Part shown: positions 1 through 64,000 of the stretch, piece by piece
Position numbering within the stretch: position 1 is the first letter of the stretch
How the letters are laid out: each line of letters opens with the position of its first letter
Assembly: GCF_003334385.1 (NCBI RefSeq)
Contig: NZ_QOWN01000019.1
Source of the DNA: Escherichia coli
GTDB lineage: Bacteria; Pseudomonadota; Gammaproteobacteria; Enterobacterales; Enterobacteriaceae
Reading direction: 5' to 3' (one strand)
DNA length: 64,000 bases
Made by a program: the position numbers and the translations under genes
The notes under the pieces: generated by a model
Database searches by the model: none
What the model saw: only the letters and a program-made list of their open reading frames with translations
What the model was told of the DNA's origin: nothing

Positions 1-158
1 AGCAGGGGATTGACCGGATGGCCGGACGTCACTCCGCCGGGGCACACCGAACAGGCCACGCCGGTGGGGGCACCAATGCGCACCCCGGCTGAACCCTGAA
101 CAATGCTACCGCCATACTGCGTCATGTCGCCCTGACGCGCTGCCGGTTTTCCGCTCAT
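1..158 (-). CDS. rhsA: 5' end (about 52 codons) of an Rhs-family protein gene; continues beyond window start
   Basis: Minus-strand ATG at 156-158; translation MSGKPAARQGDMTQYGGSIVQGSAGVRIGAPTGVACSVCPGG... matches the Rhs N-terminus as I recall it. Confidence 0.8.
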   Translation of the reverse strand, partial: MSGKPAARQGDMTQYGGSIVQGSAGVRIGAPTGVACSVCPGGVTSGHPVNPL

Positions 159-385
159 TTCTCATCCTTGTTTTATCGGGTTATTTGTCTGCTGACAGGC
201 GAAACCCTACAGATTTATAAGAAAGCCTGAAGTGAGATATCCATCAGAGTGAAATAATTAGGAAAATATTTATATCACCATGATAAATATGTGATTTATT
301 TGGAAGTAACAAACCATCAACATTTTCTGCCCTTTTTCCCATCACCAGGCCATACTGATATTTTTCCTCGCACAAAGGACTCGGC

Positions 386-994
386 ATGAAACTCGTCGGT
401 AGCTACACCAGCCCGTTTGTACGCAAACTTTCTATTCTGTTGTTAGAAAAGGGCATAACTTTCGAATTTATTAATGAACTGCCCTATAACGCGGACAACG
501 GCGTGGCGCAATTTAACCCGTTAGGAAAAGTGCCGGTGCTGGTGACCGAAGAGGGCGAATGCTGGTTTGATTCGCCGATCATCGCTGAATATATTGAATT
601 AATGAATGTCGCTCCGGCGATGTTGCCGCGCGATCCGCTGGAGTCGTTGCGGGTGCGCAAAATTGAGGCACTGGCGGATGGCATTATGGATGCCGGGCTG
701 GTATCGGTGCGTGAACAGGCGCGTCCAGCGGCGCAGCAGTCTGAAGATGAATTGTTACGCCAGCGGGAGAAAATCAACCGCAGTCTGGATGTGCTGGAAG
801 GATATCTGGTCGATGGCACACTCAAAACCGATACGGTCAATCTGGCGACTATCGCCATTGCCTGTGCCGTCGGATATCTCAATTTCCGCCGCGTTGCGCC
901 AGGTTGGTGTGTCGACCGCCCACACTTAGTCAAACTGGTCGAAAACCTGTTTAGCCGCGAAAGTTTTGCTCGCACCGAACCGCCAAAGGCTTGA
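386..994 (+). CDS. yibF: glutathione S-transferase-like protein (202 aa)
   Basis: Track ORF 386..994; GST-like N-terminal thioredoxin-fold motif; position upstream of selA. Confidence 0.85.
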
Positions 995-1091
995 TGCGCG
1001 ATATGTCCTCCTGACCCATCTCACGTTACAATCCGTGGTTATGTTAAACGCCCTTCTCCGTGTGAGAGGGCCTTGATCAGCCAGGTTTCCT

Positions 1092-2483
1092 ATGACAACC
1101 GAAACGCGTTCCCTCTATAGTCAACTTCCGGCTATTGATCGCTTATTGCGCGATAGCTCCTTCCTTTCTTTGCGTGATACTTATGGTCACACCCGCGTGG
1201 TGGAATTGTTGCGTCAGATGCTCGACGAAGCGCGAGAAGTGATTCGTGGCAGCCAGACGCTGCCTGCGTGGTGTGAAAACTGGGCGCAAGAAGTCGATGC
1301 CCGGTTGACGAAAGAAGCGCAGAGCGCGCTGCGTCCGGTGATCAACCTGACGGGAACCGTGCTGCATACCAACCTTGGGCGAGCTTTACAGGCGGAAGCC
1401 GCGGTGGAAGCCGTTGCGCAGGCTATGCGTTCGCCAGTGACCCTCGAGTATGATCTGGACGACGCCGGACGCGGACATCGCGATCGGGCGCTGGCGCAGC
1501 TGCTGTGCCGTATTACGGGGGCGGAAGATGCCTGTATCGTCAATAACAATGCGGCGGCGGTGTTATTGATGTTGGCGGCCACTGCCAGCGGAAAAGAGGT
1601 GGTGGTATCTCGCGGCGAACTGGTGGAGATTGGCGGCGCGTTTCGTATTCCCGATGTTATGCGTCAGGCAGGCTGCACCCTACACGAAGTAGGGACCACC
1701 AACCGCACGCACGCGAATGATTATCGTCAGGCGGTGAATGAAAATACCGCACTGTTGATGAAAGTACATACCAGTAACTACAGCATTCAGGGGTTCACCA
1801 AAGCGATAGATGAAGCGGAACTGGTGGCGCTCGGCAAAGAGCTGGATGTTCCCGTAGTGACTGATTTAGGCAGTGGCTCGCTGGTCGATCTTAGCCAGTA
1901 CGGTTTGCCGAAAGAGCCAATGCCGCAGGAGTTGATTGCGGCGGGCGTCAGTCTGGTGAGTTTCTCCGGCGACAAGTTGTTAGGCGGGCCGCAGGCAGGA
2001 ATTATTGTTGGTAAAAAAGAGATGATCGCCCGCCTGCAAAGCCACCCGCTGAAGCGTGCATTACGCGCGGATAAAATGACCCTCGCGGCGCTGGAAGCCA
2101 CGTTGCGTCTTTATTTACACCCTGAAGCTCTGAGTGAAAAATTACCGACCCTGCGCCTGCTTACCCGCAGCGCAGAGGTCATTCAAATCCAGGCACAACG
2201 TTTACAGGCCCCCCTTGCCGCACATTACGGCGCGGAGTTTGCGGTACAGGTTATGCCATGTCTTTCGCAGATTGGCAGTGGTTCGCTGCCGGTTGATCGC
2301 CTGCCGAGCGCGGCATTAACGTTTACACCCCATGATGGACGCGGTAGCCACCTTGAGTCATTAGCCGCCCGCTGGCGTGAATTGCCAGTGCCGGTGATTG
2401 GTCGTATTTATGACGGACGATTGTGGCTGGATTTACGCTGCCTTGAAGATGAGCAACGGTTTTTGGAGATGTTGTTGAAATGA
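1092..2483 (+). CDS. selA: L-seryl-tRNA(Sec) selenium transferase (selenocysteine synthase), 463 aa
   Basis: Track ORF; recognised sequence and length; 4-nt overlap with selB. Confidence 0.95.
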
Positions 2484-4324
2484 TTATTGCGACTGCCGGA
2501 CACGTTGACCACGGCAAAACAACCTTATTGCAGGCGATTACTGGCGTAAATGCTGACCGTCTGCCGGAAGAAAAAAAGCGCGGCATGACCATCGATCTCG
2601 GCTATGCCTACTGGCCGCAGCCGGATGGTCGCGTGCCTGGTTTTATCGACGTTCCCGGTCATGAAAAGTTTCTTTCCAACATGCTGGCGGGCGTTGGTGG
2701 TATCGATCACGCGCTGTTGGTGGTGGCGTGCGATGACGGCGTGATGGCACAGACCCGTGAGCATCTGGCGATTTTGCAGCTGACCGGTAACCCGATGCTG
2801 ACAGTGGCGCTGACCAAAGCCGATCGCGTGGACGAAGCGCGTGTTGATGAGGTTGAACGCCAGGTAAAGGAGGTTCTGCGGGAATACGGTTTTGCTGAGG
2901 CAAAACTGTTTATCACCGCAGCAACCGAAGGTCGGGGAATGGATGCCCTGCGCGAGCATCTGCTTCAGTTGCCGGAACGCGAGCACGCCAGCCAACATAG
3001 TTTCCGCCTCGCGATTGACCGCGCATTTACCGTAAAAGGTGCCGGGCTGGTCGTCACCGGTACGGCGTTAAGCGGGGAAGTGAAGGTAGGCGATTCACTC
3101 TGGCTGACTGGTGTAAATAAACCGATGCGTGTACGTGCGCTGCATGCGCAAAACCAGCCAACAGAAACCGCCAATGCCGGGCAGCGTATCGCGCTTAACA
3201 TCGCGGGTGATGCGGAAAAAGAGCAGATTAACCGTGGCGACTGGCTGCTTGCCGATGTGCCGCCAGAGCCGTTCACACGGGTGATTGTCGAGCTTCAAAC
3301 CCATACACCGCTGACCCAGTGGCAGCCGCTGCATATTCACCACGCCGCCAGCCACGTCACGGGACGCGTTTCACTGCTGGAAGATAACCTTGCTGAACTG
3401 GTCTTCGACACCCCGTTATGGCTGGCAGATAACGACCGCCTGGTATTGCGCGATATCTCTGCCCGCAACACGCTGGCCGGAGCGCGCGTCGTGATGCTTA
3501 ACCCGCCGCGTCGCGGTAAACGTAAGCCGGAATATCTGCAATGGCTGGCGTCTCTTGCACGGGCGCAGAGCGATGCCGATGCGTTATCTGTTCATCTGGA
3601 ACGCGGCGCGGTTAACCTTGCGGATTTCGCCTGGGCGCGCCAGCTCAACGGCGAAGGGATGCGCGAATTGCTGCAACAGCCTGGTTATATTCAGGCTGGT
3701 TATAGCTTGTTGAATGCGCCGGTTGCCGCCCGCTGGCAGCGGAAAATTCTCGACACATTAGCGACTTATCATGAGCAACATCGCGATGAACCTGGCCCTG
3801 GGCGCGAACGTCTGCGACGTATGGCGTTGCCAATGGAAGATGAAGCGCTGGTACTGTTGCTGATTGAAAAGATGCGCGAAAGCGGCGACATCCACAGCCA
3901 TCACGGCTGGCTGCATCTGCCAGATCACAAAGCGGGCTTCAGCGAAGAGCAGCAGGCCATCTGGCAAAAAGCAGAGCCACTGTTTGGTGACGAACCGTGG
4001 TGGGTGCGTGACCTGGCAAAAGAGACGGGAACCGACGAGCAGGCAATGCGCCTGACTCTACGCCAGGCGGCGCAGCAAGGAATAATTACCGCGATCGTTA
4101 AAGATCGTTATTACCGTAACGATCGGATTGTCGAGTTTGCCAATATGATCCGCGATCTCGATCAGGAGTGTGGTTCAACCTGCGCGGCGGATTTCCGCGA
4201 TCGCTTAGGCGTAGGCCGAAAGCTGGCAATTCAGATTCTGGAATATTTTGACCGCATTGGCTTTACGCGTCGTCGTGGAAATGATCATTTATTGCGCGAC
4301 GCATTATTATTTCCGGAAAAATAA
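2480..4324 (+). CDS. selB: selenocysteine-specific elongation factor, 614 aa
   Basis: N-terminal GTPase motif [19 protein letters not shown]; length 614 aa. Confidence 0.95.
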
Positions 4325-4377
4325 GGAAATGATTAATTAAGTTTTAAAATAAATTAATACAAAATTCTTATGAATTT

Positions 4378-4420
4378 AAAAAAAGCACATTGTTTAATGA
4401 ATACAATGTGCTTTTTATTA
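4378..4420 (+). terminator. rho-independent terminator after selB
   Basis: Perfect hairpin aaaagcacattgt / ttaatgaat / acaatgtgctttt (4381-4415) followed by T-run. Confidence 0.7.
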
Positions 4421-4513
4421 GATTAATTTTGATAATCAATAATACTGATCATATTTTCGAATGAAAATCCTCAGTAAGCTGCCCGCCCTTTTTTACACTT
4501 TCAGGAGTGTGTT

Positions 4514-5665
4514 ATGGCAGCTTCAACGTTCTTTATTCCTTCTGTGAATGTCATCGGCGCTGATTCATTGACTGATGCAATGAATATGATGGCAGATTAT
4601 GGATTTACCCGTACCTTAATTGTCACTGACAATATGTTAACGAAATTAGGTATGGCGGGCGATGTGCAAAAAGCACTGGAAGAACGCAATATTTTTAGCG
4701 TTATTTATGATGGCACCCAACCTAACCCCACCACGGAAAACGTCGCCGCAGGTTTGAAATTACTTAAAGAGAATAATTGCGATAGCGTGATCTCCTTAGG
4801 CGGTGGTTCTCCACACGACTGCGCAAAAGGTATTGCGCTGGTGGCAGCCAATGGCGGCGATATTCGCGATTACGAAGGCGTTGACCGCTCTGCAAAACCG
4901 CAGCTGCCGATGATCGCCATCAATACCACGGCGGGTACGGCCTCTGAAATGACCCGTTTCTGCATCATCACTGACGAAGCGCGTCATATCAAAATGGCGA
5001 TTGTTGATAAACATGTCACTCCGCTGCTTTCTGTCAATGACTCCTCTCTGATGATTGGTATGCCGAAGTCACTGACCGCCGCAACGGGTATGGATGCCTT
5101 AACGCACGCTATCGAAGCATATGTTTCTATTGCCGCCACGCCGATCACTGACGCTTGTGCACTGAAAGCCGTGACCATGATTGCCGAAAACCTGCCGTTA
5201 GCCGTTGAAGATGGCAGTAATGCGAAAGCGCGTGAAGCAATGGCTTATGCCCAGTTCCTCGCCGGTATGGCGTTCAATAATGCTTCTCTGGGTTATGTTC
5301 ATGCGATGGCGCACCAGCTGGGCGGTTTCTACAACCTGCCACACGGTGTATGTAACGCCGTTTTGCTGCCGCACGTTCAGGTATTCAACAGCAAAGTCGC
5401 CGCTGCACGTCTGCGTGACTGTGCCGCTGCAATGGGCGTGAACGTGACAGGTAAAAACGACGCGGAAGGTGCTGAAGCCTGCATTAACGCCATCCGTGAA
5501 CTGGCGAAGAAAGTGGATATCCCGGCAGGCCTACGCGACCTGAACGTGAAAGAAGAAGATTTCGCGGTATTGGCGACTAATGCCCTGAAAGATGCCTGTG
5601 GCTTTACTAACCCGATCCAGGCAACTCACGAAGAAATTGTGGCGATTTATCGCGCAGCGATGTAA
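4514..5665 (+). CDS. yiaY: iron-containing (group III) alcohol dehydrogenase, 383 aa
   Basis: Track ORF; Fe-ADH family motifs (GGGSPHD, histidine cluster). Confidence 0.9.
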
Positions 5666-5829
5666 TCATCATTTCCACAACGGCTGGCAAATTGTCAGCC
5701 GCTTTTTCAACTATCTCTGTAACCCTTGCCCGTAAATTCGTGATAGCTGTCGTAAAGCTGTTACCGACTGGCGAAGATTTCGCCAGTCACGTCTACCCTT
5801 GTTATACCTCACACCGCAAGGAGACGATC

Positions 5830-7368
5830 ATGACCAATAATCCCCCTTCAGCACAGATTAAGCCCGGCGAGTATGGTTTCCCCCTCAAGTTAAAAGCCCG
5901 CTATGACAACTTTATTGGCGGCGAATGGGTAGCCCCTGCCGACGGCGAGTATTACCAGAATCTGACGCCGGTGACCGGGCAGCTGCTGTGCGAAGTGGCG
6001 TCTTCGGGCAAACGAGACATCGATCTGGCGCTGGATGCTGCGCACAAAGTGAAAGATAAATGGGCGCACACCTCGGTGCAGGATCGTGCGGCGATTCTGT
6101 TTAAGATTGCCGATCGAATGGAACAAAACCTCGAGCTGTTAGCGACAGCTGAAACCTGGGATAACGGCAAACCCATTCGCGAAACCAGTGCTGCGGATGT
6201 ACCGCTGGCGATTGACCATTTCCGCTATTTCGCCTCGTGTATTCGGGCGCAGGAAGGTGGGATCAGTGAAGTTGATAGCGAAACCGTGGCCTATCATTTC
6301 CATGAACCGTTAGGCGTGGTGGGGCAGATTATCCCGTGGAACTTCCCGCTGCTGATGGCGAGCTGGAAAATGGCTCCCGCGCTGGCGGCGGGCAACTGTG
6401 TGGTGCTGAAACCCGCACGTCTTACCCCGCTTTCTGTACTGCTGCTAATGGAAATTGTCGGTGATTTACTGCCGCCGGGCGTGGTGAACGTGGTCAATGG
6501 CGCAGGTGGGGTAATTGGCGAATATCTGGCGACCTCGAAACGCATCGCCAAAGTGGCGTTTACCGGCTCAACGGAAGTGGGCCAACAAATTATGCAATAC
6601 GCAACGCAAAACATTATTCCGGTGACGCTGGAGTTGGGCGGTAAGTCGCCAAATATCTTCTTTGCTGATGTGATGGATGAAGAAGATGCCTTTTTCGATA
6701 AAGCGCTGGAAGGCTTTGCACTGTTTGCCTTTAACCAGGGCGAAGTTTGCACCTGTCCGAGTCGTGCTTTAGTGCAGGAATCTATCTACGAACGCTTTAT
6801 GGAACGCGCCATCCGCCGTGTCGAAAGCATTCGTAGCGGTAACCCGCTCGACAGCGTGACGCAAATGGGCGCGCAGGTTTCTCACGGGCAACTGGAAACC
6901 ATCCTCAACTACATTGATATCGGTAAAAAAGAGGGCGCTGACGTGCTCACAGGCGGGCGGCGCAAGCTGCTGGAAGGTGAACTGAAAGACGGCTACTACC
7001 TCGAACCGACGATTCTGTTTGGTCAGAACAATATGCGGGTGTTCCAGGAGGAGATTTTTGGCCCGGTGCTGGCGGTGACCACCTTCAAAACGATGGAAGA
7101 AGCGCTGGAGCTGGCGAACGATACGCAATATGGCCTGGGCGCGGGCGTCTGGAGCCGCAACGGTAATCTGGCCTATAAGATGGGGCGCGGCATACAGGCT
7201 GGGCGCGTGTGGACCAACTGTTATCACGCTTACCCGGCACATGCGGCGTTTGGTGGCTACAAACAATCAGGTATCGGTCGCGAAACCCACAAGATGATGC
7301 TGGAGCATTACCAGCAAACCAAGTGCCTGCTGGTGAGCTACTCGGATAAACCGTTGGGGCTGTTCTGA
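5830..7368 (+). CDS. aldB: aldehyde dehydrogenase B, 512 aa
   Basis: Native start [17 protein letters not shown] at ATG 5830 (track ORF over-extended from 5692); ALDH motifs ELGGKSP and FNQGEVCTC. Confidence 0.93.
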
Positions 7369-7399
7369 TATAAGAAGCTGGTCGCATTGGGTATTCATT

Positions 7400-7490
7400 G
7401 CCTGATGCGACGCTTACGCGTCTTATCATGCCTACGGGAACCTGACCGTAGGCCGGATAAGGCGTACACGCCGCATCCGGCATAAACAAA
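7400..7490. repeat. REP/BIME cluster downstream of aldB
   Basis: Palindromic units gcctgatgcgacgcttacgcgtcttatcatgcctac and gtaggccggataaggcgt...cgccgcatccggc. Confidence 0.75.
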
Positions 7491-7912
7491 GCGCACGTTG
7501 TTACAATTTACGTTTTAAACCTACGTGCGCAATAACCCAGACTACGCCAACAGAAGTACGTTTCTGGGGCGTGTTTTGTCAGGAGTTTAATCTCGCGTTT
7601 CGATGGTGAGCGGGCGAACCAGGCCGTAAATCACCATTGGTGATCCGAGGCCAATCAGCAATAAACGGTAGATAATTGAAGGTTTAATACGCTTAATCTG
7701 TACTGTGGATGTTTTACTGGAGTTATTCATTAGTTTGGCCAATAGTTCCACTATTTCAATATGATAAACCTCGTCCTGTTGAAAAACCAGACAGCACATT
7801 TAAGAAAGTATATAAAAAACAATATGTCGTTATATAAATAAGGAAATTGCACTGCATCATGGCATTTCATAATATGCGTTAATTGTTCTTTTTTATATTC
7901 TTTGAGGGAAAT

Positions 7913-8236
7913 ATGTTCCTGGACTATTTTGCACTGGGAGTGCTTATTTTTGTATTTCTGGTGATCTTCTATGGGATCATTATTTTACATGATATTCCCT
8001 ACCTGATTGCCAAAAAACGTAATCATCCTCATGCCGACGCCATTCATGTTGCTGGTTGGGTGAGTCTTTTTACGTTACATGTTATCTGGCCGTTTTTGTG
8101 GATTTGGGCCACGCTTTACCGCCCGGAGCGGGGATGGGGAATGCAAAGCCATGATTCATCCGTTATGCAACTGCAACAGCGCATTGCCGGGCTGGAGAAA
8201 CAGCTCGCCGACATCAAATCCTCTTCTGCCGAGTAA
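7913..8236 (+). CDS. yiaW: small inner-membrane protein, DUF3302 family (107 aa)
   Basis: ATG 7913 preceded by GAGGGA; two hydrophobic helices; AT-rich. Confidence 0.85.
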
Positions 8237-8241
8237 TACTT

Positions 8242-9378
8242 ATGGATTTACTGATTATTTTGACCTATGTGGCTTTTGCATGGGCAATGTTTAAGATCTT
8301 CAAAATTCCCGTAAATAAATGGACCATTCCCACAGCGGCCCTGGGTGGAATATTTATTGTCAGCGGTCTAATTCTGTTAATGAACTATAACCATCCGTAT
8401 ACCTTTAAAGCGCAAAAAGCGGTTATTTCTATTCCTGTTGTCCCACAGGTGACTGGTGTGGTGATTGAAGTGACGGATAAGAAAAATACGCTGATTAAAA
8501 AAGGTGAGGTGCTATTTCGACTGGACCCGACGCGTTATCAGGCGCGGGTGGATCGGCTGATGGCGGATATCGTTACCGCAGAACATAAACAGCGGGCGTT
8601 GGGCGCAGAGTTAGATGAGATGGCGGCGAATACTCAGCAGGCAAAGGCCACGCGGGATAAATTCGCTAAAGAGTATCAGCGTTACGCACGTGGCAGCCAG
8701 GCGAAAGTAAACCCGTTTTCAGAACGCGATATCGATGTGGCGCGGCAAAATTATCTGGCGCAGGAAGCCTCCGTGAAGTCATCGGCGGCGGAACAAAAAC
8801 AGATCCAGAGCCAGCTGGATAGCCTGGTGTTGGGTGAACATTCTCAAATCGCCAGCCTGAAAGCACAGCTCGCGGAAGCAAAATATAACCTTGAGCAGAC
8901 GATAGTGCGTGCGCCGAGCGATGGTTATGTGACCCAGGTACTGATTCGTCCGGGTACCTATGCCGCGTCGCTGCCGCTACGTCCGGTGATGGTGTTTATA
9001 CCCGATCAGAAACGACAAATCGTGGCGCAGTTCCGTCAGAACTCCTTGCTGCGACTGGCTCCTGGCGACGATGCGGAAGTGGTGTTTAATGCTCTGCCAG
9101 GTAAGGTATTCAGCGGTAAGCTGGCAGCCATTAGTCCAGCCGTTCCCGGCGGAGCTTATCAGTCGACCGGCACCTTACAGACGTTAAACACAGCGCCGGG
9201 TTCAGATGGCGTTATCGCGACCATTGAACTGGATGAGCACACTGATTTGAGCGCTTTACCAGACGGTATTTACGCCCAGGTGGCGGTTTACTCTGATCAT
9301 TTCAGCCATGTCTCGGTGATGCGCAAAGTGCTATTACGCATGACCAGCTGGGTGCATTACCTTTATCTCGATCATTAA
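8242..9378 (+). CDS. yiaV: HlyD/EmrA-like membrane fusion protein (378 aa)
   Basis: N-terminal TM helix, coiled-coil region, 5 nt after yiaW stop. Confidence 0.88.
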
Positions 9379-10345
9379 TCTTCGCTTTCCGCCGCTTGTT
9401 CAGGCCGCAGTTGCTGCGACTGAGCAAGCTGGTGGCGAATTTCACGCAGCATTTCATCCAGCACATACTGGACCCGCCAGGGCTGGTATTCCCGTTTACG
9501 GAAGATAGCCACCAGATCCAGCCACCATTCATAGGGTTGCTGAAAGCAGGGCACCAGCGTGCCGTCTTGCAGGTCGCTCTGCACACTTTTGTCTGGCGCA
9601 AACACAATCCCCAGGTGATTTCGTGCCAGCTCCAGCGCAGATTGCGTGTTGTCGCAAACGTAATTTCCCTTCACGCGATAATCCCGCACCTCTTTACTCC
9701 CGGCGACGTTGAAGCGCCAGATATTCGCGTCGTCGATCATCATCGAGTCGATCAAAATACAGGAGTGATGTTCGAGTTCGTCAGGACGGCTAATGGGATG
9801 TTTCTCAAGATAGCGCTGGCTGGCATAAGCGGTTACGGCATATTGGGTAATAAAACTGGCAACCAGCGATTCATTGGTGGAGCGTAGCTGATTAAAACAT
9901 CACAATCATCAGGAAATTCGACGCCTTCATAAAAGGCATTACGCTCAAGATTGCAGGTTTTTAGCGATAAGGTGATATCACCGATATCTTTAATTTTATC
10001 GATTACATGTTTGGATAAATAGGTAATTATGCCGGTTGGGGCGTAGATGGTGACCCGACCACGTTTCTCATGTTTATAATCTGCAATAAAATTATTAAGT
10101 TGCTCGTTTCTGTCCAGCATGTCGTTGATGTACGGTAACAGCGCGGTGCCAAAAGGTGTGAGCATCAGCTGCCGGGTGGTTCGGTCAAAGACTTTTAAAC
10201 CCACTTTTGATTCAAAATCAGCAAGATATTTGCTGACGTTGGCCTGTGCGATGCCAAGTACAGTCGCGGCATGGCTGATATTTTCACTGGCAGCGATTAC
10301 CGAGATAATTTTTAACTCCCGGTACTTAAGTTGTAATTTTGTCAT
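9375..10345 (-). pseudogene. yiaU: LysR-family transcriptional regulator, apparently frameshifted (N-terminal 170-codon ORF 9833..10345 and C-terminal ORF ending 9375 are in different frames)
   Basis: HTH-containing ORF stops at TAA 9833-9835; remainder continues in the -1 frame, open from 9899 to stop 9375-9377. Confidence 0.7.
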
Positions 10346-10468
10346 CGCAACAGCCCAATTATATATAATTTTATATATTACTATATAAATATGAATCTTG
10401 CACCGGAGAAATTGTAAGCATTATTATGCCGACTCTTTTTTATCTTATTTTAAAATGGAATACCGGAC

Positions 10469-11209
10469 ATGTTAATTAATCGCAATATTGTGGCGTTATT
10501 TGCGTTGCCTTTTATGGCAAGCGCAACTGCTTCTGAATTATCCATTGGTGCTGGTGCGGCTTATAATGAATCGCCTTATCGCGGTTATAATGAAAATACG
10601 AAGGCAATTCCGCTGATTAGTTATGAAGGTGATACTTTTTATGTTCGTCAGACCACGTTAGGTTTTATTCTGTCGCAAAGTGAAAAAAATGAACTTAGCC
10701 TGACCGCATCCTGGATGCCGCTGGAATTTGACCCTACCGATAATGACGATTATGCCATGCAACAGCTTGATAAGCGTGATAGTACGGCTATGGCGGGGGT
10801 TGCCTGGTATCACCACGAGCGTTGGGGAACCGTGAAAGCCTCTGCAGCTGCGGACGTTCTGGATAACAGCAACGGCTGGGTGGGGGAGCTATCGGTATTC
10901 CACAAAATGCAGATAGGTCGTCTGTCGCTGACACCTGCGCTGGGCGTTCTCTATTATGACGAGAATTTCAGTGACTATTACTATGGCATTTCAGAGAGTG
11001 AGTCCCGTCGTAGCGGTCTGGCAAGTTATTCCGCGCAGGATGCCTGGGTGCCCTATGTCAGCCTGACGGCAAAATACCCGATAGGAGAGCACGTCGTATT
11101 GATGGCGAGCGCAGGATACAGCGAGCTGCCGGAAGAGATTACCGACAGCCCGATGATTGATCGTAATGAGAGTTTTACCTTTGTCACCGGGGTGAGCTGG
11201 CGTTTTTAA
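10469..11209 (+). CDS. yiaT: MipA/OmpV-family outer membrane protein (246 aa)
   Basis: Signal peptide, beta-barrel-like alternating pattern, C-terminal aromatic residue (…SWRF). Confidence 0.88.
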   Translation: MLINRNIVALFALPFMASATASELSIGAGAAYNESPYRGYNENTKAIPLISYEGDTFYVRQTTLGFILSQSEKNELSLTASWMPLEFDPTDNDDYAMQQLDKRDSTAMAGVAWYHHERWGTVKASAAADVLDNSNGWVGELSVFHKMQIGRLSLTPALGVLYYDENFSDYYYGISESESRRSGLASYSAQDAWVPYVSLTAKYPIGEHVVLMASAGYSELPEEITDSPMIDRNESFTFVTGVSWRF

Positions 11210-11555
11210 TTCACCGGTGGATGTCGGTGCGGCTGGTGCTCCGTCGTAATGCCACAAAGGTTGTTGCTCTGGATTGCTCTGTTCATACCGGGAACCTGGC
11301 GTCTGAATCAGGATCTTATGGCTGAACAATCCCTTGCCTTCAAATGTCGTAAATGGCGCATCGGCGGGCAGCAACAGGTTATGCAGTGACTCGACGTTGT
11401 CGGCCTGCTCCATGCAATACGGTTTAATGACGTTGGCTATTTCCGGCAGATTTTTCAGAAACATACTGGTTTAACGCCAGCAGCGTGGAAGCGGCGTTAC
11501 AGCAAGGAACATATCAATTCGTAGTGCCGGGGCGATGAAGCCCCGGCGTGAGGGA

Positions 11556-12251
11556 TTACTGCCCGTAATAGGCATTGGCCCCATGCTTACGCAGGTAGTG
11601 CTTATCCAGCAGTTCGTTTTGCATCGCAGGGAGCTGCGGCGCAAGCTGGCGCGAGAATAGACCCATATAGGCGCATTCTTCGAGTACTACGGCGTTATGC
11701 ACGGCATCGGCGGCGTTTTTACCCCATGCGAACGGGCCGTGAGAATGCACCAGCACCGCCGGGATTTGTGCCGGACTCCTGCCACGTTCTTCGAAGGTTT
11801 CAATGATCACTTCGCCGGTCTGATATTCATATTCGCCGTTAATCTCCTCTGCGGTCATCTGTCGCGTGCAGGGGATGGCACCGTAAAAATAATCGGCGTG
11901 GGTGGTGCCCCAGGCGGGGAGATCCAGCCCGGCCTGTGACCAGATGGTGGCGTGGCGCGAGTGGGTATGCACAATACCGCCAATTTCGGCATAGCGACGG
12001 TAGAGCGCCAGATGCGTTGGTGTATCGGAAGAGGGTTTTTTGCTGCCTTCCACCACCTTACCGCTGGCTATCTCAACCACCACCATATCGTCGGCGGTCA
12101 TCACGTCGTACTCGACGCCGGAAGGTTTGATTACCATCCATTGCCGCGTTTCGTCTACCGCGCTGACATTGCCCCAGGTGAACGTCACCAGATGGTGAGC
12201 GGGAAGCGCCAGATTCGCCGCCAGCACGTCGGCTTTCAGTTGCTCTAACAT
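11556..12251 (-). CDS. sgbE: L-ribulose-5-phosphate 4-epimerase (231 aa)
   Basis: Class II aldolase/AraD-like sequence; last gene of yiaK-S operon. Confidence 0.92.
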
Positions 12252-13105
12252 ATAAATCCAGCCTCCTGCATACGCGCTTCAATCCAACGCCGCGCCTGAA
12301 TAATCTCCAGCACCGGCTCTTTGGCTTTTTCGGTCCACATCTCAATCAGGAAAGAACCGCGATAGTTCAGTTTATGCAGCGTTTTGAAGATGCCAACGAA
12401 ATCGACGCAGCCTTCGCCAAACGGCACGTCGCGGAACTGTCCGGGACTTTGCCCGGTGACTGGCTGGGTGTCTTTCAGGTGGATCGCGGCGATACGGTCA
12501 ATGCCCAGTTTCAGTTCGGCGGGAACATCATTGCCCCAGGCGCTGAGGTTGCCGACGTCCGGGTAGACGGTGAACCACGGTGAGGCGAGCATCTCGTCCC
12601 ATTTTTTCCATTTGCTGATGGAGTTCATAAACGCGGTATCCATAATCTCCACCGCCAGCATTACTTGTGATGCCGCCGCCTGTTCGACTGCCCACGCCAG
12701 CCCTTCAGCAAAACGTTGCCGGGTGCCTTCGTCGTGGTCTTCGTAATAGACGTCATAACCTGCCAGCTGGATGGTGCGAATGCCGAGATCGCGCGCCAGG
12801 CGAATCGCTTTACTCATGATTTCCCGCGCCCGTTCGCGCACTGCCTCGTCACGGCTACCAAAGGGAAAGCGACGATGTGCGGACAGGCACATCGACGGGA
12901 TCCCAACACCTGTTTCGATCATCGCGGCAACCAGCGAAGTCCTTTGTGCGGCGCTCCAGTCAAGACGTGAGAGCCGTTCGTCGGTTTCATCCACCGACAT
13001 TTCGACAAAATCAAAACCGCAGCTTTTTGCCAGCACCAGCCGCTCCGGCCAGGAGAGATCTTTCGCCAGCGCTTTTTCATAAATCCCTAACGGATGATTA
13101 CGCAC
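12245..13105 (-). CDS. sgbU: L-xylulose-5-phosphate 3-epimerase (286 aa), GTG start
   Basis: Native N-terminus [13 protein letters not shown] at GTG 13103-13105; track ORF over-extended to 13195. Confidence 0.88.
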
Positions 13106-13760
13106 GCGCACCTCCCCAGATAGCGTCGATTTGCGCATGGAAATCGCCAGCCACTTGCGCCGGATTTGCCGCGCCTGCCAGTGCCCGCCCGGCAATAAAC
13201 GCTTTCACGCGGATATCTTTAAACAGCGGCAGGTCAGCAGGGGTAATCCCGCCAGTAATGGAAAGCTCAAGGCCGATATCTGAAAGCGCCTTCATGCGTG
13301 CCAGATCGGCTTCGCCCCACTGTTGCCCGCTGGCCTGTGCATCACGACCGCGATGATAAATGGCCTGCCGCACGCCAATACGATGCCAGTCGCGGGCGTC
13401 GTCCAGCGTCCAGTTACCGAACAGCTCTATCTGAATTTCACCCCCGCAGCGTTGTGCCATTGCGTGGCCTTTTTCTACCGTCGCGAGCGGCGCGGCGCAG
13501 ATGATGGTCATCCAGTTAGCGCCTGCGCCAAACGCCTGTTGCGCGAGCGTTTCACCAGCGTCGGCGACCTTCCAGTCAGCAACGATGATTTTGTCCGGGC
13601 ACTGTTCGCGCAAGGCTTTCACCGCGCCAAGCCCTTCGTTTAAACAGAGAATGGTGCCCGCTTCGACGATATCGACGCTGTCTTTTAACAGCGTCACGTC
13701 GCGCTGCGCGGCTTCAAGTGATGAGTGGTCGAGGGCCAGTTGCAGAAGTGGTCGGCTCAT
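13098..13760 (-). CDS. sgbH: 3-keto-L-gulonate-6-phosphate decarboxylase (220 aa)
   Basis: OMP-decarboxylase-like fold sequence; overlaps neighbours by 4-8 nt. Confidence 0.9.
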
Positions 13761-15253
13761 AATGTGTGCTCCTTAATGCGGGCGTGAAAGCCCTGAAGTG
13801 CGGCAATGAGATGCTGATAACGTTGATATTTTTTTTGGTAAAGCTGATGGGCGGTCATATCTGGCAGCAGGGTGCGCACCGGGTGTCGCAAGTCACGTTG
13901 GGCTTCGCTGAAGTTGTGATAAACCCCGGTGCCGACGCGGGCGGCAAGGGCCGCACCAAAGCAGCCGGTTTCTTCCACCTGCGGCAGCTCGATACGCAGA
14001 CCGCTGACGTCCGCCAGCATTTGCATCCAGACATCGGAGTGCGCCGGGCCGCCAGTGACGCGTAGGGTGTGAACATCAGTAAAACGTTCGCGCATTCGGT
14101 TGAGGTGGGTCATATGGCTGAACACCACCCCTTCATAGATGGCCTGCAACAGGTGCGCGCGGGTGTGAATGGCCTGCATCCCGTAGAAACCACTGGTCAT
14201 CTCGAGTCCGGCGTTGCTGCCGTACAGGAACGGCAGGAAAAAGAGATCGCCCCCAGCCTTCGGCAAGCTGGCAACGGCCTGATTGATCTCATCAAACGAG
14301 ATTTCTCCCCACTGTGCGGTAAACCATTCGAGGTTGCCGGAAGAGGTAGGGCTGGCTTCGTGAACGATAAATTCACCATCGTTAACGTAGCGACCATAGA
14401 CATACGGATGCGCTTCACCGTCACGTAAACCGCGGGTTATGCCGCTGGTCACCGCCCAGGTCCCCATCACCGCATTGAGGGTAAATTCGTCTTCGATCCC
14501 GGCGCAGAGTGCGGTGGAAACCACATCAAACAGGCCGCCAACAACGGGCGTACCCGCTTTCAGACCGGTCAGGGCGGCTGTCTGAGCGGTGATCTCCCCG
14601 TAGATTTCGGCAGATCCGACAACAGGCGGCAGGGCGTGATTGATTTCAGCGATCCCCAGCCAGTCGGTGAGGCACGGGTCATATTCCCCAAGACTCATGT
14701 TGTAGAGGTTGGACTCGGAAATATTGCTCTCTTCACAGCCTTTGACGCCAGTTAAACACCAGCGCAGGTAGTCGTGCGTCATCATCACGCAGCCAATTTG
14801 CGCGTAGCGTTCTGGTTCGTGCTCTTTCAGCCAGCGTAACAGCGACACCGGATGCCCGGTCCACAAGGTTTGTCGGGTCAGCGGGTAGAGTTTTTCCGGG
14901 ATGCCATCTTCCTGCCAGCGACGAACGATTTCCATCGCCCGGCGGTCCGAGGACAAAATAGCATTCCCGAGCGGTTTGTCGTTTTTATCCAGCAAAAACA
15001 AGCCCTTTCCCTGTGCGGAGATGCCGATACCGACAATTTGTTCCCCGCTAACACCAGAATGAGTAAGCAGGGCGCGAATGACAGCCATGCAGCATTGCCA
15101 CAGTTCTGCCATATCGCGCTCTGCCCAGCCTGGCTGCGGGCTTAATGCGCACAGCGGCAGGCGCTGCACGCCTGCCTCCCGGCCTTCGCGGTCATACAGC
15201 CCGGCTTTCAGCCAGCTACCGCCACAATCTAACCCCAGCCAGTATTGCGTCAT
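13757..15253 (-). CDS. lyxK: L-xylulose/3-keto-L-gulonate kinase (498 aa)
   Basis: FGGY carbohydrate kinase family; length and context. Confidence 0.92.
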   Translation of the reverse strand: MTQYWLGLDCGGSWLKAGLYDREGREAGVQRLPLCALSPQPGWAERDMAELWQCCMAVIRALLTHSGVSGEQIVGIGISAQGKGLFLLDKNDKPLGNAILSSDRRAMEIVRRWQEDGIPEKLYPLTRQTLWTGHPVSLLRWLKEHEPERYAQIGCVMMTHDYLRWCLTGVKGCEESNISESNLYNMSLGEYDPCLTDWLGIAEINHALPPVVGSAEIYGEITAQTAALTGLKAGTPVVGGLFDVVSTALCAGIEDEFTLNAVMGTWAVTSGITRGLRDGEAHPYVYGRYVNDGEFIVHEASPTSSGNLEWFTAQWGEISFDEINQAVASLPKAGGDLFFLPFLYGSNAGLEMTSGFYGMQAIHTRAHLLQAIYEGVVFSHMTHLNRMRERFTDVHTLRVTGGPAHSDVWMQMLADVSGLRIELPQVEETGCFGAALAARVGTGVYHNFSEAQRDLRHPVRTLLPDMTAHQLYQKKYQRYQHLIAALQGFHARIKEHTL

Positions 15254-15256
15254 GGT

Positions 15257-16243
15257 TTATTGCACCTCATCCACGGCTTTCAGCAGATCAGCTCCCTGCG
15301 GCACATCTTTAACAAACATGTCGCGAACCTGATTCCCCAGTGCGTCGCTAAAGGCTTTGCGGTCGAGATCGGTGATGACTTCCACGCCCGCTTCTTTCAT
15401 GCCGTCGATGATTTTTTGCTGATCTTCAGCAACCAGTTTGCGCTGATAGTTACCCGCTTCTTGTGCAGATGAAACTAGCGCCTGCTGGAACTCCGGACTT
15501 AAGCCATCAAACTTCGCTTTGTTGATCACCACCAGAAGCGGGGAATAGGCGTGGTGCGTCAGAGAAAGGAACTTCTGCACTTCGAAAAATTTTGCTGACC
15601 AGACGACGTTGATCGGGTGTTCCTGAGCGTCGATAGTGCGGGTTTCCAGCCCGGTATAGACTTCGGCAAACGGCATCGGGATCGGGTTAGCGCCAAAGAC
15701 TTTGAATGCGGCGATATTCATCGGGCTATTGTTGGTGCGGATTTTCAGCCCTTTCAGGTCGGCGGGGGTTTTAACCGGTGCGCGCGAGTTGGTGACATCG
15801 CGCCAGCCGTTTTCCCAGTAGGCCAGTACTTTCAGTCCTTTACCTTCAAGTGAGGCTTTCAGATCATCACCGACTTTGCCGTCGAGCGTTTTATGCGCGT
15901 GAGCGGTATCGCGGAACAGGAAAGGGACATCAAGCAAGTTCATCACTGGTGATAACCCGGCAAAGTTATTCGAGCCGGACATTTCCATATCGATGGTGCC
16001 GCCACGTACGCCGCTGATCATCGCCTGCGCGTTACCGAGAGTGCTGTCCGGGAACAGTTTTAATTTCAGCTCGCCTTTGGTTCTCTCCTGCAATAAATCA
16101 TTGAATTTTTTCGCCGCAATATGTTGCGAGTCGGTTTGTGATGTTTCATAACCGAAACGTAAAGATTGTGCCGCCAGAGAAGATGTGCTGAATGCAGCCA
16201 GGCCAGCAATGAATAATGCGTAGGTTACAGAGCGTAATTTCAT
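15257..16243 (-). CDS. yiaO: TRAP transporter periplasmic solute-binding protein (328 aa)
   Basis: Signal peptide plus DctP-family sequence. Confidence 0.92.
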   Translation of the reverse strand: MKLRSVTYALFIAGLAAFSTSSLAAQSLRFGYETSQTDSQHIAAKKFNDLLQERTKGELKLKLFPDSTLGNAQAMISGVRGGTIDMEMSGSNNFAGLSPVMNLLDVPFLFRDTAHAHKTLDGKVGDDLKASLEGKGLKVLAYWENGWRDVTNSRAPVKTPADLKGLKIRTNNSPMNIAAFKVFGANPIPMPFAEVYTGLETRTIDAQEHPINVVWSAKFFEVQKFLSLTHHAYSPLLVVINKAKFDGLSPEFQQALVSSAQEAGNYQRKLVAEDQQKIIDGMKEAGVEVITDLDRKAFSDALGNQVRDMFVKDVPQGADLLKAVDEVQ

Positions 16244-16255
16244 AATATTTTCCTT

Positions 16256-17533
16256 TTAATTAATCCATTTCAAAGGGAGGATGATGAGATCGGGAATAAA
16301 AACAAATACGACTAATAATGAATATAAAACCAGGACGTAAGGGAAAACGCCTCTGACTGCATCATCGAATTTGAGTTTTGCCACCCCTGAAATAACGTTA
16401 AGTACATTACCGATAGGCGGTGTAATTAAGCCGATTGAGCAGTTAATGATAAACATGACACCGAAATAAATCGGATCGATTCCTGCCTCTTTAACTAAAG
16501 GCATTAATACCGGGGTAAGAATTAATACCGTCGGCGTTAAATCCATGACCATGCCGACAATCAGGATAGCCACCATAATGACGATAAACAGCAGACGCGG
16601 TGAATCGACCAACGGTTGCAGTAAATCAGAAACCATCATCGGCAGTTCAGCAATGGTAATCAGCCAGGCGGAAACTTGTGCCGAGGCCACCAGAAACATA
16701 ACCACTGAGGTGGTTTTCGCCGCGCCAATGAGTACATGCCAAAGTGTGGCGAAGGTCATTTCACGGTAAATAACTGTGGCGACAAACAGCGCATAGAAAG
16801 CAGCAACGGCCCCGGCTTCGGTAGGGGTAAACAGACCGGAGCGAAACCCGCCAATAATGATGACTGGAAGAAACAGCGCCCAGATACCGGAGACAAAAGA
16901 GTGCCAGATTTCCTGCATCGTTGCTTTTTGCTGGCGGGGTAAATTAAGGCGACTGGCCTGCCACCACCAGGTAAGCATCAGCGTTGCGCCCATCATCATG
17001 CCAGGGGCAATGCCCGCCATAAACAGCTTACTGATGGATAATCCGCTGGAAACGCCGAAGATAATAAACGGAATGGAAGGGGGAATAATTGGCGCGATAA
17101 TGCCGCCAGAGGCAATCAGCCCCGCCGCCCGGTTGACCGGATAGTTGGCGCTGCGCATCATCGGCACCAGTAGAGCGGCAACGGCGGCGGTATCCGCAAC
17201 GGCAGAACCAGAAAGGCTCGCCATAATCATAGCTGCCAGCACGCCGACGTAGCCCAGCCCGCCTGGTTTATGCCCCACCAGTTTCATCGGCAGGTCAACA
17301 ATGCGTTTTGACAAGCCGCCCGCATTCATGATTTCACCCGCCAGCACAAAGAACGGAATCGCCAGCAGGGAGAAGCTATCGGCTCCGTTCACCAGCGTTT
17401 GTGCCATGATCTGGACATCAAACATGTCCAGCCAGAACATTAACGCCGCCCCGCACAACAACAGTGCCCAGGCAATAGGCAAACCGATAGCAATACCACC
17501 CAACAGACAGCCCAGAAAAATCAGCACAGCCAT
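16256..17533 (-). CDS. yiaN: TRAP transporter large permease (425 aa)
   Basis: DctM-family polytopic membrane protein. Confidence 0.92.
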   Translation of the reverse strand: MAVLIFLGCLLGGIAIGLPIAWALLLCGAALMFWLDMFDVQIMAQTLVNGADSFSLLAIPFFVLAGEIMNAGGLSKRIVDLPMKLVGHKPGGLGYVGVLAAMIMASLSGSAVADTAAVAALLVPMMRSANYPVNRAAGLIASGGIIAPIIPPSIPFIIFGVSSGLSISKLFMAGIAPGMMMGATLMLTWWWQASRLNLPRQQKATMQEIWHSFVSGIWALFLPVIIIGGFRSGLFTPTEAGAVAAFYALFVATVIYREMTFATLWHVLIGAAKTTSVVMFLVASAQVSAWLITIAELPMMVSDLLQPLVDSPRLLFIVIMVAILIVGMVMDLTPTVLILTPVLMPLVKEAGIDPIYFGVMFIINCSIGLITPPIGNVLNVISGVAKLKFDDAVRGVFPYVLVLYSLLVVFVFIPDLIILPLKWIN

Positions 17534-17535
17534 GA

Positions 17536-18039
17536 TTAAGCTCCTTGCGGTGGCGACGTTAGAGAATTGCTACGCGTGATGAGTTGATATAAATGACGCA
17601 GTTCAAAGAATGCGATAACGAGGCTGGTGGGCAGACAAGCGGCATACATCAGGCCGATGGGTAAACCGAGGATCGGTGAATAATCGCTCCAGTCCTGAAT
17701 TGTTTTTAGCGTTGCGCCCCAGGCCAGTGCGCCACAAATAAATAAGATTAAGGAATGGGTAACCAGAGCGACTCGTCGCTGCCATGCGGGGGAGAGTTTC
17801 TCCACCAGAAAGGTGACCTGAACGTGGGCGTTATCCATAAAAGCTACAATCGCGCCAATAAACGTTAACCAGACAAATAAATAACGTGACAATTCATCAA
17901 CAGATAAAATGCTTGTCTGAAAACCATATCTTAAAATAATGTTTATAAATACAATACAGGAAAGTACGGCGAGATTAATCGCCAGTATTGCTTCGAGTAT
18001 TTTTTTTTCATAGCTATTCCTTGAGGCTATGTCTGTCAT
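17536..18039 (-). CDS. yiaM: TRAP transporter small permease (start position somewhat uncertain)
   Basis: DctQ-family; ATG at 18037-18039. Confidence 0.85.
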
Positions 18040-18128
18040 AATTCAAGTCGCATGTGCAGCAACCTGAATTATTAATATAGTTAGAGCAATAACATTACCC
18101 AGGCGTTCTGGCGTAGACGATTATTCGA

Positions 18129-18599
<471 letters not shown>

Positions 18600-18607
18600 T
18601 TATCTCC

Positions 18608-19606
18608 TCATAACGCCTGGATTTTGGCCCACACGCTGTCATCAACAGTGATGCCGTTACGGCGGTTTTCGGCCAGCAGGGTAGTAAATTCATGGCCGGG
18701 TAAGCGAATGGCCTGATTTTCGTCAGCACGCTCGGCACTAGTAACGTAATCCATGATGCGTTGCAGCTTGGCATCGCGGGTGGGACCGTCGATAAGCTTG
18801 TCCACTTCAATGGCAATAAAAATTTGTGAAATGCCGTATTCGTCGCTGTTGTCCTGGGTGACTTCGGCAACGGATGCGCCGTCGGAAAGGAGAGTAGCGA
18901 TCATATCCAGCACAATCGACATGCCAGAACCTTTCCAGTAGCCCATCGGCAAAATGCGGCGATTCTTCTCGATAACGCCAGGTTCTTTGGTCAAATTGCC
19001 CTCATCATCAAAGCCACCATCGACCGGGAGCTGACGACCTGCCAGACGGTTAACTTCTAACATGCCGTAAGAGAACATCGACATCGACATATCGACCATG
19101 GTGATCGGCGTGGAAGGAATGGCGACGATCAGCGGGTTAGTGCCGATGCGACACTCTTTTGCGCCCCACGGCGGCATTACGGCGATGGAGTTGGTCCAGC
19201 AAATGCCAATATAGCCTTTTTCCGCCGCCTGCCAGCCGTAGCTGCCGCCGCGCATCCAGTGGTTGGCATTACGTAGTGCCACCAGACCAATACCGTGATC
19301 GGCAGCCAGTTCAATGGCGCGATCCATCATCTTTTTCGCTGTCAGGTTACCGATCGAACGCTGGGCGTCCCACTGTTCAATTGCGCCGAGGCTGGTTATA
19401 CGTTTGGGTTGGGCATCAGGAATGATATCGCCGTTTTCCAGTTGTTGAATGAAACGAGGGAAACGATTAACGCCGTGAGAATAAACGCCGGATTCGGTGG
19501 TGCGGGCGAACATCTCTGCACAGGCGTCAGCCGTTTCGCTGTCAACGCCGCGTGAAATTAAGACCCGATTAAAGGCTGCTTTTAACTGCTCAAATGTCAC
19601 TTTCAT
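18608..19606 (-). CDS. yiaK: 2,3-diketo-L-gulonate reductase (332 aa)
   Basis: Ldh_2/malate-L-lactate dehydrogenase-like family; first gene of operon. Confidence 0.92.
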
Positions 19607-19806
19607 CCCAGGCTTCCTTGTTTTTTTGATCGCTTTTTTGGCTTAAAATTTCAATATGCGAAACTTGATTTCAAATATATCGATCACTTTTTAACAAAGC
19701 AATCTGATTGATGAATTTCAAAAGACATAAAAATCAATTGGTTATAAATTATCTGTCGAGATCGTGAACTACGGCACACTTTGCGCTACCATCAGGACGC
19801 GACAAA
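19607..19806. promoter_or_regulatory. divergent yiaK-S / yiaJ promoter-operator region (AT-rich)
   Basis: 200-bp AT-rich gap between divergent starts; individual sites not resolved by eye. Confidence 0.5.
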
Positions 19807-20655
19807 ATGGGGAAAGAAGTGATGGGAAAAAAAGAGAACGAGATGGCGCAGGAAAAAGAGCGTCCAGCCGGAAGCCAGAGTCTGTTTCGCGGGTTGATGC
19901 TGATTGAGATTTTGAGCAACTATCCAAACGGTTGTCCGTTGGCGCATCTTTCGGAGCTGGCTGGTTTAAATAAGAGTACCGTCCATCGCTTATTGCAGGG
20001 ATTACAGTCCTGCGGCTATGTGACCACCGCGCCTGCCGCAGGGAGTTATCGCCTGACCACCAAATTTATTGCCGTCGGGCAGAAGGCGCTGTCTTCGCTG
20101 AATATCATTCATATCGCCGCTCCGCATCTTGAGGCACTGAACATCGCCACTGGTGAAACCATTAACTTCTCCAGCCGCGAAGACGATCACGCTATTTTGA
20201 TTTATAAGCTGGAACCCACAACCGGGATGCTGCGAACCCGTGCCTATATTGGCCAGCATATGCCGCTCTACTGTTCCGCAATGGGCAAGATCTACATGGC
20301 GTTTGGTCACCCGGACTACGTGAAGTCATACTGGGAAAGCCATCAGCATGAGATCCAGCCGTTAACCCGCAATACCATTACCGAGCTGCCCGCGATGTTC
20401 GACGAACTGGCGCACATTCGTGAAAGCGGAGCGGCGATGGACAGAGAAGAAAACGAACTCGGCGTCTCCTGTATTGCTGTTCCGGTGTTTGATATTCATG
20501 GGCGGGTGCCGTACGCCGTGTCGATTTCGCTTTCGACATCACGTCTGAAACAGGTGGGAGAGAAAAATCTCCTGAAACCACTGCGTGAAACCGCGCAGGC
20601 TATTTCTAATGAACTGGGATTTACTGTCAGGGATGACCTGGGCGCGATCACATAA
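19807..20655 (+). CDS. yiaJ: IclR-family transcriptional repressor of the yiaK-S operon (282 aa)
   Basis: IclR HTH and effector domain; divergent to yiaK. Confidence 0.9.
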   Translation: MGKEVMGKKENEMAQEKERPAGSQSLFRGLMLIEILSNYPNGCPLAHLSELAGLNKSTVHRLLQGLQSCGYVTTAPAAGSYRLTTKFIAVGQKALSSLNIIHIAAPHLEALNIATGETINFSSREDDHAILIYKLEPTTGMLRTRAYIGQHMPLYCSAMGKIYMAFGHPDYVKSYWESHQHEIQPLTRNTITELPAMFDELAHIRESGAAMDREENELGVSCIAVPVFDIHGRVPYAVSISLSTSRLKQVGEKNLLKPLRETAQAISNELGFTVRDDLGAIT

Positions 20656-20756
20656 CGCTTTGGACAAGTGCCAAAACTTTAACATTTCCTTCGTTGGATC
20701 AAAGCAGTAGGGACGCGCTCTCTGGCACTCTGCTGTTTTAGTGCAAAGGAGTGATC

Positions 20757-21230
20757 ATGAACCGGTTTATTATTGCGGATGCGACGAAATGTATCGGTTG
20801 CCGTACCTGTGAAGTGGCTTGCGCAGTGTCGCATCATGAGAATCAGGATTGCGCTGCGTTGTCACCAGACGAGTTTATTTCCCGTATTCGTGTCATTAAA
20901 GACCACTGCTGGACCACGGCAGTAGCCTGTCATCAGTGTGAAGATGCACCGTGCGCGAATGTCTGCCCTGTTGACGCGATAAGCCGCGAACATGGGCATA
21001 TTTTCGTTGAACAAACACGTTGCATTGGCTGTAAAAGCTGTATGCTGGCTTGCCCGTTTGGTGCGATGGAGGTCGTTTCTTCGCGCAAAAAGGCGAGGGC
21101 GATTAAGTGCGATCTGTGCTGGCATCGGGAGACGGGACCGGCCTGTGTTGAAGCCTGCCCGACAAAGGCGTTGCAGTGCATGGATGTCGAGAAAGTGCAG
21201 CGGCATCGGCTACGGCAGCAGCCTGTTTGA
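20757..21230 (+). CDS. ysaA: 4Fe-4S ferredoxin-type protein (HycB-like), 157 aa
   Basis: Four CxxCxxCxxxCP-type clusters; ATG 20757. Confidence 0.88.
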   Translation: MNRFIIADATKCIGCRTCEVACAVSHHENQDCAALSPDEFISRIRVIKDHCWTTAVACHQCEDAPCANVCPVDAISREHGHIFVEQTRCIGCKSCMLACPFGAMEVVSSRKKARAIKCDLCWHRETGPACVEACPTKALQCMDVEKVQRHRLRQQPV

Positions 21231-21277
21231 AACGTTTTCCGGCGTTTCTCAACGCCGGAACAGTGCGCTTTGTTTAT

Positions 21278-21375
21278 GCCAGATGCGGCGTAAACGCCTT
21301 ATCCGGCCTACAAATTCTTCCAAATTCAATATATTGCAGAAATCATGTAGGCCTGATAAGCGTAGCGCATCAGGC
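21278..21375. repeat. REP/BIME cluster between ysaA and avtA
   Basis: gccagatgcggcgtaaacgccttatccggcctac ... gtaggcctgataagcgtagcgcatcaggc. Confidence 0.75.
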
Positions 21376-21380
21376 AATTT

Positions 21381-22634
21381 TTAGTGACTTTCAGCCCAGG
21401 CTCTTTCTATCTCTTCCGCCAGAATCTTCACCCCCGCCTCAATTTTCTCCGGCTCTGGTACGTAGTTCATGCGCATACATTGATGCGTATGCGGCCACGG
21501 TTTATCCAGCCCTGGGAAGAAGTTGTGCCCCGGCACCATCAGCACGCCGCGTGCTTTCAGGCGCTGATAGAGCTGCTCGGTCGTAATGGGCAAATCCTTA
21601 AACCATAGCCAGAGGAAAATGGCTCCTTCCGGTTTATGAATCAGGCAGCGATTTTCCGGTAAATAGCGGCGAATGATGGCGATAGTTTCCTGAACACGCT
21701 GGTAGTAAAACGGTTTGATGACTGTTTCAGACAGGCGCAGCAGATCGTTACGCTTAATCATTTCACACATCATCGCCGGACCAATACCGCTAGGTGCCAG
21801 GCTGATAATGCCGTTCATATTGGTGATGGCGGTGATGATTTTTTCATTGGCGATGATAATGCCGCAGCGGGAGCCAGGTAGACCCAGCTTGGAAAGACTC
21901 ATGCACAGCACGATATTCGGATTCCATAGCGGGCGCGCTTCACTGAAGATGATACCCGGGAACGGGACGCCATAAGCGTTATCAATCACCAGCGGAATGC
22001 CGTGTTGATTCGCCAGCGCGTCAAGCTTCAGCAACTCTTCGTCAGTAATCACATTGCCTGTTGGATTCGTCGGCCGGGAGACGCAAATCATCCCGGTTTC
22101 TTCGCCAATATGCAGATGCTCAAAATCGACGTGGTATTTAAACTGGCCTTCCGGCAGCAGTTCAATATTCGGACGCGCAGAGACAAACAGATCTTCTTCC
22201 AGTCCGGCGTCAGCATAGCCAATGTATTCCGGTGCAAGCGGGAACAGCACTTTTTTGACCCGACCATCGGCACGGCGTCCGGCAAACAGGTTAAATAAGT
22301 AGAAAAACGCGCTCTGGCTGCCGTTTGTTAGTGCAATATTCTGTGGTTCGATATCCCAACCCAACTTCTCGCGCAGCATTCCGGCAAGCAGTGTGAGTAG
22401 CTCCGTTTTCCCCTGTGGACCGTCGTAGTTACACAGTGCATCAGTCGCTTTGCCACTTTCCAGCATGTCGGTCAGTAGCGTCTGGAAGTAGTCCTGCATT
22501 TCCGGGATCTGCGCCGGATTACCGCCGCCGAGCATAATCGCGCCAGGCGTGCGTAAACCGTCGTTCAGATCTTCCATCAACAGCGTAATGCCGGAGTGGC
22601 GGGTAAATTTGTCACCAAAAAGGGAGAATGTCAT
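21381..22634 (-). CDS. avtA: valine-pyruvate aminotransferase (417 aa)
   Basis: Native start MTFSLFGDKFTRHSG; track ORF extended 35 codons upstream. Confidence 0.92.
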   Translation of the reverse strand: MTFSLFGDKFTRHSGITLLMEDLNDGLRTPGAIMLGGGNPAQIPEMQDYFQTLLTDMLESGKATDALCNYDGPQGKTELLTLLAGMLREKLGWDIEPQNIALTNGSQSAFFYLFNLFAGRRADGRVKKVLFPLAPEYIGYADAGLEEDLFVSARPNIELLPEGQFKYHVDFEHLHIGEETGMICVSRPTNPTGNVITDEELLKLDALANQHGIPLVIDNAYGVPFPGIIFSEARPLWNPNIVLCMSLSKLGLPGSRCGIIIANEKIITAITNMNGIISLAPSGIGPAMMCEMIKRNDLLRLSETVIKPFYYQRVQETIAIIRRYLPENRCLIHKPEGAIFLWLWFKDLPITTEQLYQRLKARGVLMVPGHNFFPGLDKPWPHTHQCMRMNYVPEPEKIEAGVKILAEEIERAWAESH

Positions 22635-22811
22635 AGCGGGATATCTGTCGAACTCTGTAGCAAGGAAGGTAACAATAACGCTACATTTGCTGGGGTGCAA
22701 ATCGGTCTGTTGAAGAGTGAGCGGTGCTTTATCCTGCAACGCTGATTAGGGCTGACATTTTATCCTGGTTGGCGGCTTCCCGAGGTACTGACGAACGGGA
22801 AGCCGGAAAAG

Positions 22812-24842
22812 TTACTGTTGCCCTGCCCAGACGACCAGCACTTTATCGTCGCCATGCTCACGAACAAAGCCGTAGCCCTGCTTCAGCAAAAGTGTCGTTT
22901 GTTTGCCCGCGCCAATTGCGGGATGGCGGGCGCGGAACTGGCTGATTTTCTGCCAGTGCGCGACGCTGGCGGCAGATTTACCGCTAACATCCTGCCAGTT
23001 CATATCCGAACGTGTACCTTGCAGCGGATCAGAACCTGTAGGACCGAACGGACGCGAGGATTCATCACCATAAAAGATTTGTACCGCGCCTGGCGCTAAT
23101 AGTAATAACTCTGCTGCTTTGTCGCCCCCTTCACGGAACAGGCGGGTATCATGCGACGAGAGGTAGCTCAACACGTTGAAACCCTGCAATTTCTCCGCCA
23201 TTTGCTGCCAGGTCGTATCCATCTGCGCCAGACAGTCGACTGCTTTCGCCGCCTGCTCCTGATAATCGAAATTGATCATCGCATCGAAGCCGTGGCGATA
23301 GTAGTCACTTTGCATCACGCCGTGGCCCCAGGCTTCACCGGTCATCCAGAAAGGTTTGTCATCTAATGCTTTGTCGGGGTTAGCTTTTTTCCATTCGCGA
23401 AGCGCGGCGCTGGCTTCGGTTTTCAGTTGCTGCCAGGCGGGCAACTCAACATGTTTGGCGGTATCGACCCGAAAACCATCAATCCCATAGTCGCGGACCC
23501 ACTGACTTAACCAGTGGGTTAAGTAATCGCGCGGCGTATAGCCGTCAATGGCTTTGGCGTGGGTATCCATTTTGTTTTTATAGAACACCGGCAGACCAGA
23601 AGCGGTAGTTGATTCGGTTTTGATATCCGGCAAAAAGGCTAGCGACATAGTGAGATCGTCGAATCCAGGATTGTCGTAATCGCCGATATCCGTTCTGATC
23701 CAGTTTTTTCCCCACCATTTATCCCAGCCTGTTTTGTCGCTGAAATTAATGTAATCGTTAAAGCTATGCCAGGTTTGCCCGGCGGCAGGTTTCCAGTCGC
23801 TCCAGCGTTCACCCAGCGATTTTTTCACTTCGTCACCAGAAAGATATAACGCGCCAAACTGATACTCCTGCATATCCGCCAGCGTGGCATAGCCGGTGTG
23901 GTTCATCACGACATCAAAGAGAATACGAATACCGCGCTGATGTGCGCTATCAACCAGCGTCCGTAGATCGGCTTCGTTGCCCATATTGGCATCAAGATTC
24001 GTCCAGTCCTGTGTGTAATAACCGTGGTAGGCATAATGCGGGAAATCGCCTTTTGTACCGCCGCCGACCCAGCCGTGAATTTGCTCAAATGGGGCGCTTA
24101 TCCATAAAGCATTAACGCCCAACTGCTGGAGGTAATCCAGTTTGTTGGTCAGGCCGCGTAAATCGCCGCCGTGAAAAGTGCCAATTTCCGCCATACCGTC
24201 TTTATGACGTCCGTAACTCTGGTCATTACTGGGATCGCCGTTTTCGAAACGATCTGTCAGCACAAAGTAAACCGTGGCGTTATGCCAGTCGAAAGGGGCG
24301 GATGTGTCAGTTTCTGCCCGTTCCAGCAGGAGTAAACCGTTGCTGGTGGCAGCGGGTTGTAACATTATTTGACCGTTCTTCACTATCGCAATTTGCTGGC
24401 TGTAATAATCCCGTACGGCGGCTCCTTCCGGGAAAGTGGCGCTGACATCCACTGTGAGCGGTAATCCATCCCATTTCGGGCATTCACGGACCAGGCTTGC
24501 TACCGGTTCGGCGGCGTTCTGGATGGAAATCATCAATGTTGGCGTACCGGAGCGGGTGTCTATTTGCAGCGTATATTCGCCGTCCCTGAACAATCGCCAT
24601 TGAGGCGGCGTGTTGCTACAAGGTTGCAGGGAAAGCATCTGATTGAGTTTTATCGCATCCGCAGGCTGCCAGCACTGTTGGTCAAAATTTAGCGTTAGTG
24701 GACGCGTACCTTTGGGCAACTGCGCGTGGCTGACAAATGTTCCTGTCCCCTGTTCGCTAAAGGCGGGAAACCCCGGAGAAGTCCAGCTGGCGGCAACGGC
24801 GAAGCCAGGAAGGAGTGTCAGAAAACAGGCGGCGAGTTTCAT
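22812..24842 (-). CDS. malS: periplasmic alpha-amylase (676 aa)
   Basis: Signal peptide; GH13 motifs (GFRVDTAKH, etc.). Confidence 0.93.
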   Translation of the reverse strand: MKLAACFLTLLPGFAVAASWTSPGFPAFSEQGTGTFVSHAQLPKGTRPLTLNFDQQCWQPADAIKLNQMLSLQPCSNTPPQWRLFRDGEYTLQIDTRSGTPTLMISIQNAAEPVASLVRECPKWDGLPLTVDVSATFPEGAAVRDYYSQQIAIVKNGQIMLQPAATSNGLLLLERAETDTSAPFDWHNATVYFVLTDRFENGDPSNDQSYGRHKDGMAEIGTFHGGDLRGLTNKLDYLQQLGVNALWISAPFEQIHGWVGGGTKGDFPHYAYHGYYTQDWTNLDANMGNEADLRTLVDSAHQRGIRILFDVVMNHTGYATLADMQEYQFGALYLSGDEVKKSLGERWSDWKPAAGQTWHSFNDYINFSDKTGWDKWWGKNWIRTDIGDYDNPGFDDLTMSLAFLPDIKTESTTASGLPVFYKNKMDTHAKAIDGYTPRDYLTHWLSQWVRDYGIDGFRVDTAKHVELPAWQQLKTEASAALREWKKANPDKALDDKPFWMTGEAWGHGVMQSDYYRHGFDAMINFDYQEQAAKAVDCLAQMDTTWQQMAEKLQGFNVLSYLSSHDTRLFREGGDKAAELLLLAPGAVQIFYGDESSRPFGPTGSDPLQGTRSDMNWQDVSGKSAASVAHWQKISQFRARHPAIGAGKQTTLLLKQGYGFVREHGDDKVLVVWAGQQ

Positions 24843-24934
24843 GGCGGATGAGTCCTTATTGCTGCGATTTCAGACAGTTTGCCAGCGATAAGCCAAACAA
24901 AACTCATCCCTGAGCGGTAAGTCCACAGGATGAG
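24843..24934 (-). promoter_or_regulatory. malS upstream region with three copies of the MalT-box core GGATGAG
   Basis: GGATGAG at 24846-24852 and 24928-24934 (+) and its complement at 24903-24909. Confidence 0.4.
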
Positions 24935-25161
24935 AAGCAAGGGTGAGCGATCTCGCGCAAAAAACGGCTGAATTTTGCGATAACCCCCACATTTTCTGCG
25001 ATTTAGCGCCAATCTGAATCGTTAACACGTGACATAGTTTCAGATTTGGACTATTCCTTGGGGTGCTCTTGACAGCTATTTTTGATATGATTTGAGATTC
25101 AACTCTCAAATTTGTGAAAAATATAAGGTGTTGGAATGATTAAATCCGACCAGGAGACCTG

Positions 25162-25986
25162 ATGATTTTGACTCCCATACGACGATATGGGGCGATGATT
25201 CTTATGTTACTCACTCTGGTGTTTTCGAGTGAGGTGTTAGCGAAGACGCACACAACAACAGCGAGTCAAAAGTCCCACTTAACTAAAGCTAGTAATAAAC
25301 AGGTAAGCAGTAAACAAGAGTATTCTCGCAATAGTGCAAAGAGTAGTTCACTTCCTGATTTGCGAAAATACCCTTCCGGAACACCAAGGAAAAAGGCGTT
25401 TCTCCGGACCGTAATGCCTTACATTACCAGCCAAAATGCGGCCATTACTGCGGAACGTAACTGGCTCATTTCAAAACAGTATCAGGGCCAATGGTCACCT
25501 GCTGAGCGTGCGCGTCTGAAAGACATCGCCAAACGCTACAAGGTGAAGTGGTCCGGTAATACGCGAAAAATCCCGTGGAATACCTTGCTTGAACGCGTAG
25601 ACATTATCCCCACCAGTATGGTGGCGACGATGGCTGCAGCAGAAAGCGGTTGGGGAACGTCGAAGCTGGCGCGCAACAACAACAACCTGTTCGGCATGAA
25701 ATGCATGAAAGGACGTTGTACCAATGCGCCAGGTAAAGTGAAAGGGTACTCACAGTTTAGTTCTGTCAAAGAATCGGTGAGCGCCTATGTCACTAACCTG
25801 AATACGCACCCGGCTTACTCTTCGTTCCGTAAATCGCGTGCGCAGCTGCGTAAAGCGGATCAGGAAGTGACTGCCACAGCGATGATTCACAAGCTGAAGG
25901 GCTACTCGACCAAAGGGAAGAGTTATAACAACTACCTGTTCGCAATGTACCAGGATAACCAACGGTTAATCGCGGCGCATATGTAA
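25162..25986 (+). CDS. bax: Bax protein, glucosaminidase-domain family (274 aa)
   Basis: Track ORF; N-terminal signal/TM segment; context between malS and xylR. Confidence 0.85.
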   Translation: MILTPIRRYGAMILMLLTLVFSSEVLAKTHTTTASQKSHLTKASNKQVSSKQEYSRNSAKSSSLPDLRKYPSGTPRKKAFLRTVMPYITSQNAAITAERNWLISKQYQGQWSPAERARLKDIAKRYKVKWSGNTRKIPWNTLLERVDIIPTSMVATMAAAESGWGTSKLARNNNNLFGMKCMKGRCTNAPGKVKGYSQFSSVKESVSAYVTNLNTHPAYSSFRKSRAQLRKADQEVTATAMIHKLKGYSTKGKSYNNYLFAMYQDNQRLIAAHM

Positions 25987-26049
25987 TTGCATTTCCTTGA
26001 GCCTTATCCGACTTGTCAGTCGTACTTTGTCTCAGGCAGTTGAGCTACG

Positions 26050-26125
<76 letters not shown>

Positions 26126-26169
26126 CCACGCAGCGTTACCTGATGTGACGCCGACAATTCTCATCATCG

Positions 26170-27348
26170 CTACAACATGACCTCGCTATTTACATCGCGA
26201 TACTCTTTTGGCGTCGTGTCATATGCTTTTTTAAAAACAGAGTAGAAATATTGCAGCGATGGATAACCGCACATTTGCGATATCTCATTGATCGACAAGG
26301 TGGTTGAAATCAGCAGACTGCGCGCTTTCTCCAGCTTCTCGGCATGAATCATGGCATGGATGGTTTCACCCACCTCTTCTTTAAAACGCTTCTCAAGATT
26401 GGAGCGCGAGATCCCGACCGCATCCAGTACCTGATCCACTTTAATCCCTTTACAGGCGTGATTACGAATGTAATGCATGGCCTGAATAACGGCGGGATCG
26501 GTCAGCGAGCGATAATCTGTTGAGCGCCGTTCAATGACGCGAACTGGTGGGACCAAAATTCGCTGTAGCGGCATTTCTTCTTTATCTAATAATCGATGCA
26601 ACAGTTTTGCCGCCTGATAGCCCATTTGCCGCGCGCCCTGAGCGACCGAAGAAAGGGCGACACGCGACAGATAGCGGGTCAGTTCTTCGTTATCGATGCC
26701 AATCACGCATAATTTTTCCGGTACGGGAATATGTAGATGTTCACATACTTGCAGAATATGCCGCGCTCGGGCGTCAGTAACGGCAATAATCCCGGTTTGC
26801 GGTGGTAGCGTTTGTAGCCAGTCTGCCAGCCGATTTTGCGCGTGTTGCCAGTTCTCTGGCGCGGTTTCTAACCCCTGATAAACCACTCCGCGATACTTTT
26901 CTTCGGCGACAAGCTGACGAAATGCATATTCGCGCTCAGTGGCCCAACGTTTGCCGCTTGATTCCGGAAGACCATAAAAAGCAAAGCGGTTAACGCCTTT
27001 CTCTTTTAAATGCAAAAATGCGCTTTCAACCAGCGCATAGTTATCGGTGGCAATGTAATGAACGGGTGGGTAACTTTCTGCAAGGTGATACGAGCCGCCA
27101 ACCCCAACAATGGGGACGTCGACATCAGCCAGCGCTTGCTCGATCTGTTTGTCGTCGAAGTCGGCAATGACGCCATCTCCTAACCAGTCCTTGATTTTAT
27201 CAATGCGGGCGCGGAAATCTTCTTCAATGAAAATATCCCATTCCGATTGTGACGCCTGTAAATATTCCCCTACGCCTTCTACTACCTGCCGGTCATAGGC
27301 TTTATTGGCATTGAACAGTAATGTGATGCGGTGACGTTTAGTAAACAT
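26170..27348 (-). CDS. xylR: xylose operon activator, AraC family with periplasmic-binding-protein-like N-domain (392 aa)
   Basis: C-terminal AraC HTH; context. Confidence 0.93.
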   Translation of the reverse strand: MFTKRHRITLLFNANKAYDRQVVEGVGEYLQASQSEWDIFIEEDFRARIDKIKDWLGDGVIADFDDKQIEQALADVDVPIVGVGGSYHLAESYPPVHYIATDNYALVESAFLHLKEKGVNRFAFYGLPESSGKRWATEREYAFRQLVAEEKYRGVVYQGLETAPENWQHAQNRLADWLQTLPPQTGIIAVTDARARHILQVCEHLHIPVPEKLCVIGIDNEELTRYLSRVALSSVAQGARQMGYQAAKLLHRLLDKEEMPLQRILVPPVRVIERRSTDYRSLTDPAVIQAMHYIRNHACKGIKVDQVLDAVGISRSNLEKRFKEEVGETIHAMIHAEKLEKARSLLISTTLSINEISQMCGYPSLQYFYSVFKKAYDTTPKEYRDVNSEVML

Positions 27349-27425
27349 GGTTCTTTTCCTGCTGAATCATGCAAAAACTCAAAACCGGTAATACGTAACC
27401 GGCTTTGAGAAAATTTTTATCAAAA

Positions 27426-28607
27426 TCAAGAACGGCGTTTGGTTGCGGAGTCCATCCATACTGCCAGCAACAGAATCGCACCTTTAACGATATACTGCCA
27501 GAAGGTCGGTACATCCATCATACTCATGCCGTTATCCAGTGAAGCCATGATAAATGCCCCCATTACTGCTCCGGCAACGCTTCCCACACCGCCAGCCAGG
27601 CTGGTGCCGCCAATCACGCATGCTGCAATTGCGTCCAGTTCGGCGATATTTCCCGCAGAAGGTGAACCAGCGCCAAGTCGAGAACTAAGGATTAATCCGG
27701 CGATGGCTACCATTAATCCGTTAATCGCGAACACGGCAAGTTTGGTGCGTTCAACGTTAATCCCGGAGAGACGTGCTGCTTCCAGATTGCCGCCGATGGC
27801 ATAAATGCGTCGTCCAAATGCCGTCCGCGTTGCCATAAACATTCCGCCGAGTAACAGCAACGTCAGCAGCAGAACAGGAGTGGGAACGCCACGGTAATCA
27901 TTCAACAGCCAGATTGCGCCTAATACGATGATAGCGGTTAAAGCCTGGCGACCGACTACTGCGGTAGAGGCCGGAGACTGTAAACCCAAAGCCTGACGGC
28001 GCATTCTTCCGCGCCATTGCCAACCAACAAAAGCCATTAAGCCAAGCGCGCCAATGATGAAGCCGGTACTGGCGGGGAGATAGCTTTGCCCAATTTGTGA
28101 CATCGCGGCGCTGGTGGGGGATACAGTCGTGCCGTTGGTGATGCCAATGAGTATGCCGCGAAATGCCAACATGCCCGCGAGGGTGACAATAAATGAAGGG
28201 ACTTTACGGTACGCGACCCACCATCCGTTCCAGGCACCGAGAAGCAGTCCCAGAACCAGCGTCACAATGATGGTAAGTGGCAAAGGCCAGCCTAACCAGA
28301 CGTCACAAATCGCCGCGACGCCACCTAACAGCCCCATCATTGAGCCGACGGAAAGGTCGATTTCAGCAGAAATTATGACGAACACCATTCCTACCGCGAG
28401 GATGCCGGTAATCGCGGTCTGGCGTAACAGGTTGGAGACGTTACGGGCGCTTAAGTAGGCACCATCGGTGGTCCAGGTAAAGAACAGCATGATTGCGATG
28501 ATAGCTGCAATCATCACGAAGACCTGCAAATTCAGTGATTTCAGCCCGGAGAAGCCACCGGATGTCGGTACGGCCAATTTCACTTCAGACGGATTGCTTT
28601 TCGACAT
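27426..28607 (-). CDS. xylH: xylose ABC transporter permease (393 aa)
   Basis: Polytopic membrane protein, overlaps xylG 3' end. Confidence 0.93.
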
Positions 28608-30126
28608 GATGTTCGCTCCTCAATGCGGCTTCCATCACCTGCTCCTGAGTCAGGTTATGATTTATCAGGTTGGCTTTTAGTTTCCCTTCATGCATCACCA
28701 GTACACGATCGCTAAGGCCGAGCACTTCAGGTAATTCGGAAGAGATGACAATAACGGCAATACCCTGCTGGACGAGTTGGTTAATTAATTTGTAGATCTC
28801 GTATTTCGCGCCAATATCGATACCCCTGGTGGGTTCATCAAGAATGAGAATGCGCGGGTTAAGTAACAGACAGCGAGCGAGGATCGCTTTTTGCTGATTG
28901 CCGCCGCTCAAACGTCCAATAGCAAGGTCGGGGGACGACGTTTTAACTTTGAGTTGCTGGATTGATTCCAGAATACATTTTTGCTCTGCCGCGTCATCAA
29001 GCTGGCTAATGCCACCGGTAAATTTATTGAGTGCGGCGAGGGTAATATTTTTACCAACCGCCATTACCGGAACGATGCCGTCGCGCTTTCTGTCTTCGGG
29101 GACCATCGCAATCCCCTGGGCGATGGCTTGCTGACAGTTACGAATATCTACCTGTTTGCCATCAATATAAATTTTTCCTTCCCATTGTCCGGGCCACACA
29201 CCAAACAGGCACTGAATGGTCTCGGTACGTCCGGCACCAACGAGTCCGGCAATACCCAATATTTCGCCACGTTTCAGGGAAAACGAGACATCATTAACTC
29301 GTTTAATATGACGATTAACCGGATGCCATGCCGTCAGATGTTCAATACGTAATATTTCATCTCCGGTGGTATGTGGTTCATTAGGGTAAAGCGCGGTTAA
29401 CTCTCGCCCGACCATCATGGTGATAATATCGTCTTCACTCATTCCGGCAGCATCACGCGTACCAATGTGCTGTCCGTCGCGAATAACGCAAATCGTATCG
29501 GAAATCGCTTTGACTTCGTTGAGTTTGTGCGAAATATAAATACAGGCGATACCGTGCTGTTGTAGATCGCGAATAATATCCAGTAAAACCGACGTTTCCT
29601 GCTCAGTTAATGAGGCTGTCGGTTCATCGAGAATTAACAAGCGCACCTGTTTATTAAGTGCCTTGGCAATTTCAACCAGTTGTTGTTGCCCAAGCCCTAA
29701 ATCGCCAACGCGGGTATCAGGTGAAATGGATAAACTGACCTGTGCGAGCAGCTTCTGACAGCGTAGCGTCATCAGGTCATAATCCATAATGCCATTGTGA
29801 GTTATTTCGTTACCCAGGAAGATATTTTCCAGCACGGTCAATTCTTTCACCAGGGCCAATTCCTGATGAATGATGGCGATACCTTTGCGTTCGGTATCGC
29901 GGATGTGACTCGCCTGAATCTCTTCTCCCGCAAAAATAATTTCGCCTTCGTAGGAGCCATGGGGATAAATACCACACAGCACTTTCATCAGCGTTGATTT
30001 ACCAGACCCATTTTCCCCACAAAGTGAGACGATTTCGCCAGCATTCAACCGCAAGCAGACGTTATCAATCGCCTTCACACTGCCGAAGGTTTTGGTAATG
30101 TTCTTCATTTCAAGTAGATAAGGCAT
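28585..30126 (-). CDS. xylG: xylose ABC transporter ATP-binding protein, duplicated ABC domains (513 aa)
   Basis: Two Walker A (GENGSGKST / GLVGAGRTE) and signature motifs. Confidence 0.93.
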
Positions 30127-30203
30127 AACGACTCCACCTAAGCCAATTCATTCACGCGGCATGGAGAGAAATCACGCCCCCGCTCCGCGCTGGGGCGTAA
30201 CGC

Positions 30204-31196
30204 TTACAGCTCGCTCTCTTTGTGGAATCCGTCTTTAATTACCGTATCTTTGATGTTGTTTTTATTCACATCGATCGGTGTCAGGAGGCGGGAGGGGACA
30301 TCTTTCAGGCCATTATTCAGTGTGGTATCTGCTTTTGGTTCCTGACCATTGCCCAACTCAACGGCAATTTCTGCGGCAGTATTTGCCAACAACGTAATAG
30401 GTTTATACACCGTCATAGTTTGCGTACCGGCAGCAATACGTTTAATACCTGCGAGATCCGCATCCTGGCCGGAGATTGCTACTTTCCCTGATAAACCTTG
30501 CGCGCTTAATGCCTGAATTGCCCCACCTGCGGTGGCATCGTTTGAGGCAACTACAGCATCAATTTTGTTATTATTGGCGGTTAGCGCGTTTTCCATAATT
30601 TTCAATGCGTTTTCCGGTAACCAGCCATCAACCCATTGGTCACCAACGACTTTAATTTTTCCGGAATCAACGTAAGGTTTTAACACTTTCATTTGTCCGG
30701 CGCGGAACAGCTTGGCGTTGTTATCTACCGGCGAGCCGCCCATCAGGAAGTAATTACCTTGCGGAACAATATCGACCAGGGCTTTTGCCTGCAGTTCACC
30801 GACTTTTTCGTTATCGAAAGAAATATAAAAATCGATATCCGCATCGTTAATCATACGGTCGTAAGCTAATACTTTAATGCCTTCTTGTTTGGCTTCTTTT
30901 ACAACGTTACTTAATACCTGACCGTTATACGGAATAATGACAAGAACATCGACACCCCGGTTTATCATGTTTTCAATCTGCGACATTTGTGTTTCTTCAT
31001 TGCCATTTGCAGACTGTACAAATACTTTCGCGCCGAGAGATTCTGCCTTTTTCACAAAGATATCTCGATCTTTTTGCCAGCGTTCAAGACGGAGATCATC
31101 AATCGCCATACCTATTTTGACTTCTTTGGCGTGTGCAGCAACGTTGGTAAGCAGGAGTGAGGTGCAAAGGGTGAGTAGAATGTTCTTTATTTTCAT
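30204..31196 (-). CDS. xylF: xylose-binding periplasmic protein (330 aa)
   Basis: Native start MKIKNILLTLCTSLLLTNVAAHA (signal peptide); track ORF over-extended. Confidence 0.93.
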   Translation of the reverse strand: MKIKNILLTLCTSLLLTNVAAHAKEVKIGMAIDDLRLERWQKDRDIFVKKAESLGAKVFVQSANGNEETQMSQIENMINRGVDVLVIIPYNGQVLSNVVKEAKQEGIKVLAYDRMINDADIDFYISFDNEKVGELQAKALVDIVPQGNYFLMGGSPVDNNAKLFRAGQMKVLKPYVDSGKIKVVGDQWVDGWLPENALKIMENALTANNNKIDAVVASNDATAGGAIQALSAQGLSGKVAISGQDADLAGIKRIAAGTQTMTVYKPITLLANTAAEIAVELGNGQEPKADTTLNNGLKDVPSRLLTPIDVNKNNIKDTVIKDGFHKESEL

Positions 31197-31561
31197 GGTG
31201 TAGGGCCTTCTGTAGTTAGAGGACAGTTTTAATAAGTAACAATCACCGCGATAAACGTAACCAATTTTTAGCAACTAAACAGGGGAAAACAATTACAGAT
31301 TTTTATCTTTCGATTACGATTTTTGGTTTATTTCTTGATTTATGACCGAGATCTTACTTTTGTTGCGCAATTGTACTTATTGCATTTTTCTCTTCGAGGA
31401 ATTACCCAGTTTCATCATTCCATTTTATTTTGCGAGCGAGCGCACACTTGTGAATTATCTCAATAGCAGTGTGAAATAACATAATTGAGCAACTGAAAGG
31501 GAGTGCCCAATATTACGACATCATCCATCACCCGCGGCATTACCTGATTATGGAGTTCAAT
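31197..31561. promoter_or_regulatory. divergent xylF / xylA promoter region (expected XylR and CRP sites)
   Basis: 365-bp AT-rich intergenic region between divergent xylFGHR and xylAB; TGTGA-containing CRP-like half-sites present. Confidence 0.55.
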
Positions 31562-32884
31562 ATGCAAGCCTATTTTGACCAGCTCGATCGCGTTCGTTAT
31601 GAAGGCTCAAAATCCTCAAACCCGTTAGCATTCCGTCACTACAATCCCGACGAACTGGTGTTGGGTAAGCGTATGGAAGAGCACTTGCGTTTTGCCGCCT
31701 GCTACTGGCACACCTTCTGCTGGAACGGGGCGGATATGTTTGGTGTGGGGGCGTTTAATCGTCCGTGGCAGCAGCCTGGTGAGGCACTGGCGTTGGCGAA
31801 GCGTAAAGCAGATGTCGCATTTGAGTTTTTCCACAAGTTACATGTGCCATTTTATTGCTTCCACGATGTGGATGTTTCCCCTGAGGGCGCGTCGTTAAAA
31901 GAGTACATCAATAATTTTGCGCAAATGGTTGATGTCCTGGCAGGCAAGCAAGAAGAGAGCGGCGTGAAGCTGCTGTGGGGAACCGCCAACTGCTTTACAA
32001 ACCCTCGCTACGGCGCGGGTGCGGCGACGAACCCAGATCCTGAAGTCTTCAGCTGGGCGGCAACGCAAGTTGTTACAGCGATGGAAGCAACCCATAAATT
32101 GGGCGGTGAAAACTATGTCCTGTGGGGCGGTCGTGAAGGTTACGAAACGCTGTTAAATACCGACTTGCGTCAGGAGCGTGAACAACTGGGCCGCTTTATG
32201 CAGATGGTGGTTGAGCATAAACATAAAATCGGTTTCCAGGGCACGTTGCTTATCGAACCGAAACCGCAAGAACCGACCAAACATCAATATGATTACGATG
32301 CCGCGACGGTCTATGGCTTCCTGAAACAGTTTGGTCTGGAAAAAGAGATTAAACTGAACATTGAAGCTAACCACGCGACGCTGGCAGGTCACTCTTTCCA
32401 TCATGAAATAGCCACCGCCATTGCGCTTGGCCTGTTCGGTTCTGTCGACGCCAACCGTGGCGATGCGCAACTGGGCTGGGACACCGACCAGTTCCCGAAC
32501 AGTGTGGAAGAGAATGCGCTGGTGATGTATGAAATTCTCAAAGCAGGCGGTTTCACCACCGGTGGTCTGAACTTCGATGCCAAAGTACGTCGTCAAAGTA
32601 CTGATAAATATGATCTGTTTTACGGTCATATCGGCGCGATGGATACGATGGCACTGGCGCTGAAAATTGCAGCGCGCATGATTGAAGATGGCGAGCTGGA
32701 TAAACGCATCGCGCAGCGTTATTCCGGCTGGAATAGCGAATTGGGCCAGCAAATCCTGAAAGGCCAAATGTCACTGGCAGATTTAGCCAAATATGCTCAG
32801 GAACATCATTTGTCTCCGGTGCATCAGAGTGGTCGCCAGGAACAACTGGAAAATCTGGTAAACCATTATCTGTTCGACAAATAA
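31562..32884 (+). CDS. xylA: xylose isomerase (440 aa)
   Basis: Native start [16 protein letters not shown]; conserved FHD and WGGREG motifs. Confidence 0.95.
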
Positions 32885-32955
32885 CGGCTAACTGTGCAGT
32901 CCGTTGGCCCGGTTATCGGTAGCGATACCGGGCATTTTTTTAAGGAACGATCGAT

Positions 32956-34410
32956 ATGTATATCGGGATAGATCTTGGCACCTCGGGCGTAAAAGTTATT
33001 TTGCTCAACGAGCAGGGTGAGGTGGTTGCTGCGCAAACGGAAAAGCTGACCGTTTCGCGCCCGCATCCACTCTGGTCGGAACAAGACCCGGAACAGTGGT
33101 GGCAGGCAACTGATCGCGCAATGAAAGCTCTGGGCGATCAGCATTCTCTGCAGGACGTTAAAGCATTGGGTATTGCCGGCCAGATGCACGGAGCAACCTT
33201 GCTGGATGCTCAGCAACGGGTGTTACGCCCTGCCATTTTGTGGAACGACGGGCGCTGTGCGCAAGAGTGCACTTTGCTGGAAGCGCGAGTTCCGCAATCG
33301 CGGGTGATTACCGGCAACCTGATGATGCCCGGATTTACTGCGCCTAAATTGCTATGGGTTCAGCGGCATGAGCCGGAGATATTCCGTCAAATCGACAAAG
33401 TATTATTACCGAAAGATTACTTGCGTCTGCGTATGACGGGGGAGTTTGCCAGCGATATGTCTGACGCAGCTGGCACCATGTGGCTGGATGTCGCAAAGCG
33501 TGACTGGAGTGACGTCATGCTGCAGGCTTGCGACTTATCTCGTGACCAGATGCCCGCATTATACGAAGGCAGCGAAATTACTGGTGCTTTGTTACCTGAA
33601 GTTGCGAAAGCGTGGGGTATGGCGACGGTGCCAGTTGTCGCAGGCGGTGGCGACAATGCAGCTGGTGCAGTTGGTGTGGGAATGGTTGATGCTAATCAGG
33701 CAATGTTATCGCTGGGGACGTCGGGGGTCTATTTTGCTGTCAGCGAAGGGTTCTTAAGCAAGCCAGAAAGCGCCGTACATAGCTTTTGCCATGCGCTACC
33801 GCAACGTTGGCATTTAATGTCTGTGATGCTGAGTGCAGCGTCGTGTCTGGATTGGGCCGCGAAATTAACCGGCCTGAGCAATGTCCCAGCTTTAATCGCT
33901 GCAGCTCAACAGGCTGATGAAAGTGCCGAGCCAGTTTGGTTTCTGCCTTATCTTTCCGGCGAGCGTACGCCACACAATAATCCCCAGGCGAAGGGGGTTT
34001 TCTTTGGTTTGACTCATCAACATGGCCCCAATGAACTGGCGCGAGCAGTGCTGGAAGGCGTGGGTTATGCGCTGGCAGATGGCATGGATGTCGTGCATGC
34101 CTGCGGTATTAAACCGCAAAGTGTTACGTTGATTGGGGGCGGGGCGCGTAGTGAGTACTGGCGTCAGATGCTGGCGGATATCAGCGGTCAGCAGCTCGAT
34201 TACCGTACGGGGGGGGATGTGGGGCCAGCACTGGGCGCAGCAAGGCTGGCGCAGATCGCGGCGAATCCAGAGAAATCGCTCATTGAATTGTTGCCGCAAC
34301 TACCGTTAGAACAGTCGCATCTACCAGATGCGCAGCGTTATGCCGCTTATCAGCCACGACGAGAAACGTTCCGTCGCCTCTATCAGCAACTTCTGCCATT
34401 AATGGCGTAA
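32956..34410 (+). CDS. xylB: xylulokinase (484 aa)
   Basis: FGGY kinase; N-terminus MYIGIDLGTSGVK. Confidence 0.95.
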   Translation: MYIGIDLGTSGVKVILLNEQGEVVAAQTEKLTVSRPHPLWSEQDPEQWWQATDRAMKALGDQHSLQDVKALGIAGQMHGATLLDAQQRVLRPAILWNDGRCAQECTLLEARVPQSRVITGNLMMPGFTAPKLLWVQRHEPEIFRQIDKVLLPKDYLRLRMTGEFASDMSDAAGTMWLDVAKRDWSDVMLQACDLSRDQMPALYEGSEITGALLPEVAKAWGMATVPVVAGGGDNAAGAVGVGMVDANQAMLSLGTSGVYFAVSEGFLSKPESAVHSFCHALPQRWHLMSVMLSAASCLDWAAKLTGLSNVPALIAAAQQADESAEPVWFLPYLSGERTPHNNPQAKGVFFGLTHQHGPNELARAVLEGVGYALADGMDVVHACGIKPQSVTLIGGGARSEYWRQMLADISGQQLDYRTGGDVGPALGAARLAQIAANPEKSLIELLPQLPLEQSHLPDAQRYAAYQPRRETFRRLYQQLLPLMA

Positions 34411-34578
34411 ACGTTATCCCCTGCCTGACCGGGTGGGGGATAATTCACATCTATATATCTCAGTAATTAATTAATATTTAGTATGAATTTATTCTGAAAA
34501 TCATTTGTTAATGGCATTTTTCAGTTTTGTCTTTCGTTGGTTACTCGTAATGTATCGCTGGTAGATATGGAGATCGTT

Positions 34579-34920
34579 ATGAAAACCTCAAAGACTGTGG
34601 CAAAACTATTATTTGTTGTCGGGGCGCTGGTTTATCTGGTTGGGCTATGGATCTCATGCCCATTGTTAAGTGGAAAAGGCTATTTTCTTGGCGTGTTAAT
34701 GACAGCAACTTTTGGCAACTATGCATATCTTCGCGCAGAAAAACTCGGGCAACTGGATGATTTTTTTACCCATATCTGCCAGTTAGTTGCGTTAATCACT
34801 ATCGGTCTCTTGTTTATCGGTGTTTTAAACGCACCTATCAATACTTATGAAATGGTGATCTATCCCATCGCCTTTTTTGTCTGCTTGTTTGGTCAAATGC
34901 GTTTGTTTCGCTCGGCATGA
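34579..34920 (+). CDS. yiaB: YiaA/YiaB-family inner membrane protein (113 aa)
   Basis: ATG 34579; internal repeat of two-helix unit; paralog of next gene. Confidence 0.8.
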   Translation: MKTSKTVAKLLFVVGALVYLVGLWISCPLLSGKGYFLGVLMTATFGNYAYLRAEKLGQLDDFFTHICQLVALITIGLLFIGVLNAPINTYEMVIYPIAFFVCLFGQMRLFRSA

Positions 34921-34965
34921 GCAACATAAAGCTCTTACATATTCAGGAATGAAAGGAATACTGTG

Positions 34966-35403
34966 ATGGACAACAAAATATCAACCTATTCACCGGCCTT
35001 TAGTATTGTGTCATGGATAGCTCTCGTTGGTGGTATCGTTACCTATCTGTTAGGGCTATGGAATGCAGAGATGCAGTTAAATGAAAAAGGATATTATTTT
35101 GCCGTACTGGTATTAGGACTGTTTTCTGCGGCGTCTTATCAAAAGACCGTTCGGGACAAGTATGAAGGCATACCGACCACTTCCATTTATTATATGACCT
35201 GCCTGACTGTCTTTATTATCTCTGTTGCATTACTGATGGTAGGTCTGTGGAATGCGACATTATTACTCAGCGAAAAAGGTTTTTATGGACTGGCTTTCTT
35301 CTTAAGCTTGTTTGGTGCAGTAGCGGTGCAGAAAAATATTCGTGATGCCGGAATAAACCCACCAAAAGAAACACAGGTTACCCAGGAAGAATACAGCGAA
35401 TAA
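34966..35403 (+). CDS. yiaA: YiaA/YiaB-family inner membrane protein (145 aa)
   Basis: ATG 34966; shares LGLWNAxxxLxEKG(Y/F) repeat with yiaB. Confidence 0.8.
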
Positions 35404-35410
35404 CTCACGT

Positions 35411-35444
35411 AAGCCCGGTCAGTCCAATGTGACCGGGCTTTTAC
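35411..35444. terminator. bidirectional rho-independent terminator between convergent yiaA and wecH
   Basis: Stem gcccggtca / tgaccgggc with 8-nt loop, followed by TTTT. Confidence 0.7.
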
Positions 35445-36440
35445 TTAACTCACTAATCTGTTTCTGTCGATTCGTTGTACCAGCATAGAAAGTAACAAAC
35501 TCGCTGCCAACGTCGCGCAAAAGATCCAAATAATATCCAGTATTGGCCAATTTTTAAGCTCAATTCCCCGGGTGCGCAGCGCATGGATAATCAAGGCGTG
35601 GAATCCGTATATACCCAATGAATGGCGGGAGATTAAGCCAAGTCCGCGAATGGTACGCGTATCCAGCGTGTTTTTAACCAGAGTCAATAGCGCGATTGCG
35701 CAGATAAAAACCATCGGCCCACAGTAAAGATACCAGGTATCGGCAAAATTTCCGCGCCACTGCAATTCATATAATGTCCCGCGAGAGATAATAAAAACCC
35801 CCGTCGCAAACAGCGCGGCGCTCACCCACGACAGTGCTTTATGCTGTGTGTCCATCATCCCTATAGCGCGGCCCAACATGCCATACAGAATGTAGTAAAA
35901 AGTATCGCCATTGATATATAAGTTAATTGGCAGCCATTCAAAACCGTCAATTTTCTGCGGCACTGTGTTTGGGTTAGCGATAATGCCAATCACCGCCATT
36001 AGCACCAGCAACATTTTTCCGCCGACGTTCTTCACCTGAATCAGCGGTGAAACCAGATAAATCACCGCAATCGCGAAGAAAAACCACAAGTGGTAAAACA
36101 CTGGCTTTTGCAGCAGGTTTTTCAGCGCTAACTCCATATTGATGGAGGTAAACAGCGCAATGTAGAGCAGTGCGATTGCGCTATAAAAAATCAGACATAA
36201 GCCGATACGCAAGAAATGGCGCGGCTGGGCGCTGCGTTCGCCAAAAAAGAGATAGCCGGAAATCATGAAAAATAGCGGCACGCTGACACGAGAGGCAGAA
36301 TTCAGAACATTGGCGATATCCCATGTGACGGGGCTAACACTATGAGCATTGGTCACATACCAGGTAGTGGTGTGAATCATCACCACCATTAAACACGCTA
36401 TCCCTCGCAGGTTATCAATCCAGTAAATTTTGGGCTGCAT
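35445..36440 (-). CDS. wecH: membrane O-acetyltransferase, acyltransferase-3 family (331 aa)
   Basis: Polytopic membrane protein; length/context. Confidence 0.88.
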
Positions 36441-36614
36441 CTGTGTCTCTGTATCTGGTTAAAAAAAGTCTGACCGATAAATCATTTGGTTGGCGCACTG
36501 GAATAATCTGAGTTTTATCACTACAGCTTATAGAGGCTTAAGGAAATTCGTAAGATATCAGCCACTATACCGATATAAATAATAAGACTCACCTGCAAAC
36601 CAGACGGTAATTTA

Positions 36615-36914
36615 ATGATGATGAACGCTTTCTTTCCGGCAATGGCGCTTATGGTGCTAGTGGGTTGTTCTATACCGTCACCCGTGCAGAAAGCACAACG
36701 GGTAAAGGTTGATCCTCTGCGTTCGTTGAATATGGAAGCGTTATGCAAGGATCAGGCGGCAAAACGTTATAACACCGGCGAGCAAAAAATCGACGTCACC
36801 GCCTTCGAACAGTTCCAGGGAAGCTATGAAATGCGCGGTTATACCTTCCGTAAAGAGCAGTTTGTCTGTTCTTTTGACGCGGATGGCCATTTTTTGCATC
36901 TTTCCATGCGTTAA
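36615..36914 (+). CDS. ysaB: small lipoprotein (99 aa)
   Basis: Signal peptide with lipobox LVGC; context upstream of glyQ. Confidence 0.8.
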   Translation: MMMNAFFPAMALMVLVGCSIPSPVQKAQRVKVDPLRSLNMEALCKDQAAKRYNTGEQKIDVTAFEQFQGSYEMRGYTFRKEQFVCSFDADGHFLHLSMR

Positions 36915-37008
36915 GCCCTGCTTTTTCCCGTTTCGTACTGTATATCTTCCATCCAGCGGGTATACTGATCCCTTCCTTTAAATCCACACGTATCCAGCAC
37001 GAAATAAT

Positions 37009-37920
37009 ATGCAAAAGTTTGATACCAGGACCTTCCAGGGCTTGATCCTGACCTTACAGGATTACTGGGCTCGCCAGGGCTGCACCATTGTTCAACCATT
37101 GGACATGGAAGTCGGCGCGGGAACCTCTCACCCAATGACCTGTCTGCGCGCGCTGGGGCCAGAACCGATGGCGGCTGCTTATGTTCAGCCTTCTCGTCGC
37201 CCGACCGATGGTCGCTACGGCGAAAACCCCAACCGTTTACAGCACTACTATCAGTTCCAGGTGGTCATTAAGCCATCGCCGGACAATATTCAGGAGCTGT
37301 ACCTCGGTTCTCTGAAAGAGCTGGGCATGGACCCGACTATTCACGACATCCGTTTCGTGGAAGATAACTGGGAAAACCCGACGCTGGGTGCCTGGGGACT
37401 GGGCTGGGAAGTGTGGCTGAACGGCATGGAAGTGACGCAGTTCACTTACTTCCAGCAGGTTGGTGGTCTGGAGTGTAAACCGGTTACCGGCGAGATCACC
37501 TACGGTCTGGAACGTCTGGCCATGTACATTCAGGGCGTAGACAGCGTTTACGACCTGGTCTGGAGCGACGGCCCGCTGGGTAAAACCACCTACGGCGACG
37601 TGTTCCATCAGAACGAAGTGGAGCAGTCCACTTACAACTTCGAATACGCGGATGTGGACTTCCTGTTCACCTGCTTCGAGCAGTACGAGAAAGAAGCGCA
37701 GCAGCTGCTGGCGCTGGAAAATCCGCTGCCGCTGCCAGCCTACGAGCGTATTCTGAAAGCCGCCCACAGCTTCAACCTGCTGGATGCGCGTAAAGCCATC
37801 TCCGTCACCGAGCGTCAGCGCTACATTCTGCGCATTCGCACCCTGACCAAAGCAGTGGCAGAAGCATACTACGCTTCCCGTGAAGCCCTCGGCTTCCCGA
37901 TGTGCAACAAAGATAAGTAA
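37009..37920 (+). CDS. glyQ: glycine--tRNA ligase alpha subunit (303 aa)
   Basis: Recognised sequence; 9 nt before glyS. Confidence 0.96.
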
Positions 37921-37929
37921 GAGGCGGCT

Positions 37930-39999
37930 ATGTCTGAGAAAACTTTTCTGGTGGAAATCGGCACTGAAGAGCTGCCACCAAAAGCACTGCGCAGCCTGGC
38001 TGAGTCCTTTGCTGCGAACTTTACTGCGGAGCTGGATAACGCTGGCCTCGCACACGGCACCGTTCAATGGTTTGCTGCTCCGCGTCGTCTGGCGCTGAAA
38101 GTAGCTAACTTGGCGGAAGCGCAACCGGATCGTGAAATCGAAAAACGCGGCCCGGCGATTGCCCAGGCGTTCGACGCTGAAGGCAAACCGAGCAAAGCGG
38201 CAGAAGGTTGGGCGCGTGGTTGCGGTATTACCGTTGACCAGGCTGAGCGTCTGACTACCGATAAAGGCGAATGGCTGCTGTATCGCGCCCATGTGAAGGG
38301 CGAAAGCACCGAAGCACTGCTGCCGAATATGGTTGCGACTTCTCTGGCGAAACTGCCGATCCCGAAACTGATGCGTTGGGGCGCAAGCGACGTGCACTTC
38401 GTGCGTCCGGTGCACACCGTGACCCTGCTGCTGGGCGACAAAGTCATTCCGGCAACCATTCTGGGCATTCAGTCCGATCGCGTGATTCGCGGCCACCGCT
38501 TTATGGGCGAGCCGGAATTCACCATCGATAACGCCGATCAGTATCCGGAAATTCTGCGTGAGCGTGGGAAAGTCATCGCCGATTACGAAGAACGTAAGGC
38601 GAAGATTAAAGCCGATGCCGAAGAAGCAGCGCGTAAGATTGGCGGTAACGCTGACTTAAGCGAAAGCCTGCTGGAAGAAGTGGCTTCGCTGGTGGAGTGG
38701 CCGGTCGTTCTGACCGCAAAATTCGAAGAGAAATTCCTCGCGGTGCCGGCTGAAGCGCTGGTTTACACCATGAAAGGTGACCAGAAATACTTCCCGGTGT
38801 ATGCGAACGACGGCAAACTGCTGCCGAACTTTATCTTCGTTGCCAACATCGAATCGAAAGATCCGCAGCAGATTATCTCCGGTAACGAGAAAGTCGTTCG
38901 TCCGCGTCTGGCGGATGCCGAGTTCTTCTTCAACACCGACCGTAAAAAACGTCTTGAAGATAACCTGCCGCGCCTGCAAACCGTGTTGTTCCAGCAACAG
39001 TTGGGGACGCTGCGCGACAAAACTGACCGCATCCAGGCGCTGGCTGGCTGGATTGCTGAACAGATTGGCGCTGACGTTAACCACGCTACCCGTGCGGGTC
39101 TGCTGTCTAAGTGCGACCTGATGACCAACATGGTCTTCGAGTTCACCGACACCCAGGGCGTTATGGGGATGCACTATGCGCGTCACGATGGCGAAGCGGA
39201 AGATGTCGCGGTGGCGCTGAATGAGCAGTATCAGCCGCGTTTTGCTGGTGATGACCTGCCGTCCAACCCAGTAGCTTGTGCGCTGGCGATTGCTGACAAG
39301 ATGGATACCCTGGCGGGTATCTTCGGTATCGGTCAGCATCCGAAAGGCGACAAAGACCCGTTTGCGCTGCGTCGTGCCGCGCTTGGCGTGCTGCGAATTA
39401 TCGTTGAGAAGAACCTCAACCTTGATCTGCAAACGCTGACCGAAGAAGCGGTGCGTCTGTATGGCGATAAGCTGACTAATGCCAACGTAGTTGATGATGT
39501 TATCGACTTTATGCTCGGTCGCTTCCGCGCCTGGTATCAGGACGAAGGTTATACCGTTGACACCATCCAGGCGGTACTGGCGCGTCGTCCGACTCGTCCG
39601 GCTGATTTCGATGCCCGTATGAAAGCGGTATCGCATTTCCGTACCCTGGATGCAGCTGCTGCACTGGCGGCGGCGAACAAACGTGTATCTAACATTCTGG
39701 CGAAATCTGACGAAGTGCTGAGCGACCGCGTGAATGCCTCTACCCTGAAAGAGCCGGAAGAAATTAAACTGGCGATGCAGGTTGTGGTGCTACGTGACAA
39801 GCTGGAGCCGTACTTTACGGAAGGTCGTTACCAGGATGCGCTGGTCGAACTGGCTGAGCTGCGTGAACCGGTTGATGCTTTCTTCGATAAAGTGATGGTC
39901 ATGGTTGATGACAAAGAATTGCGTATCAACCGTCTGACCATGCTGGAGAAACTGCGCGAACTGTTCCTGCGCGTTGCGGATATTTCGCTGTTGCAATAA
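37930..39999 (+). CDS. glyS: glycine--tRNA ligase beta subunit (689 aa)
   Basis: Recognised sequence and length. Confidence 0.96.
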
Positions 40000-40016
40000 T
40001 AACGCCGTTATTAAAT

Positions 40017-40043
40017 AGCCTGCCATCTGGCAGGCTTTTTTTA
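40017..40043 (+). terminator. rho-independent terminator of glyQS
   Basis: agcctgcc atct ggcaggct followed by TTTTTTT. Confidence 0.8.
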
Positions 40044-40277
40044 TCGCTAAATAATACAGCAACCTTTAATAATCTTCTGCTGAATAAAGATTATCTCATA
40101 TATTAATTTTATGAGATTTTTTTAGGATTATATCAAGGAGAAGAAACAAACTTATTAAGCTAGAATAGCCACGGGTGCTTGAGACTGTTTGTCTCAGGTA
40201 TTCACCGAAAGGCAGACAGAGAAAAGCCCCACCTGACTATAAATCAAAGTTTGTACTGACCCCAAAAAGTTGGACAG

Positions 40278-41117
40278 TTAAACACGAGGCATATAGGTCT
40301 GATTCCGATATTCAATTGGAGTCAGACCTTTTAATTTCAGGCTAATTCTTCTGCTGTTGTAGTATTCAATATATTCCGTAACAGCATCCTTCAGTTCGCT
40401 TATATTACTGAACTCATCAAGATAAAAACACTCCGACTTTAAGGTTCCAAAGAAACACTCCACCACAGCATTATCCAGACAATTGCCTTTTCTGGACATG
40501 CTTTGTTTAATACCATGTTCTTTAAGGATATTTTGATATCTTCTCATACGATACTGCCATCCCTGGTCAGAGTGCAGAACAGGATGCTCGTGATTGAATG
40601 CCTGATCGAGCATATTCTCAACCATGTTCATCACTGGTCTTTCCGAAAGGCTGTAAGAAATAACTTCGTTGTTGAAGAGATCTATTACTGGAGACAAATA
40701 CAGCTTGCGCCCATTGACTGCAAATTCAGTAACATCGGTAACCCACTTCTCGTTTGGCCGCGTAGCCTTGAAATCTCTTTGGAGAACATTAGGGGCGGTT
40801 TGCCCTACCTCTCCTCTGTAAGAGCGGTATCGCTTGACCTTAATCGCTGCTTTAAGTGAGAGGGTTCCCATCAGGCGCTGAACAGCTTTATGGTTAATCT
40901 GTTTCCCTTCTCGATGAAGAGACAGCGTTACCCTACGGTATCCGTATCGGCCTCTATTCTCGTGATAAATCTCACTAATACGCTTTTTAACGTCCGCATA
41001 CTTGTCAGGCTTGCTGAGAGCCTTTAGATGATAATAAAACGTACTGCGCGGTATCTCCGCAGCCCTGAGAAGCTCATCAAGAGGATAAAACTGCCTTAGC
41101 TCGTTGAGTACTTTCAC
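40278..41117 (-). CDS. insK: IS150 transposase OrfB (DDE integrase domain); native start may lie a few codons upstream / be reached by -1 frameshift from OrfA
   Basis: Track ORF 279 aa; rve-type catalytic domain. Confidence 0.88.
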
Positions 41118-41635
41118 TTTTTCGTGGGATGAGCTAAGGCTTTCAGCTTTTTTAGATACATAAGCCGCGTTTCAAGAAATCGAACTTGCCTTTCAAGATC
41201 CTCAATGCGTCGGTCTTTTGACAGCTCCAATGCTGATGCCGCTTTTTCTGGATCAACTGATATTGCAATGTTTCTTTTGGTGCCAATCTTGAGCGCGCGT
41301 AAACCAGCTTCTCCGCGCTCTTCATAGACCTTCAGCCACCTGGCTACAGAACCACTACCAGCAAGCATAAAGTGAGCAGCAGCCTGATTAAGGGACATGT
41401 GCTGCTCGATCACAGCTTTCACGACCTTAATACGCAACTCTGGATCAGCACTAACGCCTTTAGGTTTGGGAATTAAACCTTTTTCTCCATGTTTTTCATA
41501 GAGGGCAACCCATGTCCTGACCTGGGTTCGGGGGACACCAAAACGTGCCGAGATGATCCTGTAACCATCATCAGTTGTGAAGTAGTGATTCACGACTTCA
41601 AGGCGCTTTTCAAAAGGGTATTTTGGCTTTGACAT
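41114..41635 (-). CDS. insJ: IS150 transposase OrfA (HTH), 173 aa
   Basis: Track ORF; A-rich slippery-like stretch near its 3' end. Confidence 0.88.
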   Translation of the reverse strand: MSKPKYPFEKRLEVVNHYFTTDDGYRIISARFGVPRTQVRTWVALYEKHGEKGLIPKPKGVSADPELRIKVVKAVIEQHMSLNQAAAHFMLAGSGSVARWLKVYEERGEAGLRALKIGTKRNIAISVDPEKAASALELSKDRRIEDLERQVRFLETRLMYLKKLKALAHPTKK

Positions 41636-41714
41636 ATTAGGGGCTATTCCATTTCATCGTCCAACAAAATGGGTGCAGTACATACTCGTTGGAAATCAAC
41701 ACAGGAGGCTGGGA

Positions 41715-41867
41715 ATGCCGCAGAAATATAGATTACTTTCTTTAATAGTGATTTGTTTCACGCTTTTATTTTTCACCTGGATGATAAGAGATTCACTGTG
41801 TGAATTGCATATTAAACAGGAAAGTTATGAGCTGGCGGCGTTTTTAGCCTGCAAATTGAAAGAGTAA
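41715..41867 (+). CDS. hokA: Hok-family type I toxin (50 aa)
   Basis: MPQKYRLLSLIVICFTLLFFTWMIRDSLCELHIKQESYELAAFLACKLKE; SD AGGAGG 8 nt upstream; IS150 end lies 32 bp upstream of ATG. Confidence 0.85.
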   Translation: MPQKYRLLSLIVICFTLLFFTWMIRDSLCELHIKQESYELAAFLACKLKE

Positions 41868-42000
41868 GAGTCTTCGGCGGGAAATTATTCCCGCCTTACT
41901 TACGGCGTTGCGCATTCTCATTGCACCCAAATTTATTCTTCACAAAAATAATAATAGATTTTATTACGCGATCGATTATTTATTTCCTGAAAACAAATAA

Positions 42001-42030
42001 AAAAATCCCCGCCAAATGGCAGGGATCTTA
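42001..42030 (-). terminator. rho-independent terminator of cspA
   Basis: Minus-strand hairpin (atccctgcc/ggcggggat, one mismatch) followed by TTTTTT. Confidence 0.7.
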
Positions 42031-42053
42031 GATTCTGTGCTTTTAAGCAGAGA

Positions 42054-42266
42054 TTACAGGCTGGTTACGTTACCAGCTGCCGGGCCTTTAGCGCCGCTTT
42101 CGATGGTGAAGGACACTTTCTGACCTTCGTCCAGAGATTTGTAACCATCGTTCTGGATAGCAGAGAAGTGTACGAACACATCTTTAGAGCCATCGTCAGG
42201 AGTGATGAAGCCGAAGCCTTTGTCAGCGTTGAACCATTTTACGATACCAGTCATTTTACCGGACAT
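42054..42266 (-). CDS. cspA: major cold-shock protein CspA (70 aa)
   Basis: [21 protein letters not shown]... RNP1/RNP2 motifs. Confidence 0.97.
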
Positions 42267-42408
42267 AGTGTATTACCTTTAATAATTAAGTGTGCCTTTC
42301 GGCGATATGGCGTGCTTTACAGATTTTGAAGCGTTAAAGGAATGTGCACTACGAGGGGTATCAACGATAACTCTTGAAGGGACTTGCCTTACTACACTGC
42401 TTTAATGG

Positions 42409-42462
42409 TCTGTACGTCAAACCGTTGATGTGCATTAAGCCACGCATTGGCGGGTGATGCAA
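42409..42462 (-). promoter_or_regulatory. cspA promoter (-35 TTGCAT, 17-bp spacer, -10 CTTAAT) and cold-box at start of the long 5' UTR
   Basis: Minus-strand TTGCAT (42457-42462) and CTTAAT (42434-42439); cold box TGACGTACAGA (42409-42419); AT-rich UP-like region upstream. Confidence 0.8.
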
Positions 42463-42546
42463 CAATTATTTTTCATATTTATGATTAATCGGTTGGAAAA
42501 CGGTCCTGTCATCAGGACCGTAAACAGCAATAAAGTGGATAAAAGT

Positions 42547-42837
42547 CTATTCCATCAACTGCTTACTTAATGCCGGGTTGGCTTGAATCAAACGCATCAA
42601 TTTTAGTTCGGCACTTGAAGGCTTCACGCGTCTGGATTCCCATTCCTTTACCATGGCGACTGATACGCCCAAAACCCGGGCGAAATCATCGATTTTTAAT
42701 CCTGTCCCTTTTCGTAACTGCTCAATTTCGGTACAGGACGTTGTTCTGTGCGTCAGGGTAATTTTCTGCGTTTCATCTTTAAAAACAATCTGTTCCAGGC
42801 TGCTCAACAGCTCATGCATTGGATCTTTATATTCCAT
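42547..42837 (-). CDS. yiaG: XRE-family HTH protein (96 aa)
   Basis: Track ORF; C-terminal HTH_XRE (DFARVLGVSVAMVKEWE). Confidence 0.85.
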   Translation of the reverse strand: MEYKDPMHELLSSLEQIVFKDETQKITLTHRTTSCTEIEQLRKGTGLKIDDFARVLGVSVAMVKEWESRRVKPSSAELKLMRLIQANPALSKQLME

Positions 42838-43270
42838 TGAAAACTCCTCAAATCACACTGCGGGATCGTGAATTGCATCGAAGCTCATTAAGAATAGTCG
42901 GGAAAAGCAGACACAGCGGGGTGAAGTCAGGGCATGCTCTGGCTATGATTCGATTCAGCCTGTCATTTAGCGTGACTTATAGCCACCTAACGATCTGATA
43001 AATGCCGATATATCTCTTACCACTCCTGTTTTGTAAAGATTTCGAAAATCTAACCTTCTGCGAAGGCGTAAATCTCTGGCTACAAAAAAGGCAACGGCAC
43101 TATCATTTTTTAACAATGAAACAACAAATTAACCTTGTTTCATTTTCTCCATGATTTTACCAGGAAGATTACGTAGAAAGGGTATCCTGCAAGCCTGTCC
43201 TGGACTATCCTTGTCACGTCAGACACGCGTGTGTCGTTGTGCGCTTTTTTTGGGTGAAAGGAGTAAGAAA

Positions 43271-43981
43271 ATGGCGACAGGAAAGTCCTGCTCTCGCTGG
43301 TTTGCGCCTCTTGCGGCGTTATTAATGGTAGTTAGCCTGAGTGGGTGTTTTGATAAAGAAGGCGATCAGCGTAAAGCGTTTATCGACTTCCTGCAGAATA
43401 CAGTGATGCGTAGCGGTGAACGTCTACCAACCCTGACTGCCGATCAGAAAAAACAGTTTGGTCCTTTTGTCTCTGATTACGCGATTCTGTATGGTTATTC
43501 TCAGCAGGTGAATCAGGCGATGGATTCCGGTCTGCGCCCGGTTGTAGACAGCGTTAACGCAATTCGCGTACCGCAGGATTACGTTACGCAAAGCGGTCCG
43601 CTGCGTGAAATGAACGGTTCGCTGGGTGTGCTGGCGCAACAACTGCAAAATGCGAAGTTGCAGGCCGATGCTGCGCACTCTGCGCTAAAACAGAGCGATG
43701 ATTTGAAACCGGTCTTTGATCAGGCATTCACCAAAGTGGTAACGACGCCAGCTGATGCATTGCAACCGTTGATTCCGGCGGCACAAACTTTCACGCAACA
43801 ACTGGTGATGGTTGGAGACTACATTGCTCAGCAAGGTACTCAGGTGAGCTTTGTCGCAAATGGCATCCAGTTCCCGACTTCACAGCAGGCAAGTGAATAT
43901 AACAAACTGATTGCGCCATTACCGGCACAGCATCAGGCGTTTAATCAGGCCTGGACTACAGCAGTTACTGCAACCCAATAA
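43271..43981 (+). CDS. yiaF: DUF3053 lipoprotein (236 aa)
   Basis: Native start MATGKSCSRWFAPLAALLMVVSLSGC (lipobox); track ORF over-extended. Confidence 0.85.
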   Translation: MATGKSCSRWFAPLAALLMVVSLSGCFDKEGDQRKAFIDFLQNTVMRSGERLPTLTADQKKQFGPFVSDYAILYGYSQQVNQAMDSGLRPVVDSVNAIRVPQDYVTQSGPLREMNGSLGVLAQQLQNAKLQADAAHSALKQSDDLKPVFDQAFTKVVTTPADALQPLIPAAQTFTQQLVMVGDYIAQQGTQVSFVANGIQFPTSQQASEYNKLIAPLPAQHQAFNQAWTTAVTATQ

Positions 43982-43986
43982 AGAGT

Positions 43987-44013
43987 AAAAGCCCGAGCGA
44001 TTATCGGGCTTTA
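43987..44013. terminator. hairpin terminator between convergent yiaF and ghrB
   Basis: aaagcccga gcgattat cgggcttt; T-run on minus strand side. Confidence 0.6.
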
Positions 44014-44030
44014 CTCTACGCAGTCGCGGC

Positions 44031-45005
44031 TTAGTCCGCGACGTGCGGATTCACACAGTTCTTCTCAACCTTTCCTTGTAACGCATCAATCAAATTATCC
44101 ACGGCACAGGCGGCCATGCCATAACGCGTCTCATGGGTGGCAGATCCAATATGCGGTACTGCGACGACGTTGGCCATTGAGAGCAACGGCGAATCTACGG
44201 ACAGTGGCTCTTGTTCGAAGACATCCAGCCCGGCAGCGTGAATTTCGCCTTTCTGCAATGCTGCGATCAGTGCATTTTCGTCAACCACCGGGCCACGTCC
44301 GGCATTAATGAAAATGGCGGAGGATTTCATTTTGGCGAATTGTTCTGCGCCAAACAGATGATGCGTCTCATCAGTTAACGGCAGGATCAGGCAAACGAAA
44401 TCTGACTCTTGTAACAGAGTATCCAAATCGCAGTAGCGGGCGTTGAAGCGTTCTTCTGCTTCTTTATGGTGGCGGCGCGCGTTATAGAGGATGGGCATGT
44501 TGAAGCCAAAGTGCGCACGTTGTGCCAGCGCCATGCCGATCCGTCCCATCCCGACAATGCCCAGTGTTTTATGGTGAACGTCAGTGCCGTACCAGTCCGG
44601 GCCTATGCTCGCGGTCCATTCGCCTGCTTTTACCCGTTCTGCTACCTCCACAACCCGACGAGCGGTAGACAACACCAGCGCCATCAGCGTATCGGCGACG
44701 GTTTCTGTTAATACGGTTGGCGTGTGCATCAGCAGAATTTTTCGGGCGGTAAGCGCATCGACATCAAAATTGTCATAGCCGACGGAGATCGTTGATGTGG
44801 CACGCAGTTTCGGCATTTTTTCCAGCAATGCGGCATTTACATTCTCGTTTGAACCCAGTAAACCTTCAGCTTCGGCAAAAATTGCTGCATTTTGTTCGAC
44901 GGTTTGTGGGCTGAGGTTTGCCACCTGGTGAACGGTGAAATGCTCTTGCAGGCGTTGCAGTAAATCATCAGGTAAGGCTTTGTAGAGGATAACGGACGGC
45001 TTCAT
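44031..45005 (-). CDS. ghrB: glyoxylate/hydroxypyruvate reductase B (324 aa)
   Basis: D-2-hydroxyacid dehydrogenase NAD-binding motif GIVGMGRIG; native start MKPSVILYK. Confidence 0.92.
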
Positions 45006-45070
45006 GCTTCTCTCCATTCACTGATAAGGCGATCACCTTAGCCTGAAATATGATGAAGGAAAACTGAAGA

Positions 45071-45100
45071 ATGCCAGGTGATTTCTGCATCACCTGGCAT
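45071..45100 (-). terminator. perfect 12-bp hairpin downstream of yiaD
   Basis: atgccaggtgat ttctgc atcacctggcat. Confidence 0.5.
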
Positions 45101-45108
45101 GAAAGGGA

Positions 45109-45768
45109 TTACAGCGGGCTTAAGGTAATTTCTACACGGCGGTTTTGCGCCTTACCTTCTGCGGTGCTGTTGCTGGCGATTGGGTTAGCCGGGCCAAGGC
45201 CCTGAGTACGGATGCGGCTGGCGTCCACGCCCTGGGTGATCAACGCGCTGGCAACGGAATCCGCACGTTGCTGGGAGAGACGCATGTTCAGGTCGTGACC
45301 ACCCGTGCTGTCGGTATAACCAATCACGTTAACCGCCGTTTTCGGATACTCTTTCAGTACCATTGCCACGCCGGTCAGGGTGTTAGCGCCCGCCGGTTTC
45401 AGGGTCGCGCTGCTGCTGTCGAAGGTCACATTGTTCGGCATATTGAGGATAATGTTATCCCCGCTGCGGGTTACGCTAACACCAGTGCCGCGCATTTTGT
45501 CGCGCAGCTTCGCTTCCTGCACATCCATGTAATAACCAACGCCGCCGCCCAGAGCTGCGCCTGCTGCTGCGCCAATCAGCGCGCCTTTACCGCGATCTTT
45601 CTTCGAAGAAGAGAGCGCACCAATACCCGCGCCCACGAGAGAGCCCAGACCTGCGCCGATAGCAGATTTACCTGCTTCGCGTTCGCCGGTGTAAGGGTTA
45701 GTTGTGCAGCCAGATACCGCCAGAGCACCACTCACTACGGCGGCAATAAGATAAACACGTTTCTTCAT
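45109..45768 (-). CDS. yiaD: OmpA-domain outer-membrane lipoprotein (219 aa)
   Basis: Lipobox (VSGC), glycine-zipper region, C-terminal OmpA-like peptidoglycan-binding domain. Confidence 0.88.
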   Translation of the reverse strand: MKKRVYLIAAVVSGALAVSGCTTNPYTGEREAGKSAIGAGLGSLVGAGIGALSSSKKDRGKGALIGAAAGAALGGGVGYYMDVQEAKLRDKMRGTGVSVTRSGDNIILNMPNNVTFDSSSATLKPAGANTLTGVAMVLKEYPKTAVNVIGYTDSTGGHDLNMRLSQQRADSVASALITQGVDASRIRTQGLGPANPIASNSTAEGKAQNRRVEITLSPL

Positions 45769-45920
45769 TGTTAATCCTTAATAACCTTTTTATTCTTTGC
45801 CACGGGTTCCGTGGCGGGAGATTATGCCGCGTGAACATGAAGATTATTCCTGGGAATACTCGGAAATTTGTAAGTAATATTTAACTGCTCAATACATCTA
45901 ACCTTTCAGGAGTCTTCGGT

Positions 45921-48254
45921 TTGGCCAACTCATCCTCACGATATTCCGTTCTGACTGCCGCCCATTGGGGGCCCATGCTGGTTGAAACCGACGGCGAAAC
46001 CGTGTTTAGCTCGCGTGGCGCGTTAGCCACAGGAATGGAAAACTCCTTGCAGAGCGCGGTTCGCGACCAGGTTCACAGCAATACGCGGGTACGATTTCCA
46101 ATGGTGCGAAAAGGCTTTCTTGCGTCACCGGAAAACCCGCAAGGCATTCGTGGGCAGGATGAATTTGTTCGCGTGAGTTGGGATGAGGCGCTGGATCTTA
46201 TTCACCAACAACATAAACGCATTCGTGAGGCTTATGGTCCGGCATCGATTTTTGCTGGTTCCTACGGCTGGCGTTCAAACGGCGTGCTGCATAAGGCCTC
46301 GACATTATTACAACGCTATATGGCGCTGGCAGGCGGTTATACCGGGCATCTGGGGGATTATTCGACCGGCGCGGCACAGGCGATCATGCCGTATGTCGTG
46401 GGTGGTAGTGAAGTTTATCAACAGCAGACCAGTTGGCCGCTGGTGCTGGAACATAGCGATGTCGTGGTGCTGTGGAGTGCTAACCCACTCAATACGCTGA
46501 AAATTGCGTGGAATGCATCCGATGAGCAGGGGCTTTCTTACTTTTCTGCACTGCGTGACAGCGGGAAAAAGCTGATCTGCATTGATCCAATGCGATCGGA
46601 AACCGTCGATTTCTTTGGCGATAAAATGGAGTGGGTGGCACCGCACATGGGCACCGATGTTGCGCTGATGCTGGGGATCGCCCATACGCTGGTGGAAAAT
46701 GGTTGGCACGACGAAGCGTTTCTGGCGCGTTGCACCACAGGTTATGCCGTCTTCGCCTCTTATTTGCTGGGCGAGAGTGACGGAATAGCGAAAACCGCCG
46801 AATGGGCAGCAGAGATTTGTGGTGTTGGCGCAGCGAAAATCCGCGAGCTGGCGGCTATTTTCCACCAAAATACCACCATGCTGATGGCAGGCTGGGGAAT
46901 GCAGCGCCAACAGTTTGGTGAGCAAAAACACTGGATGATCGTCACGCTGGCAGCAATGTTGGGGCAAATCGGCACACCCGGCGGCGGTTTTGGTCTTTCT
47001 TACCATTTTGCCAATGGTGGTAACCCCACGCGGCGTTCTGCGGTGCTCTCTTCCATGCAGGGCAGCTTGCCGGGTGGCTGCGATGCGGTGGATAAAATCC
47101 CTGTTGCCCGCATTGTTGAAGCACTGGAAAACCCTGGTGGCGCATATCAACACAACGGTATGAACCGACATTTCCCGGATATTCGTTTTATCTGGTGGGC
47201 GGGCGGTGCCAACTTTACTCATCATCAGGATACCAATCGCCTGATCCGTGCCTGGCAAAAACCGGAGCTGGTGGTGATCTCTGAATGCTTCTGGACGGCG
47301 GCGGCAAAACACGCGGATATCGTTCTGCCTGCGACTACCTCTTTTGAGCGTAATGATCTCACCATGACCGGTGATTACAGTAATCAGCATCTGGTGCCGA
47401 TGAAGCAAGTGGTGCCGCCACGCTATGAAGCGCGTAATGATTTTGATGTTTTTGCCGAGTTAAGTGAACGCTGGGAGAAGGGCGGTTATGCACGTTTTAC
47501 GGAAGGAAAAAGTGAGCTGCAATGGCTGGAAACGTTTTATAACGTTGCCCGACAGCGCGGGGCAAGCCAGCAGGTTGAATTGCCGCCATTTGCTGAGTTC
47601 TGGCAAGCCAACCAGTTAATTGAGATGCCGGAAAACCCGGACAGCGAGCGGTTTATTCGCTTCGCTGATTTTTGCCGCGATCCGCTGGCGCATCCGTTAA
47701 AAACCGCCAGCGGCAAGATTGAAATCTTCTCACAGCGTATTGCCGATTACGGTTACCCGGATTGCCCTGGGCATCCAATGTGGCTGGAGCCGGACGAATG
47801 GCAGGGCAATGCCGAACCAGAACAGTTGCAGGTACTTTCTGCCCATCCGGCGCACCGCCTGCACAGCCAGCTGAATTACAGTTCTCTGCGCGAATTGTAC
47901 GCGGTGGCAAATCGTGAGCCTGTCACCATTCATCCTGACGATGCCCAGGAGCGCGGCATACAAGATGGCGATACTGTTCGGTTGTGGAACGCACGCGGGC
48001 AAATTCTTGCCGGAGCGGTCATTAGCGAGGGAATTAAACCTGGCGTGATTTGCATTCACGAAGGGGCATGGCCGGATCTGGATTTAACCGCTGACGGTAT
48101 TTGTAAAAACGGCGCAGTGAACGTGCTGACCAAAGATCTCCCCAGCTCGCGGCTGGGGAATGGCTGTGCGGGTAATACGGCGCTGGCATGGCTGGAAAAA
48201 TACAACGGTCCGGAACTGACACTTACAGCGTTTGAACCACCGGCCAGCTCATAA
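45921..48254 (+). CDS. bisC: biotin sulfoxide reductase, molybdopterin oxidoreductase (777 aa)
   Basis: DMSO-reductase-family sequence; length. Confidence 0.93.
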
Positions 48255-48663
48255 TCCATGTGGGTAGTTGGGTTTCATCCTGCCATGCGCAATCGACAAT
48301 GTGAAAACCCTGTGCCTGGTAAAAATTTATCGCCGGTTGATTTTTTTGATAAACCTCCAGCATCAGGTGGGGATGGCGCTGCTGCACATACTGCATCAGC
48401 GCCTTACCAATACCGCGCCTGACGGCCTTCGGTGCGACAAACATCGCTGCCAGAAATCGGCCTTCCATAATGCTGACAAAACCGAGAAGCTTACCGTCTT
48501 CTTCCCAGACCCAGTTTTGCGCGTTGGCAAGATAGGCATCCCGCACCAGCGGAATGCAGTCACGCCAGTAATTCGCTTTTATAAAGGGATGCCCCCAGGT
48601 TGTACTTTCCAGCCACAGTTCGAGGATCGCGGGGAGTTCTGAACGTTGCGCTTCCCGAATCAT
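48223..48663 (-). CDS. yiaC: GNAT-family N-acetyltransferase (146 aa)
   Basis: GNAT motif (RRGIGKALM); 3' end overlaps bisC 3' end by 32 nt. Confidence 0.88.
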
Positions 48664-49223
48664 GGTTTATTTCCCGGATAGCAACAGCAGCCAACCACAT
48701 GATCATTCACCAGCCCACATGCCTGCATAAAGGAGTAACAGATTGTGGTGCCGACAAACTTAAAACCACGTTTTTTCAGTGCCTTAGATAGGGCGTCGGA
48801 GGCGGACGTAGATGTGGGAATTTCGCTCAACGTTGTGGCTTGTGTCACCTGTGGCTGATGATTTACAAACGACCAGACAAAGTCGACAAACGGTTCGCCG
48901 TTCTGTTCCATTTGCAGGTACGCCCGCGCATTACCAATAATTGCCTGAATTTTCCCTCGATGGCGGATAATCCCGGCGTCCTGTACCAGTCTTTCGACAT
49001 CCTCTTCCTGCATTGCTGCGACCTTCACCGGATCGAACTGATGAAAGCAGGCGCGATAGTTTTCGCGTTTTTTGAGGACGGTGATCCACGATAATCCAGC
49101 CTGCTGCCCTTCAAGGCAGATCATTTCGAACAGTTTTTTACTGTCAGTTTCAGGCACGCCCCACTCATTATCATGGTAGGCAATATAAAGCGGGTCCTGA
49201 CTCACCCAGCCGCAACGTTCCAT
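48660..49223 (-). CDS. tag: DNA-3-methyladenine glycosylase I (187 aa)
   Basis: Native start MERCGWVSQDPLYIAYHDNEWGVP; Zn-binding C-terminus; track ORF over-extended. Confidence 0.92.
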   Translation of the reverse strand: MERCGWVSQDPLYIAYHDNEWGVPETDSKKLFEMICLEGQQAGLSWITVLKKRENYRACFHQFDPVKVAAMQEEDVERLVQDAGIIRHRGKIQAIIGNARAYLQMEQNGEPFVDFVWSFVNHQPQVTQATTLSEIPTSTSASDALSKALKKRGFKFVGTTICYSFMQACGLVNDHVVGCCCYPGNKP

Positions 49224-49380
49224 ACTTTCCCTCGCTATGTACCCGATCGTAAAAATTTCAGCCGCTTTTCTTGACGCATCGGTGAAAAAGTCAATATTTA
49301 ATACAGGGCTACTATGCCCGATATCCTTCATACAATGACAATAATATTGCCGAATTCGGCTCTTCCCTGGAGTCGTGTTA

Positions 49381-50079
49381 ATGATCATAAAAAAAAGCGG
49401 TGGTCGCTGGCAGCTAAGCCTGCTGGCGAGCGTGGTAATCAGTGCCTTTTTTCTCAACACAGCTTACGCCTGGCAACAAGAATATATCGTTGATACGCAA
49501 CCCGGACTTTCCACAGAGCGTTACACCTGGGATAGTGATCATCAACCTGATTACAACGATATTTTGTCGCAACGTATTCAAAGTAGCCAAAGGGCGCTGG
49601 GACTGGAAGTCAATCTGGCGGAAGAAACCCCTGTGGATGTGACCAGCAGTATGAGTATGGGCTGGAATTTTCCTTTATATGAACAGGTTACAACCGGCCC
49701 GGTCGCGGCATTACATTACGATGGCACAACCACCTCGATGTATAACGAGTTTGGCGACAGTACTACCACGCTGACCGATCCGTTATGGCATGCCAGCGTG
49801 AGTACCTTAGGCTGGCGTGTTGACTCCCGGCTTGGCGATCTCCGACCCTGGGCGCAAATCAGCTATAACCAGCAATTTGGCGAGAATATCTGGAAGGCGC
49901 AATCAGGCCTGAGCCGGATGACGGCGACAAACCAGAACGGCAACTGGCTGGATGTCACCGTAGGCGCTGATATGTTGCTCAATCAAAATATTGCCGCCTA
50001 TGCCGCGCTAACTCAGGCAGAAAATACCACTAATAATAGCGACTATCTGTATACGATGGGGGTTAGCGCCAGATTTTAA
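49381..50079 (+). CDS. yhjY: outer-membrane beta-barrel (autotransporter-domain-like) protein, 232 aa
   Basis: ATG 49381 (track starts at GTG 49375); signal peptide; C-terminal aromatic residue. Confidence 0.82.
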   Translation: MIIKKSGGRWQLSLLASVVISAFFLNTAYAWQQEYIVDTQPGLSTERYTWDSDHQPDYNDILSQRIQSSQRALGLEVNLAEETPVDVTSSMSMGWNFPLYEQVTTGPVAALHYDGTTTSMYNEFGDSTTTLTDPLWHASVSTLGWRVDSRLGDLRPWAQISYNQQFGENIWKAQSGLSRMTATNQNGNWLDVTVGADMLLNQNIAAYAALTQAENTTNNSDYLYTMGVSARF

Positions 50080-50193
50080 CGTAACAGTCACAATTGAAAC
50101 CATTAAATAACAATAGTTGTGGCGATAGTGGGTGCTAACTTACCAAATAATAAATTTGGTGAATAATTGTCGCGTCATTCATTCCTGAACTAA

Positions 50194-50224
50194 GGCATTT
50201 CATTCCGTTCTGATGGCATTTCAT
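50194..50224 (+). promoter_or_regulatory. direct repeat GGCATTTCAT-N11-GGCATTTCAT upstream of yhjX (candidate LytTR/YpdB response-regulator binding site)
   Basis: Exact 10-bp direct repeat at 50194-50203 and 50215-50224, about 85 bp upstream of yhjX ATG. Confidence 0.7.
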
Positions 50225-50307
50225 GCCGTTTTTCCCCAGGCATAAAGTGCACTTCGTTATGGTTGTCGGCAGAGATTTTTCCTTTTTATTACTGCAGGAA
50301 TACTGCC

Positions 50308-51516
50308 ATGACACCTTCAAATTATCAGCGTACCCGCTGGCTGACACTCATCGGTACTATCATTACCCAGTTTGCGCTGGGGTCGGTTTATACCTGGAGC
50401 CTGTTTAATGGCGCGCTTTCCGCCAAGCTGGATGCGCCGGTAAGCCAGGTCGCTTTCTCTTTCGGCTTGTTAAGTCTGGGGCTGGCAATTTCGTCTTCTG
50501 TTGCGGGCAAATTACAGGAACGTTTTGGCGTTAAACGCGTCACCATGGCTTCCGGCATTTTGCTGGGATTAGGCTTCTTCCTGACAGCGCATTCTGACAA
50601 CCTGATGATGCTGTGGTTAAGCGCCGGTGTGCTGGTGGGACTGGCAGATGGCGCGGGTTATCTGCTGACGCTCTCTAACTGTGTGAAGTGGTTCCCGGAG
50701 CGTAAAGGTCTGATCTCCGCGTTCGCTATCGGTTCTTATGGTCTGGGTAGCCTGGGTTTCAAATTTATCGACACGCAGCTGCTGGAAACGGTCGGTCTGG
50801 AAAAAACCTTTGTGATTTGGGGAGCGATTGCGCTGTTGATGATTGTTTTCGGCGCAACGTTAATGAAAGACGCACCAAAACAGGAAGTGAAAACCAGCAA
50901 TGGTGTGGTGGAGAAAGATTACACGCTGGCAGAGTCGATGCGTAAACCGCAGTACTGGATGTTAGCGGTAATGTTCCTGACCGCCTGCATGAGCGGCCTG
51001 TACGTGATTGGGGTAGCGAAAGATATCGCCCAAAGTCTGGCACACCTTGATGTGGTTTCCGCAGCCAATGCAGTCACTGTTATTTCCATCGCCAACCTTT
51101 CAGGTCGTCTGGTGCTGGGTATTCTGTCTGACAAAATCGCCCGTATCCGTGTTATTACCATTGGTCAGGTGATATCGCTGGTGGGTATGGCGGCCCTGCT
51201 GTTTGCACCATTGAATGCAGTGACGTTCTTTGCAGCGATTGCCTGCGTGGCATTTAACTTTGGCGGCACTATTACCGTCTTTCCGTCACTGGTCAGTGAG
51301 TTCTTTGGCCTCAATAACCTGGCGAAAAACTACGGTGTGATTTATCTCGGTTTCGGTATCGGTAGCATTTGTGGTTCGATTATCGCCTCACTGTTTGGCG
51401 GCTTCTATGTGACCTTCTACGTGATTTTCGCCCTGCTGATTCTGTCATTGGCGCTTTCTACGACGATTCGTCAGCCAGAGCAGAAAATGTTGCGTGAGGC
51501 GCATGGCTCCCTTTAA
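50308..51516 (+). CDS. yhjX: MFS transporter (oxalate/formate antiporter-like), 402 aa
   Basis: Native start MTPSNYQRTRWLTLIG; 12-TM MFS pattern. Confidence 0.9.
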   Translation: MTPSNYQRTRWLTLIGTIITQFALGSVYTWSLFNGALSAKLDAPVSQVAFSFGLLSLGLAISSSVAGKLQERFGVKRVTMASGILLGLGFFLTAHSDNLMMLWLSAGVLVGLADGAGYLLTLSNCVKWFPERKGLISAFAIGSYGLGSLGFKFIDTQLLETVGLEKTFVIWGAIALLMIVFGATLMKDAPKQEVKTSNGVVEKDYTLAESMRKPQYWMLAVMFLTACMSGLYVIGVAKDIAQSLAHLDVVSAANAVTVISIANLSGRLVLGILSDKIARIRVITIGQVISLVGMAALLFAPLNAVTFFAAIACVAFNFGGTITVFPSLVSEFFGLNNLAKNYGVIYLGFGIGSICGSIIASLFGGFYVTFYVIFALLILSLALSTTIRQPEQKMLREAHGSL

Positions 51517-51839
51517 TGCTCAGCCGCGAGCTACTGGGCTTCAGCTTCCGTGTGCATCAAACGCATCAACGAAATGTATAAACAATGACTCGTAAAATTT
51601 GGGCCAATTAACTGGCCCTTTTTACTGCTTTTTGTAACGCTAAAGTCTCTTTTCAAACTTGCATTTTTGTAAATTTGTGCTTCATGCACACTCTTTCCCC
51701 ACACTTTTTCCCTTTGCTGTGGTCTACTTATTCGCGCGTGTAGATTTTACTTATCTGACTACCTCCGCACTTTTTCCCTGCCGGGCCTGAAAAGCCACTA
51801 AGCAGGGTGTTATCACCTGTTTGTCCAGGGTTTGTTTGC

Positions 51840-53531
51840 ATGAGATACATCAAATCGATTACACAGCAGAAGCTGAGCTTTTTGCTTGCAATCTATATTG
51901 GCCTTTTTATGAATGGCGCGGTTTTTTACCGCCGCTTCGGCAGCTATGCGCACGATTTTACCGTCTGGAAAGGCATTTCTGCTGTTGTTGAACTGGCCGC
52001 CACCGTACTGGTGACCTTCTTTTTACTACGTCTTCTTTCGCTGTTTGGCCGCCGCAGCTGGCGTATTCTGGCATCGCTGGTGGTGCTCTTTTCCGCAGGT
52101 GCCAGCTATTACATGACCTTCCTTAATGTGGTCATTGGTTATGGCATCATCGCTTCCGTCATGACCACCGATATCGACCTGTCAAAAGAAGTTGTTGGTC
52201 TGAACTTTATTCTCTGGTTAATCGCCGTTAGTGCATTGCCTCTTATCCTTATCTGGAATAACCGCTGTCGCTACACCTTGCTCCGACAACTGCGAACCCC
52301 AGGGCAGCGTATTCGCAGCCTGGCGGTCGTCGTACTGGCGGGTATTATGGTTTGGGCACCGATTCGTTTGCTGGATATCCAGCAGAAGAAAGTGGAGAGG
52401 GCGACCGGCGTTGATTTGCCGAGTTATGGCGGTGTCGTAGCGAACTCTTATCTGCCATCAAACTGGCTTTCTGCGTTGGGGCTGTATGCCTGGGCGCGGG
52501 TCGATGAATCTTCCGATAATAATTCATTGCTTAATCCGGCGAAGAAATTCACTTATCAGGCACCGCAAAACGTTGATGACACTTATGTCGTGTTTATCAT
52601 CGGTGAAACCACGCGTTGGGACCATATGGGTATTTTCGGCTATGAGCGTAATACCACGCCGAAACTGGCCCAGGAGAAAAATCTGGCGGCGTTCCGTGGT
52701 TACTCCTGTGATACCGCAACCAAACTCTCACTGCGTTGCATGTTTGTACGTCAGGGGGGCGCGGAAGATAATCCGCAGCGCACATTAAAAGAACAGAACA
52801 TTTTCGCGGTTCTGAAGCAGTTAGGATTCAGTTCTGACCTCTACGCTATGCAGAGCGAAATGTGGTTCTACAGCAACACGATGGCGGACAACATTGCTTA
52901 TCGTGAGCAGATTGGTGCGGAGCCACGTAATCGTGGCAAGCCGGTAGATGATATGTTGCTGGTAGACGAAATGCAGCAATCGCTAGGGCGCAACCCGGAT
53001 GGTAAGCATCTGATCATTCTGCATACCAAAGGTTCGCATTTTAACTACACCCAGCGTTATCCGCGTAGCTTCGCGCAGTGGAAGCCGGAATGTATTGGTG
53101 TTGATAGCGGCTGTACCAAAGCGCAGATGATCAACTCCTATGACAACTCGGTGACCTATGTGGATCACTTTATCTCCAGCGTGATTGATCAGGTTCGCGA
53201 TAAGAAAGCGATTGTGTTCTACGCAGCTGACCACGGTGAGTCAATTAATGAACGCGAGCACCTGCACGGCACGCCGCGTGAACTGGCACCGCCGGAGCAG
53301 TTCCGCGTACCGATGATGGTCTGGATGTCAGATAAATATCTGGAAAATCCGGCCAATGCGCAGGCGTTTGCGCAGCTGAAAAAAGAAGCCGACATGAAAG
53401 TGCCACGCCGTCACGTAGAGCTGTACGATACCATCATGGGTTGTCTTGGCTATACTTCACCGGATGGTGGAATTAACGAAAACAACAACTGGTGTCACAT
53501 CCCGCAGGCAAAAGAGGCAGCGGCTAACTAA
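51840..53531 (+). CDS. eptB: Kdo2-lipid A phosphoethanolamine transferase (563 aa)
   Basis: Native start [14 protein letters not shown]; N-terminal TM domain plus sulfatase-like domain. Confidence 0.9.
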
Positions 53532-53581
53532 GCGGCCTGCTGACTTTCTCGCCGATCAAAAGGCATTTTGCTATTAAGGGA

Positions 53582-53610
53582 TTGACGAGGGCGTATCTGC
53601 GCAGTAAGAT
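53582..53610 (+). promoter_or_regulatory. proK promoter (-35 TTGACG, 17-bp spacer, -10 TAAGAT)
   Basis: TTGACG 53582-53587, TAAGAT 53605-53610, about 12 nt before the mature tRNA 5' end. Confidence 0.75.
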
Positions 53611-53622
53611 GCGCCCCGCATT

Positions 53623-53699
<77 letters not shown>

Positions 53700-53706
53700 A
53701 ATTCGA

Positions 53707-53735
53707 AAAGCCTGCTCAACGAGCAGGCTTTTTTG
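53707..53735 (+). terminator. rho-independent terminator of proK
   Basis: Perfect 11-bp stem aaagcctgctc / gagcaggcttt, loop aacg, T-run. Confidence 0.9.
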
Positions 53736-53789
53736 CATCTGCAGCTCATGAGGATGAGAACCTCCGGGGGCAGGGAGGTTCGACTCGAC

Positions 53790-53875
53790 GTAGGCCTGAT
53801 AAGACGCGTCAGCGTCGCATCAGGCAAATGTGCCGGCCATTGTCGGATGCGGCGCGACCGCCTTATTCGACCTAC
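53790..53875. repeat. REP/BIME cluster upstream of dppA
   Basis: gtaggcctgataagacgcgtcagcgtcgcatcaggc ... gccggccattgtcggatgcggcgcgaccgccttattcgacctac. Confidence 0.75.
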
Positions 53876-54441
53876 ACGACACACATTTCCCTGCCAAATT
53901 TGCGCCCCATATCTCACTATCCATTAACGGATTTGTGACAGAAACCATTGTCTTTTTTTATATTTGCTTAAATCTTTTTTTGCGTTACTTATGGCTGGCC
54001 CTGGCATTTTCCGCTGTGCGTTTTAGCGTTCATGGTATTAATCGCTCAGATATCCACCTTTTCCTCAGATTTTTTTCATTAAATGCATAAAACTTAATCA
54101 CCAAATGTTGCTAAATATTAAGCTGATTGTTCTGGTCATGTTGGAGTAGCACAAATTTCTCTGCTGCAAATAGCTGTTTGAAGTTTTTTTAATCTTTGTT
54201 TGTGGATTCTCACCGTTGGTGTAAATCCCGGTTGGCTGTATTGACGTTTTCACATTCTGTTGACAGATTGTAGGTCACGAGGGGCATTTTATGGAGGATC
54301 CGCACTGTTACACTGATGTTAATTAGTACGGCATCCCCACCTCATAACGTTGACCCGACCGGGCAAAAAACAAAAAAGGTCAGGCAGCGACAACCCACTG
54401 CAAAGGGTTAAAACAACAAACATCACAATTGGAGCAGAATA

Positions 54442-56049
54442 ATGCGTATTTCCTTGAAAAAGTCAGGGATGCTGAAGCTTGGTCTCAGCCTGGTGGCTAT
54501 GACCGTCGCAGCAAGTGTTCAGGCTAAAACTCTGGTTTATTGCTCAGAAGGATCTCCGGAAGGGTTTAACCCGCAGCTGTTTACCTCCGGCACCACCTAT
54601 GACGCCTCTTCCGTCCCGCTTTATAACCGTCTGGTTGAATTTAAAATCGGCACCACCGAAGTGATCCCGGGCCTCGCTGAAAAGTGGGAAGTCAGCGAAG
54701 ACGGTAAAACCTATACCTTCCATCTGCGTAAAGGTGTGAAGTGGCACGACAATAAAGAATTCAAACCGACGCGTGAACTGAACGCCGATGATGTGGTGTT
54801 CTCGTTCGATCGTCAGAAAAACGCGCAAAACCCGTACCATAAAGTTTCTGGCGGCAGCTACGAATACTTCGAAGGCATGGGCTTGCCAGAGCTGATCAGT
54901 GAAGTGAAAAAGGTGGACGACAACACCGTTCAGTTTGTGCTGACTCGCCCGGAAGCGCCGTTCCTCGCTGACCTGGCAATGGACTTCGCCTCTATTCTGT
55001 CAAAAGAATATGCTGATGCGATGATGAAAGCCGGTACACCGGAAAAACTGGACCTCAACCCAATCGGAACCGGTCCGTTCCAGTTACAGCAGTATCAAAA
55101 AGATTCCCGTATCCGCTACAAAGCGTTTGATGGCTACTGGGGCACCAAACCGCAGATCGATACGCTGGTTTTCTCTATTACCCCTGACGCTTCCGTGCGT
55201 TACGCGAAATTGCAGAAGAATGAATGCCAGGTGATGCCGTACCCGAACCCGGCAGATATCGCTCGCATGAAGCAGGATAAATCCATCAATCTGATGGAAA
55301 TGCCGGGGCTGAACGTCGGTTATCTCTCGTATAACGTGCAGAAAAAACCACTCGATGACGTGAAAGTTCGCCAGGCTCTGACCTACGCGGTGAACAAAGA
55401 CGCGATCATCAAAGCGGTTTATCAGGGCGCGGGCGTATCAGCGAAAAACCTGATCCCGCCAACCATGTGGGGCTATAACGACGACGTTCAGGACTACACC
55501 TACGATCCTGAAAAAGCGAAAGCCTTGCTGAAAGAAGCGGGTCTGGAAAAAGGTTTCTCCATCGACCTGTGGGCGATGCCGGTACAACGTCCGTATAACC
55601 CGAACGCTCGCCGCATGGCGGAGATGATTCAGGCAGACTGGGCGAAAGTCGGCGTGCAGGCCAAAATTGTCACCTACGAATGGGGTGAGTACCTCAAGCG
55701 TGCGAAAGATGGCGAGCACCAGACGGTAATGATGGGCTGGACTGGCGATAACGGGGATCCGGATAACTTCTTCGCCACCCTGTTCAGCTGCGCCGCCTCT
55801 GAACAAGGCTCCAACTACTCAAAATGGTGCTACAAACCGTTTGAAGATCTGATTCAACCGGCGCGTGCTACCGACGACCACAATAAACGCGTTGAACTGT
55901 ACAAACAAGCGCAGGTGGTGATGCACGATCAGGCTCCGGCACTGATCATCGCTCACTCCACCGTGTTTGAACCGGTACGTAAAGAAGTTAAAGGCTATGT
56001 GGTTGATCCATTAGGCAAACATCACTTCGAAAACGTCTCTATCGAATAA
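54442..56049 (+). CDS. dppA: dipeptide ABC transporter periplasmic binding protein (535 aa)
   Basis: Signal peptide; SBP family 5 sequence. Confidence 0.95.
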   Translation: MRISLKKSGMLKLGLSLVAMTVAASVQAKTLVYCSEGSPEGFNPQLFTSGTTYDASSVPLYNRLVEFKIGTTEVIPGLAEKWEVSEDGKTYTFHLRKGVKWHDNKEFKPTRELNADDVVFSFDRQKNAQNPYHKVSGGSYEYFEGMGLPELISEVKKVDDNTVQFVLTRPEAPFLADLAMDFASILSKEYADAMMKAGTPEKLDLNPIGTGPFQLQQYQKDSRIRYKAFDGYWGTKPQIDTLVFSITPDASVRYAKLQKNECQVMPYPNPADIARMKQDKSINLMEMPGLNVGYLSYNVQKKPLDDVKVRQALTYAVNKDAIIKAVYQGAGVSAKNLIPPTMWGYNDDVQDYTYDPEKAKALLKEAGLEKGFSIDLWAMPVQRPYNPNARRMAEMIQADWAKVGVQAKIVTYEWGEYLKRAKDGEHQTVMMGWTGDNGDPDNFFATLFSCAASEQGSNYSKWCYKPFEDLIQPARATDDHNKRVELYKQAQVVMHDQAPALIIAHSTVFEPVRKEVKGYVVDPLGKHHFENVSIE

Positions 56050-56085
56050 TTAAAAGCCATACAAGACTGATGGCAAAGGCAAAAA

Positions 56086-56190
56086 TGCCTGATGCGCTCC
56101 TCTTATCAGGCCTACGAAAATTCTGCAATGTATTGAATTTGCACGATTTTGTAGGCCGGATAAGGCGTTAACGCCGCATCCGGCATAAAC
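56086..56190. repeat. REP/BIME cluster between dppA and dppB
   Basis: gcctgatgcgctcctcttatcaggcctac ... gtaggccggataaggcgttaacgccgcatccggc. Confidence 0.8.
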
Positions 56191-56356
56191 AAAGCGCACT
56201 TTGTCAACAATCTGTATACCCGGTGGCGCTGTGCCTCTGCGTGCAGCGCCATCCGGCAGCAATACTTCATTCCCTGTCCGATAAGGGCGGGAATTGATTT
56301 GTGAGCAATACAGACACGCAGTTCCAGGCTGCGGGTCACTATAGAGAATCCGGGTT

Positions 56357-57376
56357 ATGTTGCAGTTTATTCTCCGACGTTTGGGACTCGTCATCCCCAC
56401 GTTTATCGGTATTACCCTTCTCACATTTGCCTTTGTCCACATGATCCCGGGCGATCCGGTGATGATCATGGCGGGCGAACGTGGGATCTCCCCAGAGCGT
56501 CACGCGCAGCTGCTGGCTGAACTCGGCTTAGATAAACCGATGTGGCAGCAGTATCTCCATTACATTTGGGGCGTTATGCATGGCGATCTAGGCATTTCAA
56601 TGAAAAGCCGCATCCCGGTTTGGGAAGAGTTCGTGCCGCGCTTCCAGGCCACGCTGGAACTTGGCGTCTGCGCGATGATTTTTGCTACGGCAGTCGGTAT
56701 TCCGGTCGGCGTGCTGGCTGCGGTTAAACGCGGTTCCATTTTCGATCACACAGCGGTTGGCCTGGCGCTGACAGGTTATTCAATGCCTATCTTCTGGTGG
56801 GGCATGATGCTGATCATGCTGGTTTCGGTGCACTGGAACCTGACGCCCGTCTCCGGTCGCGTGAGCGATATGGTGTTCCTCGATGACTCCAATCCGTTAA
56901 CCGGTTTTATGCTAATCGACACCGCCATCTGGGGTGAAGACGGCAACTTTATCGATGCCGTCGCCCATATGATCTTGCCTGCCATTGTGCTGGGTACTAT
57001 TCCGCTGGCGGTCATTGTGCGTATGACACGCTCCTCGATGCTGGAAGTGCTGGGCGAGGATTACATCCGCACCGCGCGCGCCAAAGGGCTAACCCGCATG
57101 CGGGTGATTATCGTCCATGCGCTGCGTAACGCGATGCTGCCGGTGGTGACCGTTATCGGCCTGCAGGTGGGAACATTGCTGGCGGGGGCGATTCTGACCG
57201 AAACCATCTTCTCGTGGCCCGGTCTGGGACGCTGGTTGATTGACGCACTGCAACGCCGCGACTATCCGGTAGTGCAGGGCGGCGTATTGCTGGTGGCGAC
57301 GATGATTATCCTCGTCAACTTGCTGGTCGATCTGCTGTACGGCGTGGTGAACCCGCGTATTCGTCATAAGAAGTAA
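56357..57376 (+). CDS. dppB: dipeptide ABC transporter permease (339 aa)
   Basis: Track ORF, BPD-transport membrane domain. Confidence 0.94.
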   Translation: MLQFILRRLGLVIPTFIGITLLTFAFVHMIPGDPVMIMAGERGISPERHAQLLAELGLDKPMWQQYLHYIWGVMHGDLGISMKSRIPVWEEFVPRFQATLELGVCAMIFATAVGIPVGVLAAVKRGSIFDHTAVGLALTGYSMPIFWWGMMLIMLVSVHWNLTPVSGRVSDMVFLDDSNPLTGFMLIDTAIWGEDGNFIDAVAHMILPAIVLGTIPLAVIVRMTRSSMLEVLGEDYIRTARAKGLTRMRVIIVHALRNAMLPVVTVIGLQVGTLLAGAILTETIFSWPGLGRWLIDALQRRDYPVVQGGVLLVATMIILVNLLVDLLYGVVNPRIRHKK

Positions 57377-57385
57377 GGGGACATC

Positions 57386-58288
57386 ATGTCACAGGTTACT
57401 GAAAATAAAGTGATTAGCGCACCGGTGCCGATGACCCCGTTACAGGAGTTCTGGCACTATTTTAAACGCAACAAAGGCGCGGTCGTCGGGCTGGTTTACG
57501 TCGTCATCGTGCTGTTCATCGCGATCTTTGCCAACTGGATTGCACCCTATAACCCGGCGGAACAGTTCCGCGATGCACTGCTCGCCCCGCCAGCCTGGCA
57601 GGAAGGCGGCAGCATGGCGCACTTGCTGGGCACCGATGACGTAGGCCGTGATGTGCTGTCGCGCCTGATGTACGGTGCGCGCCTGTCGCTGCTGGTTGGC
57701 TGTCTGGTAGTTGTGTTATCGCTGATTATGGGCGTTATTCTCGGCCTGATCGCCGGTTACTTTGGCGGCCTGGTCGATAACATCATTATGCGCGTGGTCG
57801 ATATCATGCTGGCGCTGCCAAGTCTGCTGCTGGCGCTGGTGCTGGTGGCAATTTTCGGCCCGTCGATTGGTAACGCCGCGCTGGCACTGACCTTCGTTGC
57901 CTTGCCGCACTATGTGCGCTTAACCCGCGCCGCCGTGCTGGTGGAAGTTAACCGCGATTACGTCACCGCGTCTCGCGTGGCGGGTGCCGGGGCGATGCGT
58001 CAGATGTTTATTAACATCTTCCCGAACTGCCTTGCGCCGCTGATTGTTCAGGCGTCGCTCGGTTTCTCTAACGCCATTCTCGATATGGCTGCTCTTGGTT
58101 TCCTCGGCATGGGGGCACAGCCGCCAACGCCTGAGTGGGGCACCATGCTCTCCGACGTGTTGCAGTTCGCGCAAAGCGCCTGGTGGGTCGTGACCTTCCC
58201 GGGTCTGGCGATCCTGCTGACGGTGCTGGCATTTAACCTGATGGGTGACGGTCTGCGTGACGCGCTCGATCCCAAACTGAAGCAGTAA
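57386..58288 (+). CDS. dppC: dipeptide ABC transporter permease (300 aa)
   Basis: Track ORF. Confidence 0.94.
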
Positions 58289-58298
58289 GAGGTTCGAG

Positions 58299-59282
58299 AT
58301 GGCGTTATTAAATGTAGATAAATTATCGGTGCATTTCGGCGACGAAAGCGCGCCGTTCCGCGCCGTAGACCGCATCAGCTACAGCGTAAAACAGGGCGAA
58401 GTGGTCGGGATTGTGGGTGAGTCCGGCTCCGGTAAGTCGGTCAGTTCACTGGCGATTATGGGGCTGATTGATTATCCGGGCCGCGTAATGGCAGAAAAAC
58501 TGGAGTTTAACGGCCAGGATTTGCAGCGTATCTCAGAAAAAGAGCGCCGCAACCTGGTGGGTGCCGAAGTGGCGATGATCTTCCAGGACCCGATGACCAG
58601 CCTTAACCCGTGCTACACCGTGGGTTTCCAGATTATGGAAGCGATTAAGGTGCATCAGGGCGGCAACAAAAGTACCCGCCGTCAGCGAGCGATTGACCTG
58701 CTGAATCAGGTCGGTATTCCCGATCCGGCATCGCGTCTGGATGTTTACCCGCATCAGCTTTCCGGCGGCATGAGCCAGCGCGTGATGATCGCCATGGCGA
58801 TTGCCTGTCGGCCAAAACTGCTGATTGCCGATGAACCGACCACCGCGCTGGACGTGACCATTCAGGCGCAAATCATCGAACTACTGCTGGAGCTACAGCA
58901 GAAAGAGAACATGGCGCTGGTGTTAATTACCCATGACCTGGCGCTGGTGGCGGAAGCGGCACATAAAATCATCGTGATGTATGCAGGCCAGGTGGTGGAA
59001 ACCGGTGATGCGCACGCCATCTTCCATGCGCCGCGTCACCCGTATACTCAGGCATTGCTGCGTGCGCTGCCAGAATTTGCTCAGGACAAAGAACGTCTGG
59101 CGTCGTTGCCAGGTGTCGTTCCCGGCAAGTACGACCGCCCGAACGGCTGCCTGCTTAACCCGCGCTGCCCCTATGCCACTGACAGATGTCGCGCTGAAGA
59201 ACCGGCGCTGAATATGCTCGCTGACGGGCGTCAGTCCAAATGCCATTACCCACTTGATGATGCCGGGAGGCCGACACTATGA
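58299..59282 (+). CDS. dppD: dipeptide ABC transporter ATP-binding protein (327 aa)
   Basis: Walker A GESGSGKS, signature LSGGMSQR. Confidence 0.94.
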
Positions 59283-60283
59283 GTACGCAAGAGGCCACCC
59301 TGCAACAACCGCTGTTGCAGGCTATCGACCTGAAAAAACATTATCCGGTGAAGAAAGGCATGTTCGCGCCGGAACGTCTGGTTAAAGCGCTGGATGGCGT
59401 TTCGTTTAACCTTGAACGTGGCAAAACGCTGGCAGTAGTGGGCGAATCTGGCTGCGGTAAATCGACCCTCGGTCGGTTGCTGACGATGATTGAAATGCCC
59501 ACCGGTGGCGAGCTGTATTACCAGGGGCAGGATCTGCTTAAGCACGATCCGCAGGCGCAGAAGCTGCGTCGGCAGAAAATCCAGATCGTCTTCCAGAACC
59601 CTTACGGTTCGCTGAATCCGCGTAAAAAAGTCGGGCAAATTCTTGAAGAGCCGCTGCTGATCAACACCAGCTTAAGCAAAGAACAGCGTCGGGAAAAAGC
59701 CCTGTCGATGATGGCGAAAGTCGGCCTGAAAACCGAGCACTATGACCGCTATCCGCATATGTTCTCCGGCGGTCAGCGTCAGCGTATCGCCATCGCCCGT
59801 GGTCTGATGCTCGACCCGGATGTGGTGATTGCCGATGAACCGGTTTCCGCGCTGGATGTTTCAGTGCGCGCGCAGGTGCTGAATCTGATGATGGATTTGC
59901 AGCAGGAGTTGGGGCTGTCTTATGTCTTTATCTCCCACGACCTGTCGGTGGTGGAGCACATTGCTGATGAAGTGATGGTGATGTACCTGGGCCGCTGCGT
60001 GGAGAAGGGAACGAAAGACCAAATCTTCAATAACCCGCGCCATCCGTACACTCAGGCGCTACTTTCCGCGACGCCGCGCCTGAACCCGGACGATCGCCGC
60101 GAGCGCATCAAGCTCAGCGGTGAACTACCAAGCCCACTGAATCCACCGCCGGGTTGCGCCTTCAACGCCCGCTGTCGTCGGCGCTTCGGCCCCTGCACCC
60201 AGTTGCAGCCGCAGCTAAAAGACTACGGCGGTCAACTGGTAGCTTGTTTTGCTGTTGATCAGGATGAAAATCCGCAGCGTTAA
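59279..60283 (+). CDS. dppF: dipeptide ABC transporter ATP-binding protein (334 aa)
   Basis: Walker [10 protein letters not shown], signature FSGGQRQR; 4-nt overlap with dppD. Confidence 0.94.
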
Positions 60284-60287
60284 CTCA

Positions 60288-60317
60288 CAAAACCGGGGCC
60301 ATGCGCTCCGGTTTACT
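60288..60317. terminator. hairpin between convergent dppF and yhjV
   Basis: aaaccgg ggccatgcgct ccggttt overlapping yhjV stop codon. Confidence 0.45.
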
Positions 60318-61584
60318 CAATCAGCTTCAACAGTGGCGACAAGCATAGCAAAATGCCGTACAGCAGAATCAGCCAGGCTTTAAATCCGCGAAGTTTTTCC
60401 AGTTGTGCGACTTTATAGATCAGGAAAAACGGAATGAGGCACGACACAATACCATATAACGGGCTTCCCAACTGAAAGAACACCAGCACCGATACACGAA
60501 ACGAAACCCAAATCGTCAACGTAATGACGATAAAAGCGCAGATCGCCAGAGTCAGCACGCGTGAGTTAATTTTCTTGGTATCAATAATTCGGCTTAACAG
60601 ATTGAGAATAATGCCTTTAATGGCCTCGTGGAAACCGAGATAAATGCCAAAGAATGCGGTCAGTACGGCAAAGATATTAAGCACCGTAGAGGTGATATGA
60701 ATGATATGCCCAGGGATCACCTGCGCGGCCAGCGCCAGTGCTGAGATATTTTGTTCAAAGGCAGAAACGGCTTCTTCGTGGCTAATTGAGAAGGTAAACG
60801 AAAAGGCAAAAAACAGGATCACCGCGATGAGCGTGATATAACTAATTCGGTGGGTACGCAGCGCGAGCCGGGTTGCCAGTACTTTATCCGCTTCCCGTTT
60901 ACGATAGGCAATATTCATTGGGTTAAGTACCTGAATAAATACTGCAGAAAAGAAGCAAAATGGAATGGTAAGCAAGACATCGCGGAAAAAGACGGAGGCT
61001 TGCGGGAAGGCGGTTATATTGGCGAAATTCCAGTGCGGGATCATCGCAAAACCGAACACGACAATAATCCCTACTTTGACCACCACCATTGGCCCGGAAA
61101 TCTTAAACAGTAATCGTTCACCACCAGACGCAATCGCCACCAGTACGGCGAAAATAGCGACTTTATAAAGTAGAGATTGTGAAAGATCGGCATCGGTTAA
61201 ACCGAAGGTTTTCAGGTACGAGGCGCTGTCGAAAACCACGGAGAGAGAGTAGATAAAAATCCCGTGGATAATCATCAAAAAGTAGATAACCCCGAGGAAA
61301 ATTCCCCAGTTCTTCCCCAGGTAATGACTGATAATATCGGTGTAGTCATTACAGGAATCGCTTTCAGAAAGGGTTTTTAAATAAATGTCCTGCACTACCC
61401 AGGTGGCAGGATAAGCAATGATCGCTGCGGTAATAAATACCCAAATTCCCTTCAAGCCAATTTGTACTGGCATCAGCACGGTTCCGGCACCAATCGCCAT
61501 GCCTATGCATAATAAAACCCAGCCGAAGTCGTAGCGTGTAAACGGCAATTTCTGATTGTGTTTCGATAGTGTGTTGTGCTGCAT
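60313..61584 (-). CDS. yhjV: amino-acid (Ser/Thr/Trp-type, HAAAP family) transporter-like membrane protein (423 aa)
   Basis: Native start [28 protein letters not shown]; polytopic. Confidence 0.85.
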
Positions 61585-61942
61585 AAAGTCCTGTCCAGAA
61601 AGAAGTCGGCCTCGCAAAAATGAATAAACCCAGTTTCTCTTGCGCAACAGGTGGAGAAGTCGAATACGCAGTATGTAAAAAATGAGGCAACAGATTCACT
61701 GGGGAGGTCGCGAGGAGGCGCAATTCTACAAAATTGCGCATTTCACTACCAGTCTGGAGTCAGCCCGGATATGAACTGCAACTATTGCAAATAAAGAAAT
61801 TAAGCTGGAAGGCATCGCGCAATGAGGAAGATTGCCGGGTGCTGACAGTAAAAAGCAATCGTAGAATCAGCGGCAAGCCGGAAAGGTTCCGGTGAGGCGC
61901 AATGTTGCGGGGGCTTTATCCCTGGTGGCATTGGTTGCTGGA

Positions 61943-62011
61943 GAGAGAAAACCCCCGCACGTTGCAGGTATGCACCTGACAACACCACGGGGGCTAATCT
62001 TGACTCTAGAC
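61943..62011 (-). ncRNA. rdlD: Rdl antisense RNA (antitoxin of ldrD), about 66 nt
   Basis: Minus-strand sequence gtctagagtcaagattagcccccgtggtgttgtcaggtgcatacctgcaacgtgcgggggttttctctc with terminal GC-rich hairpin plus U-run, as I recall Rdl RNAs; ends approximate. Confidence 0.65.
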
Positions 62012-62059
62012 CACTCAAGAATAGCCGCGAAACGTTGTCATTACAACACAGGCGGCTAT

Positions 62060-62167
62060 ATGACGTTCGCAGAGCTGGGCATGGCCTTCTGGCATGATTT
62101 AGCGGCTCCGGTCATTGCTGGCATTCTTGCCAGTATGATCGTGAACTGGCTGAACAAGCGGAAGTAA
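62060..62167 (+). CDS. ldrD: Ldr-family type I toxin (35 aa)
   Basis: MTFAELGMAFWHDLAAPVIAGILASMIVNWLNKRK; track ORF 61892..62167 is an upstream in-frame extension. Confidence 0.85.
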   Translation: MTFAELGMAFWHDLAAPVIAGILASMIVNWLNKRK

Positions 62168-62217
62168 CGTGTCATGCGGGCGTCAGGCTGCCGTAATGGC
62201 AATTTGCGCCCGGACCA

Positions 62218-62248
62218 GGCCGCAGGGGGGAAACTCTGCGGCCTTTTT
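62218..62248 (+). terminator. rho-independent terminator after ldrD
   Basis: ggccgcag ...loop... ctgcggcc followed by TTTTT. Confidence 0.7.
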
Positions 62249-62253
62249 CGTTC

Positions 62254-63933
62254 TTACTGCGGGTAAGGCACCCAGTCGCCGCCGTTCAGGCGAACGTACG
62301 GTTTATCCTGGTATTGAATAACTACTGCATTTGAGTTCTCGGAGACCGGTGCTGTTTGTGGCAACCCACTGGTGAGTTTTTTCCAGTCAACATTGTCTTC
62401 GGTGAAAATCTTGCCATCGAGAACGCGAACCACCAGATCGGAGATAGCCAGGAAGCTGCTCGGTTGTTCGATGACAATCGGTGCCCCCTGATGCGGTGCC
62501 TTCATGCCGAAGAATTTCACCCCAACGGGGACGTCGGTGATAGACGGGCTAGGGATATCACGTAGGCCAGATACCTGCATTCTGTCGCCCTTCAGCGCGC
62601 CGCCGTGTTCCGGCACCACGACCACCATCACTTTACGACCCGATTTCTCAAGTTCAGTAAAGAAGGCGTCCAGTTCATCAAAGAATTTCTGCGCCCGCGC
62701 TTTGTAATCCGCTGTTTTGCTGACCCCCGGATAATGGTTGCCGTCATGCAGTGGAAGCGTGTTGTAGAACGTGGCACTACGGCTGTTTTTATCTTTTTCG
62801 GTAACGTCCAGCCAGCGGTTAAGCACAGCGGTATCGTCATAAACCGGCGAACCATCAAAGCCCAGCAAAATAACCGGCAGATTTGTTTGATCCATCAATT
62901 CGCTCTGCATGCCGCCATTTTCGCGAACTTCTTTCAAAAAACCGCCGAACTGGCCGTTATGTCCCATCATCAGGTGCTGGGTAAAGCCCAGTTTCGAAAG
63001 GTTATCAAACAGATAGCAGTCGTTATTTGCCGGTTGATACAGATTAGTGTGCGAAGTCTGCCCGCAGCTGGCGCGCAGTAAACGGATCGCCGCCGGGCCA
63101 CTGTAGGAGGTGGCGGAGTTAAAGTTCTTGAACTCAATATCGAAATGCGACCACAGTGGATGCGACATCAACCCGGCGGCTTCTATATCCGACCAGGAAA
63201 GCGAACAGATGTTAATCACCAGTAGTTCAAATGGCTGAGCATCAGCGGGCAGCGAAGACGGGAAGGTCGATTTACGTTTCGCCTCCGCGTTATAGAAATT
63301 ATTCAGCCAGGCGTTAAGGTTCGCCGTTGTTGGCGGTGCAGTTTGTGCGGGCATATCACCCACTACCGGTGCGCCACCCGTCGCCGCAACGGTTGCCGCT
63401 GCGTTACCACCCGTCGTTGTTACAGTGGTCGTCGGTTGTCCGGCTGGCCACAAGGAGAAACTTGGTCCCGCCAGGGTAAGTACGTTCAGCCATAGCAGTA
63501 TGGCAACCACAAAAACGGTAATGCGAATCCATTGTGACAGGAATAACCAGGCCACTAATAAAACAAAAATGGCCCCAATCATCTGCCAGTTAATAAAGCG
63601 TGTGACAAGGTCGATTAAATAATCGGTACTGAACCCCGCCACCTGCGAACCCTGGCTCATTATGCTTTCCGGGCCAGGCAACCAGGTGTCATGCCAGAAC
63701 AAAGCAAAGCCGATCGGCAGGGCAATCCAGTGGCGCAAGCGATGCAGGCTGTAGCGCGGAAGGGGCATCAGCAGAAACGCGGCAAACACCAAATTGAGGA
63801 GCGGATGGAAGTTAAGATATCCCGCCCACAACAGGCCGAACTTAACCAGAAAATAGAAGTTCCAGCCGGAAAGGCCGCGCCAGTATTGCCAGAGGGAAGA
63901 AGGCATGGCGGTATTTTGCGTAAATTGAGTCAT
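62254..63933 (-). CDS. bcsG: cellulose phosphoethanolamine transferase BcsG (559 aa)
   Basis: N-terminal multi-TM region plus periplasmic alkaline-phosphatase-like domain; start ATGACTCAATTTACGCAAAAT. Confidence 0.9.
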   Translation of the reverse strand: MTQFTQNTAMPSSLWQYWRGLSGWNFYFLVKFGLLWAGYLNFHPLLNLVFAAFLLMPLPRYSLHRLRHWIALPIGFALFWHDTWLPGPESIMSQGSQVAGFSTDYLIDLVTRFINWQMIGAIFVLLVAWLFLSQWIRITVFVVAILLWLNVLTLAGPSFSLWPAGQPTTTVTTTGGNAAATVAATGGAPVVGDMPAQTAPPTTANLNAWLNNFYNAEAKRKSTFPSSLPADAQPFELLVINICSLSWSDIEAAGLMSHPLWSHFDIEFKNFNSATSYSGPAAIRLLRASCGQTSHTNLYQPANNDCYLFDNLSKLGFTQHLMMGHNGQFGGFLKEVRENGGMQSELMDQTNLPVILLGFDGSPVYDDTAVLNRWLDVTEKDKNSRSATFYNTLPLHDGNHYPGVSKTADYKARAQKFFDELDAFFTELEKSGRKVMVVVVPEHGGALKGDRMQVSGLRDIPSPSITDVPVGVKFFGMKAPHQGAPIVIEQPSSFLAISDLVVRVLDGKIFTEDNVDWKKLTSGLPQTAPVSENSNAVVIQYQDKPYVRLNGGDWVPYPQ

Positions 63934-64000
63934 TTTTTGGTTGCCCTGGCTTTTTCCGTGCGGCGTAACGTCCCGGCCGGTTTAACATAACGAGGTTTAG
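63930..64000 (-). CDS. bcsF: 3' end of small membrane protein gene bcsF (partial; continues beyond window end)
   Basis: Minus-strand frame ...PRYVKPAGTLRRTEKARATKK* with stop overlapping bcsG start (ATGA). Confidence 0.7.
   Translation of the reverse strand, partial: KPRYVKPAGTLRRTEKARATKK

Follow-up and report, generated by a model that had tools for sequence, protein, structure and literature searches.

The yiaG locus

The window, a stretch of 64,000 nucleotides, consists of E. coli K-12-like DNA in which IS150 lies beside hokA and is followed by cspA, yiaG, yiaF and ghrB (Table 1). A 96-residue HTH_XRE protein had been proposed between cspA and yiaF from the sequence alone, and this ORF was confirmed by the ORF list, NCBIfam, Pfam and RefSeq, where it is annotated as yiaG. 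Its product has the sequence MEYKDPMHELLSSLEQIVFKDETQKITLTHRTTSCTEIEQLRKGTGLKIDDFARVLGVSVAMVKEWESRRVKPSSAELKLMRLIQANPALSKQLME. The protein matched the NCBIfam equivalog NF007481/PRK10072 over the full length (residues 1-96 on model positions 1-96) with 190.3 bits, above the curated cut-off of 110 bits, and therefore belongs to this orthologue group. Residues 38-80 matched Pfam HTH_3 (PF01381) with an E value of 8e-6, and five helices were predicted at residues 37-95 by AlphaFold2 (AF2), in agreement with the XRE/HTH_3 family. yiaG is a known E. coli gene, and the antitoxin kinship of its product has already been published (PMC11980606, PMC7232551).

yiaG is a core gene. A 1.5-kb stretch carrying it was found in 5423 of 5426 complete E. 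coli genomes (region coverage of at least 80%), and it was chromosomal every time. The orthologues from Enterobacteriaceae comprised 75 distinct sequences of 93-98 residues. As for the wider surroundings in the window, the IS150, hokA and ysaE genes show a K-12-type arrangement.

Table 1. Position of genes, protein segments and sequence elements around yiaG in the window
Feature	Position	Strand	Basis or remark
IS150 (insJK)	40278-41635		programmed frameshift; adjoins hokA
hokA	41715-41867		type I toxin gene
ysaE	41844-41915		small annotated gene just downstream of cspA
cspA thermoregulator RNA	41999-42426	-	Rfam match (RF01766), 501 bits
cspA	42054-42266	-	downstream of yiaG, same strand
Terminator-like hairpin, ACGGUCCUG-AUGA-CAGGACCGU + UUUU	42496-42521	-	between yiaG stop and cspA promoter
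yiaG CDS	42547-42837	-	ATG start, 96 aa + TAG stop; ORF list, NCBIfam PRK10072, RefSeq annotation
Five-helix XRE-type HTH domain, codons 37-95	42553-42729	-	Pfam, AF2, Foldseek
Linker, codons 19-36	42730-42783	-	variable, predicted disordered; low pLDDT, low conservation
N-terminal helix, codons 6-18, PMHELLSSLEQIV	42784-42822	-	AF2 helix; homologous to toxin-binding N-terminus of NadS/HigA2-type antitoxins
Antisense ORF over yiaG, 72 aa	42653-42871	+	rejected as partner gene
Shine-Dalgarno, GAGGAG	42844-42849	-	6 nt 5' of yiaG ATG; read from sequence
yiaG leader element, TTCACGATCCCGCAGTGTGA, 20 nt	42853-42872	-	outer parts conserved, centre variable
yiaG extended -10, GACTATTCTTAA	42888-42899	-	sigma-S type, C at -13; conservation across genera and consensus match
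Spacer ORF, 49 aa, TTG start	42967-43116	-	rejected as partner gene
Inverted repeat, AATGAAACAA / TTGTTTCATT	43115-43124 / 43135-43144		perfect, 10 nt, mid yiaF-yiaG spacer
Conserved region upstream of yiaF (promoter and leader)	43181-43270	+	conservation across genera
GGTATCYTG	43181-43189		invariant upstream of yiaF
yiaF -10-like word, GACTATCCTT	43203-43212	+	same word as in yiaG promoter
yiaF leader hairpin, GACAC-GCGT-GTGTC	43222-43235		compensatory changes at two pairs
Run of seven T in yiaF leader	43245-43251		with TGTGCGC, after the leader hairpin
yiaF	43271-43981	+	DUF3053 lipoprotein, 236 aa; divergent, upstream of yiaG; RefSeq annotation

Expression unit

An extended -10 element of the sigma-S type was predicted upstream of yiaG. 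It was near-invariant from Escherichia to Franconibacter in the 46 loci in which yiaF is directly adjacent, and it was also kept where yiaG has another upstream neighbour. The sigma-S extended -10 consensus is KCTAYRCTTAA. The sequence ACTATTCTTAA agrees with it at about 9-10 of 11 positions and is conserved across genera. As in genes of the sigma-S regulon, the element combines a C at -13 with a TAA tail, a likeness that concerns the control of yiaG and not the role of its product. The prediction agrees with the published rpoS dependence of yiaG expression (PMC4512719, 10.1101/493015, PMC6055005), as well as with the fact that yiaG fusions routinely serve as standard sigma-S reporters (10.1101/493015). 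In expression data yiaG co-clusters with gadE, bolA and cspD (PMC4512719, PMC6055005). Published rpoS dependence and the predicted -10 element together place yiaG in the sigma-S regulon.

The Shine-Dalgarno sequence, a strong ribosome-binding site, was nearly invariant across 22 genera, and the 20-nt leader element upstream of it was conserved in most Enterobacteriaceae. This element counts as a candidate site for protein binding and no more; its outer inverted repeat amounts to 4 bp only, and the conservation of the leader may have other causes than protein binding. A motif search of the 64-kb window returned this single match and no second copy. No consensus RNA structure was predicted in the yiaG leader by RNAalifold. 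A 5-bp stem drawn by hand was discarded, as it lacked covariation and 93 of 500 shuffled sequences were equally good. Rfam families were found in neither the yiaG nor the yiaF leader, the cspA thermoregulator being the sole match.

Downstream of the gene, RNA folding gave the terminator-like hairpin a 9-bp stem and a z-score of -2.59; a simple terminator scan missed it owing to the short U-tract. The cspA thermoregulator begins approximately 120 nt past the yiaG stop codon, which means that the yiaG terminator and the cspA promoter/UP region are accommodated in one short spacer. Having its own -10 element, leader, Shine-Dalgarno sequence and 3' hairpin, yiaG is a monocistronic unit.

Gene neighbourhood

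A scan of species-representative genomes gave 80 Enterobacteriaceae loci whose yiaG orthologues are 68-97% identical. In 69 of them a divergent yiaF was located upstream of yiaG at a distance of no more than 3 kb, either directly adjacent (46 loci, with a spacer of 322-504 bp; 433 bp in the window) or with one gene inserted between the two (23 loci), while it was missing from the 3-kb flank in the other 11. A divergent yiaF was also present at all three loci of 44-51% identical orthologues for which enough flank was available, and in Pantoea the divergent pair is kept with ggt inserted. In contrast, cspA lay downstream of yiaG on the same strand in just 27 of the 80 loci. The two flanking genes named in the sequence-only reading were thus right for the window, but of the two only yiaF recurs as the neighbour of yiaG across genera. 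Since yiaF is missing in 11 loci and separated in 23, a functional tie between the two genes is not obligatory.

In Klebsiella, Raoultella and some other genera the inserted gene encodes an MFS transporter. Inserted genes were located, for example, at 1313-2764 in locus L055, 1948-3315 in L097 and 1166-2764 in L095. Despite the inserted MFS gene, yiaG of Klebsiella and Raoultella keeps its own conserved -10 element; the Pantoea sequence upstream of yiaG did not align over this element. One record titled 'Chryseobacterium sp. 18061' (L035, CACSKA010000004.1) showed a Citrobacter-like yiaF/yiaG/ghrB region with a yiaG 77% identical to that of E. coli; a wrong label or contamination is the probable cause.

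The -10-like word of yiaF is the same as that in the yiaG promoter. In all 64 kb of the window GACTATYCTT had exactly two occurrences, one at yiaF and one at yiaG, against an expectation of 0.14, and one of 100 shuffles reached two occurrences. The core of the yiaF word was invariant across 33 genera, and the yiaG copy was likewise conserved. The simplest reading of this pattern would be co-control of yiaF and yiaG by sigma-S; direct published evidence for sigma-S control of yiaF was not found. Beyond the -10 word, no motif shared by the yiaF region and the yiaG leader was found, operator-like or otherwise.

About 90-110 bp 5' of the yiaF start codon, covering promoter and leader, were highly conserved across genera. 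Together with the T run that follows it, the leader hairpin resembles a terminator or attenuator located within the yiaF leader. The inverted repeat in the middle of the spacer was rejected as an operator, being unconserved outside Escherichia. yiaF itself has been described as a colonisation-resistance gene that affects pathogen colonisation of commensal biofilms (PMC3646849).

Absence of a toxin gene

Relatives of YiaG at 32-39% identity had a PF06296 RelE or a RelE/ParE-family gene immediately upstream. On chromosomes, toxin-linked relatives were found at two E. coli NRG857c loci and, with a PF06296 toxin, at two metagenomic or Neisseriaceae loci, while the toxin-linked NadS genes on plasmids of E. 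coli, Klebsiella and Citrobacter encode proteins 36-39% identical to YiaG. These findings agree with the published 'relE-yiaG modules' of enterobacterial islands and plasmids, in which NadS-type antitoxins are paired with RelE/ParE (PF06296-type) toxins (PMC11980606, PMC7232551).

No such partner was detected beside yiaG. The sequence-only reading had described the gene as solitary, and no adjoining toxin gene was found in the window or in the 80 species-level loci, where RelE/ParE-like sequences were lacking within 3 kb of yiaG in every case. Toxin genes were likewise missing at the divergent orthologue loci with 44-51% identity (Entomohabitans, Pantoea and others), whose called neighbours were DUF3053, MFS, ggt, glyS and bax genes. 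The result is a boundary in identity: relatives at or below 41% are encoded directly behind a RelE/ParE toxin, and orthologues at or above 44% never are. A cognate toxin adjacent in the same operon, as a type II toxin-antitoxin (TA) system requires, was thus absent from the window spacer and from the 80 orthologue loci.

A relic of a toxin gene was searched for in the region 42400-43300 by tblastn (word size 2, E up to 100) with three partner toxins of YiaG relatives, and the best match, of 18 bits, was noise. The default search with the same toxins over the whole window (E up to 10) also returned noise only. The only same-strand ORF in the yiaF-yiaG spacer, of 49 codons with a TTG start, was rejected as a cryptic partner, as mid-spacer DNA is unconserved between genera. 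The antisense ORF over yiaG was rejected too. Of 86 distinct orthologue sequences, 63 leave its frame open for at least 70 codons while 23 break it, so that the frame is probably a by-product of codon usage. The earlier statement that no adjacent toxin-sized ORF has coding character was therefore upheld.

A phage repressor origin was considered and set aside, because only four weak phage matches were found, which spanned all or part of the HTH domain; two strong 'phage' matches to YiaG proved to be Salmonella contigs. Membership in a defence system was likewise discarded, as PADLOC gave only weak generic HTH matches of at most 17 bits.

The toxin gene has gone from yiaG without trace. With no toxin in the orthologue loci, in the window or in maintained ORFs, the solitary state of yiaG is old and stable. 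The sequence-only reading had left room for a cryptic partner, and none was found in the window by tblastn or at the 80 orthologue loci. The reading that an unannotated small or antisense ORF at yiaG encodes the toxin of a cryptic TA pair is therefore largely refuted and highly improbable. Several ORFs of 25-72 codons do lie in and around yiaG, and the long-open antisense frame could be counted in its favour; however, that frame is broken in more than a quarter of the orthologue sequences, the spacer ORFs lie in unconserved DNA, and no similarity to partner toxins was seen. Moreover, the toxin of the relatives stands upstream on the same strand, a position taken here by the unconserved TTG-start ORF.

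Kinship with antitoxins

The sequence-only reading had called proteins of this kind antitoxin-like, and for YiaG this was borne out by both profile and structure comparison. When YiaG orthologues were aligned with six toxin-linked relatives by hhalign, the probability was 99.4% (E 2.7e-21), and the 94 aligned columns took in the N-terminus. On profile evidence YiaG is accordingly homologous over its full length to NadS-type antitoxins that are linked to toxins. Among PDB entries the best sequence match was HigA2 of Vibrio cholerae (residues 33-91, E about 5e-3), that of MqsA being much weaker. Homology to the antitoxin component of type II systems thus extends over the toxin-binding segment (hhalign), with HigA2 as the top PDB match. 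In the Foldseek search the top eight matches were all HigA2 chains, with an rmsd of 1.8-2.1 A over the C-terminal domain, a TM score up to 0.83 and 26-28% identity in this domain. The C-terminal domain of MqsA ranked after HigA2 (3fmy, TM 0.74), and DdrO, P2 C and P22 c2 were also among the fold matches.

HigA2, the antitoxin of HigB2 (PDB 5j9i, 5jaa, 8a0x), has the same plan as YiaG: an N-terminal segment followed by a C-terminal XRE HTH domain. The segment is disordered in free HigA2, and a matching one precedes the HTH domain of YiaG. In HigA2 this segment folds onto the toxin and neutralises it (PMC5416850), and its fuzzy contacts make the binding of the operator stronger (PMC11006873). 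HigA2 represses its own operon at TGTACGC-N5-GCGTACA (PMC11006873). Residues W66, E67 and R70 of YiaG equal W73, E74 and R77 of HigA2, but in the sequence alignment the base-reading residues R68, E71, N72 and R77 of HigA2 correspond to A61, K64, E65 and R70, so that three of four differ. Given these differences, the HigA2 operator cannot be shared by YiaG, and the DNA specificity of the two proteins would differ. The genetic context is also distinct: HigA2 is encoded directly behind the toxin gene higB2, whereas yiaG has no toxin gene and a promoter of the sigma-S type.

YiaG is related to the NadS and MqsA families, as judged from model scores, and is a member of neither. The NCBIfam NadS model (NF041265) matched residues 8-94 on model positions 5-91 of 94, yet the score of 37.1 bits was below the curated cut-off of 60 bits despite the full-length alignment. 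NadS proteins resemble YiaG in their collinear homology including the N-terminal helix, in size (94-101 residues) and in hosts. However, their identity to YiaG is just 25-39%, their N-terminal sequences differ, and in every NadS-family gene and toxin-linked relative examined a toxin gene was immediately upstream, as in none of the YiaG orthologues. The MqsA model TIGR03830 (CxxCG_CxxCG_HTH) was matched by residues 30-94 at model positions 62-126 of 127, that is by its C-terminal half only, with 43.3 bits against a cut-off of 61.8 bits. This family also needs an N-terminal zinc finger with two CxxCG motifs. MqsA (YgiT) has a related C-terminal HTH domain, but its zinc-binding N-terminal domain with two CxxC motifs contrasts with the simple helix of YiaG, which has a single cysteine (C35) and no CxxC, and MqsA is paired with MqsR whereas YiaG has no partner toxin.

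Protein architecture and conservation

The whole architecture of an antitoxin is kept in YiaG, in which a short helix at the N-terminus is joined to a five-helix XRE HTH domain by a linker that is variable and predicted to be disordered. The AlphaFold2 model, built on 11 orthologue sequences only, had a pLDDT of 76. The mean pLDDT fell to 50 in residues 21-30 and 63 in residues 31-40, with values below 50 at residues 29-33. The C-terminal part of Pfam MqsA_antitoxin matched residues 30-92, and the N-terminal helix aligned with the N-termini of the toxin-linked relatives.

Conservation was highest at the N-terminus. Over the 75 distinct orthologues the top residue had a mean frequency of 0.92 in residues 1-18, 0.85 in the HTH domain and 0.61 in the linker. 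As synonymous sites varied in codons 6-16, the constraint on the N-terminal helix acts at the protein level, and it is stronger than that on the DNA-binding domain. W66, E67 and R70 were among the conserved HTH residues. Position 64, equivalent to a base-reading position of HigA2, varied among orthologues. Such variation would be unexpected if a regulator had a single fixed operator, and the DNA specificity of YiaG may be loose.

Tandem arrangements of the domain were also encountered. In a search of representative proteins, many long sequences (about 160 to 4162 residues) contained 2-8 tandem YiaG-HTH-like stretches, for example P0123, P0134, P0148 and P0252.

Possible functions of YiaG

Taken as a whole, yiaG is probably a vertically inherited, sigma-S-driven single-gene unit of the Enterobacteriaceae and Pantoea, and a toxin-less descendant of NadS/HigA2-type antitoxins that partner RelE/ParE toxins. 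Transcription of yiaG, and probably of yiaF as well, would be carried out by the sigma-S form of RNA polymerase in stressed or stationary-phase cells. By analogy with HigA2, YiaG would dimerise through helices 4-5, and helix 3 would read an inverted-repeat DNA site. The conserved N-terminal helix might contact a modulating protein partner, or boost DNA binding as the disordered N-terminus of HigA2 does. The most plausible first target would be the leader element of yiaG itself, possibly together with the shared control region of yiaF and yiaG. Against this explanation stand the variability of position 64, a leader element backed by conservation alone, the inconstant linkage to yiaF and the small set of 11 sequences behind the AF2 model. 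ChIP-exo of tagged YiaG also counts against it, having yielded no peaks in the conditions of that experiment (PMC6237786 / 10.1101/343913). The sequence-only reading had stated that its TA proposal would fall with consistent solitary occurrence across genomes and a defined regulon unrelated to TA biology; the solitary occurrence was found, whereas the ChIP-exo data provide no such regulon.

Other roles were weighed against the same observations. YiaG could be a dedicated local regulator that binds the shared 433-bp region and tunes YiaF, the DUF3053 lipoprotein, when cells are in stationary phase or form a biofilm. In favour of this role, regulators are commonly encoded divergently from their targets, the yiaF-yiaG pair is met in divergent orientation from Escherichia to Pantoea while the opposite flank varies, and a stretch of about 110 bp 5' of the yiaF start codon shows high conservation. 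Yet the yiaG promoter and sequence are kept even where a gene is inserted (23 loci) or no yiaF is nearby (11 loci), the -10 word is the only motif found in both the yiaF region and the yiaG leader, and ChIP-exo showed no peak, at yiaF included (PMC6237786); we regard this role as unlikely. A protein adaptor is a very doubtful alternative. YiaG would no longer be a sequence-specific factor; its N-terminal helix would bind or inhibit a host protein and the HTH domain would serve as a dimerisation scaffold. This would fit the lack of ChIP-exo peaks, an N-terminal helix conserved above the HTH domain and the variability at a presumed base-reading position. However, the HTH domain is still well conserved, including W66, E67 and R70, and the ChIP-exo conditions were limited for a low-abundance, sigma-S-dependent protein.

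An orphan antitoxin acting in trans was also considered, in which the N-terminal helix neutralises RelE/ParE toxins of incoming RelE-NadS modules on plasmids or islands. Such an anti-addiction function would blunt post-segregational killing or modulate RelE/ParE toxins under stress. It would account for the N-terminal helix, toxin-neutralising in HigA2 (PMC5416850), being the best-conserved part of YiaG though no toxin is linked. Also in its favour, plasmids of E. coli, Klebsiella and Citrobacter carry circulating RelE/ParE-NadS modules whose antitoxins share 36-39% identity with YiaG, and such modules occur in E. coli islands alongside yiaG (PMC7232551). On the other hand, recognition is usually specific, and YiaG is only 25-39% identical to the toxin-linked antitoxins, with different N-termini and a score under the NadS cut-off (37 against 60 bits). 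yiaG is moreover a core gene with a sigma-S promoter and no link to mobile elements, and neutralisation is reported by no experiment, so that this function is quite unlikely.

Significance

The sigma-S stress response is widely monitored through yiaG, and its product is among the transcription-factor candidates of E. coli K-12. For this known gene the result is incremental and comparative, and adds to the literature the yiaF-yiaG divergon, the -10 word shared by both genes, the identity boundary between solitary and toxin-linked relatives, and the constraint on the N-terminal helix. A more far-reaching proposal, advanced here as a long shot, is that YiaG is a domesticated antitoxin whose N-terminal helix binds either the RelE/ParE toxins of incoming plasmids and islands or a host partner that couples the stress response to the yiaF-yiaG divergon. 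If the toxin option were true, YiaG would give the core genome a sigma-S-timed anti-addiction immunity. A YiaG that neutralised plasmid toxins, or that connected yiaF with sigma-S, would stand as a clear example of a domesticated antitoxin.

Follow-up and report, generated by a model that had tools for sequence, protein, structure and literature searches.

The genes bisC and yiaC of Escherichia coli point towards each other, and their 3' ends occupy the same 32 bp of DNA. In the window, i.e. the whole 64-kb stretch analyzed here, bisC extends from 45921 to 48254 on the + strand, starts with TTG and encodes the biotin sulfoxide reductase of 777 aa. The gene yiaC is found on the - strand at 48223 to 48663 and encodes a GNAT lysine acyltransferase of 146 aa. 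Upstream of yiaC and on the same strand lies tag (48660 to 49223, - strand), which encodes 3-methyladenine DNA glycosylase I; its TGA stop overlaps the ATG of yiaC (ATGA at 48660-48663), hence both genes probably form one operon.

The segment shared by bisC and yiaC (48223 to 48254, coding on both strands) corresponds to BisC residues 769-777 plus stop and to YiaC residues 138-146 plus stop. The list of open reading frames, the raw sequence and the RefSeq gene ends all agree with the 32-bp overlap that had been proposed in a sequence-only reading of this DNA. Its description as the last 10 codons of each gene holds if the stop codon is counted, since in both genes the shared DNA comprises the stop, the 9 sense codons ahead of it and 2 nt of one further codon. 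BisC ends in the window with ...AFEPPASS, followed by a TAA stop at 48252 to 48254 (+ strand) that is replaced by TGA in some genera; YiaC ends with ...SWPVVQTL, followed by a TAA at 48223 to 48225 (- strand), which reads TTA on the + strand.

The window is a K-12-like chromosome segment that matches MG1655 3698315-3762314 with 99.9% identity in the opposite orientation, and the RefSeq annotation of MG1655 (yiaC 3713652..3714092, + strand; bisC 3714061..3716394, - strand) contains the identical 32-bp overlap, as do the RefSeq records of strain 300709 and UTI89. Among complete E. coli genomes, the bisC/yiaC region was found in 5422 of 5426. Two more convergent overlaps are present in the same 64-kb window, namely yiaU/yiaV with 4 bp (9375-9378) and ysaE/hokA with 24 bp (41844-41867).

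Convergent overlapping pairs have been counted before in E. coli, with totals of 75 (Huvet and Stumpf, PMC4161906) and 58 (Lillo and Krakauer, PMC2174442). The pair bisC/yiaC resembles them in consisting of two bona fide genes with shared 3' ends, in which the stop of each is read from the strand complementary to sense codons of the partner. Its 32 bp exceed the very common 4-bp class, but otherwise it is of the same kind. Hence, the overlap as such is of a common type and is already annotated (RefSeq) and catalogued (ExcludonFinder).

Native C-termini of BisC and YiaC

An apparent overlap may result from an annotation or sequencing error if one of the genes truly ends further upstream. Large annotated overlaps are often mispredictions, but the source for this view (PMC2478687) says so of overlaps longer than 60 bp. 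In the present case, such an error has hardly any probability, because both the length and the sequence of the C-termini are conserved among orthologues, paralogues and solved structures, the stops occur at equivalent positions in 79 species, and a constraint signature is seen in both reading frames (see below).

The C-terminal 250 aa of BisC align untrimmed to the extreme C-termini of solved DMSO/TMAO reductases. The match continues up to residue 778 of 780 in 1eu1 and up to residue 820 of 823 in 1e60, both Rhodobacter DMSO reductases, and up to residue 809 of 813 in the TMAO reductase 7l5i; the motif EKY-x-G-x-x-x-T-x-T-x-F is common to BisC and these solved enzymes. A search with the same 250 aa retrieved 983 representatives at E<=1e-10, and the distant full-length representatives in the library of 1.8 billion proteins stop only 2-5 residues past the match. 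For YiaC, 146 homologues with GNAT Pfam domains were obtained at E<=1e-10. Its orthologues comprise 146 or 148 aa, i.e. they have the same end or one that is 2 aa longer, and the solved YiaC paralogue YjaB (2kcw) has 147 aa. In the AlphaFold2 model of YiaC (mean pLDDT 94) the final beta-strand is formed by residues 133-140 and followed by a low-confidence coil of residues 141-146, in which residues 144-146 have a pLDDT <50. According to this model, the tail 141-146 is likely disordered.

These comparisons show that bisC and yiaC are both real coding genes with homologues and that both are translated to their annotated stops. Both tails match the ends typical for their families and are thus neither artefacts nor recent extensions by read-through or stop loss. 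A native stop further upstream in one of the genes, which the sequence-only reading had named as the case against itself, does not occur in relatives; both C-termini are native. An annotation artefact was therefore ruled out as the source of the overlap.

Conservation and dual coding of the shared segment

The conservation of the overlap was analyzed in a scan based on a YiaC alignment, with one genome per species and the best 80 loci retained, all of them from Enterobacteriaceae. The genera covered are Escherichia, Citrobacter, Salmonella, Klebsiella, Enterobacter, Raoultella, Kluyvera and Kosakonia, and further Lelliottia, Leclercia, Atlantibacter, Siccibacter, Phytobacter, Pluralibacter and others. 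Among these best 80 loci, bisC converges on and overlaps yiaC in 79 species. The sole exception is Intestinirhabdus alba (L064), in which bisC is nearly completely lost and the tail of yiaC is kept. Including the window, the 80 sequences show overlaps of 32 bp (45 sequences), 38 bp (32 sequences) or 23 bp (3 sequences). Among the YiaC clusters examined, the most distant one (P0117, 52% identity) is represented by a metagenomic contig, which has the gene order yhjY-tag-yiaC-bisC and a 38-bp overlap. From this distribution, the overlap is at least as old as the ancestor shared by the sampled Enterobacteriaceae, and its retention in 79 of 80 species is far beyond chance in an evolutionary sense.

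Each of the two stops is interlocked with codons that are conserved in the other gene. That of bisC sits within the yiaC codons for Ile137 and Met138 (aTT Atg or aTC Atg), of which Ile137 is nearly invariant and Met138 invariant, and its position is unmoved in 79 species. Hence, where bisC switches between TAA and TGA, yiaC switches between the synonymous Ile codons ATT and ATC. On the other side, the TAA of yiaC lies opposite to a part of the bisC codons for Leu768 and Thr769 (cTT Acg). The length variants can be read from this arrangement as well: BisC contains the sequence Leu-Thr-Leu-Thr, and where the TTA is lost in the second copy, yiaC stops two codons later, which gives the 38-bp overlap; in the 23-bp variant, yiaC stops earlier because Asp is replaced by Asn in BisC (TTTAAT).

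Within the overlap, first codon positions face first positions, second face third and third face second, i.e. phase (123:132). This phase is the most common one, accounting for 46% of the E. coli convergent overlaps, and it also ranks first among overlaps of less than about 50 bp (PMC2174442). Across the 80 sequences, the columns of the overlap have a mean entropy of 0.33 bits, compared to 0.63 bits in the flank coding for bisC only and 0.67 bits in the flank coding for yiaC only. The third positions of yiaC have 0.15 bits inside and 1.20 bits outside the overlap (Mann-Whitney p 1e-5), and those of bisC have 0.52 bits inside and 1.19 bits outside (Mann-Whitney p 6e-4). Such a drop at synonymous sites in both frames is a clear signature of dual coding.

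The amino acid constraints are distributed in a complementary manner. The nearly invariant BisC residues Thr-Ala-Phe-Asp-Pro-Pro face the low-confidence YiaC tail 141-146, and the constrained YiaC residues Ile-Met-x-Trp at the end of its last beta-strand face the last three residues of BisC, which are variable. The K-12-type YiaC deviates from the family consensus by Q141P, A142V, D143V and P146L; these four tail differences correspond to third-position differences in bisC, three of which are synonymous and one leads to a conservative change from Asp to Glu. Because the differences in the tail track bisC third positions, the constraint on BisC prevails where YiaC tolerates change, and vice versa.

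Ends of the converging transcripts

The zero intergenic DNA makes a terminator between bisC and yiaC impossible, as had been expected in the sequence-only reading, and generally the terminators of convergent overlapping genes must sit within the coding sequence of the partner (Lillo and Krakauer, PMC2174442). From the overlap of the coding sequences it also follows that a complete mRNA of each gene includes the complement of the last 32 nt of its partner. The further claim that transcription of each gene must run into the other stands insofar as these complete mRNAs carry the complementary stretch and read-through from yiaC into bisC has been published. It needs to be modified in that termination is displaced rather than absent.

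For the yiaC-sense transcript the displaced end can be located. In Supplementary file 2 of Adams et al. (2021; PMC7815308), a region of Rho termination is given for the + strand of MG1655 at 3714344 and is classified as antisense with respect to bisC. The position corresponds to 47971 in the window and lies 252 nt beyond the yiaC stop. The reads upstream/downstream are 90/23 in -BCM versus 60/112 in +BCM, with a Rho score of 7.3 and a p value of 5.5e-14 (PMC7815308). Since the mapped yiaC-sense termination is bicyclomycin-sensitive, it is Rho-dependent, and these published data place the end of the yiaC-sense transcript within bisC. Annotated from composition and from the peak of the Rho region at 47971, the antisense untranslated extension of the tag-yiaC transcript covers 47943 to 48222 (- strand); nt 1-280 after the yiaC stop are C-rich and G-poor with a C/G ratio of 1.4-1.7. 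In this regard the locus is like other cases of Rho-dependent termination of antisense read-through, with a BCM-sensitive region 252 nt past the stop and after C-rich, G-poor RNA, and many Rho regions in the same table are classed as antisense (PMC7815308, Supplementary file 2). Curated Term-seq 3' ends for bisC, yiaC or tag are not included in the supplements of Adams et al. (PMC7815308).

A GC-rich hairpin is embedded in the bisC coding sequence at 48138 to 48160 (- strand), 63-85 nt beyond the stop of yiaC, and was annotated as a candidate 3'-end or terminator element. It has a stem of 8-9 bp with about -15.7 kcal/mol and a weak U tail. This hairpin (48160..48138) may define where the mature tag-yiaC mRNA ends, either by terminating transcription or by blocking 3'-5' exonucleases after Rho has acted, which we regard as possible but rather doubtful. 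The terminator-like match at this site contains 9 pairs, 6 of them GC, the stem appears in the MFE fold, and it is kept in most species with dG values of about -15 to -19 kcal/mol. Moreover, 83.9% of the cells are paired compared to 24-61% in slid controls, and double-synonymous compensatory changes occur in four of the scanned loci (L028, L038, L073 and L074). The compensatory changes could indicate that an RNA element within bisC is under selection. However, the stem is followed by a poor U tract (AGAUCUUUGG) and is gone in Klebsiella, Raoultella and Siccibacter, and the covariation score of 0.065 is at the level of the slid controls (0.069 and 0.071). Furthermore, the palindrome falls into conserved BisC codons (Pro-Ser-Ser-Arg-Leu-Gly), and the supplements of Adams et al. 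(PMC7815308) report no Term-seq 3' end at this site.

For the bisC transcript, an intrinsic terminator was ruled out. A consensus scan found no terminator-like site on the + strand between the bisC stop and the end of the scanned region (48255 to 49800), and across the 80 species only 2 have such a site within 200 nt past the bisC stop. Rho-independent terminators are predicted for just 20% of the convergently overlapping genes counted by Lillo and Krakauer (PMC2174442). A fairly conserved + strand hairpin exists at approximately 48374-48402; it is not followed by a U tract. A stretch with more C than G at 48355 to 48575 (+ strand, antisense to yiaC), i.e. 100-320 nt beyond the bisC stop, reaches C/G ratios of up to 2.1 and represents a putative Rho loading zone. 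In composition, the RNA beyond either stop is rut-like, and Rho would be the most likely route of termination also for bisC. In the supplements of Adams et al. (PMC7815308) and of TERMITe no bisC transcript 3' end was found, and those of Adams et al. (PMC7815308) list neither 3' ends nor Rho regions at MG1655 3,712,900-3,714,099. The search for Rfam families between 45500 and 49800 gave no match at E<=1, and the 200 nt past each stop show no unusual RNA folding (z -0.94 and -1.32).

Bidirectional intrinsic terminators serve a similar gene geometry and the same need to halt two converging polymerases. Unlike them, the bisC/yiaC junction has neither intergenic space nor an A/T-flanked hairpin nor a terminator-like site on the + strand. 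With no intergenic DNA and no + strand candidate from 48255 to 49800, the identification as a bidirectional intrinsic terminator was rejected. Alternatively, RNA polymerases meeting head-on at the junction may terminate both transcripts, as proposed for many convergent pairs of E. coli. This general model is derived from SEnd-seq and single-molecule work (bioRxiv 10.1101/2022.10.23.513370), and the convergent geometry of bisC/yiaC would suit it. However, the model needs a stem-loop between the gene boundaries and works better with multiple polymerases on the template (bioRxiv 10.1101/2022.10.23.513370), whereas bisC/yiaC is devoid of any intergenic element, the folding at the junction is inconspicuous (z -0.9 and -1.3), and the mapped yiaC-sense termination is bicyclomycin-sensitive and thus Rho-dependent. 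Termination by collision is accordingly very improbable at this locus.

Regulatory coupling or coding lock-in

One of the obvious questions is whether the overlap was selected for a regulatory function. In a functional excludon, interference between RNA polymerases and/or cleavage of the RNA duplex by RNase III would make the expression of bisC and of tag-yiaC mutually exclusive. The pair is a member of the published 'excludome': ExcludonFinder (2025) lists yiaC-bisC among 165 convergent transcript overlaps of MG1655 that occur in half or more of 58 RNA-seq sets (PMC12288877, Table 1). The read-through from tag-yiaC reaches at least approximately 250 nt into bisC antisense, and the maintenance of the overlap in 79 of 80 species could be taken as a sign of selection. 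Nevertheless, overlapping coding sequences make the overlap of transcripts automatic, so that the transcript overlap is uninformative on regulation and provides no evidence for it. The conservation is fully accounted for by the dual coding constraint, the antisense transcript is curtailed by Rho, and in the literature no expression, RNase III or single-cell result specific for this pair was found. Hence, we consider a functional excludon unlikely. The pair shares with excludons the arrangement as opposite-strand neighbours with 3'-overlapping transcripts and belongs to the list in PMC12288877, but classical excludons overlap via long UTRs and display reciprocal expression, whereas the overlap of bisC and yiaC lies in the coding sequences. 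What it has in common with them is just the trivial feature, transcript overlap.

A still less probable version would explain the conservation itself by selection for regulatory coupling, with bisC and tag-yiaC expressed exclusively and the hairpin in bisC acting as the 3'-end element of tag-yiaC; we regard it as quite improbable. The roles that would be coupled in this case are the repair of oxidised biotin and methionine (bisC) and alkylation repair together with lysine acylation (tag-yiaC). It must be mentioned that selection for regulatory coupling would yield the same retention in 79 of 80 species, and that sequence alone cannot separate it from lock-in. Taken in general, any regulatory role of the bisC/yiaC overlap has in our view a low probability.

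The explanation that we favour, and consider quite probable, is an ancient tail-to-tail overlap of two unrelated genes, which is held by mutual coding constraint and includes no dedicated regulatory device. Each stop codon is built into codons conserved in the other gene, and the tolerant tail of each protein is opposite to constrained residues of the other. The separation of the genes would presumably need a duplication of the shared segment, and the overlap would therefore persist. Transcripts of tag-yiaC run into bisC in antisense orientation until Rho stops them approximately 250 nt past the yiaC stop, and bisC transcripts would be ended by Rho once the ribosomes leave at the stop, presumably in the C-rich stretch antisense to yiaC. 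The antisense interference that the sequence-only reading had considered possible is assumed to be at most weak. Coding lock-in is compatible with the hairpin embedded in bisC as an element defining the tag-yiaC 3' end.

What our analysis adds to the annotated and catalogued overlap is modest and comprises its age in Enterobacteriaceae, the interlock of the stop codons, the signature of dual coding and the displaced, Rho-dependent termination of the yiaC-sense transcript. If regulatory coupling were true, it would add one more validated excludon and no new principle. As it is, bisC/yiaC offers a clean textbook case for the lock-in of convergent overlaps. For experimental work the arrangement has a direct consequence, since a deletion or a tag at the 3' end of bisC or yiaC damages the partner gene, which matters for knock-outs; studies on YiaC acetylation and lactylation that use knock-outs are a practical case.

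Shared 3' end of bisC and yiaC

The YiaC tail deviates from its family at residues 141-146 (window 48233-48247), where the E. coli K-12-type protein reads PVVQTL and the family consensus QADQTP. Each of these departures (4/4) matches a third-position change in the overlapping bisC codons, so the tail of YiaC seems to follow bisC passively.

At the YiaC scan locus of Intestinirhabdus alba (L064, about 3913-4096) nearly the entire bisC gene is deleted: what is left of it is residues 3-35, with the final 14 codons weakly traceable (E-value 9.4). Despite this loss, the usual YiaC C-terminus is retained, and a strong GC hairpin (GGCGGTGCGC...GCGCACCGCC) follows immediately past the yiaC stop. In E. 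coli BE104 (L003, NZ_CP040643.1, 2764-3008), bisC is reduced to a short 5' remnant and its last ~40 bp. This deletion ends slightly before reaching the yiaC stop and looks like an engineered knock-out made to spare yiaC.

Features within bisC

The annotated bisC start codon is TTG (window 45921-45923, + strand), and a Shine-Dalgarno-like AGGAG lies ~9 nt 5' of it, within ...CAGGAGTCTTCGGTTTG.... Further downstream, the codons for Pro-Ser-Ser-Arg-Leu-Gly contain the GC-rich palindrome CCCCAGC(N5)GCTGGGG (window 48138-48160, - strand), which is retained by most Enterobacteriaceae and has been lost in Klebsiella and Raoultella. It carries a few double-synonymous compensatory changes, in the scan loci L028, L038, L073 and L074, and its covariation score (0.065) is on a par with those of the slid controls (0.069 and 0.071).

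In a PDB sequence search, highly repetitive WD40 proteins (2ymu and designed WRAP-T proteins) scored spuriously well through BisC residues about 668-697 (window about 47922-48011), with E-values over the whole sequence as low as 1.7e-20. None of these matches contained a significant stretch; homology to WD40 proteins was rejected, since the scores arise artefactually when numerous repeats each match an 11-residue stretch of BisC weakly.

Other gene junctions in the window

Convergent coding sequences also overlap at yiaU/yiaV (4 bp, window 9375-9378) and ysaE/hokA (24 bp, 41844-41867), and yhjV and dppF are separated by a 29-bp gap (60284-60312). All three pairs are included in the ExcludonFinder list of convergent transcript overlaps in E. 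coli MG1655 (PMC12288877).

At the other end of yiaC, its start ATG and the stop TGA of tag overlap as ATGA (window 48660-48663, - strand). Such a 4-bp ATGA is a classic overlap of same-strand genes. The shared start and stop suggest translational coupling within a tag-yiaC operon.

Follow-up and report, generated by a model that had tools for sequence, protein, structure and literature searches.

The exact 10-bp direct repeat located upstream of yhjX in the stretch of Escherichia coli DNA analyzed in this work (64,000 nucleotides, hereafter the window) is the published operator of YpdB (PyrR) in the yhjX promoter, and it is therefore a known element and not a new one. The comparison of this promoter among Enterobacteriaceae suggests that the unit recognized by the regulator is not the 10-mer as written but a 12-nt sequence, and two further conserved elements, which could contribute to cooperative binding and pulsed expression of yhjX, have been found next to the published sites.

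The direct repeat of the yhjX promoter and the YpdB operator

Two exact copies of GGCATTTCAT are present in the forward strand at positions 50194-50203 and 50215-50224, separated by the 11-nt spacer TCCGTTCTGAT, as described in an earlier note that was made from the letters of the window. The similarity of both copies continues past the 10-mer, with 15 of 16 identical positions in GGCATTTCAT[T/G]CCGTT, and the 3' end of the downstream copy is 83 nt away from the yhjX start codon (ATG at 50308), close to the 85 bp that had been estimated. The sites of LytTR regulators generally consist of two repeats of 9-11 nt that are 11-13 nt apart (PMC4847170). In the yhjX promoter there are two exact 10-mers, with a conserved core of 12 nt, and a spacer of 11 nt (period of about 21 bp), which was found both in the window and in 81/81 orthologous promoters, so that the LytTR-type architecture proposed from the sequence agrees with the published one.

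The window segment 50171-50228 (+) was found to be identical, with 0 mismatches, to the 58-nt core of the oligonucleotide used in the SPR analysis of YpdB by Behr et al. 2016 (Biosci Rep 36:e00326, PMC4847170), where the two 10-mers were named sites A and B. The authors of that paper attribute the definition of the sites to Fried et al. 2013 (J Bacteriol 195:807). This base-for-base identity supports the interpretation of the repeat as a target of the pyruvate-responsive YpdA/YpdB system acting on yhjX, which the earlier note had named, and at the same time establishes that the feature was already known. Site A (50194-50206, +), the published high-affinity site, comprises the 10-mer 50194-50203 and the conserved unit through TCC, and site B (50215-50227, +), the promoter-side site with lower affinity and fast on/off kinetics, comprises the 10-mer 50215-50224 and the unit through GCC. 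The SPR measurements with YpdB-D53E resolved a high-affinity slow component with a KD of about 1.2 nM, assigned to site A, and a lower-affinity fast component with a KD of about 21 nM, assigned to site B and dependent on site A (PMC4847170). Transversion of site A abolished the binding of YpdB-D53E, while that of site B altered the kinetics with site A still bound, results that led to the sequential 'AB-BA' model (PMC4847170). The mutational analysis of the repeat that had been suggested as a check was thus, in effect, already available, with an outcome in favor of its function.

YpdB is a LytTR regulator, and the pathway runs from pyruvate through YpdA and YpdB to yhjX, the sole direct target (PMC4847170). 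YpdA and YpdB have since been renamed PyrS and PyrR, and other genera possessing YpdAB induce a reporter of the yhjX promoter of E. coli. In uropathogenic E. coli, induction of yhjX reportedly requires the non-cognate kinase BtsS together with YpdB, which indicates that the upstream signalling step may differ among strains.

The 2.3-kb segment 49300-51600 of the window (yhjY-yhjX) showed 100% identity to E. coli K-12 MG1655 and, used as query, matched 5,423 out of 5,426 complete genomes of E. coli, with a chromosomal location in every case. The gene order at this locus is bisC, yiaC, tag, yhjY, yhjX and eptB, and ypdA and ypdB are absent from the genes of the window. The regulated gene, yhjX (50308-51516, +), codes for an MFS transporter of 402 amino acids according to its translation and the RefSeq annotation, and its product scored 478 bits with the NCBIfam model TIGR00890 (oxalate/formate antiporter-family MFS) and 342 bits with NF049980 (the NCBI 'L-lactate MFS transporter' model). 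The identity to MG1655, the annotation and the TIGR00890 score confirm the identification of the downstream gene made in the earlier note. The window is E. coli K-12 DNA, and in full it aligned to one MG1655 record with 99.9% identity and small indels. Compared to the MG1655 record NZ_CP032667.1, it lacks 168 bp at 53681-53788, a repeat-rich stretch after eptB that is near tRNA-Pro and RtT-like repeats, and a second length difference of 26 bp is located near its left end; both differences likely correspond to repeat-number or assembly variation.

Frequency of the repeat and conservation within E. coli

In 64 kb, an exact repeat of 10 nt is statistically unremarkable by itself. The window contains 10 exact 10-mer pairs with a spacer of up to 30 nt, versus 2.2 expected from first-order Markov simulations, and at least one such pair was present in 81% of the simulated windows. 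It is the intergenic position in a promoter, together with the conservation and the published binding experiments, that takes the repeat of the yhjX promoter beyond chance. An exact-match search of the whole window retrieved GGCATTTCAT three times, the copy outside the yhjX promoter being at position 7861. Other direct repeats detected in the forward strand of the window were the exact 11-nt repeats TGCTGGCGCTG (57807-57839, 21-bp period) and TGGCGCTGGTG (58912-58950, 27-bp period). After conversion of the coordinates to the MG1655 record, they were located inside the dppC and dppD coding sequences and, because of this location, they probably represent repetition at the peptide or codon level.

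Of the 5,426 complete E. coli genomes searched by blastn, 5,423 carried the 43-bp dyad region at 50190-50232, with a median of one occurrence each; with a 43-mer, this search excludes only other loci sharing about 20 or more contiguous bases. The K-12 version of this 43-mer was present in 3,749 genomes and the SF-166 version in 1,636 (of about 5,423). The sole difference of the latter is the change of G50194 to T, which turns site A into TGCATTTCAT, and T is the base at 50194 in about 30% of E. coli genomes. This polymorphism limits the perfect 10-mer repeat to about 69% of the genomes, so that it is not species-wide, and the perfect repeat that is common to both E. coli versions is the 9-mer GCATTTCAT.

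Conservation in Enterobacteriaceae and the probable recognition unit

A species scan with one genome per YhjX-bearing species, which included Escherichia, Citrobacter, Enterobacter, Klebsiella, Kluyvera, Buttiauxella, Kosakonia, Lelliottia and other genera, provided 80 loci, and 81 distinct yhjX promoters of Enterobacteriaceae made up the alignment set. In every locus, the best-matching pair of boxes 5' of yhjX had a spacer of 11 nt, with the boxes 21 bp apart in 81/81 promoters, and the aligned promoters showed zero indels in the segment 50171-50236. Conservation was concentrated in the boxes. Site A (50195-50206) reached a mean majority fraction of 0.99 with 9 of 12 invariant columns, and site B (50216-50227) reached 0.95 with 7 of 12, versus 0.53-0.62 in the spacers and 0.54 in the upstream intergenic DNA; the median overall identity of the promoters to the window was 56%. 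The part of the A-B spacer at 50207-50214 (+) has a fixed length and a free sequence in the 81-promoter alignment, and the stretch 50207-50215, which takes in the variable G50215 (first base of site B), gave a mean majority fraction of 0.62 without invariant columns.

The leading position of each 10-mer admits either G or T, as seen at position 50194 with G in 53 promoters and T in 28, and the three bases that follow the 10-mer are invariant, TCC in site A and GCC in site B. Considering this pattern, the unit that is conserved, and presumably recognized by YpdB, would be the 12-nt sequence GCATTTCAT[T/G]CC and not the 10-mer as written. Directly 3' of site B there is a TTTT run (50229-50232, +) in which T was found in 80-81 of the 81 promoters at each position, and which may act as a flank of site B, as a bend or as an upstream contact of the RNA polymerase. 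A separate conserved patch was observed at 50124-50139 (+), with GATAG at 50124-50128 and CTAAC at 50135-50139, within the otherwise variable yhjY-yhjX intergenic DNA, about 35-50 bp 5' of the third box described below, in a part where the alignment is less reliable.

A third in-phase copy upstream of site A

A third copy of the box, CGTCATTCATTCC, is located at 50173-50185 (+), in register with the other two and 21 bp before site A, and is here called site 0. It corresponds to site A minus one T (GTCATT-CATTCC versus GGCATTTCATTCC), and when up to 3 mismatches to the two-box pattern were allowed, it was the only further match in the window, with 3 mismatches. In its 12-nt stretch 50174-50185 (GTCATTCATTCC) the mean majority fraction was 0.95, with 7 of 12 invariant columns, a conservation on a par with that of sites A and B, and the bases kept in 81/81 promoters were G50174, TTCAT at 50178-50182 and C50184. 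The spacing of 21 bp between site 0 and site A was likewise maintained in 81/81 promoters. With a matrix built on sites A and B, site 0 scored weakly in E. coli (1.9) and had a median of 5.5 across species, and the upstream copy is nearer to the consensus in several species, such as Buttiauxella with GGCCATTCAT. In some genera the two-box search even selected the upstream copy and site A as the pair. The published DNase-protected fragment extends 23 nt 5' of site A and merely 4 nt 3' of site B (PMC4847170), which places site 0 within the protected region. Site 0 could be a third contact that works cooperatively and not autonomously, or else an essential flank, a role to which we give a little less than even probability.

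Probable core promoter and inverted box-like element

Between the boxes and the gene, the hexamer TATGGT at 50258-50263 (+) is the probable -10 element of the YpdB-dependent promoter, as judged from its conservation, since the TAnnnT pattern (T1, A2 and T6) was kept across the 81 promoters, at 37-38 nt from site B in all of them. A -10 element at this position would place site B just 5' of a non-consensus -35 region and would predict a transcription start at about 50270-50271, so the geometry of the sites relative to the RNA polymerase is a prediction from conservation; a search of the accessible literature for the yhjX transcription start retrieved no data. The Shine-Dalgarno sequence AGGA was read at 50296-50299 (+), 8 nt 5' of the ATG, and a CAGGA motif was conserved in most of the aligned promoters.

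Other promoter candidates have been discarded. A scan of 50050-50350 with the sigma-70 consensus gave a single match, TTACCA-16-AATAAT (50140-50167), and did not call the promoter at 50258-50263. This match was rejected as the yhjX promoter, considering that it is located 5' of the YpdB boxes in poorly conserved DNA and that one match is also the yield of shuffled sequences. The hexamers CATAAA/TAAAGT (50241-50248) were rejected as -10 elements, the T1/A2/T6 pattern being kept across species by TATGGT alone. No terminator-like hairpin was found in the scan of the yhjX promoter region.

An inverted element similar to the YpdB box was found at 50239-50251 (-), between site B and the probable -10 hexamer. 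It reads TGCACTTTATGCC and differs from KGCATTTCATKCC at 2 positions, including an otherwise invariant C. Its matrix score was 13.1, and scores of 12 or higher have a background frequency of 7e-6 per position. At the same place, the element was present with up to 2 mismatches in 30 of the 81 species and was perfect in Yokenella and Kosakonia (L022 and L064); Enterobacter, Lelliottia and the Citrobacter freundii group are devoid of it. Binding to this element in E. coli is not claimed, because the published protected fragment does not include it and one of its mismatches is at the invariant C. The element could work as a shut-off operator.

Regulatory model and alternative explanations

The set of observations is best explained by the published model of YpdB at sites A and B of yhjX. 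This explanation is considered almost certain, and there is no evidence contradicting it. The 12-nt unit, the -10 hexamer and the participation of the third copy are extensions proposed here. According to the published model, the kinase YpdA is activated when pyruvate is present outside the cell and phosphorylates YpdB at Asp53. One activated YpdB monomer then binds tightly and slowly to the upstream site A (50194-50206), and a second monomer is recruited cooperatively and weakly to site B (50215-50227), two helical turns further on. The occupancy of site B brings the RNA polymerase to the weak core promoter, allowing the transcription of yhjX, and the burst is ended by the fast release from site B, as in the 'AB-BA' model.

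A chance duplication without regulatory role would fit with the frequency of comparable 10-mer pairs in the window and in most of the simulated ones, but it would explain neither a conservation limited to the boxes and an invariant spacing in 81 species, with surrounding DNA at a median identity of 56%, nor the published binding and mutation data (PMC4847170), and its probability is practically negligible. Slightly less remote, although still very improbable, is that the main binder of the repeat is another regulator, for instance the LytTR paralogue BtsR, with YpdB being secondary. The BtsS-dependent induction of yhjX in a uropathogenic strain points in this direction, but YpdB was still the DNA-binding partner in that work. 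In addition, the BtsR oligonucleotide used as control DNA carries an unrelated motif of the ACCGCTCA type, and yhjX was identified as a target of YpdB (PMC4847170).

A different question is whether the operator is an array of three boxes (site 0, A and B at 21-bp intervals), in which a third YpdB would bind cooperatively to site 0 after site A. This possibility extends the YpdB A/B model and does not exclude it. The conservation of site 0, as high as that of the published sites and with the same fixed spacing, its location inside the DNase-protected fragment and the closer match to the consensus in species such as Buttiauxella argue for the array. A third near-consensus copy, also upstream, is present in the BtsR oligonucleotide according to our reading of PMC4847170. 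Against it, mutation of site A left no binding of YpdB-D53E even with site 0 intact (PMC4847170), so that site 0 does not work independently; the kinetics resolved two components, not three (PMC4847170); the matrix score of site 0 in E. coli is low, and its conservation could also come from a DNA-shape flank for site A or from another protein. On balance, the three-box operator is regarded as plausible, with the chances somewhat against it.

A broader proposal, which we consider rather unlikely, is that the yhjX control region is a conserved multi-box array with three direct boxes spaced by 21 bp and an inverted box in about one third of the species. This inverted box, near-perfect in that third of the Enterobacteriaceae species, may overlap the core promoter. 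If the proposal were true, a third YpdB at site 0 could stabilize the complex and YpdB on the inverted box could turn the promoter off again, which would give the pulsed yhjX expression a basis in the DNA sequence itself. The third direct box and the inverted box may not have been described before.

With the YpdB A/B model as the preferred explanation, the value of this analysis is mainly that of a positive control, in which a validated transcription factor site and the right regulator were recovered from raw sequence. The pyruvate-sensing two-component system of which this site is the single output governs nutrient scavenging and has been linked through YhjX to acid and aminoglycoside responses. 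The comparison of promoters defines the recognition unit more sharply and contributes the two further conserved elements.

Comparison with known systems

The two boxes of the window are the YpdB (PyrR) sites A and B of E. coli yhjX without any difference, with the same DNA, motif, spacer and target. What has been added in this work is that the first G is not conserved and the three bases after the 10-mer are, and that a third in-phase copy and a nearby inverted copy accompany the two sites.

The LytTR operators of the AgrA, ComE, PlnC and VirR type are likewise paired direct repeats with a center-to-center distance of 21 bp, and they are also occupied sequentially or cooperatively by response regulator monomers (PMC4847170). 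The sequence of the yhjX box, however, is unrelated to that of their boxes, LytTR sites being devoid of a common consensus (PMC4847170), and the signal is pyruvate for YpdB, in contrast to the peptide pheromones of the AgrA/ComE/PlnC/VirR-type systems.

BtsR (YehT) at the btsT/yjiY promoter belongs to a paralogous LytS/LytTR system, which likewise responds to pyruvate and has one transporter as its single target. In our reading of the published BtsR oligonucleotide (Table 1, PMC4847170), the boxes ACCGCTTA and ACCACTCA are 21 bp apart, and a third near-copy, GCCGCTCA, is located 20 bp upstream. The BtsR motif differs from that of YpdB in having 8 nt and a 13-nt spacer, and its locus is a different one, outside the window. 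The presence of an additional upstream copy in both cases hints at a three-box layout that may be common to the two E. coli LytTR systems.

Follow-up and report, generated by a model that had tools for sequence, protein, structure and literature searches.

The 64,000-nt stretch of Escherichia coli DNA analysed here (the window) contains yhjX, which encodes an MFS transporter (50308–51516; 1209 bp, mapped from K-12 b3547 and seen in the list of open reading frames), and, downstream and co-directional with it, eptB (51840–53531), the gene of the 563-aa Kdo2-lipid A phosphoethanolamine transferase. Unless stated otherwise, all features described below lie on the plus strand of the window, as do these two genes. 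EptB transfers phosphoethanolamine to the outer Kdo of lipopolysaccharide, with an effect on resistance to polymyxin and other antimicrobial peptides. By the list of open reading frames, the yhjX frame ends at 51516, while the eptB ATG is located at 51840, which leaves a gap of 323 bp (51517–51839). A first-pass annotation, made from the sequence, had described about 320 bp of non-coding DNA between the two genes, and this description holds. The RefSeq record of K-12 contains no annotated feature between yhjX (b3547) and eptB (b3546, 563 aa). The gap is 100% identical to positions 3710476–3710798 of MG1655, and the whole stretch from yhjX through eptB is base-for-base identical as well. In a megablast search with positions 51400–51950 as query, 5423 of 5426 complete E. 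coli genomes proved to contain this region, with the flanks being annotated as yhjX and eptB. A gap of 323 bp is nothing unusual for E. coli, and its size alone carries no signal. Farther downstream, between proK and dppA, the window leaves the register of MG1655 from about 53789, so that its source differs from the MG1655 reference at that place. At this point a REP-type repeat region matches naRNA4 of Rfam (53793–53872); RtT-like repeats follow proK in other strains and genera.

In 1201 of the 5423 complete genomes (about 22%), every single match fell short of 80% coverage of the query, and the search yielded 1182 additional places of match. Three of these split genomes, O157:H7, M19 and EPEC E2348/69 (loci L002, L003 and L004), were inspected, and all three carry the lpf long polar fimbriae operon (lpfC–lpfE) between yhjX and eptB. 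The sequence of the window is matched again from 51601 in M19, from about 51657 in O157:H7 and from about 51656 in E2348/69. In the three genomes inspected, the lpf island does not disturb the eptB promoter region, which is complete from about −78 onwards. That the yhjX–eptB gap serves as an lpf insertion site is presumably already known.

The eptB start codon

The list of open reading frames opens eptB at a GTG, giving a 574-aa frame (51807–53531) in which the ATG at 51840 lies in frame. The first-pass annotation had taken this frame for an N-terminal over-extension and 51840 for the native start, and both statements are borne out. Orthologous loci, 80 in number and drawn from some 25 genera of enterobacteria, were examined for their start codon; the ATG is present at the equivalent position in every one, and RefSeq/PGAP annotates eptB with 1692 bp in four E. 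coli backgrounds (K-12, O157, M19 and E2348/69). The length of the open frame upstream of the ATG is not conserved and ranges from 0 to 73 codons; 43 of the 80 loci do not have any in-frame ATG, GTG or TTG upstream of the ATG before a stop is reached, and only 15 share the GTG at codon −11, the position of 51807. This GTG is directly abutted by its only purine-rich stretch (AGCAGG-GTG) and lacks a spaced Shine-Dalgarno sequence. The ATG is preceded at a distance of 9 nt by the Shine-Dalgarno-like CCAGGG (51825–51830), and CCAGG occurs at an equal offset in 56 of 79 orthologues. Judged from the comparison of the 80 loci, the 11-codon extension (51807–51839) is spurious.

The idea that eptB is truly translated from the GTG, or that a small protein-coding gene is located within the gap, is hardly credible. 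Candidate frames do exist in a mechanical sense, namely a 43-aa frame starting with TTG (51659–51790) and two frames on the minus strand (51531–51704 and 51728–51853). However, these candidates run across the promoter and across the body of the untranslated region, which is poorly conserved and rich in indels, RefSeq leaves the gap unannotated, and the start at the GTG is at odds with the counts of start codons and upstream frames given above as well as with its missing spaced Shine-Dalgarno sequence.

Terminator, promoter and upstream block

A terminator scan placed an intrinsic terminator 85 nt past the stop codon of yhjX (51601–51623; GGGCCA-ATTAAC-TGGCCC followed by TTTTT). It consists of a 6-bp stem with five G–C pairs and a T-run, and transcription of yhjX would end at this canonical hairpin. 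One match of such quality is also expected from shuffled sequences, and it is the placement after the yhjX stop that serves as the supporting argument. In strain M19, the same hairpin (51601–51623) is kept after lpfE. No 3′ end of yhjX is contained in the Term-seq tables. Downstream of the terminator, the proposed layout would continue with about 75 bp of poorly conserved spacer and then with a conserved upstream block (about 51655–51691). The identified upstream genes in the orthologous loci (yhjX, yhjY or an OsmC-like gene) are all co-directional with eptB. Four minus-strand frames (loci L013, L016, L033 and L045), which had been considered as a divergent upstream gene in some orthologues, look like antisense artefacts of yhjX.

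Transcription of eptB depends on RpoE (sigma-E) according to three reviews (PMC4651636, PMC6358824, PMC11331407), which cite Moon et al. 2013 and Klein et al.; this agrees with the envelope-stress sigma factor of which the first-pass annotation had spoken. Two published constructs, independent of each other, place the transcription start at G 51734 or G 51736. In the construct eptB133 of Kwiatkowska et al. (PMC6239178), the U-rich sequences AU1 (AUUUUACUUAUCU) and AU2 (ACUUUUU) are numbered as nt 11–23 and nt 36–42 of the eptB 5′ untranslated region, which sets the first transcribed nucleotide at 51734. In the cloning of Adams et al. (PMC7815308), the forward primer JW10412 begins with GCGTGTAGATTTTAC, that is at 51736, and the reverse primer JW10413 ends at 51839. 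The two constructs disagree by 2 nt, and the 5′ untranslated region accordingly measures 104–106 nt (51734–51839). The earlier description of a "long untranslated region" is thus right in part: a leader exists, and transcription does not start immediately next to the ATG, but the whole gap of about 320 bp cannot be called untranslated region. The leader makes up about one third of the gap, and the other two thirds consist of the yhjX terminator and of non-transcribed promoter and upstream DNA.

TCTAC (51723–51727), the putative −10 element within the block CTGTGGTCTACTTA (51717–51730), lies 6–8 nt upstream of the published start, which falls 7–9 nt after the last base of TCTAC. The putative −35 element of this sigma-E-type promoter is CACACTT (51700–51706; consensus GGAACTT). 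The bases assigned to both elements are inferred with the help of conservation, measured as identity to the window after the 240 nt that precede the ATG in 79 orthologues had been aligned with MAFFT. In this alignment, identity amounts to 0.90 for the −35 region (CACTTTT, 51702–51708), 0.89 for the −10 block and 0.87 for the block CGCGC at the transcription start; it is 0.46 for the spacer and 0.44 for the body of the untranslated region. ACTT and TCTAC are 16 nt apart in the window, as they are in 69 of 70 loci, and TCTAC is invariant in all four aligned E. coli alleles. Even the diverged allele of EPEC E2348/69 keeps exactly the −35 element, the −10 element and the Shine-Dalgarno/MgrR site.

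Sigma-E promoters have an optimal spacer of about 16 nt and a −10 element of the TCTGA, TCAAA or TCTAA type (Rhodius et al.). CACACTT matches four of the seven positions of the −35 consensus GGAACTT, which is confirmed in PMC3326320, including the ACTT core, and the consensus of the orthologues (gACACTT) matches five. In a sigma-E scan based on a crude consensus (GGAACTT, 15–17 nt, TCnnA) and not on a position weight matrix, the promoter scores 8/12, a value which each strand of the window reaches about 17 times per kb. As this motif is weak, the assignment of the promoter rests on the published start and on conservation and not on the motif. Sigma-E RNA polymerase would recognise CACACTT, a 16-nt spacer and TCTAC (51700–51727) and start transcription at 51734–51736. 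A second sigma-E-like string within the untranslated region, CGCACTT-15-TGAAA (51766/51788), scored higher (9/12) and was rejected, its −10 element being conserved to only 0.30. The 15-nt sequence CCRCACTTTTTCCCT is present as a direct repeat in three copies (51686–51700, 51699–51713 and 51765–51779), of which the second contains the sigma-E −35 element and the third contains AU2. The third copy and TGAAA at 51788 together make up a sigma-E-like string, which lacks conservation.

The conserved block upstream of the promoter (51655–51691, assigned to neither strand) is seen in the alignment of the 79 orthologues. In the lpf-carrying O157 genome, the sequence shared with the window starts at about 51655–51657, and in E2348/69 at about 51656. 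Its AT-rich centre ATTTTTGTAAAT (51663–51674, about −65 from the transcription start) reaches an identity of 0.85, compared with 0.29 for the upstream flank. The centre keeps a fixed distance of 51 nt from the −10 element (50–53 nt in all 74 distinct sequences), and the orthologous blocks (loci L007–L086) lie about 150–195 nt upstream of the eptB ATG. The block has palindromic symmetry, which is degenerate in E. coli and long and covarying in many further genera. In 37 of the 74 sequences, the centre is embedded in a palindrome of 30–40 bp with folding energies of −15 to −23.5 kcal/mol for the better-folding strand; such palindromes occur in about half of the sampled genera, and their arms vary from genus to genus and yet stay complementary. 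In the Citrobacter freundii group and Salmonella arizonae/diarizonae, the centre has the opposite orientation. The palindrome is not followed by a T-run and has no match in Rfam. Where the upstream gene is followed by a canonical terminator, as in E. coli, Enterobacter and their relatives, the arms are mostly missing, and loci with long arms are mostly devoid of a canonical terminator, in a crude comparison uncorrected for kinship. By eye, no convincing match of the centre to the consensus sequences of CRP, CpxR, PhoP, PhoB, TyrR, ArcA or IHF was found.

A T-tract/A-tract near −63 is a place at which the alpha C-terminal domain of RNA polymerase can dock at sigma-E promoters (PMC3326320). The mundane reading of the centre, though not of the arms, is that it may serve such docking. 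We consider it possible, although rather doubtful, that the block acts in cis on eptB in Enterobacteriaceae as a so far uncharacterised element, being either the operator of an unknown dimeric regulator or an insulating hairpin. In the latter case, the hairpin could shield the stress promoter against transcription running through from the upstream gene; in E. coli and Enterobacter, the canonical terminator could have taken over this task. The upstream palindrome and the map of constrained leader and promoter bases across genera are possibly new, and both could guide truncation and mutagenesis.

The conserved block also bears on the question of whether the entire 323-bp gap is transcribed, either by read-through from yhjX or from a second promoter farther upstream, which would give leaders of about 160–320 nt under some conditions. 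A genomic SELEX peak of the RpoS holoenzyme in the eptB/yhjX spacer, given in older K-12 coordinates (PMC5493296), and additional eptB RNA species of about 400 nt on northern blots (PMC7815308) would fit with such transcripts. Moreover, the conserved stretch 51664–51675 contains TGTAAAT, a weak string resembling an extended −10 element. However, a directional promoter would not tolerate an inversion of the centre such as Citrobacter and Salmonella arizonae show, upstream of about 51655 there is a collapse of conservation, and a consensus scan of 51300–52000 did not yield any promoter of the sigma-70/sigma-S type. As yhjX is followed by a canonical terminator and two laboratories use a start at 51734 or 51736, the longer leader appears improbable, and the sigma-E promoter with its leader of 104–106 nt is retained as the preferred reading.

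The leader and its small RNAs

The leader carries two U-rich stretches reported to be bound by Hfq, AU1 (ATTTTACTTATCT, 51744–51756) and AU2 (ACTTTTT, 51769–51775). Both are found in the sequence of the window, and their role in Hfq binding and repression is taken from PMC6239178, which cites Schu et al. 2015.

The first-pass annotation had further mentioned a small RNA that pairs near the start of eptB, had considered the leader probably regulatory and had proposed a prediction of pairing with known small RNAs as a check. For this prediction, the sequences of MgrR and ArcZ were taken from the K-12 record and duplexes were calculated in local windows of 24 nt; unrestricted RNAduplex runs with full-length MgrR or ArcZ against the leader had returned meaninglessly long, loop-ridden duplexes and were replaced. 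MgrR nt 54–75 are predicted to pair with 51828–51848 (−12 to +9 from the ATG) at −21.8 kcal/mol, covering the Shine-Dalgarno sequence and the AUG with the core GTTTGCATGAGATA (51834–51847). This site ranks fourth among 42,652 windows on both strands of the 64-kb window (top 0.009%). The predicted duplex agrees with the published seed U55–A68, which overlaps the AUG (PMC6239178), and pairing of MgrR over the eptB start codon is likewise described in PMC7815308. The pairing near the start codon is thus both predicted and published, and the first-pass reading of the leader as regulatory is supported. The Shine-Dalgarno/MgrR block (51825–51848) has an identity of 0.74, and 65 of 79 orthologues contain TTGCATGA. 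Many genera have GCTTGCATG at this site, which is a better match to MgrR still.

On northern blots, the level of eptB mRNA is raised in an mgrR deletion and lowered upon overexpression (PMC7815308), and RIL-seq work treats MgrR–eptB as a model pair of Class II (bioRxiv 10.1101/2025.06.26.660752). According to the reviews PMC4651636, PMC6358824 and PMC11331407, both MgrR and ArcZ repress eptB by base pairing. In the mechanism established in the literature, with which all computations of this study agree, MgrR, which is induced by PhoQ/PhoP, pairs with the Shine-Dalgarno/AUG region (51828–51848), blocks the initiation of translation and leads to decay of the mRNA. The stable 5′ fragment of eptB that has been detected, of about 118 nt, has its 3′ end at 51851. 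This position is that of a Term-seq 3′ end in the supplementary tables of PMC7815308 (K-12 3710464, minus strand), converted via the identity with K-12, and is located 3 nt downstream of the predicted MgrR duplex. ArcZ is reported to repress eptB directly as well. The best ArcZ duplex (ArcZ nt 68–82 with 51794–51808) has −16.4 kcal/mol, an energy which is matched by 12% of the windows, and its site shows an identity of 0.38 among the 79 orthologues. The predicted ArcZ site is not distinguishable from background, and for the repression by ArcZ we rely entirely on the literature. RyhB is reported to raise the translation of eptB (PMC4666370).

A different explanation of the leader would be a structured cis-acting switch, such as a riboswitch, an attenuator or a thermosensor, instead of a docking platform for small RNAs and Hfq. 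Published probing indeed revealed four stem-loops, with the Shine-Dalgarno sequence in SL3 and the AUG in SL4 (PMC6239178), and a modest effect of Rho (1.6–1.8-fold) has been measured (PMC7815308). That effect, however, maps to the coding sequence and not to the untranslated region (PMC7815308). The calculated fold of the leader is no more stable than that of shuffled sequences (z = −0.04), its centroid being essentially unpaired, and no Rfam family was matched inside the gap at E ≤ 1, nor was any matched in eight orthologous loci at E ≤ 0.1. In addition, the body of the untranslated region has an identity of only 0.44, contains indels and carries insertions of 125–150 nt in Raoultella and Klebsiella indica. 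A structured switch is therefore considered very unlikely, and the leader is read as a docking platform for small RNAs and Hfq.

Several orthologous leaders deviate from that of the window. In EPEC E2348/69 (L004:3700-4046), the body of the untranslated region is almost unrelated to 51731–51824 of the window, the AU1 region included, and the −35 element, the −10 element and the last 15 nt or so before the ATG are identical to those of K-12. Judged from its sequence, this leader, which adjoins the lpf island, looks recombinant. Raoultella planticola (L052) carries an insertion in the eptB 5′ untranslated region at about −172 to −129 from the ATG, with the promoter moved to −245. We take this insertion to be ERIC-like, as it differs by three to four mismatches from the ERIC2 and ERIC1R primer sequences. 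A different insertion of about 150 nt is found in Klebsiella indica (L077) at the same point of the leader as in Raoultella.

Comparison with known regulatory systems

Taken together, the gap is with high confidence the known regulatory region of eptB from E. coli K-12, comprising a terminator, a sigma-E promoter and a leader repressed by MgrR and ArcZ. The coordinates, the identity with K-12, the start codon, the complementarity to MgrR and its rarity, and the conservation of the −35 element, the −10 element, the transcription start and the Shine-Dalgarno/MgrR site were computed in this study. The literature supplies sigma-E dependence, the transcription start itself, binding of Hfq, the repressive action of MgrR and ArcZ, and the 3′ end. 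The mechanism is already known, and no new biology arises from the gap. Envelope stress (through sigma-E), Mg2+/Ca2+ (through PhoQP and MgrR) and oxygen (through ArcAB and ArcZ) converge on the control region of eptB, and each of these inputs has been published.

The closest relative of the locus is the eptB (yhjW) region of K-12 itself: it is the same locus, 100% identical to MG1655, with the same start, U-rich Hfq sites, MgrR site and Term-seq 3′ end. Moon and Gottesman (2009) and Moon et al. (2013) are said to have described the sigma-E promoter of eptB and its leader repressed by MgrR and ArcZ, and accounts of the regulatory region have reportedly come from the laboratories of Gottesman, Storz, Olejniczak and Raina.

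In its promoter, eptB resembles the sigma-E promoters of degP, rpoE P2, rybB and micA, sharing a −35 element that ends with ACTT, a spacer of 16 nt, a −10 element of the TCTnA type and a short discriminator. The A/T-tract block near −63 is likewise a feature of the sigma-E regulon. Unlike this regulon, the −35 element of eptB matches only four of seven consensus positions, and A/T-rich proximal and distal UP subsites are not evident at −40 to −57. The eptB promoter does not appear in the 60-promoter library of PMC3326320, as neither "eptB" nor "yhjW" occurs in the text of that paper.

In its leader, eptB resembles the Class II pairs ChiX–chiP and CyaR–ompX, in which the small RNA likewise pairs at the Shine-Dalgarno sequence or the AUG and the mRNA has U-rich instead of ARN Hfq sites. 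Class II targets bind the rim of Hfq via U-rich leader sequences (PMC7815308, PMC6239178, bioRxiv 10.1101/2025.06.26.660752). As in eptB, a stable 5′ fragment that ends just after the pairing site is also found for ChiX–chiP and CyaR–ompX. In contrast to these two pairs, eptB is paired with another small RNA, responds to the low-Mg2+ signal of PhoQ/PhoP and is transcribed from a sigma-E instead of a sigma-70 promoter.

Follow-up and report, generated by a model that had tools for sequence, protein, structure and literature searches.

How much of the non-coding DNA in front of dppA is leader, and what is the remainder? The question is raised by a stretch of 64,000 nucleotides of the Escherichia coli chromosome (the window), in which the gene order is eptB, proK, a REP pair, 569 non-coding bp and dppA, with dppB after dppA. 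The initial annotation had described about 500 bp of non-coding sequence between the REP cluster and dppA and had read it as one long, AT-rich and post-transcriptionally regulated leader. The gap itself was borne out, as 569 bp separate the REP end from the dppA ATG and 502 bp make up the interval 53940–54441, and the runs that had been pointed out, caaaaaacaaaaaag and the C/A-rich AAAACAACAAACATCACAA before the start codon, are both present. We propose, with a probability of roughly 90%, that the gap has a three-part arrangement: distal conserved DNA, a sigma-70 promoter and a 165-nt leader regulated by the small RNA GcvB (Table 1).

A 1.1-kb query spanning the region matched all of the 5426 complete E. 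coli genomes (5426/5426), and the annotation beneath the matches was eptB, tRNA-Pro and dppA. K-12 MG1655 has no annotated feature between proK and dppA, and the other complete E. coli genomes have none in the gap from the REP end to the dppA ATG. Over 53681–54441 the window differs from K-12 by a single base, at 54200, and the dppA leader is identical in the two. Published K-12 coordinates were converted on the basis that window position p equals NC_000913.3 position 3707705 + (54442 − p). For the comparison between species, 80 Enterobacteriaceae dppA loci were collected and the 620 bp upstream of the gene were aligned; counts out of 81 refer to the Enterobacteriaceae sequences compared.

The proK side of the locus is variable. 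In K-12 and many other strains an additional repeat unit of ~170 bp, labelled "RtT sRNA" by PGAP, follows directly after proK; the window carries the short form without it (53735–53792), and its proK-dppA spacer is 742 bp long versus 910 bp in K-12. A terminator of proK, consisting of a hairpin and T6 (GCCTGCTC-AAC-GAGCAGGC-TTTTTT), is found at 53710–53734, despite which a terminator scan over 53500–54600 listed none. On the minus strand the REP/BIME pair at 53793–53872 exceeds the naRNA4 gathering threshold, and its plus-strand score falls short of it; this is a generic property of REP elements and does not denote a specific gene. The pair is not kept between genera in the aligned loci.

Table 1. 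Positions of the elements of the proK-dppA region in the window
Feature	Position	Strand	Basis
proK, tRNA-Pro(CGG)	53623–53699		ARAGORN
REP/BIME pair, bounding the locus on its upstream side	53793–53872		Rfam naRNA4: 69 bits minus, 51 bits plus strand
Distal AT/T-rich DNA upstream of the promoter, probably a regulatory platform for several proteins	53925–54240 (K-12 3707907–3708222)	.	Conservation
−35 hexamer TTGACG, dppA promoter	54241–54246	+	Identical in 81/81 sequences; position fits start 54277
Extended −10, TG-A-CAGATT	54261–54269	+	CAGATT (54264–54269) identical in 81/81; 7 nt upstream of start
dppA transcription start (A)	54277	+	SMRT-Cappable-seq; dppA::gfp fusion 5′ end −165
dppA 5′ untranslated leader, 165 nt	54277–54441	+	Mapped start; −165 fusion end
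Conserved hairpin with A-rich loop	54348–54389	+	In minimum-free-energy fold
Loop of this hairpin, the caaaaaacaaaaaag run; candidate distal-face (A-R-N) site for Hfq	54364–54378	+	
GcvB R1 pairing site (−30 to −13)	54412–54429	+	Pairing with GcvB nt 64–82; cross-species retention
Translation enhancer of four ACA motifs (ACAACAAACATCACA), masked on GcvB pairing	54413–54427 (−29 to −15)	+	Sequence; Salmonella experiments
Shine-Dalgarno GGAG	54431–54434	+	Inside invariant TGGAGCAGAA block, 7 nt before ATG
dppA CDS	54442–56049	+	NCBIfam NF043070 DppA equivalog, 1178 bits vs cutoff 1005

Transcription start and promoter of dppA

The start of dppA transcription has been mapped in K-12. SMRT-Cappable-seq (PMC6131387, supplement 3) reports one dppA (b3544) transcript, NC_000913.3 3705889–3707870 on the reverse strand, with 3960 start reads in M9. 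Its start at 3707870 lies 165 nt from the dppA ATG at 3707705 and corresponds to position 54277 of the window. The E. coli dppA leader used by Urban and Vogel in their cloning also begins at −165 (PMC1807950, table 1), so that two independent sources give this start. A Salmonella fragment used for Hfq binding begins at −163 (PMC2515195), in agreement with the start-to-ATG distance of the Salmonella loci in the alignment. The start-site tables of PMC3415461 and PMC4782308 hold no matching coordinates among the entries listed.

Upstream of the mapped start, the two hexamers stand at the right spacing for a sigma-70 promoter. The 17-bp spacer between TTGACG and CAGATT is kept in length in 81/81 sequences, and the TG that precedes the −10 element at −15/−14 is invariant in the same 81. 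With a median identity of 94%, the 36-bp promoter core gives the highest value of the region. As TTGACG-17-CAGATT scores 8/12, it is missing from a simple promoter scan. Two TTGAC motifs (TATTGACG and TGTTGACAG) are found 19 bp apart within 54241–54269; both are invariant, and the second, TGTTGACAG, overlaps the extended −10. The paired motifs may form a direct-repeat operator besides the promoter.

A leader that takes up the whole ~500 bp would call for a distal promoter at about 53935–53964 and a start near 53971. A promoter-like sequence, GTGACA-18-TATATT (10/12 matches), does exist at 53935–53964, where the GTGACA part is kept in 63/81 sequences and the 18-bp spacer in 77/81. However, a canonical −10 (A at position 2 and T at position 6) is found at this site in just 17/81 species, and the 3960 capped reads obtained in M9 begin at 54277, with no start between 3707900 and 3708599 among those listed in the PMC6131387 supplement. 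In Salmonella, too, the cDNAs recovered by Hfq co-immunoprecipitation start at the proximal +1 and cluster from there into the signal-peptide codons (PMC2515195). We regard a single long leader as unlikely. GTGACA and the flanking CCATTG, which stand at the beginning of the conserved block, are widely kept, and the −10 part is not. Judged from its sequence, the 53935–53964 site resembles a protein-binding site more closely than it does a promoter.

The mapped start, with which a comparison had been suggested in the initial annotation, therefore lies 165 nt upstream of the ATG and not ~500 nt. Of the 502 bp, the mapped leader accounts for no more than 165, and the AT-rich two thirds are located upstream of the promoter. 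The term "AT-rich leader" had merged two things, since low GC is confined to 53925–54240 (36.1%) while the leader itself is A/C-rich with 46.1% GC. It would be wrong to conclude from a long gap in front of a gene that its leader is long, because two thirds of the gap are promoter-upstream DNA in the present case.

The downstream end of the transcript was located by the same M9 SMRT-Cappable-seq data (PMC6131387). K-12 position 3705889, at about 56258 of the window, is the end of 1944 of the 3960 dppA transcripts and lies 209 nt past the dppA stop; much of the dppA mRNA is therefore monocistronic. The dppA-dppB spacer (56050–56356) is unalignable between genera, with 25% identity and lengths of 106–333 bp.

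The GcvB-regulated leader

The proximal part of the gap behaves as expected of a small-RNA target. The C/A-rich stretch AAAACAACAAACATCACAA directly precedes the Shine-Dalgarno sequence GGAG, and GcvB nt 64–82 pair with 54412–54429 over 18 bp with one bulge, which is the best site of the intergenic region. This C/A-rich, R1-complementary site stops 1 nt short of GGAG and is positioned at or beside the ribosome-binding region, where pairing would block initiation. The published GcvB site on b3544, a 34-nt string at −41 to −8 (PMC3415461, supplement 7), is identical to 54401–54434 of the window and encloses 54412–54429. The statement in the initial annotation that dppA is a GcvB target was correct, and the pairing check proposed there revealed a conserved pairing region. 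In 81/81 enterobacterial sequences, the segment −45 to −6 forms 9–14 contiguous Watson-Crick pairs with R1, i.e., at least 9 in every sequence. The median duplex energy of this segment is −27.1 kcal/mol versus −12.4 for a control segment, and it contains a median of 4 ACA motifs (81 sequences each). R1 pairing is retained although this part of the leader carries many substitutions and indels; the E. coli R1 sequence was applied to every species in this comparison.

The energies must be read with care. Of 1000 dinucleotide shuffles of the leader, 59 equal the real sequence in their pairing with R1, and a 12-bp helix, with G-U pairs counted, is common among the shuffles. Since it is the base composition that carries the signal, tests of duplex energy and helix length against shuffles do not discriminate here. 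What speaks for GcvB is thus not the energy but the published experiments together with retention across species. A duplex calculation between the 541-nt region and full-length GcvB gave a meaningless 260-nt pairing and was replaced by sliding windows against R1 only. The gcvB gene is not in the 64-kb window, and its presence in this strain is assumed; in K-12 it is annotated at 2942696–2942901.

Experiments on this site have been published for several organisms. GcvB represses dppA::gfp 3.2-fold, and 1.6-fold without Hfq (PMC1807950). E. coli and Y. pestis strains deleted for gcvB show dppA::lacZ levels about 5-fold and 7-fold higher, respectively. The dppA mRNA is listed as a verified R1 target, backed by RIL-seq, CLASH and MAPS. 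In Salmonella, deletion of the 15-nt ACA segment lowered dppA-lacZ by 96%, and randomisation of the ACAs left 0.5–5% of the activity (PMC3879156). The suggestion of a post-transcriptionally regulated leader thus agrees with published GcvB and Hfq control. This control of the dppA site is already in the literature, and the finding is mostly an ordinary one: the GcvB-regulated dppA leader is a textbook small-RNA target, the confirmation of which adds nothing new. Such leaders are recognisable from composition alone, as they were in the initial annotation.

The leader is ~159–179 nt long in most of the 80 species and has a median identity to the window of 66%. Its single-sequence fold is modestly better than those of shuffles (z = −1.95), whereas RNAalifold on 46 leaders found almost no common structure (−1.5 kcal/mol, 4 pairs). 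A search of 53873–54441 against Rfam at E ≤ 1 returned no match. Neither a conserved covarying structure nor a match to a curated family, as would denote a riboswitch, an attenuator or a thermosensor, was found for the interval.

One local element was observed in the leader, the hairpin at 54348–54389. Across 46 species, 88.5% of its cells are paired versus 15–52% in slid controls, and compensatory changes occur at 3 pairs. Its loop, AAAAAACAAAAAA, is unpaired with a probability of 0.98, and the A-rich character of the loop is kept across genera. We infer that this loop (54364–54378) is likely a distal-face site for Hfq. The Salmonella leader fragment −163 to +73, taken as a whole, binds Hfq at 50 nM or less (PMC2515195). 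An extra stable hairpin, GCCUUCGGGC, is present in the leaders of about 80% of species at the equivalent of window positions 54342–54361. This GCCUUCGGGC hairpin is missing from Escherichia, Salmonella and Citrobacter. Leader insertions of ~55–125 nt were found in 7/80 species.

The course of events at the locus can be pictured as follows. Several proteins bound to the non-transcribed T-rich DNA at 53925–54240, upstream of the promoter, would tune transcription, which the sigma-70 promoter at 54241–54276 directs from 54277. At the 3′ end of the resulting leader, the four ACA motifs form a single-stranded C/A-rich translation enhancer beside the Shine-Dalgarno sequence. GcvB, which depends on Hfq, is made when amino acids are plentiful, and its G/U-rich R1 pairs at −30 to −13, masking the enhancer and the ribosome-binding region. 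This masking leads to less DppA synthesis. The A-rich loop of the conserved hairpin further upstream would probably recruit Hfq.

The conserved block upstream of the promoter

The sole unexplained item at the locus is the conserved block that precedes the promoter. In the aligned 620 bp, conservation sets in abruptly near 53925. The block at 53925–54240 contains 41% T, and its GC content of 36.1% places it among the lowest 1.7% of 316-nt windows. Its median identity to the window across the 80 Enterobacteriaceae species is 72%, compared with 27% on the REP side, 25% in the dppA-dppB spacer and 64% at the third codon positions of dppA. From 53982 to 54341, 360 bp are free of indels in every one of the 80 species, while the DNA on either side is indel-rich; this stretch takes in 295 bp ahead of the dppA transcription start plus 65 nt at the 5′ end of the leader. 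The pieces of the block that are invariant include an AGCA-N10-TGCT palindrome (54147–54166, TAGCA-N10-TGCTG with its flanking bases), AGCATTTT (54003–54010), TTCTCACC (54207–54214) and four T7 runs. The block is single-copy and unannotated in 5423/5426 E. coli genomes, and blastn found no second copy anywhere in E. coli. A divergent promoter cannot explain the block, as its two flanking genes are co-directional.

Strong conservation, ~300 bp without indels and the presence of several short ORFs would all be compatible with an independent product, either a small RNA or a small protein. The coding version is opposed by the ORFs themselves, none of which is intact in more than 46 of the 80 species, the best one starting with TTG and overlapping the invariant promoter, and by the conservation profile, which lacks 3-nt periodicity (power 0.04). 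As for an RNA, the Rfam search was empty, the block folds no better than shuffles on either strand (z = −0.04 and +0.98) and RNAalifold yields no consensus structure (−3.9 kcal/mol; covariation term −0.04). Moreover, no terminator-like hairpin with a U-tract was seen on reading the sequence, and no transcript starts within the block among the starts listed in PMC6131387. An independent product is accordingly very improbable.

The absence of fold, consensus structure and covariation from the distal region (z = −0.04) also speaks against its being part of a long leader. There is one sequence match that could favour such a leader: the invariant ATTTCTCTGCTGCAA (54155–54169) is complementary at 12/15 positions to the ribosome-binding region TTGGAGCAGAATAAT (54429–54443). 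This pairing is beyond covariation testing, because both sides are invariant. As an anti-Shine-Dalgarno element, ATTTCTCTGCTGCAA could matter only if it were transcribed. A bolder variant may be envisaged in which, under some condition, the block is transcribed from 53935–53964 and 54155–54169 then acts as an anti-Shine-Dalgarno sequence against 54429–54443. On the other hand, the G/T-rich pieces of the distal region that are complementary to the C/A site, as a long leader might use, are not conserved. The idea of a GcvB mimic in cis was dropped as well, since these G/T-rich segments are not kept in other genera.

It is equally conceivable in principle that the block is kept for a reason unrelated to dppA, for instance 3′ processing or termination of proK, or chromosome structure. 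The block sits between two co-directional genes, and REP elements, like AT-rich DNA, can be bound by nucleoid proteins. Nevertheless, proK possesses its own hairpin and T6 terminator, and the segment from this terminator to 53925 is not conserved (27%). Species that have no proK within 2 kb upstream keep the block with dppA at a fixed distance, and in some E. coli strains the proK side is exchanged while the sequence from ~53792 on is retained. A role apart from dppA is hardly credible on these grounds.

We therefore return to the reading of the block as promoter-upstream DNA of dppA. Its fixed length suggests that several proteins are bound in a set geometry, and from its conservation the block is probably a sequence-specific protein-binding platform of fixed geometry for the dppA promoter. 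That the 316 bp constitute a control module upstream of dppA, hitherto undescribed and rigid in position, in the form of a multi-site nucleoprotein platform, is a tentative proposal and a rather doubtful one at present. The conservation profile has a ~29-bp component, as judged against a naive null. The Lrp consensus YAGHAWATTWTDCTR has 4 matches at 12/15 or better versus 1.3 in shuffles (P about 0.07). A consensus scan of the block for 15 regulators (Lrp, CRP, FNR, IHF, ArcA, Fis, Nac, ArgR, PhoB, NtrC, Cra, PurR, TyrR, MetJ and GcvA) was indecisive. A literature search for a published architecture of the dppA promoter or for a link to Lrp gave nothing specific, and the main text of the Lrp genomic SELEX paper does not mention dpp.

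Two further candidates were rejected. A sigma-54 reading of TGGCATTTTCCGCTG was dropped by eye, as GG and GC stand 2 nt too close together and AG replaces GG in most species. A MarA ChIP peak at Salmonella dppA was not taken as evidence, there being no motif. Transcription of dppA is controlled by growth phase and amino acids. The factors that bind the distal block, if identified, would explain how this transcription is set.

Relation to known GcvB targets and upstream regulatory regions

The closest relative of the system described here is the GcvB-dppA pair of E. coli K-12 and Salmonella, which has the same −165 start, the same C/A site, the same four ACA motifs and the same Shine-Dalgarno sequence. 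From the pair of E. coli K-12 no difference was found, and the window carries this very locus from a different E. coli strain. With the other R1 targets, oppA, gltI, yifK, argT and livJ/K, dppA shares the pairing of R1 with a C/A-rich element at or upstream of the Shine-Dalgarno sequence. The dppA site lies wholly upstream of the Shine-Dalgarno sequence, whereas that of oppA spans the AUG (−18 to +21, PMC3415461 supplement 7). In dppA as in the other R1 targets, the element bound by R1 also serves as a translation enhancer; dppA differs from them in its four clustered ACA motifs.

A truly long regulatory leader is known from rpoS, where it measures about 567 nt. Leaders of the rpoS type and the dppA locus have in common a large non-coding gap and control by small RNA and Hfq. 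Unlike in rpoS-like leaders, only 165 nt are transcribed at dppA and the remainder is promoter-upstream DNA.

For this remainder, the upstream regions of ilvIH and gltBDF offer a comparison, where Lrp, IHF or other nucleoid-associated proteins occupy extended arrays (compare PMC1784095). The dppA block differs from these arrays in that its matches to the Lrp consensus are only weakly enriched. In other respects it resembles arrays of the ilvIH and gltBDF type: in both, conserved AT-rich DNA extends 200–300 bp upstream of the promoter of an amino-acid or peptide-related operon, with rigid spacing.

Follow-up and report, generated by a model that had tools for sequence, protein, structure and literature searches.

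The ldrD/rdlD type I toxin-antitoxin pair of the LDR-D element of Escherichia coli and a predicted closed architecture of the ldrD mRNA

Escherichia coli K-12 carries Ldr/Rdl type I toxin-antitoxin pairs in its long direct repeats (LDR). In LDR-A, -B and -C, located between kdsA and chaA, each of the pairs ldrA/rdlA, ldrB/rdlB and ldrC/rdlC combines a gene for a 35-aa toxin with an Rdl gene 47-48 bp upstream on the opposite strand, a plan shared by ldrD. Overexpression of ldrD is toxic, with growth arrest and nucleoid condensation (Kawano 2002, as cited in PMC4147584 and PMC8309996), and the toxicity of overproduced LdrD is relieved by co-expression of RdlD, an RNA that overlaps the long 5' UTR of ldrD and not its ribosome-binding site (PMC4147584). 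LdrD is an alpha-helical membrane peptide causing nucleoid condensation within 2 min (PMC8309996). The ldrD mRNA is stable and RdlD is unstable (PMC4147584, PMC7373196, PMC8309996, PMC5416894). By analogy with mok, a hypothetical leader ORF, ldrX, has been invoked for repression (PMC4147584), while a review of 2021 calls the mode of action of RdlD unknown (PMC8309996).

Similar designs occur in several other systems. The hok/sok pairs (plasmid R1 and chromosomal hokA-E) share with ldrD/rdlD a small membrane toxin, a stable and highly folded toxin mRNA, and a cis-encoded antisense RNA, short and unstable, whose pairing site lies upstream of the toxin ribosome-binding site; they also share a proposed leader ORF (mok in one case, ldrX in the other) and a predicted 5'-3' fold-back that locks the full-length mRNA. 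However, there is no sequence homology between the two, Ldr_toxin being the only Pfam match of LdrD, and 3' processing and mok-like coupling were demonstrated for hok, not for ldrD. The Fst toxin of RNAI-RNAII (par of pAD1), in the Fst/Ldr superfamily, has, like LdrD, a length of ~33-35 aa, a single helix and a charged C-terminus. Overexpressed Fst condenses the nucleoid as Ldr does, and reviews group the two (PMC4147584, PMC8309996). The Fst antitoxin, however, pairs with a convergently transcribed mRNA at its two ends, 5' and 3', whereas rdlD and ldrD overlap divergently at the 5' end. In aapA1/IsoA1 and aapA3/IsoA3 of Helicobacter pylori, the full-length mRNA is kept inert by a 5'-3' long-distance interaction, and successive local hairpins mask the Shine-Dalgarno (SD) sequence during transcription (PMC6733600, PMC5416894). 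The two alternative closures that we predict for ldrD resemble those of aapA1 and aapA3, although neither the sequences nor the host are related. There, the toxin initiation region itself is covered by IsoA1, and a leader ORF is not invoked (PMC5416894).

We analyzed a stretch of 64,000 nucleotides of an E. coli genome (GCF_003334385.1, NZ_QOWN01000019.1), called the window below, to which all coordinates refer unless another source is named. All of the 2501 bases compared (2501/2501) are identical to positions 3698500-3701000 of MG1655 (NC_000913.3), the window being the reverse complement, with window position x equal to 3762147 minus the NC_000913.3 coordinate. A 651-bp query around ldrD/rdlD was 100% identical to many chromosomes of the E. 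coli K-12 lineage. The RefSeq record of MG1655 places here ldrD (b4453, 'small toxic polypeptide LdrD', 62060-62167, plus strand) and rdlD (b4454, 'antisense regulatory RNA RdlD', 61948-62011, minus strand; 61946-62011 in Rfam), flanked by yhjV (60313-61584) and bcsG (62254-63933), both on the minus strand. The layout of bcsG, ldrD, rdlD and yhjV in the PGAP-annotated MG1655 agrees with this record. The preliminary description of the window had proposed a type I ldrD/rdlD pair between yhjV and bcsG, and these are exactly the annotated features. We also observed that the longest ORF of yhjV (444 aa) extends the RefSeq gene (start at 61584, 423 aa) upstream by 21 codons to TTG 61647, the additional part covering 61585-61647 (minus strand).

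Because of the complete identity to MG1655 with its RefSeq features, the matches to Pfam, Rfam and PDB entry 5LBJ given below, and the K-12 paralogues of the same layout, we are very confident that the locus is LDR-D, the fourth long direct repeat of E. coli K-12, with the chromosomal pair ldrD/rdlD, and, on the strength of the published experiments, that the antisense RNA represses the toxin in the general sense. The locus is thus already known; its description dates from 2002, RefSeq annotates it, and it is represented by entries of its own in Pfam, Rfam and PDB.

The ldrD ORF (62060-62167, plus strand) has 35 codons and a stop, and its product, MTFAELGMAFWHDLAAPVIAGILASMIVNWLNKRK, has a hydrophobic helix and a basic C-terminus (NKRK). 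Residues 1-35 align with positions 1-35 of the 35 in Pfam model PF13940, Ldr_toxin (93.7 bits, E-value 6.9e-27), which places the peptide in the Ldr toxin family over its entire length, and the peptide is identical to chain A of PDB 5LBJ, the NMR structure of 'Small toxic polypeptide LdrD'. The proposal of a 35-codon ORF for a hydrophobic Ldr-type toxin at this very position thus proved right. The ORF is nested, in the same frame, in a 91-codon ORF that starts with GTG (61892-62167).

On the minus strand, the Rfam model RF01813 (rdlD) matched positions 61946-62011 over its whole length (1-66 of 66) with 87 bits, compared to the gathering score of 50, and an E-value of 4e-18, so that the RNA belongs to the RdlD family. 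This match is the outcome of the Rfam scan that the preliminary description had suggested. It had also reported a unit of about 66 nt on this strand, with a GC-rich hairpin and a U-run, some 50-120 bp upstream of the toxin; the full-length match lies 49 to 114 bp upstream. The 5' end of rdlD (62011) is 49 bp and its 3' end 114 bp away from the ldrD ATG (62060), antisense to the ldr 5' leader within the ~47-50 bp typical of such an arrangement, and rdlA-C are similarly spaced. The extent proposed earlier for the antisense RNA, about 61943-62011, agrees with RefSeq (61948-62011) and Rfam (61946-62011) except that its end at 61943 adds three bases of the U/C tail. RdlD is predicted to fold into a single-stranded 5' tail and a GC-rich hairpin ending in UUUUCU (-29.5 kcal/mol, z = -3.98), and none of 200 shuffled sequences (0/200) folded as well. 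Its complementarity to nt 74-139 of the leader (61946-62011) is perfect by construction, provided that the ldrD mRNA starts upstream of 61946. An RNase III dsRNA peak of ~21 nt, with 5,553 RPM, was reported in vivo for the rdlD/ldrD overlap (PMC7373196).

Two other readings of these elements have to be weighed. The real gene might be the 91-codon ORF (61892-62167), or another N-terminally extended form of which the 35-codon ORF is a truncation; the frame that begins at GTG 61892 is indeed uninterrupted in LDR-D and a few more of the loci. We consider this very improbable. The last 35 codons use up the Pfam model, leaving the upstream 56 codons outside the family, and both the solved structure and the RefSeq CDS have 35 aa. 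Indels of 1 to 6 nt before the ATG (~62047-62051), a 1-nt deletion in LDR-A/B/C and 1-6 nt in other species, shift the upstream frame, which is also interrupted by stops. Moreover, GTG 61892 falls within the SD of a short leader ORF, uORF1, and has no SD of its own, and the putative N-terminal coding part is occupied by the rdlD gene and its promoter. The earlier dismissal of the 91-codon ORF as an artificial upstream extension is therefore borne out by the limits of the Pfam model and by a frame not kept in LDR-A/B/C or other species. Still, the 5' leader may not be wholly untranslated, as a part of the 91-codon frame (from TTG 62000 or ATG 61970) coincides with the hypothetical 'ldrX'. In the same way, the minus-strand hairpin with its U-run might be a mere structural element, a terminator or a repeat, and no regulatory RNA gene at all. 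The combination of a GC hairpin and a U-run is generic, and the terminator scan listed a small part of the rdlD unit as terminator-like. We give this reading practically no credence, given the full-length match of the Rfam model, conserved promoter-like -35 and -10 boxes at the proper distance from the 5' end, the ncRNA annotated in RefSeq and the published Northern and dsRNA evidence (PMC7373196).

With respect to the related families, LdrD scored 13.8 bits against the Fst model (NCBIfam NF033608), compared to a cut-off of 26, which leaves it outside that family. The locus is not a member of the hok/sok family either: no Hok domain was found, and the Rfam sok model (RF01794) reached 24.2 bits compared to its threshold of 59 (E-value 0.02, search over 5 kb). 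This weak match, which we judged not significant, spans 61909-62062 (plus strand) of the ldrD leader and ends exactly on the ldrD AUG, a position that fits a hok-like leader layout.

Elsewhere in the window, at 40173-40312 (plus strand), the sok model matched with 70.1 bits (threshold 59), which indicates a second type I toxin-antitoxin locus; we take it to be probably hokA/sokA, which lies near cspA on the K-12 map. Further Rfam matches above threshold were the cspA thermoregulator (500.8 bits; 41999-42426, minus strand), a tRNA (53623-53696, plus strand), naRNA4 (CssrE; 53793-53872, minus strand) and two ES036 (CssrF; 56108-56150, minus strand, and 21312-21354, plus strand).

The ldrD/rdlD locus had at least one match in each of the complete E. 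coli genomes searched (5426/5426). The median of 4 places per genome agrees with the definition of an LDR element as a ~500-bp repeat that occurs several times in a genome and carries an ldr/rdl pair each time. K-12 carries the three further copies ldrA-C/rdlA-C, laid out alike, and the four-way alignment of LDR-A to -D, flanks included, has a mean column identity of 84%. LDR-D is a single copy at a chromosomal site separate from that of LDR-A/B/C. The latter have the same terminator and leader boxes as LDR-D and a leader identity of 88-92%, but the DNA of the CDS is only 67% identical. RdlD departs from RdlA-C at 61965-73, in the apical loop and upper stem, at 61985-86, and at 62004-09, which corresponds to nt 3-8 of RdlD. 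As judged from this comparison, the three patches are plausible specificity determinants.

Beyond E. coli, Rfam-positive rdl genes next to ldr ORFs were found in E. albertii, E. whittamii, Escherichia sp. E1V33, Citrobacter sedlakii and Pseudocitrobacter. Relatives were gathered by means of DNA patterns in genomes, and a metagenome scan added many more. We discarded most of the genome matches to 16-mers, which were fortuitous and came from unrelated taxa; many of the metagenome matches represented an unrelated terminator-like hairpin. From the relatives we assembled 60 distinct loci, and the 48 loci that encode 35-aa Ldr toxins made up the alignment used for comparison below.

Some of the relatives depart from the common type. 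At 1257-1635 of the Pseudocitrobacter vendiensis sequence L058, a premature TAG in the ldr ORF removes the basic C-terminus (…IVGW*), and this copy is probably inactivated. Eight metagenome contigs (L162, L167, L170, L070, L131, L133, L150 and L099) carry tandem repeats of ~455 bp with an Rdl-like antisense scaffold. With the Rfam rdlD model, L133 and L150 reached 54 bits, and L162 and L170 fell short of the threshold. The peptide that accompanies the scaffold is a different one, of 43-51 aa (MDFLKAVVLVVLTHIVAPLAVRYIE.NFPQQCVYETRGG...); it fell into no family of Pfam or NCBIfam and showed no similarity to LdrD by BLASTP, and the database sequences closest to it are labeled 'hypothetical protein' and come from Pluralibacter gergoviae. 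These peptides may represent an unnamed toxin family on an Ldr/Rdl chassis. In metagenome contig L073 (2423-3700) there are three tandem rdlD matches of 52-60 bits. Behind two of them, an Ldr-like leader is followed by a 30-aa peptide, MTLNEALLLAVVTSIVGPIVVALVRHFFKF, that has only the first three residues in common with Ldr. The copy at 3332 is followed by a sequence resembling the end of bcsG.

The consensus promoter scan detected no sigma-70 site at threshold for either ldrD or rdlD. Conservation among the 48 loci, however, starts abruptly at GTAGAATC/GTAGTATC (GTAGAATC at 61861-68), with low values upstream (0.46-0.53), and this onset points to a putative ldrD promoter on the plus strand with the -10 box TAGAAT (61862-61867) and no conserved -35. 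From the onset of conservation we place the transcription start of ldrD near 61873, which would give a leader of ~186 nt. The putative rdlD promoter (62018-62046, minus strand), read from the sequence, has the -10 box TATTCT (62018-62023) and the -35 box TTGTAA (62041-62046) with a spacer of 17 bp; it would lie within the ldrD leader, adjoining the ldrD ribosome-binding site. The boxes match the consensus at 8 of 12 positions (8/12), which is under the threshold of the scan, and in the other loci they are conserved or consensus-compatible (for example, TTGAAA, TTGTCA and TTGCAA for -35, and TATCCT for -10).

Downstream of ldrD, the terminator scan found an intrinsic terminator (62217-62250, plus strand) with an 11-bp stem (8 G-C pairs; 62217-62244) followed by the T-run TTTTTCGTTCT. 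The stem has 100% paired cells in the 48 loci and 2 compensatory pairs. It matches within a few bases the strong terminator placed earlier at 62218-62248. Taken together, the conserved -10 and the terminator suggest a full-length ldrD mRNA of ~378 nt (61873-62250, plus strand) with a 186-nt 5' UTR, the 35-codon CDS and an 83-nt 3' UTR that includes the terminator.

The leader contains ORFs of its own. The uORF1 mentioned above (61902-61979, plus strand; 25 codons, SD GGTGAGG at 61891-61897) begins 28 nt into the inferred mRNA and stops inside the segment complementary to RdlD. Its start codon is kept in 45/48 loci and its SD is nearly invariant; the peptide is not conserved, the length varying from 11 to 90 codons with frame shifts. 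The SD region doubles as the 5' partner of the fold-back described below. In all 48 loci (48/48), no stop codon interrupts the frame of TTG 62000 before the ldr start. This frame is fused with ldr in 28 loci, LDR-D among them, while in 17 others, including LDR-A-C with their 1-nt indel before the ATG, it ends at an ATGA overlap. In the remaining 3 loci it ends later, two ~19 nt and one ~97 nt past the ldr ATG. At the position of the TTG itself, only 37/48 loci have a start codon, two of the three frames are usually open across this stretch, and one of the 48 loci has no ORF with a canonical start that reaches the ldr initiation region. Thus, the published 'ldrX' idea is compatible with the alignment, which gives it equivocal support.

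The predicted structure of the full-length ldrD mRNA has a minimum free energy (MFE) of -182.3 kcal/mol. RNAalifold and the MFE fold agree on a stem-loop near the 5' end (GCCGGAA-agg-UUCCGGU, 61877-61893, plus strand), which is kept among the loci via compensatory changes (CCGGA/UCCGG, CCGGG/CCCGG, UCCCG/CGGGA). The two methods also predict a helix of 61906-13 with 61952-59 and a leader hairpin at 61990-62028 (plus strand), in which TTG 62000 is in the 5' arm. The apical loop of this hairpin (62004-62014) is complementary to the first 8 nt of RdlD, and both arms are present in the sense transcript only. The hairpin has 98.1% paired cells in the 48 loci over 12 pairs, 4 of them compensatory (for example, 62001/62017 is UA in 37 loci and CG in 10); the figures for this and the following structures are to be read with the caveat that the loci are kin by descent and the structures were derived from the same sequences, both of which inflate the apparent support.

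For the initiation region, we observed two alternative closures. The first is a local hairpin (62021-62059, plus strand), in which ATAGCCGC (62021-28) pairs with GCGGCTAT (62052-59), ending one base before the ATG, and an inner stem is made by 62034-38 and 62043-47. In the 48 loci, pairing reaches 97.7% in the outer and 96.7% in the inner stem, and the pair 62038/62043 covaries (CG in 23, UA in 21). This hairpin is the MFE form of 3'-truncated ldrD transcripts, and RNAalifold run with more sequences favors it over the long-range pairing of the initiation region. The second closure is a predicted fold-back of the 3' UTR (62177-62210, plus strand; RNAalifold and MFE), which brings 62177-62203 onto the initiation region (62034-62069) and joins 62205-62210 to 61896-61901, close to the 5' end. 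The three fold-back helices are 96.4%, 92.3% and 88.9% paired, compared to 37-45% with the partners slid. For the sets as a whole, the local helices are 94.9% paired compared to 35-50% when slid, with 9 pairs changed on both sides, and the long-range helices 94.2% compared to 37-45%, with 13 pairs changed on both sides; by these counts, the two sets have roughly equal support. The helix 61896-901/62205-10 is nearly invariant, which makes covariation uninformative for it either way.

Individual positions bear on the coexistence of the two closures. Within the fold-back, 62038/62199 is CG in 25 loci, UG in 21 and UA in 2, and 62043/62194 is AU in 23, GU in 14, GC in 7 and UA in 2. In the local stem, position 62038 (U/C) covaries with 62043 (A/G), and each can still pair with the 3' UTR by means of G-U wobble, the pattern expected if both conformations are under selection. 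Among the K-12 copies, identity is higher in the leader (88-92%) and the 3' UTR (~80%) than in the CDS (67%), which argues for constraint at the RNA level. A divergent, Pluralibacter-type class, whose leader, toxin and 3' UTR differ in sequence, was likewise predicted to close 5' to 3' and to pair its 3' UTR with the region just before the start codon. The ribosome-binding site and the AUG of ldrD were closed in every predicted form, full-length or truncated, with the RdlD site masked or not. As a model, the comparison of the 48 loci supports a closed ldrD mRNA, in which the initiation region is paired with either the local hairpin or the 3' UTR and the 5' end with the 3' end. In the literature searched we did not find this fold-back architecture described for ldr, though it may appear in Kawano 2002 or Kawano 2012, and a search for ldr together with long-distance interaction or ribosome profiling returned nothing specific. 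The closed architecture with its covariation support is possibly the sole new element here.

These predictions allow us to propose how RdlD might act. The mRNA of ~378 nt, transcribed from the plus strand, encodes LdrD, a 35-aa peptide of the inner membrane. RdlD, of 64-66 nt, is transcribed in the opposite direction within the ldrD leader and is complementary to leader nt 74-139; according to the published work, the two RNAs pair in vivo in a duplex cut by RNase III, and RdlD suppresses the toxicity of LdrD through prevention of translation. In nascent or 3'-shortened RNA, the initiation region would be shut by the local hairpin 62021-62059. In the full-length RNA, a hok-like fold-back would form, pairing 62034-69 with 62177-62203 and 61896-901 with 62205-10. 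Since the ribosome-binding site and the AUG are never free in the predicted folds, translation of LdrD would need an activating event. Ribosomes may enter from a leader ORF (uORF1 at 61902 and/or 'ldrX' at TTG 62000 or ATG 61970) and melt the closed initiation region. The 5' tail of RdlD would first touch the exposed loop 62004-62014, then zip over 61946-62011 and block this entry. We prefer this model, in which the RdlD duplex blocks leader-ribosome entry and the fold-back otherwise keeps the mRNA locked, but the preference is tentative and could quite well prove wrong, its details being much less certain than the identity of the locus.

Repression could instead be a purely structural switch, in which the hairpin 61990-62028 holds ATAGCCGC in the free mRNA, so that the initiation region is open, and the binding of RdlD frees ATAGCCGC to clamp GCGGCTAT over the ribosome-binding site. 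Both of the mutually exclusive helices required are supported in the 48 loci (61990-62003/62015-28 by 4 compensatory pairs, 62021-28/62052-59 by its 97.7% of paired cells), and masking the RdlD site does move the MFE fold of the full-length RNA from the 3' UTR fold-back to the local clamp. Masking the RdlD site, however, leaves the predicted accessibility of the ribosome-binding site and AUG unchanged (0.37-0.39). The clamp already has an advantage of 6-7 kcal/mol over the alternative in 3'-truncated RNA, and in full-length RNA the initiation region pairs with the 3' UTR instead, so no open state is predicted that RdlD could close. Thermodynamic folding thus gave no support to a simple switch driven by RdlD, which we keep as an unlikely rival. 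Another possibility is that RdlD acts mainly via RNase III cleavage and decay of the ldrD mRNA and not by a translation block. The abundance of the RNase III-dependent dsRNA from the overlap (~21 nt, 5,553 RPM) and an 'ldrD short' species seen only in the rnc mutant are in line with it (PMC7373196), but the levels and half-lives of full-length ldrD and of rdlD rose only slightly in that mutant (PMC7373196). Ldr/Rdl is also classed among the systems that 'inhibit protein synthesis' (PMC4147584), and a cleavage site more than 49 nt upstream of the ribosome-binding site would leave the CDS intact. We find decay as the main route distinctly improbable.

The value of the locus is that of a positive control: a 35-codon gene and a 66-nt antisense RNA were recognized from the raw sequence, and the 91-codon ORF was correctly rejected. 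For the family as a whole, the mRNAs of ldrD and of the Ldr/Rdl type in general might be locked by a conserved hok-like fold-back that alternates with a local clamp; toxin synthesis would then depend on leader translation and/or 3' processing, the activating step at which RdlD would intervene. This generalization, made from the model, is a possibility that we regard as somewhat doubtful. The prediction of a closed architecture does suggest concrete mutants with which the mechanism of RdlD, called unknown in reviews, may be approached.
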